Below, piece by piece: positions 1-29,431 of a stretch of 29,431 nucleotides of DNA (within the stretch, counting starts at the first letter, position 1; every line of letters starts with the position of its first letter). Position numbers and translations under genes: made by a program. The notes under the pieces were generated by a model. That model was not told the origin of the DNA. It searched no databases and saw only the letters and a list, made by a program, of their open reading frames with translations. This stretch comes from an archaeon (lineage in GTDB: Archaea; Asgardarchaeota; Thorarchaeia; Thorarchaeales; Thorarchaeaceae). The stretch lies in NCBI GenBank assembly GCA_024276825.1, contig JAJRWI010000002.1, positions 1-29,431 on the forward strand, given 5' to 3'.

Positions 1-2
1 AT

Positions 3-122
3 ACTAATGAGCGTGCAAAGAAAATACTTGGCTGGAAGCCTGAATACACCATGGAGAAGGCTCTGACCAAGGTGGTTCACTGGTGTCTTGAAAATGGATA
101 CCTTGAGAAAAAAGGTGATTGA
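3..122 (+). CDS. C-terminal end of an NAD-dependent epimerase/dehydratase (extended SDR), truncated by the window edge
   Basis: Not in the ORF track. Frame 3 reads TNERAKKILGWKPEYTMEKALTKVVHWCLENGYLEKKGD* (TGA at 120-122), matching the typical 'AK..LGW.P.Y...L...V.W' tail of extended SDRs. Confidence 0.7.
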   Translation, partial: TNERAKKILGWKPEYTMEKALTKVVHWCLENGYLEKKGD

Positions 123-124
123 TC

Positions 125-1741
125 ATGGACTCACTAATCGGAATATTATTGATCATTTTTCCAATAGTATTGGCATTTTTACTCCTTGTAAAATTCAAGA
201 AGGCTGCCGATATCACTGGCGTTGTGGTCTGGTTGACAACATTGATAATTGCCATTGTTGCCTTCCAGACTGATATTGGAATTGCTCTGATAGCCAGTCT
301 TGCAGGAATTATCAAATCCTTCCCGATCTCTCTCATGGTCGCGACTTCAATTCTGATGATGACCTATATGCAGGAGACCGGTTCGCTCCAGAGACTGATT
401 GTGTTCTTCAAGACATTAGGTGGTGGAAGCAGGCCTATGCAGATACTCATGATCAGTTTTGGTCTGGGCCTCTTTCTGGTTGGCATTGGGGCCACTCCAG
501 TATCAATGCTTCCTCCAGTAATGTTGGCTCTTGGCTTTTCGCCCTTGGTTGCTGTGGCGCTTCCTGCTATTGGCTATGACCCTCTGACCACTTTCGCATT
601 ATTGGGTGTGCCCGCAGTGGTGTTTCGTGGTGAGTATTCTCAATGGGCCACAGAGGTGACTCTTCAACAAGCAGGTTCAGTATTTGCATGGTTCATGCCC
701 ATTGTGAGTTTGGGAATTGCGATCTCAATGTTGTGGATTGCAGGGGGTAAGAAGCTCCTGTTCAATAGAGAAGGTATTCTCTTAGCAGCAATATGTGGAA
801 TTACTGCAGGAGGCATGGCAATCATCTGCAATGTAATATTGCCTTTGACAACTTTGACCAATGTCTTTGCCGGTGCAATGGTGCTTTTCATTCTCTTCCT
901 CTACAACAAAATTAGAAGAAAACCCATCATTGACAGAACAATCCTTAATGAGGATGATCTACATGTTGAAGAACAGATGAGTCTTAGGAGGGCAAGTATC
1001 CCCTGGGTTGTGCTTGTTGCTCTTAGTCTGATTACAAACATGATTCCGCAAATCTTTGATCTTCTATTCGTTCAACTCGCATTTCCAATTCAATTGGGCT
1101 CGTATCCTACTGTGATTAAGACTAGGGTTCTATGGCAAGCTTATACATTAATGCTAATCTCCACATTGGTGTCAATTCCATTTTTTACGAGAGACAGGAC
1201 TGTCTTGAAGAACACCATGTCAAAGTTCATGAAGCGGGCTCCACGTCCAGTCATTGCTGCTGCAATTTTCTTTGCGATGGCTGAAGTGATGAATTACAGC
1301 GGTTGGGTCATTGGAACCGGCGGTGTATGGCTGAATCCAACTGTTCCTGCAAATGGCATTGATCCATCGAACAATATGATTTATCTTCTGGCTTCGGCTA
1401 CTGCTGGACTTGGTCTTGCATATCCACTGATTGCACCATTCTTGGGCCTCTTGGCAGGCTTTATTTCAGGCTCTGAAACATCTGCAATTGCCATGTTTAC
1501 AAAATATCATGTCGAAACATCTAATCTGATTTCAGCTAACTCAATGGTAGTTGCGGCTTCAAATGGAATCGGCGGGGGTCTTGCAAGTGTCTTGAGTCCT
1601 GCCAAGATTCAAAATGCTGCGGCTGTGGTTGATCAGATTGGGATTGAGGGACAGGTCATTAAATATGGTGTTGTCGTTGCAATTCTGATGACATTGGTGA
1701 CCGCCGTACTGACATTCCTATGGGCGTTTCCTGTACCTTAG
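125..1741 (+). CDS. lctP: L-lactate permease (LctP family)
   Basis: Highly hydrophobic ~538 aa protein with the LctP-type C-terminal motifs 'LAGFISGSETSAIAMF' and 'GGGLASVLSPAKIQNAAAVV'. ATG at 125 is preceded by AGGTGA (113-118). Confidence 0.8.
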   Translation: MDSLIGILLIIFPIVLAFLLLVKFKKAADITGVVVWLTTLIIAIVAFQTDIGIALIASLAGIIKSFPISLMVATSILMMTYMQETGSLQRLIVFFKTLGGGSRPMQILMISFGLGLFLVGIGATPVSMLPPVMLALGFSPLVAVALPAIGYDPLTTFALLGVPAVVFRGEYSQWATEVTLQQAGSVFAWFMPIVSLGIAISMLWIAGGKKLLFNREGILLAAICGITAGGMAIICNVILPLTTLTNVFAGAMVLFILFLYNKIRRKPIIDRTILNEDDLHVEEQMSLRRASIPWVVLVALSLITNMIPQIFDLLFVQLAFPIQLGSYPTVIKTRVLWQAYTLMLISTLVSIPFFTRDRTVLKNTMSKFMKRAPRPVIAAAIFFAMAEVMNYSGWVIGTGGVWLNPTVPANGIDPSNNMIYLLASATAGLGLAYPLIAPFLGLLAGFISGSETSAIAMFTKYHVETSNLISANSMVVAASNGIGGGLASVLSPAKIQNAAAVVDQIGIEGQVIKYGVVVAILMTLVTAVLTFLWAFPVP

Positions 1742-1769
1742 CGATTTATTCAATCTTATATGATTCGCC

Positions 1770-2618
1770 TTAACAAGACTCTTTGCATTCTTCATAGAGT
1801 CTGGTCATTGCAAGGTAGAACATTGGAAGAATCAAGAATCCCATGATAAACAGACCCAGAGCTGAGAGTGATAGGATTAGTGCTGCAACGATATCCATTG
1901 ATGGTTCGAATGACCCATGAAGAACAGAATATAATGGAAGGGGCCCAAATAGAATTCCCAACATTATGAGAAACAAGAACTCGACACCAAGAACTCGCTT
2001 GAAATTCTTGATAAAAATCATAAGTGATTTCTTAAGGGATTGAACAATCTCAAGTCCATCAACAAGTCCGGGGATGAAAGTCGCTGTAATTCCAATAATA
2101 ACAAAATACCAAATTGAAGCCGTTATACCAAAGAGCCAGTTCAGGGGATAATCAATAGGATATCCAATTATAATTGAGGATAAAAGGACTGGGCCAACTG
2201 AGAGGATCCCAAGAATCAGTCCTCCTATAAATAGTACTAATGCGTTTGATCTGAGCCACATAAATGGCCCGCCAATTGTTGGAGTTTTAAAAGTGACTAC
2301 ACTTGAACAGAGATGGTAAATGCTTCCAAATATCCATGTGTAGACTATTATTATAGGAAGCAAAATGATAAGGAAATTGGTTGTTAGTACAACCTCAATG
2401 TTTCCATGAAGAATTGGATACCAGAATTGCATCAGTGCAATTAATTGCTGAATCACATCGCCGCTAGTCTGGATTGCCAAAATAAGAGCAATGGGAAATG
2501 AGACTAGCAAGAGAACGATTCCAAGTATCAATGATACGCCTATCATTGTGATGATAAATGCCATAACATTCTTGGTCCATTGTTTGAAGGCGATCCTTAC
2601 ATCTTGAAGTGGTTGCAT
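1770..2618 (-). CDS. Hypothetical integral membrane protein (~6 TM)
   Basis: Long hydrophobic segments. 'VDGLEIVQSLKKSLMIFIKNFKRVLG' resembles GDPD membrane-domain-like proteins. ATG (MQPLQ) at 2618 has a GGAG SD upstream. Confidence 0.7.
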   Translation of the reverse strand: MQPLQDVRIAFKQWTKNVMAFIITMIGVSLILGIVLLLVSFPIALILAIQTSGDVIQQLIALMQFWYPILHGNIEVVLTTNFLIILLPIIIVYTWIFGSIYHLCSSVVTFKTPTIGGPFMWLRSNALVLFIGGLILGILSVGPVLLSSIIIGYPIDYPLNWLFGITASIWYFVIIGITATFIPGLVDGLEIVQSLKKSLMIFIKNFKRVLGVEFLFLIMLGILFGPLPLYSVLHGSFEPSMDIVAALILSLSALGLFIMGFLILPMFYLAMTRLYEECKESC

Positions 2619-2755
2619 TTTGCCAGCTCCATACAATAGGTAGTTTTCCGTGTCTTATGTTTATTGCTTGCATCCAAAATGTGGGCAAAATCATTTGTGA
2701 TATGAGAGTGGTCTCTTTCTCAAGCCTTATGTGCCATTGAACTTGCAGGATCTCG

Positions 2756-3403
2756 ATGACAATCGGTAATCTCATATATAGCCGCGGAAAGACATTCTAT
2801 GTTAACCCCTCGCATCAGTGTACAAACAGCTGCTTATTCTGCATAAGAAACTTCAAAGATGGTGTTTATGGCTATAACCTGAGGCTCTCTCGATATCCCT
2901 CCTCTGAAGAGCTAGTTAATGCTGTAAACGACAATCTTAATGACTCATTTGAAGAAGTGGCAATAGTCGGTTTTGGCGAACCACTATTGAATCTTGGTGG
3001 CACGCTGGCTGTTGTGAAGAGTGTTAAGGAATCCCTTGACATCCCGGTCAGAATCAATACAAATGGCCATGCGTTATTAATTCATCCATATAGAAATGTA
3101 CCAGATGAACTAGCGGATGCGGGACTTGACAAGGTACAAGTATCGCTCAATGCACAAGATGCTCAGACCTATGTGCGATTGTGCAGACCCTCTTTTGGCG
3201 AAGCCGCATACTATTCTCTACTAGAGTTTGCAAAGCGATGTGCTCAGAGGATGAGGGTTGATCTGTCGGTAGTTGCAGTTCCAGGAGTTGACATTGAAGA
3301 ATGTAAGACAATTGCAAAGCGCTTGGGTGTTGGTTTTAGACTTAGAAATTACAAGGGACCGCCAGAAGTTCTGAAGTATATCAAAAGGCAACTAATTGAT
3401 TGA
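2756..3403 (+). CDS. TatD family-associated radical SAM protein
   Basis: CxxxCxxC motif in 'YVNPSHQCTNSCLFCIRN', plus 'EVAIVGFGEPLL', 'VRINTNGHA' and 'VSLNAQDAQTYVRLCRP'. Length 215 aa fits the family. Confidence 0.85.
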   Translation: MTIGNLIYSRGKTFYVNPSHQCTNSCLFCIRNFKDGVYGYNLRLSRYPSSEELVNAVNDNLNDSFEEVAIVGFGEPLLNLGGTLAVVKSVKESLDIPVRINTNGHALLIHPYRNVPDELADAGLDKVQVSLNAQDAQTYVRLCRPSFGEAAYYSLLEFAKRCAQRMRVDLSVVAVPGVDIEECKTIAKRLGVGFRLRNYKGPPEVLKYIKRQLID

Positions 3404-3515
3404 GAAGTTCAAACAAGAGCTTCACAATCAGCAATTTAATTAGGGACTAGTTAAAGAATACATATGGCAACACCTGTATGAATGGTGAAACATTACAACT
3501 GTGGTTGAATACTAA

Positions 3516-4358
3516 ATGTCCTTGCATAAAATCAAAGGGAGAATATGGGCAGACACTAGTGGCAGCAATGGTGGGAATTTTGGCGCAATCATTTTGTCCT
3601 CTGAGATAATAATGATTGATACTGGCATGTTCCCTAGTCTGACAGGTCCCATCAAGGAGTTCATAGTGCCCAATCTTGGAACTACTGTTTCAAAGGTTCT
3701 ATTCACTCATTACCATCCGGATCATCTCTTTGGTGCTCAAGTGTTCAATCATGCGGAACTTATTGGTTCGTCTAAGATGCGAAATCTCTGTCTTCGCAAG
3801 TTGGAAAAAGAATGGACCAATGAGCGCCTTATGAAGGAAGCTGAAACAGTGAAGAACGACAACCCGCTATTCTGGGAAAACATGCAGAAGCTCACCATAA
3901 GGATTCCCGAAACCACTTTTGATGAAGAGTACTCTATTAATGACTCAATTCACGCAAGATTGATTGGCGGTCATACTGCAGGGTCGTCAATTGTTGTTAT
4001 TGAACCCGAACATGTGTTGTTCTCTGGAGACCTGATATTCAATCAAGCATTTCCATATGCAGGTGATCCCTCATGCGATCCTGAGGTATGGATCAATGCA
4101 TTACGAACGATTCTCGGGGAAAGCTATGAAGTGATTATTCCGGGCCATGGACCACCCTGCGATAATGACACAGTTCAAGTTCATATTGATTTATTCACCA
4201 CACTTAAGGAACGAATCCTTGAAGCTATTGAGAATAATATTTCGCCCTCAAAATTTATTGACTCAGGTCTTGTTCCTGAATATCATAATAATGGCTACGA
4301 GAACAGGATAAAATCAACAATCGAGCGCTGGTTTGAGTTTTACAAGTCAAGGGTATGA
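3516..4358 (+). CDS. MBL-fold metallo-hydrolase
   Basis: Metal-binding motifs IDTG, THYHPDH, GGHTAGS, FSGDL and IPGHG. Confidence 0.9.
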   Translation: MSLHKIKGRIWADTSGSNGGNFGAIILSSEIIMIDTGMFPSLTGPIKEFIVPNLGTTVSKVLFTHYHPDHLFGAQVFNHAELIGSSKMRNLCLRKLEKEWTNERLMKEAETVKNDNPLFWENMQKLTIRIPETTFDEEYSINDSIHARLIGGHTAGSSIVVIEPEHVLFSGDLIFNQAFPYAGDPSCDPEVWINALRTILGESYEVIIPGHGPPCDNDTVQVHIDLFTTLKERILEAIENNISPSKFIDSGLVPEYHNNGYENRIKSTIERWFEFYKSRV

Positions 4359-6277
4359 TGGGAATGAAGGTGCTTGAGCCTCTTGATGTCAAATCTCTTC
4401 ATCTTCAGAATCGGTTAATACTTCTTGCAACACATCTGAATATGTGCGAGAATGGCGAGGTCACTCAGCAATTAATTGACTTCTACGAAGAGCGTGCAAA
4501 ACATGGTCCCGGTATGATCATTGTTGGTGGGTGCTTTACAGAGCATCTGGGAATGAGTGCTCCCACAATGATTGGTATCAGTGAGGAACGCCATGAGGCG
4601 GGTCTCAAACTACTCTCCGAAACAATCCACCAATACAATGTCCCTGTTGCTGCACAGCTTTATCATGCAGGAAGGTATGTCTATTCATTTGCAATTGGAC
4701 AGCAGGCTGTTTCAGCCTCTGAGGTTCCAAGTCCATTCACTCGCGAAATCCCCCGGGCATTATCAATAGAAGAGATCGAACAGACAATCAACAATTTTGG
4801 AAATGCGGCCGAGCGGGCCAAACGGTGTGGTTTTGATGCTGTTGAGATAATTGGATCAGCTGGATATCTTATCAACCAATTTATGGCACGAGCCACTAAC
4901 AAGCGCAATGATGAATATGGAGGGCCTCTTGAGAACAGGGCTCGGTTTGCAATAGAGGTGATCCAAGAGGTGAGGGCAAGAGTAGGCGATGATTTTCCAG
5001 TTCTTTATAGAATAAGCGGTGAGGATTTCGTTCCCGATGGAATGACACTTGAAGATAATAAGCAAGTTGTCCCTTGGCTAGTAGACGCGGGAATTGACAT
5101 TCTCAATGTGACCGGAGGATGGCATGAAACACGAGTTCCCCAAATCACCATGGATGTTCCGCGTGGAAAGTATGTGTATCTTGCTGAAGGTCTTGCTACA
5201 GCTGTGGATATTCCAGTTATTGCATGTAATCGGATAAACAGTCCAACGATTGCCGAACGGATTCTGAAAAAAGGCAAGGTTCAGCTCATCGGAATGTCGC
5301 GCGGCTTCATTGCTGATGAGATGCTGGTTGAGAAGATCAAAAAGGGCGAGTTTAAGAGAATTCGTCCTTGCATCGGATGTAACCAAGGATGTCTTGATCA
5401 TGTCTTTATGTTGGAACCTGTGACATGTGCAATCAATCCTCGGGCAGGATTTGAAAAATCTCGATATATCAATAAACAAGGCGAAGGCAAGATTGCCGTG
5501 GTCGGGGCTGGTGTTGCTGGAATGGAGGTTTCACGGGTACTATCGCTTCGCGGCTTTGATGTGACGCTCTATGAACGCGAAGCAATGCCTGGCGGGATGC
5601 TAAGACTTGCTTCAAGAGCACCTGGACGTGGTGAGTTCCTTGCTTATGTAACCCACATGTGGAATGAACTCAAAACATTGGATGTTGATCTAGAATTTAA
5701 CACAAGAGCCACTGCAAAACTACTTGCTTCTGAAAGTTATGACTTAGTGATCTGTGCCAATGGAACAATTCCATCAATTCCTGCTATTCAAGGTCTGGAA
5801 CTTCCACATGTCATATCTGCAATTGAAGTGTTGTCTAATCAACATGCAAATCTAGGGCGGGTCACAGTTATTGGCGGTGGTCTCATAGGTTGCCATGTTG
5901 CCCTGTACCTTGCAAATCATGTCAAGTCTGTTGTAATAGTGGAGAAAGACAAGCGTATTGGTTCAGATATAGGCAGAAGTACACGGTGGGTCATATTAAA
6001 AATGCTCAAGGAGCATGGTGTTGAATTCATCACCGAGGCTGAAATTGACCAAATCACAAATGATTATGTCTTTGTGAAAGTGAATGATGAAGATAAACTA
6101 ATTCGCACCGATGCTGTAGTAGTGGCATCATGGCCTATGCCTGATGAAAGATTGTTTGCAGAACTAAGGAACAACGGAACTCGGGTTGAGAAGGTAGGAT
6201 CTGTTGCAGGACAGAAGAATATTCTTGAGATCATTCATAACGCCTTTGAGTTTGCCAATTCTCTCACATTAAAGTGA
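4355..6277 (+). CDS. fadH: NADH:flavin oxidoreductase, 2,4-dienoyl-CoA reductase (FadH)-like
   Basis: OYE-type TIM barrel (QLYHAGR, EIIGSAGYLINQF, GGWHE), 4Fe-4S motif CIGCNQGC...C, and two Rossmann motifs (VVGAGVAG, IGGGLIG). Overlaps the MBL gene by 4 nt (ATGA). Confidence 0.8.
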   Translation: MMGMKVLEPLDVKSLHLQNRLILLATHLNMCENGEVTQQLIDFYEERAKHGPGMIIVGGCFTEHLGMSAPTMIGISEERHEAGLKLLSETIHQYNVPVAAQLYHAGRYVYSFAIGQQAVSASEVPSPFTREIPRALSIEEIEQTINNFGNAAERAKRCGFDAVEIIGSAGYLINQFMARATNKRNDEYGGPLENRARFAIEVIQEVRARVGDDFPVLYRISGEDFVPDGMTLEDNKQVVPWLVDAGIDILNVTGGWHETRVPQITMDVPRGKYVYLAEGLATAVDIPVIACNRINSPTIAERILKKGKVQLIGMSRGFIADEMLVEKIKKGEFKRIRPCIGCNQGCLDHVFMLEPVTCAINPRAGFEKSRYINKQGEGKIAVVGAGVAGMEVSRVLSLRGFDVTLYEREAMPGGMLRLASRAPGRGEFLAYVTHMWNELKTLDVDLEFNTRATAKLLASESYDLVICANGTIPSIPAIQGLELPHVISAIEVLSNQHANLGRVTVIGGGLIGCHVALYLANHVKSVVIVEKDKRIGSDIGRSTRWVILKMLKEHGVEFITEAEIDQITNDYVFVKVNDEDKLIRTDAVVVASWPMPDERLFAELRNNGTRVEKVGSVAGQKNILEIIHNAFEFANSLTLK

Positions 6278-6353
6278 TATCAACTGCATGTTACGAATTC
6301 CTTATAGGCATTTTATCTGTTTGATTTTCCTATACTGGAGGCTCTAGAGAGAA

Positions 6354-7520
6354 ATGACTTACAACAACTCCTATGGAGTTATCTCTTATCCAACTTTTAC
6401 CGAGTTGAATAACATTCTAACACAGTTCTTTGATGTACTCTCCAGTAGCCTTGAATATGGAATGCCTACCTTTATCTGTAGGTTCTCAGGAAATGTGCCT
6501 CCAGACAGTTCTGAAATCGAACAGGTCTTTAATGTGGTCGCTGAGAAAGCAAAAGAGCTGAGAGTCTGGCCAGTCATCAATTGGTATCGTAAGCATGAAC
6601 GATTGTATCTCATTCGATTCGCCCCAAAACAAGATGTAGAGAAATCTGATGTCACAGTCAATTATGCCCTCTTTATTGCGACGTTGGCAGCAGTGGCCAT
6701 TGGCGGCCTTTTACAAGCAACGAGTCCAGTCTTTCTGACCCTATTCTATCCAAATGGTTGGACCTGGCTTGATATTGCATTTACCACAATTCTGTTCGTT
6801 ATCGCGCTCATGGGAATAATTGGAACACATGAATTGGGACATTATATGGCCGCTAAGAAACGTGGGGTTGAAGCAACTCTGCCATATTTCATTCCAGGTC
6901 TTCCTCAGATTGGTGGCACATTTGGGGCATTCATAAAGCAGAAGAGCCCCCCAATGAAAAGAAGTGATCTGTTTGATATTGGGGTTGCTGGTCCACTTGC
7001 CGGATTTGTTATAACAGTAATCGTACTCTTCATTGGATTTCTGATATCGGTCCCTGTAAGTGCGGAGGAGATTAATGCCATAAATAAGGCATTCCCTGGT
7101 ATGTCTGGATCATTGCCTGTGCCATTATTGTTTACTCTGCTAGAGTTTGCCTATGCTGACTTTATTCCCTCGGGAGGCACACTTTATCTGCATCCTGTGG
7201 CATTTGCAAGCTGGGTTGGAATGCTTGTAACTGCACTCAACCTGTTTCCCACTGGACAACTTGATGGTGGTCATGCTTTGAGGGCAATCGTCAATCCCAA
7301 GCAGCACAAGACAATAGGGTGGGCCGCCATTATTATCATGTTTCTCATGCAGCTCTGGTTAATGGCAATCTTAGTACTTGCACTGTCATCTGGCGGTGAA
7401 CATCCCGGGGCCCTTAATGAGACCATTCCTGTTCCTAAATGGCGTATTGCACTGTTCATAATCTGCATGATCATCCTGGTGCTTTGCATCCCTCCACTAT
7501 GGGACTTTGCTGCTTTCTAA
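6354..7520 (+). CDS. Site-2 protease family (M50) intramembrane metalloprotease
   Basis: HELGH zinc motif, 'DIGVAGPLAGF', 'NLFPTGQLDGGH' and several TM segments. GGAGG lies upstream. Confidence 0.92.
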   Translation: MTYNNSYGVISYPTFTELNNILTQFFDVLSSSLEYGMPTFICRFSGNVPPDSSEIEQVFNVVAEKAKELRVWPVINWYRKHERLYLIRFAPKQDVEKSDVTVNYALFIATLAAVAIGGLLQATSPVFLTLFYPNGWTWLDIAFTTILFVIALMGIIGTHELGHYMAAKKRGVEATLPYFIPGLPQIGGTFGAFIKQKSPPMKRSDLFDIGVAGPLAGFVITVIVLFIGFLISVPVSAEEINAINKAFPGMSGSLPVPLLFTLLEFAYADFIPSGGTLYLHPVAFASWVGMLVTALNLFPTGQLDGGHALRAIVNPKQHKTIGWAAIIIMFLMQLWLMAILVLALSSGGEHPGALNETIPVPKWRIALFIICMIILVLCIPPLWDFAAF

Positions 7521-7769
7521 GCAATTCTAGCTATGAATTTGAACGACTCACTAAAAGTAAGAACTTGAGTGATAATGCATTCTCAATTGCATCTATCAAT
7601 TTTACAGAGAACTTTACGAATGGCCTTCGACATGAACCAAAGGAACCTGAGTAAATCTAGTACATCTTTGGACTCTGCGCAAGCCTTTTATGCGACCTTA
7701 AGTTTCGACCCGTCCAAGCCATAAGCAGACATTGGGCTTATTATCTCATAAAACCGAGAGTGACACTGG

Positions 7770-9677
7770 ATGAATGGATCAAGAAAGATACTTGCACTAA
7801 GTCTGGCAATGATGTTTCTCCTGAGTATGGCAGGCTCACTATCACAAATCGGAACTCCCATGGTAACTATTGAAATAGTCGACACTAAAACATATCATAC
7901 TCTATCAGGAACAAACCTGATTGTCGATAATGAGACCTTCAACAATCTTCTCGAGTTTGATGATGATGACTTTGTGTTTCATGTTTACAATTATACACAC
8001 ATTGTGGCAGGCGCGAACGTTACATTGATCAATCAGACTGATTCCAGTGTCTATGCCAGCAAGATTACAGTAGGTGATGGTTCGGCTGTCTTTTACAATG
8101 TGCCACAGGGAATCTACATTTGGAATGTCACTTGGGATAATGCCCCAGGCATCTACACCACTGGCATTCTGCGTTCTGATGGTCCTGAGGCCTTTGTGAA
8201 CTATCAGCTTGGAAACCTGGATTCTGAAAACGATGATGACGATTTCTCAGCCACGGTCACTGACATTGATGGCGATTATGCAGAAGGGCTGAATTTCACG
8301 ATTTTCAACACCGATACAAATACAACTTACAATGAAACAATTCTCGGTGCCGATGGTTCAATCACCCTGTATGACATTCCTATTGGAAACTATACTTATC
8401 TCGTTACTGTGATGAGTGGTGATTATGCTGGCACTGTCATTGCTCAAGGTGATTTTGTAAGCGACGGTACGAAGAAGTTTGTGCATCAATCAATTGGCCC
8501 ATTTGCTGGTGAGTCGGACTATTATGACCTCGAAGTTTATGTTTATTTCGAAACCACACTTGCACCGGTTTCAGGTGCAGTAGTGAATGTCACCTTCTAT
8601 AATGGCACAGTGATCGATATTAAGACAACTGGAACCAATGGTTCAGTCCAGTTCTTGGATCTGCCAATTGCATACATCAACTGGACGGTCACTTATGGCT
8701 CCGATGTGCTTGGCTCTTATGGATACAATCTAACAACAATATCAACTGACATTCGTTCGCCAGTAATCACAAGCCCAGGAGACCTCGAGTATCTCTATGG
8801 ATCTCCCAATATAACAGTGACTTGGACATTATTTGATGAGCATCCTGGCAAGATTGAAATCTATGTCAACGATGTCCTTAACAAGACCGAGATCTGGAAC
8901 ATCTCAATAACAACTCTCGAGTACACCTTCAACATGACTGGCAATGCTATTGGTGTCTATGAAGTCAAATTAGTGGCATACGATCAAAACGACAACTTTG
9001 CCGAAGATATTATTCATGTTAGAATTTATGAGAATATCATCCCAACCATAGAAGGCCCGGAGGACATCGAGTACTATTTCACAGAAACTGGACATTCAAT
9101 TCAATGGAATGTTTCAGATGATCATCTAAACATGTTTGAGGTCACTCTTGATGGTGAACCAGTTCTAAATGGAACAGTCAATCCCGAAGAACCGTTTATT
9201 TCAATTAATGTTGATGGACTAGCTATTGGTGTTCACACATACACCCTGAAAGTGAATGATACAAGTGGCAATGACGCATATGATGATGTGGTTGTCACAG
9301 TGAAGAGAGACGATGTTGCTCCTGTTATCACCTATGAACCTGGTGATATCTACTATGACAGGGGCACTGTGGACATTATTAGAAACTGGACAGCAACCGA
9401 TGAGTTCATGGATATATACAATATCACTGTTGATGGGTTCCTCGTAGTTGAGAGTGATTGGACCTCTGAAACAATCAAGTTTGATTTTTCAGGACTGTCT
9501 GAGGGAATCCACTATGTCATTCTGCGTGTCTATGATCTTGGAGGCAATTATGCAAAGTCCACTGTTGTGGTCCATGTTTCAATGCCAACAGGAATCAGGG
9601 TGACTCTGGTTCTCGCTGCGATTATTGCTATTGTTGTTGGTCTGACAACATTATTCTGGTATTTGCGTCGTCATTAA
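7770..9677 (+). CDS. Membrane-anchored cell-surface glycoprotein with tandem beta-sandwich/Ig-like repeats
   Basis: N-terminal signal peptide, C-terminal TM plus basic tail (WYLRRH), and many N-x-S/T sequons. Three N-terminal prealbumin-like repeats and three C-terminal 'P.I..P.D..Y..G....W' repeats. Confidence 0.8.
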   Translation: MNGSRKILALSLAMMFLLSMAGSLSQIGTPMVTIEIVDTKTYHTLSGTNLIVDNETFNNLLEFDDDDFVFHVYNYTHIVAGANVTLINQTDSSVYASKITVGDGSAVFYNVPQGIYIWNVTWDNAPGIYTTGILRSDGPEAFVNYQLGNLDSENDDDDFSATVTDIDGDYAEGLNFTIFNTDTNTTYNETILGADGSITLYDIPIGNYTYLVTVMSGDYAGTVIAQGDFVSDGTKKFVHQSIGPFAGESDYYDLEVYVYFETTLAPVSGAVVNVTFYNGTVIDIKTTGTNGSVQFLDLPIAYINWTVTYGSDVLGSYGYNLTTISTDIRSPVITSPGDLEYLYGSPNITVTWTLFDEHPGKIEIYVNDVLNKTEIWNISITTLEYTFNMTGNAIGVYEVKLVAYDQNDNFAEDIIHVRIYENIIPTIEGPEDIEYYFTETGHSIQWNVSDDHLNMFEVTLDGEPVLNGTVNPEEPFISINVDGLAIGVHTYTLKVNDTSGNDAYDDVVVTVKRDDVAPVITYEPGDIYYDRGTVDIIRNWTATDEFMDIYNITVDGFLVVESDWTSETIKFDFSGLSEGIHYVILRVYDLGGNYAKSTVVVHVSMPTGIRVTLVLAAIIAIVVGLTTLFWYLRRH

Positions 9678-9696
9678 GCAATTGATGCACAATCAA

Positions 9697-9742
9697 GAAT
9701 ACTGGATGAAGAGCAGGTTTCTTCTGAAAGTATTCATTTTTT
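9697..9742 (+). terminator. Hairpin plus T-tract downstream of the surface protein gene
   Basis: Inverted repeat GAATACT (9697-9703) / AGTATTC (9729-9735) with inner GAAGA/TCTTC, followed by ATTTTTT. Confidence 0.5.
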
Positions 9743-9847
9743 CTCTCATAGCACAGCCAATAATTCATCGTCATCCTTTTATTCGGTCATTCAGACAGGA
9801 AAATAACTCTCATTGTTGAGGGTTTCTAATAATTGTGGTGTTTCAGC

Positions 9848-11143
9848 ATGGAATTCATCCATATAGGTGACATACTATCAGGTGATTATGAAGGCAAGAC
9901 CGTTCATCTGCGTGGCTGGGTCCACAGAATTCGTAAGCAGAAAAAGATGGTCTTTGTACTACTTCGTGATCCTACTGGTGTTGTGCAGACAGTGATAAAG
10001 CCCACTGCTGTGGGTGAGAAGACATATGCTGATGCACAGAGGATGCTCATTGAGTCCCTTGTTATAATGACGGGAATTGTCAAAGCAGACTCTCGTGCAG
10101 TTGGCGGATTTGAAGTGCAGGTCAATGAGATGAATGTCCTTCACTTCGCCGAGGAGTTTCCAATCACGGAAAACCAGTCTGTTGAGTTTCTTAATGATAA
10201 CCGTCACCTTTGGATTAGGTCTCGAAAGATGACCAATGTTCTCAGAGTTCGTGATGAGGTGTTCAGAGCAGCACGAGAATACCTGCGAAATAGCGGATTC
10301 TTCGAGACAACCTGCCCGATGTTCGTTAGTACCATGGGTGAGGAAGGCGCAGAATTATTCGAAGTCGAATATTTCGGAAAGAAAGTATATCTGACACAGA
10401 CCAGTCAGATGCATCTTGAGCCACAGCTCTTTGCTCTGGAGAGGGTCTTCATTCTGGCACCATCATTCAGAGCAGAAAAGTCAAGGACCCGCAAGCACCT
10501 CACGGAGTTCTGGCATCTAGAGGTCGAGGAAGCATGGTGCGATCATGACTGCAACATCAAGCGTCAAGAGGAATTGATCAGTCACATCTGCAAGTCTGTT
10601 GCAGAAAACAGGCCCAAGGAGCTCAAGGAACTTGGAGTTGACAGAGAATGTCTTCTTAGTATTGAGCCCAAGTTTGATAGGATGACTTACTCTGAGGCCA
10701 TTGAATATTGTCAGAGCAGGGGGCTCAAGATTGAATGGGGTGAAGATATACGCACAGAAGCTGAACGTGTGTTGACTGATCAACGCGACAATTTTCTTGT
10801 TATTGAATATTATCCCAAAGAGATCAAGTCGTTTTATATGAAGCACAATGAGAATGACCCCCGAACCTACAAGAACAATGATGTCCTTGCGCCTCATGGC
10901 TTCGGCGAAATTATCGGTGGAAGCGAACGTGAAACCGATGCCCAACGCCTGATTGACAATCTTATTCGGATTGGCGATGACCCTGAGAAATACAAATGGT
11001 ATATTGATATTCGGCGATATGGTAGTGTTCAGCACTCGGGCTTTGGTGTTGGCGTGGACCGACTGATAACTTGGATTCTAAAACTTGACCATATTCGTGA
11101 TTGCATACCATTCCCACGAACAGTCAGCCGTATCTATCCGTAA
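9848..11143 (+). CDS. asnS: Asparagine--tRNA ligase
   Basis: N-terminal OB fold (LRGWVHRIR) and class IIb motifs 'YLTQTSQMHLE', 'SFRAEKSRTRKHLTEFWHLEVE', 'GEIIGGSERE' and 'RRYGSVQHSGFGVGVDR'. GGSERE and RAEKSRT favour AsnRS over AspRS. Likely start ATG 9848. Confidence 0.88.
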   Translation: MEFIHIGDILSGDYEGKTVHLRGWVHRIRKQKKMVFVLLRDPTGVVQTVIKPTAVGEKTYADAQRMLIESLVIMTGIVKADSRAVGGFEVQVNEMNVLHFAEEFPITENQSVEFLNDNRHLWIRSRKMTNVLRVRDEVFRAAREYLRNSGFFETTCPMFVSTMGEEGAELFEVEYFGKKVYLTQTSQMHLEPQLFALERVFILAPSFRAEKSRTRKHLTEFWHLEVEEAWCDHDCNIKRQEELISHICKSVAENRPKELKELGVDRECLLSIEPKFDRMTYSEAIEYCQSRGLKIEWGEDIRTEAERVLTDQRDNFLVIEYYPKEIKSFYMKHNENDPRTYKNNDVLAPHGFGEIIGGSERETDAQRLIDNLIRIGDDPEKYKWYIDIRRYGSVQHSGFGVGVDRLITWILKLDHIRDCIPFPRTVSRIYP

Positions 11144-11150
11144 TTTAATG

Positions 11151-11184
11151 TGAAGGGCCTACATGCCCTCCATCCCCTTTTTTT
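11151..11184 (+). terminator. Putative terminator of asnS
   Basis: Stem AGGGC-ctacat-GCCCT followed by a T7 tract (11178-11184). Confidence 0.55.
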
Positions 11185-11233
11185 CTGTCATTCAGAATAA
11201 ATCAAATAGCATCAGGAGTATGGATAACTTGCA

Positions 11234-11749
11234 ATGAATATTTTATTGACTGGTCCCCCTCGAATTGGCAAGACAACAGTAATAAAACGAATTATCGAAA
11301 TAATTGGAATAAACGATACAATGGGCTTCTGGTCAGAAGAGATCAGGGAGCATGGGAAGCGGGTCGGATTTGGGATAATGACGACATTGGGAGAGTCTGG
11401 GATATTGGCTCATGTTAGTCTGAAGGAGGGACCGCGAGTTAGCAAGTATCATGTGAACGTTGCTGACATTAACCACATCATCGTTCCAGTCTTAAGAAGA
11501 GCGGTAAGATCTAACAAGATCATCATCATCGACGAAATAGCAAAAATGGAGCTTTTCTCCAAAGAGTTTGCTGATGCTGTAATTGAATGCTTGAACACAG
11601 GAAATGTGATTGGTACAATTCAACTAAGACGAGATCTATTCCTAGAACAGATACGCGGGCGACCTGATTGCATGATAATTAATGTGACTCATGCTAATCG
11701 AGATACTCTGCCAATGAAGATACTTGAGATAATTCAAAGGCATGAGTGA
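11234..11749 (+). CDS. Nucleoside-triphosphatase (THEP1/NTPCR family)
   Basis: Walker A 'LTGPPRIGKT', plus 'GFWSEEIREHGKRVGF', 'VSKYHV' and 'IIIDEIAKMELFS'. Confidence 0.9.
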   Translation: MNILLTGPPRIGKTTVIKRIIEIIGINDTMGFWSEEIREHGKRVGFGIMTTLGESGILAHVSLKEGPRVSKYHVNVADINHIIVPVLRRAVRSNKIIIIDEIAKMELFSKEFADAVIECLNTGNVIGTIQLRRDLFLEQIRGRPDCMIINVTHANRDTLPMKILEIIQRHE

Positions 11750-11753
11750 AAGT

Positions 11754-13541
11754 CTACCTTGAACGCGTTCTTGTCTTGAAGTAAATTACCGCAATCGCAA
11801 TGGATGATAATCCACCTAGAATCGCAGCACCAGCAATAAGGAGTGGTGGTGTTCTCTCGGGCAGCTGCGAGCTGATTGTGTAGTTAAACCATTGAGTCAC
11901 ATGTTCATTCTTTACAGATGAGTTATCAACAGCACGAAGTCTGAAGAACACGGTTTCACCATTGACAAACTCGCCAAGTTCTGCATTGTATATATTATCA
12001 AACTGCAGGGTCATATTTTTGGAATTAGGATTCTCCGGGTCATTTGTGTACCACTCGATAGTGATTGATGAAATATTGTTACGATCCCATACATATGCCT
12101 GCACTGTCAGATTGTTTGTTGAAACAGTGGTGAATGACTGTAAGACCCTCACCTGACTAATGGTTGGCAGATGAGCGTCTGGGGTGACCTCAACAGTTGT
12201 GATGAATATGGTAGTCTGATTGAAGTAATCAATCAAAGTCATGTTATAGATATAAGTGCCAACTGCAAGACCATCTACTGATACAACAAAATTCTGACCA
12301 CTCCAAGTTCCATTCATAATAATTGTTATATTGAGCCCATCATATCTTGTCAGATTGTATGTCTTAGGATTACTCTCATCAATCGTCCAGTTTATCTCAT
12401 AACCCGTATAGCCTTCCTCATATGTGATCTCATCTGTCGCATTGACCACTGGTGCCCTGATGTCTTCATAGACCGTAATGTTGACACTGTCAGTTGAATT
12501 ATGATCATACTCGTCAAACAGTATGATTGTGAATGTGTAGTTGCCTAAGTAGAGATTGGTCACATTAATCTGAATGTCTTGCCCTTTGGGATCGTCAAAG
12601 GACCAATCTGGCTGGCTGATATTAGCTGGTGGATGAGCCTGTCCAGGCGGGCCATATTCAGTGTCGTTAAAATGAACGATAACCCTGATAGAGTAGTTCT
12701 TTGGATTGCTATCATAGACATGCCATTTTAGCACATATGGCCCAGCACCAAACTCATAGGAGATGTCATCAGGAGAATCAACCACGGGATCTGTCAAGTC
12801 TTCACTGACTGTGACATTTACAGTGCTTGTTGAATTATGGCCAAGAGTGTCATTTACGAATAATGTATAGAGATATGAATGAGTGGCATTTAAACCATCA
12901 ATTCCAATTGATATGTTTCCTCCGGCCCAGTTCCCACTCTCAATCACTGTGAAGTTATTGCTCGGATAGTCAGAGAGTCTTGTGATATTGTAAAAGTCTG
13001 GATTGGTCTCATTGATCATCCATATTATTTCATGCCCAAAACTGCCAACCTCGTAAGTGTAATTAGCCGGTTCTTCCAAAACAATCCCATCTACTTCTAT
13101 AGTAATTATGGGGTTGGTTTCATCAGCAATCACTGTTACCATAACTGTGTCTGAAACGGACTCATTTTGCTTGTCAAAGACGACACAAGTGAACTCAAAG
13201 CTCACTGGGAGTGAATATGTCAGGTTCTCCTCGTAGAGATGATCAAGTTCCACAACAATCTCAGAACCATCCCAGTTCCCTGAGTCTATGATTTCACCAT
13301 CTCTCGAAACTGAATAGTTCAAGGGTTCATTGGAAGTGGCGTTCCATACAATCTTCTCTCCAAGACTACCATTTTCAAATGTCAAATCTGGTGGTGAGTT
13401 AATTGATGGAGCTGCAAGCTCGAAGTTATTGGGTGCTATAGTATTAGTTGCAAAATCTGCTAGTCCCACCATTGCAGGTGTCAAGAATAGCCAGAACATT
13501 AGAATTGCAATCGTCAGATGCTTTGTCTTAGTTAGCTCCAT
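11754..13541 (-). CDS. Membrane-anchored cell-surface glycoprotein with four Ig-like repeats and a C-terminal beta-sandwich domain
   Basis: Signal peptide (MELTKTKHLTIAILMFW...), repeats of 'P.I..P.D..YE.G..G..I.W...E.NP..Y.I', many sequons, and a C-terminal TM plus KTRTRSR tail. Likely ATG at 13541. Confidence 0.8.
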   Translation of the reverse strand: MELTKTKHLTIAILMFWLFLTPAMVGLADFATNTIAPNNFELAAPSINSPPDLTFENGSLGEKIVWNATSNEPLNYSVSRDGEIIDSGNWDGSEIVVELDHLYEENLTYSLPVSFEFTCVVFDKQNESVSDTVMVTVIADETNPIITIEVDGIVLEEPANYTYEVGSFGHEIIWMINETNPDFYNITRLSDYPSNNFTVIESGNWAGGNISIGIDGLNATHSYLYTLFVNDTLGHNSTSTVNVTVSEDLTDPVVDSPDDISYEFGAGPYVLKWHVYDSNPKNYSIRVIVHFNDTEYGPPGQAHPPANISQPDWSFDDPKGQDIQINVTNLYLGNYTFTIILFDEYDHNSTDSVNITVYEDIRAPVVNATDEITYEEGYTGYEINWTIDESNPKTYNLTRYDGLNITIIMNGTWSGQNFVVSVDGLAVGTYIYNMTLIDYFNQTTIFITTVEVTPDAHLPTISQVRVLQSFTTVSTNNLTVQAYVWDRNNISSITIEWYTNDPENPNSKNMTLQFDNIYNAELGEFVNGETVFFRLRAVDNSSVKNEHVTQWFNYTISSQLPERTPPLLIAGAAILGGLSSIAIAVIYFKTRTRSR

Positions 13542-13741
13542 TATGACCACACAACCAAATGGTTTATACACTATTCATTGGCGGTCGAACCATTCTCTTG
13601 GGTTTTATAGCTATCGGTATTTCAAATAATGAACTTTGCACACATCATCTATGGTTAAAAGAGCAAGCCTTGGCCATGTCTGCATACCAACAATATAGTG
13701 TTAAGAAGCCTCATGATATAATAAAGCAAAAGGTGTAACTA

Positions 13742-14674
13742 TTGCCAAAGGCTGCATTTGCAATATGGTGGGACGACCGTTTAGGACCCTCTCTTGGTCG
13801 AAGCTATCCACATATCGAACTTTCAGAAGAAGACATCCTAAACATCTTCATGGGTCATGGTCTAAACAGCGAGGCCAAAATTGGCTATACCAAGATACGA
13901 GCTGGTCTTGTAATTTCATACATGCAGGCCCCCACTTGTATTGGCATTCTGCTGGATGAGAATGATGACCCAGATGTGATAGAGAGAAACCTTCTACGAC
14001 TTGTCCCGTATATTGATATAACCTCAGATTCTTGGGATGATGAGATAAAGAAGGCTTATGAAACATTAGTTGAACTTATTCATGAAACCTCTGGAGAAGA
14101 GTTTCTATCGAAGCCTGAGGTCAAGAGTTTCATTCAAGAGATTAAGAACGGACATATTAAAGTGATTGCGCCAAAATACACCCTGCAAAGTATCCAACGA
14201 TACAAGATTGCGGAAGAGTTCTTTGGTAATGATCCCGATGAAGTTGTTAGAATCCTTCAAGATCTTGAGAGAGAGAATGTTGTTATCCCAAAGTCCTTTG
14301 GTAGGAGACTAGAATGCAGACAATGTGGTGATACTGAAGTTGCAATTGAGCTTCATTGTCCTCGCTGTGACTCACGCGACTTGCACAATGTCTTCACAGT
14401 ATTTTGTCCAAAATGCAGCGAACAGTTTCAGACAGTCATCATTGACGAACTCACTGAAGTGCGTTGCCAAAACTGCCATGAGGCCGTAAAAGTATCAGAA
14501 CTGTCTGTGATTGATGTTGAACCCCTATGCAATAATTGTGGAACTGCTTCTGATGAACCAAAGATTGTTTTGACCTGTGCAACATGTGGAAAGAAGCTTA
14601 AAGGAGCTGATCTCCTTGGAGGAACGGGTCTGGCATACTATCCTTCAAAGGAATACTTTGATTCGCCCCATTAA
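13742..14674 (+). CDS. uDENN/longin-like N-terminal domain fused to a TackOD1-like multi-CxxC metal-binding domain
   Basis: N-terminus 'AFAIWWDDRLGPSLGRSYP' fits the uDENN-type beta1-GP-beta2-P pattern. The C-terminal half has 'ILQDLERENVV' followed by CRQC, CPRC, CPKC, CQNC, CNNC and CATC. TTG start with AGGTG SD. Confidence 0.7.
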   Translation: MPKAAFAIWWDDRLGPSLGRSYPHIELSEEDILNIFMGHGLNSEAKIGYTKIRAGLVISYMQAPTCIGILLDENDDPDVIERNLLRLVPYIDITSDSWDDEIKKAYETLVELIHETSGEEFLSKPEVKSFIQEIKNGHIKVIAPKYTLQSIQRYKIAEEFFGNDPDEVVRILQDLERENVVIPKSFGRRLECRQCGDTEVAIELHCPRCDSRDLHNVFTVFCPKCSEQFQTVIIDELTEVRCQNCHEAVKVSELSVIDVEPLCNNCGTASDEPKIVLTCATCGKKLKGADLLGGTGLAYYPSKEYFDSPH

Positions 14675-14812
14675 AGTATATGAACTTGCAATAACACGTC
14701 TTTATGTTGCAGAGTCTGATTGCACTTGGAATCTATACCTGTGAGAGCTTTTTTTCCAAATGGCTTTACATCAATAGATCAGAACTGCAAAGGCTCCAAC
14801 TACAAGAATTCT

Positions 14813-16429
14813 CTACTGGCCATTGCTCTTTTTCAAGGCCTTTTTGACAACTTCTCTCGCAGACTCGATTAATTTCTTGGCCCGTGCCTCTCCAAGCCCT
14901 TCGACCTTCGATGCCAACCTCTTTGGCGTCTCTCCCGCCAGCTGTGCAGCTGAAGTATAGCCAGCATCGCTGAGTTTTGCTTCCAGAGCTGTCCCAACTC
15001 CTGGAATTCTGCGCAGGGGCAACATTTCGGTAAAGTCATCACCAAGAATATCATGAATCTCTTCGTCTGAAAGGTCTGAACTCACATCCAAGATTTCGAG
15101 CTGATGACGTACTGCTTCAAAGTCCTCTTGTCCCAGAAATGCATCAACTGTCCTTTCAACCTCTCTATCATCGAAATCAATCCGAAGGTCTTCCATCTCC
15201 ATCTCTCGTCCCACGATCTCAGGAAGATGTCCGCTTAGATACAATGCAATTAATGTAAGAAAGATTGCGGTCTCGCGACCAACTGATGCGATTATATTGG
15301 GGATTGACCAGCCCCAAGCACTCAGATCAACTGCCCAGAATAAGCACATATATCCGAGGAAAAAGAACCATACCGCTGTCAATCTTCTGCCTTTTGTCTT
15401 AGCCGAGCCCAGTTCAGTCCATATTAATAGTAGAACTAGGCCAAGAAAATATCCTTCGACACTACGTTCAAAAATGAGGAGAGGTGCTGCGTTTAATATC
15501 AATGTCCTTGATACAGGATCAATGTATAGAAAGACCGAACTAAATATGGTGAGGAGTGACATTAATAGAATCATTGTGCTGAATGATGTCTTTCTGCCTA
15601 TCCTATCAGCCATGATTCCAGCAATTGCTATGCCCCCAATGAAAAAGGCATATTCCCATAGACCAATATTTGCCTCTTGAGCCAGTGAAATAATGCTTGG
15701 ATCGCTAAGTATCAGAAGTTTTACATGAAAGTACCAAAGCATGTACGAAGCCATGATGCAAACTGTAGGCATGAAATATAACATGGACTTGCCCGAAGCA
15801 GCAAGAGGCACTTGAGTCAGTCTCCATGGCTTAACAGCGGCACTGACAATAATCAAAGCAACAATGGCAAGAGTTTCTGGAATTGGAATAATAAAGACAC
15901 TCAGTGGAATGCCACGACTCTCCATGGTGGGATAGAGGAGGGCCAGAAATACAGATAGTGCGAGAAATGAGACTGCCACTCTACCTCTGAATCTCACGAC
16001 AACTGTGCGACTCATTAAAACTGTAAGACTGGGGAGTGACAGGGCCAGTCCAAGAAATGCGTTAATCACGACAAGGTATTCAATGAATGGTGAGTACTGA
16101 TTTGGAGTTCCCATGGCCATGTATATGAACATGGTAATGGGAGCAAGGGCAGAACCCACAATGGCAAGATAAACTGGTCTGTTGATTCTATCAATCACAA
16201 AGCCCACAATTGGCAAGGCAATCGTTGATGCAAGCGCACCCACTCCTAACAATGGCATATGATCAACTATCACTGGCAGAAGTAGAACTCCCTGCGTGAC
16301 CCTTAGTATGTAATAGAAGCTCAATGCAATTGATGGGGAAAAGAGCATATATATCAAAGCAATCCTTGTTGGGAACTCTCTATACTCTAACAATACACTC
16401 ACCAAGGTTTCTTGAGCTAGTCCTAGCAA
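14813..16429 (-). CDS. MFS-fold membrane protein with an acidic linker and C-terminal tandem helix-hairpin-helix domain
   Basis: About 12 TM segments and MFS motif-A-like loops 'VGFVIDRINR' and 'AGIMADRIGRK'. C-terminus 'LRRIPGVGTALEAKLSDAGY...VEGLGEARAKKLIESAR' is HhH-type. Confidence 0.72.
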   Translation of the reverse strand: MLGLAQETLVSVLLEYREFPTRIALIYMLFSPSIALSFYYILRVTQGVLLLPVIVDHMPLLGVGALASTIALPIVGFVIDRINRPVYLAIVGSALAPITMFIYMAMGTPNQYSPFIEYLVVINAFLGLALSLPSLTVLMSRTVVVRFRGRVAVSFLALSVFLALLYPTMESRGIPLSVFIIPIPETLAIVALIIVSAAVKPWRLTQVPLAASGKSMLYFMPTVCIMASYMLWYFHVKLLILSDPSIISLAQEANIGLWEYAFFIGGIAIAGIMADRIGRKTSFSTMILLMSLLTIFSSVFLYIDPVSRTLILNAAPLLIFERSVEGYFLGLVLLLIWTELGSAKTKGRRLTAVWFFFLGYMCLFWAVDLSAWGWSIPNIIASVGRETAIFLTLIALYLSGHLPEIVGREMEMEDLRIDFDDREVERTVDAFLGQEDFEAVRHQLEILDVSSDLSDEEIHDILGDDFTEMLPLRRIPGVGTALEAKLSDAGYTSAAQLAGETPKRLASKVEGLGEARAKKLIESAREVVKKALKKSNGQ

Positions 16430-16464
16430 ATAAGATGATTTGGTTTTTATCCTTTGTCAGTTTC

Positions 16465-16493
16465 TTAACCTTAATTTACACACATAAGGTTAA
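16465..16493. promoter_or_regulatory. Perfect 9-bp inverted repeat in the divergent intergenic region (symmetric bidirectional promoter or operator)
   Basis: TTAACCTTA-N11-TAAGGTTAA, lying 36 nt from the MFS-HhH start and 48 nt from the longin gene start. Confidence 0.55.
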
Positions 16494-16540
16494 AGACCTA
16501 ACATCACCCAAAAAGCTCAGGGAATCTAGGAGTCACATCA

Positions 16541-17452
16541 ATGGTAGGTAGATTGAAAGTTCATGAGTTCATGATCATCTCGTCAGGCGGTGTTCCAGTA
16601 TTTCATTATGCTCTTAGTGAGTCCAAACGCCTTGACGAATTACTATCTGGCTTTCTAACCGCCATTACAAGCTTTGCATCCGAATTTGGCGAACGAAGTG
16701 TTCAGAGTCTTTCCTTTGAGGACTCGGAGATTCTATATGAACAGACTGAAGATGCAATTTTCATCTTCCTGGTCGAGAATCAAGCACCTGAGAGGATTCT
16801 GAGGATTGTCCTCCAGGAGCTCAGTATCAAATTCATAAAGCAATATGAACATGAACTCTCACTTAATGTTGCCTATGATGACATGTTCACTGACTTCACC
16901 AGCATTGTTAAGGAAGTTTTCGACTATTATGAGGGCGTCTTGATTCTTATCTCAAAGTTGAGTTCCTATGTTGTACCAGAAAAGGATGAGAATGCTCTTC
17001 AGCAGGTCACTGAACAAGCACCATTCCTTGATGAGTTTCATAGAGCTTTTGGCAATGAGGGTATTCGAGTGCTTGAAACGATTAATGGCAAGAAGACAAT
17101 AGAACAGCTAAGTGTAGACTTGAGCATGGAGGAAACCAAAGTCCGCGAAATCATCGAGTACTTGACAATCTGGGGAGTGCTAAGGATCTCGCAACTGTGT
17201 CCCAAGTTCGGAGCCGATAACGAGAGATTTGATGCATTTCTTGACTTGATTGGTCTTCCAAGCAAGGACTATCAATTACTCAAGAAAGCAAGGCCCTTGT
17301 GCACGGGTACACGTTCAATAACCGAAATAAGCGAACGTCTTAATGTTCCCGCTGATCGCATATATGAGGTATTAATGAAAGTTGGTGATGAAGTCAAGTG
17401 GAATATGGTTGAAGTGATTGGTATGCCTCCTTCAAGATTGCTTGCCATTTAG
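16541..17452 (+). CDS. Longin-like domain plus tandem winged-helix protein (paralog A)
   Basis: N-terminal 'MIISSGGVPVFHY...DELLSGFLTAITSFASEFG' fits the Asgard longin pattern. Two wHTH-like segments: 'INGKKTIEQLSVDLSM...IIEYLTIWGVL' and 'CTGTRSITEISERLNVP'. ATG with GGAG SD. Confidence 0.72.
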   Translation: MVGRLKVHEFMIISSGGVPVFHYALSESKRLDELLSGFLTAITSFASEFGERSVQSLSFEDSEILYEQTEDAIFIFLVENQAPERILRIVLQELSIKFIKQYEHELSLNVAYDDMFTDFTSIVKEVFDYYEGVLILISKLSSYVVPEKDENALQQVTEQAPFLDEFHRAFGNEGIRVLETINGKKTIEQLSVDLSMEETKVREIIEYLTIWGVLRISQLCPKFGADNERFDAFLDLIGLPSKDYQLLKKARPLCTGTRSITEISERLNVPADRIYEVLMKVGDEVKWNMVEVIGMPPSRLLAI

Positions 17453-17524
17453 TCGCCTTTTTTGCTTTCCTGCCATCTATTTATTAGTTAAAATTACTAT
17501 GAGTTTCTGCTGGAGACATCGATA

Positions 17525-18820
17525 TTGGTGAAAGAAATAGTTGTGATTCTTGATACCGGAATTCCACTTTTTCATTATGGAATCATTGGCGAGAGAAAGA
17601 TCGATGAGTTGGTATCAGGATTCCTTTCTGCGATGGGCTCATTTGCAGAGAGCATTGGCGGTGAACCAGTAAAAGTGATCTCTTTTGCAGAGAACAAACT
17701 TGTGTGGGTGAAAAAGGGCAATTTGTTCTTCATTGCCATGATATCTCAGAACGATAGTGAAGAAATATACTGGGTGATTTTGCAGGAGCTGGCGGATCAG
17801 TTTGTTGGAATGTATTATGAAGAATTAATGAAAGAATGGCAGGACCCCCGTATGTTTAGGCCCTTTGCTGAAGTCGTAGAACTCACACTCCAAAGATTTA
17901 ATGGTGTTCCTGGTCTTGCGCGACGATATAAGACTGCATTATTGCCAATAAATGACTTAAATCAAATCAAGAACGCTCTTGTTCACCTAGAAGATAACGA
18001 TTACATTTTGCGAGGTGCAGTACTTACTCAGGATGCATACATCATAGTTTCGACATTGAGAACTTACGAACTTGAAGCAATTCTTGATCTCTTTCCTACT
18101 ATAATGGAAGATAAAGAGAAGGCATGTCAAGGACTGTTGATAGTACATACAAGTCTTGATCCGGTCACCTCCTTCTTTGTAGTGAACATGAGGGAACAAT
18201 GCTTCTGTGTCTTTGTGGTGCACAAAAGTCTGGAAAACGACAAGTATCTTGAGATAATAAAGCCCTTTATCTCATTAGTGAAAAAGATCAATCTTTCATT
18301 GATAAAACGAGTTCATCCAATGATGAGCAAAGAAACATTGACTTTCTATGATTACGACCTTGTGGTTCCAAAAAGGACCATTACAGAGATGAAGGTAGAG
18401 ATACCAATTGTTCTAAAAGGTCTGACCGAAGAACATCTCGAGCAATCAATGAATATTATTGAACAACTTGAAGGCAATATCACAATTGCGGACCTTGAAG
18501 AACTCACGCACTATTCAAAAGATGCCATAACAGAAATTCTAGCATATTTAATCGCCAAGGACTTTGTGCAGATCTGCAAGATATATCCCATAATGCCTGA
18601 ACGGGATGATCGATTTTCAGCATATCTCGAACTAATCGGAATACCTAAGAAAGACTTTGACATTGTAGATATGATATGGAAATATTGTAATGGTAGTTAT
18701 TCAATCCAAGAGATATCAAATAAGACAGGTATCCCTGCATCAAGAATATTAGATGTTCTTCGTAAGCTGGGAAATCAAGTAAAATGGGAAACAGAAAGGG
18801 TGTTGAGTCGTGTCGGGTAA
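17525..18820 (+). CDS. Longin-like domain, roadblock-like domain and tandem winged-helix protein (paralog B)
   Basis: N-terminal 'VVILDTGIPLFHY...DELVSGFLSAMGSFAESIG'. Central insert 'LEDNDYILRGAVLTQDAYIIVS...SFFVVNMREQCFCVFVVHKS' has a roadblock/profilin-like pattern. C-terminus is clearly homologous to paralog A. TTG/GTG start with GGAG SD. Confidence 0.7.
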   Translation: MVKEIVVILDTGIPLFHYGIIGERKIDELVSGFLSAMGSFAESIGGEPVKVISFAENKLVWVKKGNLFFIAMISQNDSEEIYWVILQELADQFVGMYYEELMKEWQDPRMFRPFAEVVELTLQRFNGVPGLARRYKTALLPINDLNQIKNALVHLEDNDYILRGAVLTQDAYIIVSTLRTYELEAILDLFPTIMEDKEKACQGLLIVHTSLDPVTSFFVVNMREQCFCVFVVHKSLENDKYLEIIKPFISLVKKINLSLIKRVHPMMSKETLTFYDYDLVVPKRTITEMKVEIPIVLKGLTEEHLEQSMNIIEQLEGNITIADLEELTHYSKDAITEILAYLIAKDFVQICKIYPIMPERDDRFSAYLELIGIPKKDFDIVDMIWKYCNGSYSIQEISNKTGIPASRILDVLRKLGNQVKWETERVLSRVG

Positions 18821-19562
18821 AATAGTCAGCATTCATAGTTTTAGAGGCGGAACGGGCAAAAGCAATATTGCAGCCAATTTGGCAGCGATTGCTGCCCTTG
18901 ATGGAAAACGTGTGGCAGTTATAGACACTGATGTAGCAAGTCCAGGTATACATGTGATTTTTGGCTTGGGTCGCGAAAAGATTGAGCATACACTAAACGA
19001 TTATCTTAGGGGAGAGTGCGAGATCACTGATGCATGTATTGATATGACTTCGCGTCTTGGCATTAAATCAGGAAAGCTCTTTCTCATCCCAAGCTCAATG
19101 TCAGCAACAGACATCACAAGGATTCTACGAGAAGGCTATGAAGTAAGTGATCTGAAGAATGGATTTAATGAGATAATAAAGGCTAGGAATCTGGACTACT
19201 TGATTATCGATACCCATCCCGGTCTTGATAGGGAAACACTATTGTCCATGGCAACAGCTGATTACCTGTTTGTCGTAGCAAGGGTCGATCAGCAAGACCT
19301 TCTGGGCACAGCTGCAACTCTAAGTGTTGCAAGAAAACTGCAGGTCCCTGAGATTAGAATAGTAATAAACAAGAAGCCTTCAATCTATGAGGATGATAAG
19401 ATTATCAAGACTGTGGAAGAAAAATTCAAGGCCAAGGTAGTTTCTGTAATTCCATTATTGCCCCTCTTAATTGAAGCAGGGTCCAGATATATCATTGTCC
19501 TAAAACACCCAGATAACCTGTTTACCCGATGTATTGAAGATATCTATCAAATCATGAAATAG
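18810..19562 (+). CDS. MinD/ParA family (SIMIBI) ATPase
   Basis: Deviant Walker A 'SFRGGTGKS', 'VIDTDVASPG', 'LFLIPSS', 'DYLIIDTHPG' and 'VINK'. GTG start overlaps the upstream gene by 11 nt. Confidence 0.9.
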   Translation: MSGKIVSIHSFRGGTGKSNIAANLAAIAALDGKRVAVIDTDVASPGIHVIFGLGREKIEHTLNDYLRGECEITDACIDMTSRLGIKSGKLFLIPSSMSATDITRILREGYEVSDLKNGFNEIIKARNLDYLIIDTHPGLDRETLLSMATADYLFVVARVDQQDLLGTAATLSVARKLQVPEIRIVINKKPSIYEDDKIIKTVEEKFKAKVVSVIPLLPLLIEAGSRYIIVLKHPDNLFTRCIEDIYQIMK

Positions 19563-19756
19563 GATTAAATACAAGAAGCAGCGCAAGTATTAGAATAATA
19601 AGGCATAGTAGCAGACATAAGATCAGCAACATGTCTTCTGAAGATTGGCGACGTGACACTTTTATCAGATAATACAACCATATTAAATCAGATAAGCCCT
19701 TTGCTAGTTGAACATTGTATCGGCAATTTTGCTCTACTGCGATGGAGGCCGACCTT

Positions 19757-20194
19757 TTGGAAATCGAAGTCAGACTTGCAACTGCTCGCGATAGAAAAGC
19801 GCTTGATGAGTTCTATGCTCGAGAGGGGATGAGTTTCAAGACCATTTCAACTCGAGCCGCGTGCTATGGTTCTACAGAAACGATGTTCATTGTCGCAGCA
19901 ATGGATGATATTGTAGTAGCAGCAATGAAGCTTGATATCGCACGAGACCCGTCTCTTGGAAAAGTCGGGTACATCCAGTATTTTGAAATTGAAGACAAGC
20001 TTGAGAGCACCGATCTTGGCCAACGCATGCTCGACAAGGTCATAGAGATTGCTAAAGATAAGAATCTCAGTGCACTTGATACAATGGTCAAAGAAGACCG
20101 TGATGACCTCATCTCAATTTGCCTTGACAAGCTCTTTGAGATTGACCACAAAGAAGTCTATCTTCGCAGAAAGTTCAAGACCTCGATATTCTAA
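19757..20194 (+). CDS. GNAT-fold protein with a degenerate acetyl-CoA-binding motif
   Basis: 'IEVRLATARD', 'MFIVAAMDDIVVAAM', 'VGYIQYFEIED...LGQRMLDKVIEIAK'. Likely TTG start at 19757 after GGAGG; ATG 19742 is an alternative. Confidence 0.72.
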   Translation: MEIEVRLATARDRKALDEFYAREGMSFKTISTRAACYGSTETMFIVAAMDDIVVAAMKLDIARDPSLGKVGYIQYFEIEDKLESTDLGQRMLDKVIEIAKDKNLSALDTMVKEDRDDLISICLDKLFEIDHKEVYLRRKFKTSIF

Positions 20195-20510
20195 GAAACC
20201 TCCACCCTTGTAATCTTATCGACTTCAACATTTCTTAAATTCTTAAGAAAGGCCAATAATATGTCGTTTAAGACATTGTTTGTGAACTTGTTCAATGGAA
20301 CCTTTTTGCCATTCACTATCAGTTCGATTTTCGGCAATTTGAATCACCATTCTTGAAGGACACATGCCTAATTTTCTATCTTGTGGAATGAGCAACCGCT
20401 TTTTTTATACTGGTTTTCTTATGCTTAGCGCACTCCGAATGCCTTTTATATGGGGCACTTTCAAAACCACAACAGGACAGATGACCATCAAACTAGTGAG
20501 GATAATAGAG

Positions 20511-22460
20511 ATGGCTCAAGCAATTTCAGGAATATTGTCACAGAGATCAGCCGATGGTGAACCGTACGAGCCAATCGGCAAGGTCTCAAGTATTGGTGCT
20601 ATTTTAGGAATAATCGCAGCGATAATCGGATTGGTGCTGAGTGGCGGGTACTCTTTGATTCCAATGCCCTCAATTGGAGCTTTGGTCTTGAAGAACTCTA
20701 GTCACTATTTTGCTTCAGCAATCTTTCTCGCATTGCTGTCAATCGGTCTGCTGATTCAAGCAATTGGCTCCAAGAACCTACGAAACTACCTTGGTTCTGG
20801 TCTACCAAATATCATTCTTATTACTGCGATAATCGGCCTGATATCTGCGTTCTTTGTGATTGACGGAGGACTGAATTGGCATAAGCCACATGAAGTCATT
20901 GCATATGTGGTTCACAGTATGTCATTAGGCGCATTTTTTGTAGTCACATGGCAGATAACATCAGTTATCTACATTGACTCGGACAAATCGATAATTGGAT
21001 TTATTGCTGGTATGTTCAATGCATTGTTCGTGCCAATTCTTGCCATTGGACAGGCTATGGTCTTCATTGATGCATCAAATGTCATGATTGTCTACATTGC
21101 ATATCTTATACTACTTATTGGACAGATCTTCACATTTCTCTATTGGAGAGCTCCTATCAATAATCTTCGTGAATATGTTCGCAGTACTAGATTTGCAAAA
21201 ATAGGATTCTCCATAACTGGCCTAATTGTATTTTTCCTCGGATTATTTGCCATATTCAGTTCAACCGCCATTAAGGAAGGCTTCGCAATCTGGTTCCCAT
21301 GGGACACAATGGTATCCACGACAGAGTTTCTCACCCAGCCAGCAATTATCTATGGATTATTGGCACTGATGATTTACTGGGTGTTGTTGGCCCCACGACT
21401 TGGCGCTAGAGAGCAGAAGGAAACGCAATTAGGCGAAGACATTGTGAAGGGTGGTGCCAAGTGGTTCATGATATTCCTTGGATTTTTTGGAATCTTTGCC
21501 ACAAGCCAAGCTGGCACGATGGTTGAAAATGTTATTGGTGGCTGGGGCGGCTTCATGGTGCTCTGCCCTGCAGCAATAATATTTATCATGGGGGCACTAT
21601 ATGCCGAACAGACTGATATTGTCACAGGCCTGCCAATGGTTCTTGCAGCTATTTTCCTTATGGTCCATCCATTTGTTCTCTCACAGTTTATCCTCATCCC
21701 ATGGACACTGATTATTATTAGCCAGATCTTCTTGCTTTTTGAAGTAATAAAAAGAGGTCTTGGACAGTTCTCACAGCCACAACTTACCGTTTTTGTGACA
21801 GTCATTAGCTCATTTGTGTTTGTGCTTTTCATTCTTGGGCTATTTGGAAGTGGTCCTGCTGCAATTTGGCCTGTGAATCGCTGGTTCCCAATTGCATTGT
21901 TTTCAGACATACCTATTGATGTCCAGATACCCACAATACTCGCACTGCCAATAGCCGCACTTCTTATTCGAAATGTGGCGCTGGTTGGTTTTGCAAAAGG
22001 TCGCGGACAAGTTGGAGCGGGTGTGCTTGGAGGAATGTCAATACTGTTTGCATTCTTGATACCAATGATTGGTGATCCATCAGCCTCAATAACCCACAAG
22101 GCCCTAACTGCAGCCTCAATAATGCTGGCATTATATGCAGTTAGCTTTGTGCTCGTACTTTCAATAAATATGAATCTTGCACATGATGTCGAGAACACGG
22201 GCAATCCATATGAAGGCATGCTGGTCAGAATGAGTTCTATTGTAGGAGTTATTCTGGGTGCTATCATTGCAACAATTGTGATGATAGTATTCTCTGGCTT
22301 CCCCTCTCCAACTGACATTGGCATGATGCTGATGCTCTTGGTGACCCTGATTGTGAGCCTAGAGATTCTCAACTTCATTAGTTGGGCAATCATTGGCGTC
22401 AGACTGGGAATGCTGAGAAGCGGTTGGAGCTTCAAGCGAGTCCAGTTTACAGAACGTTAA
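20511..22460 (+). CDS. Large polytopic membrane protein of unknown function (~18 TM)
   Basis: Continuously hydrophobic ORF. Likely ATG at 20511 after GTGAGG, with TATA-like TTTTATA near 20444-20450. Confidence 0.7.
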   Translation: MAQAISGILSQRSADGEPYEPIGKVSSIGAILGIIAAIIGLVLSGGYSLIPMPSIGALVLKNSSHYFASAIFLALLSIGLLIQAIGSKNLRNYLGSGLPNIILITAIIGLISAFFVIDGGLNWHKPHEVIAYVVHSMSLGAFFVVTWQITSVIYIDSDKSIIGFIAGMFNALFVPILAIGQAMVFIDASNVMIVYIAYLILLIGQIFTFLYWRAPINNLREYVRSTRFAKIGFSITGLIVFFLGLFAIFSSTAIKEGFAIWFPWDTMVSTTEFLTQPAIIYGLLALMIYWVLLAPRLGAREQKETQLGEDIVKGGAKWFMIFLGFFGIFATSQAGTMVENVIGGWGGFMVLCPAAIIFIMGALYAEQTDIVTGLPMVLAAIFLMVHPFVLSQFILIPWTLIIISQIFLLFEVIKRGLGQFSQPQLTVFVTVISSFVFVLFILGLFGSGPAAIWPVNRWFPIALFSDIPIDVQIPTILALPIAALLIRNVALVGFAKGRGQVGAGVLGGMSILFAFLIPMIGDPSASITHKALTAASIMLALYAVSFVLVLSINMNLAHDVENTGNPYEGMLVRMSSIVGVILGAIIATIVMIVFSGFPSPTDIGMMLMLLVTLIVSLEILNFISWAIIGVRLGMLRSGWSFKRVQFTER

Positions 22461-22475
22461 CCTCACTAGTCTAAA

Positions 22476-23246
22476 GTGATTGCATTGGTTCCCGATATCC
22501 GCGGCTTGGAAACGCGGGTAGACGGTGCCAATGCCTCACTCCTCTTAATTCATGGACTCTTCAGCTTTCCTGAGGAAATGGAAACTCTTGCATTATTTTT
22601 GAATAAGCATGGTTTTAGCACATTCATTCCACAACTAGCTGGCCATGGTACTGCTCCAGAAGACTTAGCAAGAACAAAGTATGAAGATCTATATGATATG
22701 GTAATTAGCGCTTTCAATTACATAAAAAGCTGGCATTCCAAATTCCTTTTTGTAGTTGGTTTCAGTCTGGGTGGTGCACTGGCCATCAGACTTGCAGTCG
22801 ACCGGTCTGAGTTTGATGGACTCGTGCTTATTGCTCCAATGATTAAGATTCGCAGCTCTATGATCAAATTAATTCCATTGTTAAAGCATCTTGTAAAATA
22901 CAAAAGTGTTGATCTCGAAGAGAATCAGCGAACTCATGGTTATGATATTCCAAGAAGGAGATATGATCGTGAGCCATTGTCAGCAATCCATGAGGCTTAC
23001 CGAATCACAAAAGATATTCAACATTATATTTCAAGAGTTGATGTCCCTGTTTGTGTAATCCAAGGAACTGCTGACAAGACAATCAATCCAGAGAGCGTCT
23101 ATCTAGCATTTGACAAGTTTGGATCAACTGACAAGGAACTTCACCGAATAGAGAATGCCCCTCATGTGATTCCGTGTCATCCATCGAGAGATGAGGCCTA
23201 TTCATTAATCCTAGATTTCATCAAGAGGATCATGAATACATATTGA
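22476..23246 (+). CDS. Alpha/beta hydrolase (carboxylesterase/monoacylglycerol lipase-like)
   Basis: 'LLIHGL', 'LAGHGT', nucleophile elbow GFSLGG, 'IQGTADKTI' (Asp) and 'NAPHVI' (His). Confidence 0.88.
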   Translation: MIALVPDIRGLETRVDGANASLLLIHGLFSFPEEMETLALFLNKHGFSTFIPQLAGHGTAPEDLARTKYEDLYDMVISAFNYIKSWHSKFLFVVGFSLGGALAIRLAVDRSEFDGLVLIAPMIKIRSSMIKLIPLLKHLVKYKSVDLEENQRTHGYDIPRRRYDREPLSAIHEAYRITKDIQHYISRVDVPVCVIQGTADKTINPESVYLAFDKFGSTDKELHRIENAPHVIPCHPSRDEAYSLILDFIKRIMNTY

Positions 23247-23247
23247 A

Positions 23248-23952
23248 TCAACCTTTTAACAAAAACTCATCAAGAACATTGACTGCATGTCCGGGCATGT
23301 CTGTAATTATTCCATCTACGCCAAGCACAAAGAATTCTCTCATTATCTCTTTATCATTGATAGTCCATGGGAAGACCTTGAGACCCTGCTGATGTGCCTC
23401 TTCAATAAGCCCAGCAGTTGTGATAAGGAATAAAGGATTAATAGCATCAGCATTGAGGTTCTTGGCATACTGAACAACATTTTCAATCTCTGAATTGAAC
23501 AAGACTGCAATGACTGCATTTGGTTCTAGTACTTTGATAATGCTAAGGCTTGAATGAAAGAATGATGAGAAGATCACTTCATCCAGCATATCTCGTTCTC
23601 TAACTAGTTTGAGTAATTGTTCTTCGACATCAGGAACTTTAATCTCTATGTTAACCCCAATTCTTCCCTTTGCAAAGTCTAGGACCTCCGAAAGAAGTGG
23701 GATCGTCTGCCCCCTTCCTGTGTCAAGCGATTTGATCTCTTCAAGGGTCATCTCACAGACTTGTCCTGAACCATTAGTGGTCCTATCAACCTCATAATCA
23801 TGAATGCAAACAAGATGCCCATCTTTTGTCATTTGTACATCGAGTTCAACCATGTCCGCACCCATTCTAAGAGCAGTTTCAAAGGATTGCAGAGTGTTCT
23901 CAGGAGCGTGAGCCGCTGCTCCTCGATGGCCAATAATAATGATGTCTCTCAA
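23248..23952 (-). CDS. Glycerophosphodiester phosphodiesterase (GDPD)
   Basis: 'IGHRGAAAHAPENTL', 'VELDVQMTKDG', 'IHDYEVDRTT', 'NIEIK', 'WTIND' and 'GVDGIITD'. Confidence 0.93.
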   Translation of the reverse strand: MRDIIIIGHRGAAAHAPENTLQSFETALRMGADMVELDVQMTKDGHLVCIHDYEVDRTTNGSGQVCEMTLEEIKSLDTGRGQTIPLLSEVLDFAKGRIGVNIEIKVPDVEEQLLKLVRERDMLDEVIFSSFFHSSLSIIKVLEPNAVIAVLFNSEIENVVQYAKNLNADAINPLFLITTAGLIEEAHQQGLKVFPWTINDKEIMREFFVLGVDGIITDMPGHAVNVLDEFLLKG

Positions 23953-24254
23953 GATCTAACATCATCCTCCCTTGCGAGACCACTGCCTCCACATCGTGGG
24001 CAAACCTCTTCCTCATCTGCCCCCATAATGCGTCCAGTCCCATTGCAATAGTAGCACTCCTCTGTTGGGGTGTCAATTGTTCTGTCAAAGTTTTTGGCCA
24101 TTGCACTACCAATTCCGATAAAAACAACAGCAATGAACATGAGAATCAATGAGATGAAGTAGAATTCAGTTACTGGCAAGAGAAACATAAAGGCCCCGAT
24201 AAACAGCAATGCTCCTATTATTACTATTAAAATGCCATTTCTTTTCCTGTCCAT
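23949..24254 (-). CDS. Small 2-TM membrane protein with a C-terminal DnaJ-type zinc-finger pair (CxxCxGxG x2)
   Basis: MDRKRNG followed by two TM helices, then CYYCNGTG...CPRCGGSG. GGGGTG SD before ATG 24254. Overlaps the GDPD start by 4 nt. Confidence 0.72.
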   Translation of the reverse strand: MDRKRNGILIVIIGALLFIGAFMFLLPVTEFYFISLILMFIAVVFIGIGSAMAKNFDRTIDTPTEECYYCNGTGRIMGADEEEVCPRCGGSGLAREDDVRS

Positions 24255-24585
24255 TTGATGCACCCCGTTGTTAGAAGAGAGAATTCTTCCTTGAATGTGT
24301 TTCTGTTTCAATCAGCCCTTGTTTTATGCGTTTTGGGGCGTCGTATGATGAATTCAATCTGGTTATCGGCAGTGATTTTTGTAATGCGGACATTGAAAAG
24401 CCACCTTTTATTCCCTATATGCCTTAGTAATTCTCAGAATTACCTTTGGCATTGATCTTCATTATGATTCGATGTCATCATTGGTCTGTTTTTGCATCGC
24501 ACTTTTTTATTTTGAATATGCAACTTTGGATTCAGTAAATGTTGCTATGAATCGCATGTGTCAAATAAGGAGAAAGAGTATGACT

Positions 24586-24610
24586 CCAGAAGAGAACACA
24601 AGTCTTCTGG
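24586..24610 (-). terminator. Putative tbp terminator hairpin
   Basis: Perfect 8-bp inverted repeat CCAGAAGA/TCTTCTGG 10 nt after the tbp stop, followed on the minus strand by a pyrimidine-rich tract. Confidence 0.5.
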
Positions 24611-24620
24611 CAGTAAACGT

Positions 24621-25220
24621 TTACTCTTCCCACTCATCATCTTCTGACCAATCTTCGCCCTCAGGTATTCTCATAACACCCAGTTCAAGAAGTCTATCCA
24701 TGACCTTCAGAGCTGCCTCATCAATCTGAGACTCGAATTTAGCACCTGTAATGACAAGTTTTCCTGATCCAAACAGAAGGATTACAACCTTGGGGTCACG
24801 CATCCTATAAATAAGTCCTGGAAACTGTTCTGGCTCATAAAGTGTATTTTCAAGTTTCATCGCCGCAAGTTCAAGGTTTAGTTCTGCTCCAAGACTAGCA
24901 CTCGCAACAATATTCTGGACCACAATGATTGGTTTTCCCGTGATCTCTATCCCTGCTTCACGAATGTTCTTTACAATCTTATGAACTGCCCTCTTGGCCT
25001 CTTTCTCACTTTTCGCACCCGTGCAGACCATCTTACCACTATTGAAGATCAATGTGGCTGTCTTTGGTTTCTTAAGTCGATAGACAAGGCCTGGAAATTG
25101 CTCCGGATCAAACTCAACATTTGGCATGGTTGCAGCAATTTCATCAAGATCAAGTCGTTGATTCAGAATCACGGAAGCTACAACATTCTCTATCCTAGTC
25201 TTTGGCTTCGGCTTTGGCAA
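24621..25220 (-). CDS. tbp: TATA-box-binding protein
   Basis: Two direct repeats, 'IENVVAS...FDPEQFPGLVYRL..PK...LIFNSGKMVCTGAK' and 'VQNIVAS...YEPEQFPGLIYRM..PK...LLFGSGKLVITGAK', plus an acidic C-terminal tail. TTG start. Confidence 0.98.
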   Translation of the reverse strand: MPKPKPKTRIENVVASVILNQRLDLDEIAATMPNVEFDPEQFPGLVYRLKKPKTATLIFNSGKMVCTGAKSEKEAKRAVHKIVKNIREAGIEITGKPIIVVQNIVASASLGAELNLELAAMKLENTLYEPEQFPGLIYRMRDPKVVILLFGSGKLVITGAKFESQIDEAALKVMDRLLELGVMRIPEGEDWSEDDEWEE

Positions 25221-25235
25221 AGTAAAATCCCCTTC

Positions 25236-25292
25236 TTTATATAGCTTAGGAGGGTCTTTTATAATGTCCTTTTAAACATGTCGACGTGTTTA
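25236..25292. promoter_or_regulatory. Divergent promoter region with three TATA-like elements and a 20-bp near-palindrome
   Basis: TTTATATA (25236-43), TTTTATAA (25257-64), TTTTAAA (25270-76) and TAAACATGTCGACGTGTTTA (25273-92). Confidence 0.5.
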
Positions 25293-25385
25293 TCGAGTAA
25301 TGCAGGTTTTGTAGGCTTTCAGAATCAAGGACAAGAGATAATAGAATCCTTGCCATCATTTGAAGCATAGCGAGTTGGTCGAATC

Positions 25386-26300
25386 ATGTCGCGAGACCTG
25401 TTTTCACGTTATACGCAGCTGTATCAAAAGTCAAGAGCTCGGGAGATCATTCCTGAGGGTCCCTTTGTAAGACAACTTACAGATGTCCCCCGCTTAGGTC
25501 TTGATGTCAGTGTCTTCTTCAAAGCAAAACGTGTGAAGAATCCAAGACAGGTCTATCTTGGAAGGCCAATACCAATAGAGGTTGCCAAGCGAACCGGCTT
25601 TCTCGAAACATCTGATAATACCTTCTTTTCAAGAGATTTGATCACCAACATGAAAGGCCTTCAATATCTACGTGTGGTCATAGCAGCAGGAAGGCATTTG
25701 ACTGAAATCCCTGAGCGCGTTCAGTTCCTGAAGCAATGTCAGAGAATAATTGATGTGATTGCGAGAAAGGCACGAAATGTGGCACATCAAGGTGATTTTG
25801 AAGCATTCAGGTTTGATAAGAAGATCTATACACTTGAGGAGTATCTGAAGAAACACACCAAGCTTGATGAGGTGGGAATTGAAGCGGCCTCAATCTCGTT
25901 TATTGAAGCAAGGCCAGACTATATCTACATGCCCGATGGCGAGATCATTGTATTCAATAATGACTACAGTGTGCCTCATGGTGTCTATTATTTCGCTGGT
26001 GGCATTGGATATTCATTTGACAGACAAGAAGGGGCGGCAACTGAGGAGAGGGTGTTCCGTGCGGCTACCGATCTGAGTTCATTTGGCATTGATGATGCAT
26101 ATCTTGAGAGTATGATGCTTAGAGTCACTGAGGACTTTCAAACACGCGTTCATTCCGTTATTTTTGCTGATGTCTGGAAAAAAGCTGGAAAGCGACCAAT
26201 TGGTGTCAATTTCAGGAAAAATCTGTTTATCAAAGCTGAGCCTTCCAGTGAGATCTGGCTGGGAATCTTTGAGATATATCTTGCCTCACCTAAAGCATAA
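25386..26300 (+). CDS. Hypothetical soluble protein (304 aa)
   Basis: Long ORF with ordinary composition, divergent from tbp. No motif recognised. Confidence 0.7.
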   Translation: MSRDLFSRYTQLYQKSRAREIIPEGPFVRQLTDVPRLGLDVSVFFKAKRVKNPRQVYLGRPIPIEVAKRTGFLETSDNTFFSRDLITNMKGLQYLRVVIAAGRHLTEIPERVQFLKQCQRIIDVIARKARNVAHQGDFEAFRFDKKIYTLEEYLKKHTKLDEVGIEAASISFIEARPDYIYMPDGEIIVFNNDYSVPHGVYYFAGGIGYSFDRQEGAATEERVFRAATDLSSFGIDDAYLESMMLRVTEDFQTRVHSVIFADVWKKAGKRPIGVNFRKNLFIKAEPSSEIWLGIFEIYLASPKA

Positions 26301-27861
26301 TTACATCAAATGAGTCAATCACAGTGAACACTGCCCTGAATGCATAAATACGAAATGTGTATGTTATGGGAACCGTTTCTGATTGCCCAAGAGCATTTCT
26401 TATGGTAGACAGCGCACTATCTCCAAATGATGTTAGAATAAAAGGAAGTGATTCCAGAACAATACAAGAAACGCCATTACCATATGCAGCCTTGATATCC
26501 TTAATCAATACATCTAGGTTTCCATAAACCGAACTCTGTCGCCCCTCGTTGTCTGTTGCATTTCCTGCAAGCCCCAATCTTAACTCGTAGTCCTCATCTC
26601 CTGTGTTTCCAACTGATCGCGAATATGAGTAAACGAGATATTCGCCAACATCGTTAATCATCTCGAGTGAGAAACGGGTTCTACTGGCATAGTATTGGAC
26701 CTTGTCCCAGAGCGACATACTGTCATAGGTGACACCACAATACTTCATAAAGAGAGTATCGCCATCCTGAATATCATCAAGAACAAAAGCATCAACCACA
26801 ACTCCAGCTAACAATCCATTATTATGGGCCTGATTGACAATCTCTTTAGTCATCTCAATTATGATTGACTGGTTGATATTGTCAGAAATACTACGGATAG
26901 TTATGGAAAAGCCAGTGAGGTCAATGCTTCTTGCACTACTCAATAGACTCTGCCATTCAGTTCGAGTCAGTGTGAGATCAAAATAAATGATACTTGGCAG
27001 ATTTAATACGTTCATACTCTGTGTGAGATTAACAAAGATTGTCGTGTACTCAGCAAATGCATTAAAGGTCCTGACGAAATCTGCTGTTGTATTTCGATAA
27101 ATATCATGGACTGCACTGAAAACAATATTATACTCGATAGTAGTTTTATTCAAGGCAGTCAGCCAGCTTTGAAGTCTGTCCATCGATGTTTGCGAATAAC
27201 CATCAATCCGAAAGCTGAGACCGAACTCATTATTCTGAAGCGAGTTTAATGTCTGATTGTCTGGGGCGTGGTCGAGATAAGGGAAATCCCAATTATACAA
27301 TGGCATGTCTAAAAAAATGGAGGATGAACTGCTATATTCAACTGCCGCTATTTGCGTCTGGCCCATGATTAGTATCGAAGCAGGAAAAAGCAGACCAATC
27401 AGGTTTAGAACGACAAGATAGACCACACCTTTTTTGCCCAATGTCTTGATGCTAGTTTTTGGTCGAAGTCTTCCGAGTATCACCATAAGGCTACAGGCAA
27501 GCAGGTTCATGGCAAACATGAGGTAGAATAGATGGACCAGTCTAACAAGGAGTAAATAAAACACACACATGATCAGTGTGATTACGACTGGCATGAGAGC
27601 TGACCTGTTGAGATAATAATCTCTGATTATCAATGGCAAGAAGACAAGCAAGGGGATAACATAAAACGCGATTGGCAATGAGTCAAGAAGAGCAACTCCA
27701 ATCATTGTCAAGCGAACCAATATTGAAATAACGGCATATATGATTATAACTATATTCAATGAGAGAATTGTAACTGTGAGATAATGTATTATTAACCCAC
27801 TGTTTGATGATTCAATTCTTTCTTTCAATGCCTGTCTTCGGTCAAGAAATTGGTCTAGCAC
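26290..27861 (-). CDS. Hypothetical membrane protein: ~5 N-terminal TM helices plus a large soluble alpha/beta domain
   Basis: Hydrophobic N-terminal ~170 aa, then alternating beta/alpha segments ('IIYFDLT', 'LAGVVVD', 'ELRLGLAG', 'CIVLES') with several sequons. GTG start. Confidence 0.7.
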   Translation of the reverse strand: MLDQFLDRRQALKERIESSNSGLIIHYLTVTILSLNIVIIIYAVISILVRLTMIGVALLDSLPIAFYVIPLLVFLPLIIRDYYLNRSALMPVVITLIMCVFYLLLVRLVHLFYLMFAMNLLACSLMVILGRLRPKTSIKTLGKKGVVYLVVLNLIGLLFPASILIMGQTQIAAVEYSSSSSIFLDMPLYNWDFPYLDHAPDNQTLNSLQNNEFGLSFRIDGYSQTSMDRLQSWLTALNKTTIEYNIVFSAVHDIYRNTTADFVRTFNAFAEYTTIFVNLTQSMNVLNLPSIIYFDLTLTRTEWQSLLSSARSIDLTGFSITIRSISDNINQSIIIEMTKEIVNQAHNNGLLAGVVVDAFVLDDIQDGDTLFMKYCGVTYDSMSLWDKVQYYASRTRFSLEMINDVGEYLVYSYSRSVGNTGDEDYELRLGLAGNATDNEGRQSSVYGNLDVLIKDIKAAYGNGVSCIVLESLPFILTSFGDSALSTIRNALGQSETVPITYTFRIYAFRAVFTVIDSFDVIML

Positions 27862-28060
27862 AACTAATCACTCTGATCATCAATATCTCATGGAACATAA
27901 GGAGTTCTATGTGGTAGCATCATTGCTTGTATATGCTGTGCATCAGACTTTGACCATCCATTAGCAATTTCAGCAATTGCAATATACCTGTTATTGGACG
28001 TAGTTAATGGATATATATTCGATAGCAAACAATATAGAAAGCTATTGCCCCGAATTATCT

Positions 28061-29263
28061 ATGTATGATATGGCAATAGTTGGTGCTGGCCCCGCTGGAT
28101 CAACCACAGCCAGATACTTAGCAAGGCAGGGTTTTAATGTGTGCCTGATTGATAGAAATGAGTTTCCTCGCGATAAACCCTGTGGCGGCGGATTTTCATA
28201 CTCGCTGATTAATGAGTTTCCTTGGTTAAAGAAGAAACAAGAGTTATTCCTTGACGCCATTTGTAGGATTGCAGTGCTTCACTCACCGAATCTCAAGATA
28301 ACTCTGAAGAGTAGCGTGGACATGGCAGTGGCACGACGCGCCAATTTCGATAACGCCATCTTTACTGAGGCTTGCGACTCTGGTGCAGATGCGCTACTCA
28401 ACTCGCGAGTCAAGGATATCTCAATTAATGATAAGGTCTCAATCTTACTGGCTAATGGTGATCAGATAGATGCCCGAGTTGCTGTGGGAGCAGATGGTGC
28501 GAACAGCCTTGTTGCTCGAAGGCTCTCACTGAATAAGAAATGGCCATATGGTTCTCTAATACCCTGCAATGTCTGCGAGATTCCAATGAACCCCGAGATG
28601 ATTGATGAATTCTACACTCCTGATAGAGAATATCATTTCTTTGCAAATTGCGGTGGTGAGCCTGGCTATGGCTGGATCTTTCCCAAGAGTGAAACTGTCA
28701 ATGTGGGCATTGGAATTCTTGGAAACAGAGCCAAAGGACTACCGAGAAAGTTCAGAAACTATATCGCTATGCTGCAAAATCTCGGTCTTCTGCCAAAGAA
28801 GGTTGATCTCTCTCATGCACGGGGTGCGGTTGTTCCAATCAGGGGCACAATTCGCAAGACCTATGCAAACAGAGCAAGTCTTGTTGGTGATTCGGCAGGA
28901 ATGGTCAGTCCGATTACTGGTGGTGGTATCCATTATGCTATGAGAGCTGCGAGAATAGCAGCATCAGTCTTGAGTCAATTATTTGAGAATGATTGTCTGG
29001 ATGAGAGGTCTCTTGCTCTGTATCAACAGATTTGGTGGCAAGATTTCGGACACAAGATCAAGAAGCAGTTGCCAGCACAAAGAATCGTGACATCAGATAT
29101 TCTGGATGTCTTGTTTGAAATTGGCTCAAGGGATTCCAAGATTCAAGAGATTGTGTCAAATGCATTCTCAGAGAGCTCAGAAAGAGATATAGAAATTTTG
29201 CCTTTGATATTAAGGACCATCTCAGTTTGTTTGAAAAGCTCATTTGGTCTATATTATAGATGA
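28061..29263 (+). CDS. Geranylgeranyl reductase family FAD-dependent oxidoreductase
   Basis: 'YDMAIVGAGPAGSTTA', 'FPRDKPCGGG', 'VGADGANS', 'PGYGWIFPK' and 'LVGDSAGMVSPITGGGIHYAM'. Likely ATG at 28061. Confidence 0.9.
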   Translation: MYDMAIVGAGPAGSTTARYLARQGFNVCLIDRNEFPRDKPCGGGFSYSLINEFPWLKKKQELFLDAICRIAVLHSPNLKITLKSSVDMAVARRANFDNAIFTEACDSGADALLNSRVKDISINDKVSILLANGDQIDARVAVGADGANSLVARRLSLNKKWPYGSLIPCNVCEIPMNPEMIDEFYTPDREYHFFANCGGEPGYGWIFPKSETVNVGIGILGNRAKGLPRKFRNYIAMLQNLGLLPKKVDLSHARGAVVPIRGTIRKTYANRASLVGDSAGMVSPITGGGIHYAMRAARIAASVLSQLFENDCLDERSLALYQQIWWQDFGHKIKKQLPAQRIVTSDILDVLFEIGSRDSKIQEIVSNAFSESSERDIEILPLILRTISVCLKSSFGLYYR

Positions 29264-29431
29264 TTAATATGTCAATATAGCGCATTAGACCGTCAAGTCC
29301 AGAAACCAATAACTCTTCAAGATTGTAAGATGATTTATTAGAATTCAGTATTATTAGACAAATACACTTTGGGTCAAATCCTGTTGCATAATCAAACAGG
29401 TTGGAGCGGAATCATCAGCTATTAAATCTGA

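Follow-up and report, generated by a model that had tools for sequence, protein, structure and literature searches.

Longin-winged-helix protein genes linked to the gene for an Arg-type ParA/MinD-family ATPase in Thorarchaeaceae and other Asgard archaea

What the longin and roadblock proteins among the Asgard 'eukaryotic signature' set do is, to our knowledge, almost entirely unknown. The locus described here, in which genes for three longin proteins lie together with genes for a ParA/MinD-type ATPase and a membrane protein, raises the question of which of these genes belong together and what their association implies. It lies in a window (the whole stretch of DNA analysed) of 29,431 nucleotides at the start of contig JAJRWI010000002.1 of a Thorarchaeaceae genome (GCA_024276825.1). 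An initial annotation had proposed six contiguous genes as one signalling or positioning system. All six open reading frames are present (Table 1), and the longin N-termini given to three of them were borne out by structure models. The ParA gene does overlap paralog B, by 11 nt, with its start codon inside the 3' end of B, and the MFS-HhH gene and paralog A are divergently transcribed from one intergenic region, as had been claimed. The surrounding genes are housekeeping genes (class-II aaRS, TBP, GDPD).

Table 1. Features of the locus, with coordinates in the window.
Feature	Coordinates	Strand	Evidence or remark
Longin + helical/winged-helix linker + Cys-rich TackOD1 zinc ribbon	13742..14674	+	Pfam, AF2, VIA
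MFS-fold membrane protein + acidic linker + basic (HhH)2 C-terminus	14813..16429	-	Core member in f1 and f14
Divergent promoter region between MFS gene and A, 111 nt	16430..16540	.	Inverted repeat + TATA-like box
Paralog A, longin + two winged helices, 303 aa	16541..17452	+	Pfam, A/B alignment
Paralog B, longin + roadblock + two winged helices, 431 aa	17525..18820	+	VIA, Foldseek
ParA/MinD-type ATPase, GTG start	18810..19562	+	AAA_31 E 9e-19 (Pfam)
159-aa ORF, weak GNAT-like match	19715..20194	+	Acetyltransf_1 E 1.1e-3, below cutoff

We found that the core of the locus comprises three of the six genes: those for the MFS-HhH protein, one or both of the longin-(roadblock)-2×winged-helix proteins A and B, and ParA. 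The gene link between the longin-winged-helix proteins and ParA is real and old. Of the 77 genomes with both B and ParA, 74 have the two genes side by side on one strand with ParA 3' of B, and this adjacency spans three Asgard families (f1, f2 and f14) in two classes; the proposed association of a longin/roadblock-wHTH protein with a MinD/ParA ATPase is strongly conserved. The two genes overlap or are separated by <50 nt in f1 and f2, and the spacing in almost every f14 genome is 34-104 nt. The genes flanking the pair differ in f14 and f2. Full-length orthologues of B are present in f1, f2 and f14, to which orthologues of the MFS-HhH protein are confined. The MFS-HhH gene adjoins A/B, in divergent orientation, in f1 and f14, where it travels with the longin and ParA genes as the initial annotation supposed; in f2 it is on a different contig from B-ParA. 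An obligatory A/B heterodimer does not fit the distribution of the paralogs. There is only B beside ParA in f14 and f2 and only A in several thorarchaeal genomes, and A lies directly 5' of ParA in genomes without B (L012, L013). Across the whole family, the module has kept one chromosomal position, flanked by collinear housekeeping genes. The whole region is missing from several fairly complete Thorarchaeaceae genomes (G335, 97%; G370, 92%), and the module is therefore dispensable.

Paralogs A and B align over 149 aa at their N-termini (30% identity, E 1e-23) and over 115 aa at their C-termini (34% identity, E 1e-21). In the structure model of B, a longin domain occupies residues 1-128 (VIA Z 14.5, rmsd 2.6 A), a roadblock domain occupies residues 138-259 (VIA Z 12.2, rmsd 2.5 A), and two winged helices come after; this layout is like that of NPRL3 or of the subunits of tri-longin RabGEFs. 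The middle domain resembles MglB (VIA Z 11.8), and the best Foldseek matches of B are Fuzzy/Inturned, Mon1/Ccz1 and NPRL2/3 (E 2e-9 to 1e-6). Orthologues of A are 49-61% identical. Those of B are 44-57% identical, compared with 41-62% for neighbouring genes, indicating that B evolves no faster. The winged-helix domains of A/B show no clear basic character (median pI 6.1 and 6.8), and the first winged helix of B is acidic (pI 4.3). A search of 1.84 billion proteins with the C-terminus of B recovered only 20 representative clusters.

The ATPase belongs to a distinct ParA/MinD clade. In its Walker A motif, HSFRGGTGKS, Arg replaces the signature Lys that its nearest paralogues retain, and this residue (R12) is invariant in 14 orthologues. 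The motifs HSFRGGTGKSN, DTD..SPG and DTHPG are likewise invariant (14 orthologues, identity down to 46%); the SPG, S44-P45-G46, follows the DTD box (DTD-x2-SPG). The MSGKI N-terminus is also kept. Identity is 77-85% within f1, 55-59% to f2 and f14, and 47-52% to Helarchaeota-labelled genomes. MinD proteins combine a deviant Walker A motif that keeps the signature Lys with a membrane-targeting helix at the C-terminus, and have MinC/MinE as partners. Among solved structures, archaeal and bacterial MinD come closest to the ATPase (E 7e-15 to 3e-11), with which they share the fold. Unlike MinD, the ATPase has Arg for the signature Lys and lacks a C-terminal amphipathic helix: the protein stops at the ATPase core, with no membrane-targeting extension. 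Its minD_arch score is 87.2 bits against a cutoff of 201.75, and there are no MinC or MinE genes in the window. The Helarchaeota-labelled orthologues have as neighbours genes for a TPR protein, a small helical protein and a helix-wHTH protein. No longin-winged-helix genes adjoin them, and the ATPase therefore does not need A/B.

MFS proteins consist of two halves with 12 transmembrane segments in all and carry motif A in the loops between segments 2 and 3 and between 8 and 9. The MFS-HhH protein has ~12 hydrophobic segments and a copy of motif A (G-x-x-x-D-R-x-x-R) in each half (GFVIDRINR and GIMADRIGRK), and its language-model (Atlas) features match MFS clusters with a score of 0.98. Because there is no match to Pfam MFS_1 at E<=0.1, we regard it as a divergent MFS member. 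Its C-terminus matches HHH_5 (Pfam E 1.6e-9); this (HhH)2 tail is basic (pI 9.8) and the linker before it acidic. Between the MFS gene and A there is a perfect 9-nt inverted repeat, TTAACCTTA-N11-TAAGGTTAA, at 16465-16493, the right arm of which overlaps a TTAAAG TATA-like box. A box of this type is kept upstream of A/B in orthologous loci. The palindrome is not conserved in loci L001-L012 or in the f14 loci.

Relatives of A are associated with a different NTPase in other Asgard lineages. Full-length A-like homologues in Loki- and Helarchaeota (hhalign match over 333 columns) adjoin genes for Ras-family GTPases in 8 of 8 copies, from 7 genomes, and in the source genome itself a distant relative precedes a Ras-like GTPase on contig C50. 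This arrangement suggests that the NTPase has been exchanged around a conserved longin-winged-helix platform protein, and it fits the ATPase standing in for a GTPase. Linkage of A/B relatives to a small GTPase, which the initial annotation had named as speaking against its proposal, was found for distant homologues and not for orthologues. For Asgard longin/roadblock proteins, the module supplies concrete and conserved candidate partners in the form of an ATPase and a membrane protein. If the platform regulates the ParA-type ATPase, then longin/roadblock proteins would be general partners of NTPase switches, beyond the regulation of small GTPases, and the GTPase-linked and ATPase-linked versions would document a swap of partners.

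The initial annotation took the system to be undescribed. However, both halves of the module have been described earlier by computation, and the gene association, which is well supported, was foreshadowed by two computational studies. Liu et al. 2020 (bioRxiv 10.1101/2020.10.19.343400) reported an NPRL2-like family in Thorarchaeota. A 2026 preprint (bioRxiv 10.64898/2026.10.19.760177) predicted a mainly archaeal ParA-wHTH system, consisting of ParA and at least one wHTH gene, some fused to a profilin/longin-like domain, and proposed an immune role for it. Two features define its ConB2 ParA assemblage, a Walker A motif in which Arg replaces the Lys and a PG motif. The same preprint stated the concept of a ParA replacing a Ras-like GTPase, with ParA displacing MglA beside MglB. 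That case is bacterial and involves a PriB1-clade ParA and a single-domain MglB, whereas here the ATPase is of the Arg-type clade and the platform is multidomain. Our module resembles MglB-MglA in that a roadblock-fold platform is encoded beside its NTPase (fold Z 11.8-12.2, VIA), and differs in that the adjoining NTPase is ParA, not a Ras-like GTPase.

We favor, tentatively and with slightly less than even confidence, a three-part, vertically inherited module in which A/B partner the Arg-type ATPase and the MFS protein gives a membrane site. A or B would be co-transcribed and translationally coupled with the ATPase, which is predicted to be an ATP-dependent dimerization switch. The longin/roadblock platform may act as its regulator, effector or adaptor, a pairing that would mirror that of the related longin-winged-helix proteins with Ras-like GTPases. 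The membrane site would be provided by the MFS protein, usually divergent from A/B, with its (HhH)2 tail in the cytoplasm, and the winged helices and HhH tail could make further protein or DNA contacts. The likely output is cellular positioning or signaling, not defense. Binding of A/B to the ATPase is an inference, as are direct regulation and its direction, anchoring at the membrane, tethering of DNA and the biological output.

The module bears on the recent proposal that ParA-wHTH systems of the Arg type serve immunity, and it could itself be an instance of the predicted anti-selfish-element (ConB2) system, in which the wHTH/longin-like protein recognizes invader DNA and ParA multimers coat or contain it. 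We consider this unlikely, although there are similarities. The module ParA carries both the Arg, in SFRGGTGKS, and the PG motif, downstream of sensor-1 if the DTD box is sensor-1, which is our own reading. The adjoining genes encode winged-helix proteins with a longin domain, A/B having two winged helices after it, and the Helarchaeota-labelled ParA orthologues adjoin a helix-wHTH protein, like the simplest form of the system. In addition, the module is absent from some close relatives. However, the partner here is a longin-(roadblock)-double-winged-helix protein that is NPRL2/3-like and often a paralog pair, and the conserved MFS-(HhH)2 membrane protein is absent from the described system. 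The wHTH of the described system is a PwHTH1 domain with a long N-terminal helix; when the A/B C-termini were compared by profile with the Helarchaeota helix-wHTH proteins, the match was too weak (E 0.03) to show homology. Asgard archaea are not named in the text of the preprint. The single-copy ParA gene, at a fixed place in a locus collinear across the family, and its high conservation, together with vertical inheritance, argue against an immune role here. There is no effector gene. A fast-evolving partner with sporadic, defense-like spread is not seen, given the rate of B, the family-wide collinearity, and the lack of a significant PADLOC match.

Another possibility is that A/B regulate a small GTPase whose gene lies elsewhere, in the manner of GATOR1 or a RabGEF, and that ParA is merely co-transcribed. 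NPRL2/NPRL3 act with DEPDC5 on Rag/Gtr GTPases. Like NPRL2-NPRL3 (Npr2-Npr3, GATOR1/SEACIT), A/B are a paralogous pair with N-terminal longin domains and C-terminal winged helices, in which the larger paralog has an added middle domain (Foldseek E 1.8e-7 to 3e-4). The tri-longin RabGEFs (Mon1-Ccz1, Fuzzy-Inturned, BLOC-3), whose paralogs heterodimerize, likewise place a roadblock-like domain after a longin and include the best Foldseek matches to B, and the Loki- and Helarchaeota homologues adjoin Ras-family genes. There are 28 Ras-family matches in the genome, but all are off the module's contig, on which no small GTPase gene was found. Two Gtr1_RagA-type matches, on other contigs, are weak and better explained as Ras family, and no Rab-like gene is nearby in Thorarchaeia. 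There is no Pfam match to NPR2 or NPR3 at E<=0.1 (HTH_NPRL3, E 0.073, is below cutoff), and matches to Intu_longin_1 and Fuz_longin_1 are weak, with scores below the cutoffs. In B, two winged helices replace the third longin/roadblock domain of the RabGEFs, and A has a longin only. The conserved gene partner is a SIMIBI ATPase rather than a Rag GTPase, in overlapping reading frames and in 74/77 genomes, making this reading decidedly improbable. It is very unlikely that A/B simply regulate transcription of the divergent MFS transporter as ordinary winged-helix factors, with the longin domain as sensor. A divergent regulator-transporter arrangement is common and counts for this view, as do the palindrome and the weak TrmB/MarR-type Pfam matches, but the palindrome is not kept, the first winged helix of B is acidic, B-ParA occur together without the MFS gene in f2, and the Loki homologues are paired with GTPases, not transporters. 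ParABS-like DNA partition, with A/B as centromere-binding adaptors, would account for a ParA-type ATPase next to winged-helix proteins and for the basic (HhH)2 tail. We found no repeat array or centromere-like site in 13000-21000, the adaptor upstream of ParA is not basic, the conserved partner is a membrane protein, and complete-looking relatives have lost the module, so that partition seems exceedingly remote. A bolder form of the favored three-part module, which we regard as quite doubtful, is that an ancestral Ras-partnering longin-winged-helix platform was rewired to a dimerizing SIMIBI ATPase in Thorarchaeia and a second Asgard class. With the MFS protein as 'transceptor', it would act at the membrane as a switch for nutrient sensing or positioning, its logic of transporter, longin/roadblock scaffold and NTPase dimer paralleling the eukaryotic transporter-Ragulator/GATOR-Rag circuit.

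The two remaining genes are probably mere neighbors of the module. Both are linked to it solely within one family, where the whole region is collinear, and both are missing from the f14 and f2 loci, downstream of ParA in the case of the 159-aa gene, so the proposed six-gene unit does not hold. Homologues of the TackOD1 gene (TackOD1 domain, Pfam E 2e-15) are Thor-type in 151 of 151 cases. In the AF2 model of its product (pLDDT 80), residues 1-117 are a longin domain, with longin topology across 4-90. This domain is of the NPRL2/FLCN type, with a WDDxLGP motif, and resembles a Lokiarchaeota longin (VIA Z 11.2, rmsd 2.6 A, 114 aligned) and NPRL2 of GATOR1 (VIA Z 10.7, rmsd 2.9 A, 117 aligned). 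Orthologues of the 159-aa gene in f1 loci are 51-57% identical, and because they align from residue 14-17, its true start is probably the ATG at 19742.

All six ORFs of the longin/MinD system proposed in the initial annotation were found in the interval (see table), including an ATPase gene (ParA) that overlaps the end of paralog B. The longin N-termini attributed to three of the products were upheld in gene 1, A and B, and the roadblock domain was located as an insert in B. A and B, the two longin-winged-helix proteins, are paralogous in both their N-terminal (E = 1e-23) and C-terminal (E = 1e-21) parts. The model of B (pLDDT 79.5) resolved three parts. Residues 1-128 form a longin domain (Z = 14.5 and rmsd 2.6 Å by structure alignment of the model). 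Residues 138-259 form a roadblock domain, which aligned to an Asgard Roadblock with Z = 12.2 and to MglB and the C-terminal domains of Rag proteins with Z = 11.8-11.9. Two winged helices make up the third part. Whole-chain Foldseek searches with B placed Fuzzy/Inturned, Mon1/Ccz1, BLOC-3 and NPRL2/NPRL3 at the top (E = 2e-9 to 1e-6). The basic linker motif at the longin-roadblock junction of B is near-invariant in the window's family (f1), degenerate in two other Asgard families (f2 and f14) and absent from A, and model confidence is low at these residues. GLARRYKT in the linker was considered as a candidate ParA-stimulating peptide and set aside.

Coordinates of the genes in the window and of features at comparison loci
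Feature	Location	Strand	Description
Gene 1 (TackOD1 gene)	13742-14674	+	longin N-terminus (AF2 model) and Cys-rich TackOD1 domain (E = 2e-15)
Gene 2 (MFS-HhH)	14813-16429	-	MFS fold, ~12 hydrophobic segments; basic C-terminal (HhH)2 domain
Gene 3 (A)	16541-17452	+	longin and two winged helices; roadblock insert absent
Gene 4 (B)	17525-18820	+	longin, roadblock and two winged helices
Gene 5 (ParA)	18810-19562	+	MinD/ParA-fold ATPase; GTG start overlaps end of B by 11 nt
Gene 6	19715-20194	+	159 aa; weak, below-cutoff GNAT match; start probably 19742
B linker, residues 125-140	17897-17944		G-x-P-G-L-A-R-R-Y-K-T-x-L-L-P
NTPase_1 gene	11234-11749	+	THEP1-type (E = 4.5e-44)
ORFs without Pfam match	20364-22460 (+) and 25386-27861		three ORFs (698, 304 and 523 aa)
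Insertion between B and ParA, genome G322	L015:7587-8540	+	ADP-ribosylglycohydrolase gene (E = 3e-72)
GTPase-longin tandem, genome G230	L028:4136-7811	-	[Ras-like GTPase, 179 aa][longin-2×wH, 361/366 aa] ×2
GTPase-linked set, contig C50	L029:4732-6907	-	427-aa protein, 116-aa ORF, 173-aa Ras-family GTPase

The AF2 model of the gene 1 product (pLDDT 80) has an N-terminal β-β-α-β-β-β-α longin domain. By VIA-align, the best match to residues 1-117 was a Lokiarchaeota longin of solved structure (Z = 11.2, rmsd 2.6 Å, 114 aligned), followed by the GAP-type longins of NPRL2 (Z = 10.7, rmsd 2.9 Å, 117 aligned) and of FNIP2/FLCN, Npr2 and Lst4 (Z = 9.3-9.8). A W-D-D-x-L-G-P motif is invariant in this domain. 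Profile comparison of the same N-terminus with the A/B longin gave no signal (E = 0.14); the model showed the longin fold. The gene 2 product has MFS motif A in both halves (GFVIDRINR and GIMADRIGRK), and its language-model features scored 0.98 against MFS clusters. Past an acidic linker, its C-terminus is an (HhH)2 domain (HHH_5, E = 1.6e-9; RadA N-terminal-like) with a pI of 9.8.

Close homologs of B (n = 138) were labeled Thorarchaeota almost throughout. Because the neighborhood in f1 is collinear well past the six genes, synteny inside this family cannot define the unit. Full-length orthologs matching the B profile (E < 1e-90) were found only in f1, f2 (same order) and f14, which belongs to another class and carries the NCBI submitter label 'Candidatus Hodarchaeota'. 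Both genes were listed for 77 genomes, and coordinate comparison showed that in 74 of these ParA directly follows B in the same orientation; two of the exceptions have a 1.2-3.3 kb insertion between the genes, which in one case is an ADP-ribosylglycohydrolase gene, and the third has them on different contigs. The expected synteny was therefore borne out for B-ParA adjacency, across f1, f2 and f14, and failed for the six-gene set, which is conserved in f1 only. The f14 neighbors are otherwise unrelated (RM methylase, TFIIB, β-lactamase-fold gene), and there a diverged MFS-HhH gene is again divergent to B. Only B and ParA are together in f2, where the MFS-HhH homolog is on another contig, and several Thor genomes, one of them a single contig, have no B and carry A directly before ParA (loci L012 and L013). 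Only f1 loci contained the TackOD1 and 159-aa genes. These arrangements define a core composed of an MFS-HhH gene divergent to A and/or B, followed by ParA, which cuts the six-gene system to three or four genes. With a single partner before ParA in f14, f2 and the B-less loci, an obligate form of the heterodimer suggested in the initial annotation is not supported. The gene link between A/B and ParA is old and robust.

Insertions were seen at individual loci. The Thorarchaeaceae genome G322 has an ADP-ribosylglycohydrolase gene between B and ParA; at locus L001 (genome G320), a DUF362 gene lies between A and B and an MTD gene between the TackOD1 and MFS genes. Co-absence was tried as a way to delimit the six-gene unit and set aside. 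Five Thorarchaeaceae genomes without the core are also without the TackOD1 and 159-aa genes, and three of these five are also without the flanking 698-aa gene; the 605-aa gene had only paralogous PKD matches. Since co-absence extends to flanking genes, the pattern does not mark the limits of the unit.

ParA is far more conserved than its neighbors: its identity to f1 orthologs is 77-85%, compared to 41-62% for the other five genes at the same loci, and is 59% in f2, 55-58% in f14 and 47-52% in the Helarchaeota-labeled families f17-f19. Three motifs (HSFRGGTGKSN, DTD-x2-SPG-x-H and DTHPG) are invariant in 14 orthologs, down to 46% identity. In the deviant Walker A motif, the orthologs carry Arg at the position of the signature Lys, which the nearest Asgard paralogs (33-35% identity) retain. 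The protein ends at the core, without a membrane-targeting extension, and scores far below NCBI's MinD cutoffs. Hel orthologs (L009, L010, L011) are not beside longin-winged-helix genes; they share a different conserved context, with a TPR protein, a 110-137-aa helical protein, ParA, a ~200-aa helix and wHTH protein, and an ADP-forming acetyl-CoA-synthetase-like gene. No relation of the small proteins beside Hel ParA to A/B was detectable.

Matches to the B profile in the rest of the phylum were mostly isolated longin domains. A few Loki- and Hel-type genomes encode full-length A-like proteins, with a longin and two winged helices; the hhalign alignment spans 333 columns (E = 3e-5), with clear motif identity at both termini. 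A Ras-family GTPase gene adjoins the A-like gene on the same strand in all eight copies inspected, from seven genomes (PF00071, E ~1e-46). On contig C50 of the window's own genome, a 427-aa protein with a longin and one winged helix is weakly related to B (E ~1e-3; hhalign E = 6e-5), and the 116-aa ORF and the GTPase gene come after its gene in the same orientation. This set is a GTPase-linked counterpart of A/B-ParA in the same genome, which has 28 Ras-family matches, none on the window's contig. The simplest reading of these sequence comparisons is a platform family that would partner NTPases, the partner having been exchanged between lineages. By analogy, this supports the central idea of the initial annotation, a longin/roadblock-ATPase partnership, and it shows that each component can function with other partners.

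In the Loki-type genome G230, the proteins of the two tandem units share 82% identity. Neighbors vary among distant relatives of the B C-terminus (CBS, an NTPase_1 gene, or none recognizable). An NTPase_1 gene is directly upstream of one such relative (protein P0395, locus L064) and another is ~2 kb upstream of the cluster in the window, which may be coincidence.

The novelty claimed for the system has been overtaken by two computational papers. Liu et al. (10.1101/2020.10.19.343400) described an NPRL2-like family in Thorarchaeota and NPRL2-like longin domains fused to two-component-type domains, an architecture shared by the TackOD1 gene; ParA/MinD is not mentioned there. An October 2026 preprint (10.64898/2026.10.19.760177) defined a ConB2 ParA assemblage by a PG motif together with Arg at the Walker A Lys position. 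Within it, the authors described a mainly archaeal 'ParA-wHTH system' of ParA and one or more wHTH genes, sometimes with a profilin/longin-like fusion, that is proposed to coat invader DNA. The preprint also notes cases of ParA having displaced MglA beside MglB, and states an association of profilin-longin-like domains with TRAFAC and SIMIBI NTPases alike. Asgard is not named in its text. Both ConB2 motifs are present in the window's ATPase, and the Hel loci resemble the simplest form of the ParA-wHTH system and the Thor loci its longin-elaborated form. The statement that no described system has this composition is thus no longer true for the pair of ParA and a longin-like-wHTH protein. To this pair, the present analysis adds the conserved MFS-(HhH)2 partner, the roadblock insert, the paralog pair and the GTPase-linked relatives.

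We favor a cellular switch or positioning role for the module over defense. Several properties disfavor defense: the module is single-copy, and its position on the chromosome, among housekeeping genes (class-II aaRS, TBP, GDPD), is fixed; the ATPase is unusually conserved; B is evolving no faster than its neighbors; and there is no effector gene and no significant PADLOC match. The case for transcription factors is weak, given that the winged helices lack a clearly basic character and that a promoter palindrome, considered as a conserved element, was found in the window only. A partition system would be expected to have centromere-like repeats, and a search for them in 13000-21000 found none. 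For the favored switch or positioning role, binding of A/B to the ATPase, the direction in which regulation runs and what the HhH tail and winged helices do are matters that we infer. The whole region is missing in some nearly complete relatives (G335, 97%; G370, 92%), which counts against essentiality. The locus is a good experimental entry point into Asgard longin/roadblock protein function. One of the three ORFs that lack a Pfam match, the 698-aa gene, keeps its synteny in Thorarchaeaceae, with a 658-aa ortholog at loci L003 and L004.
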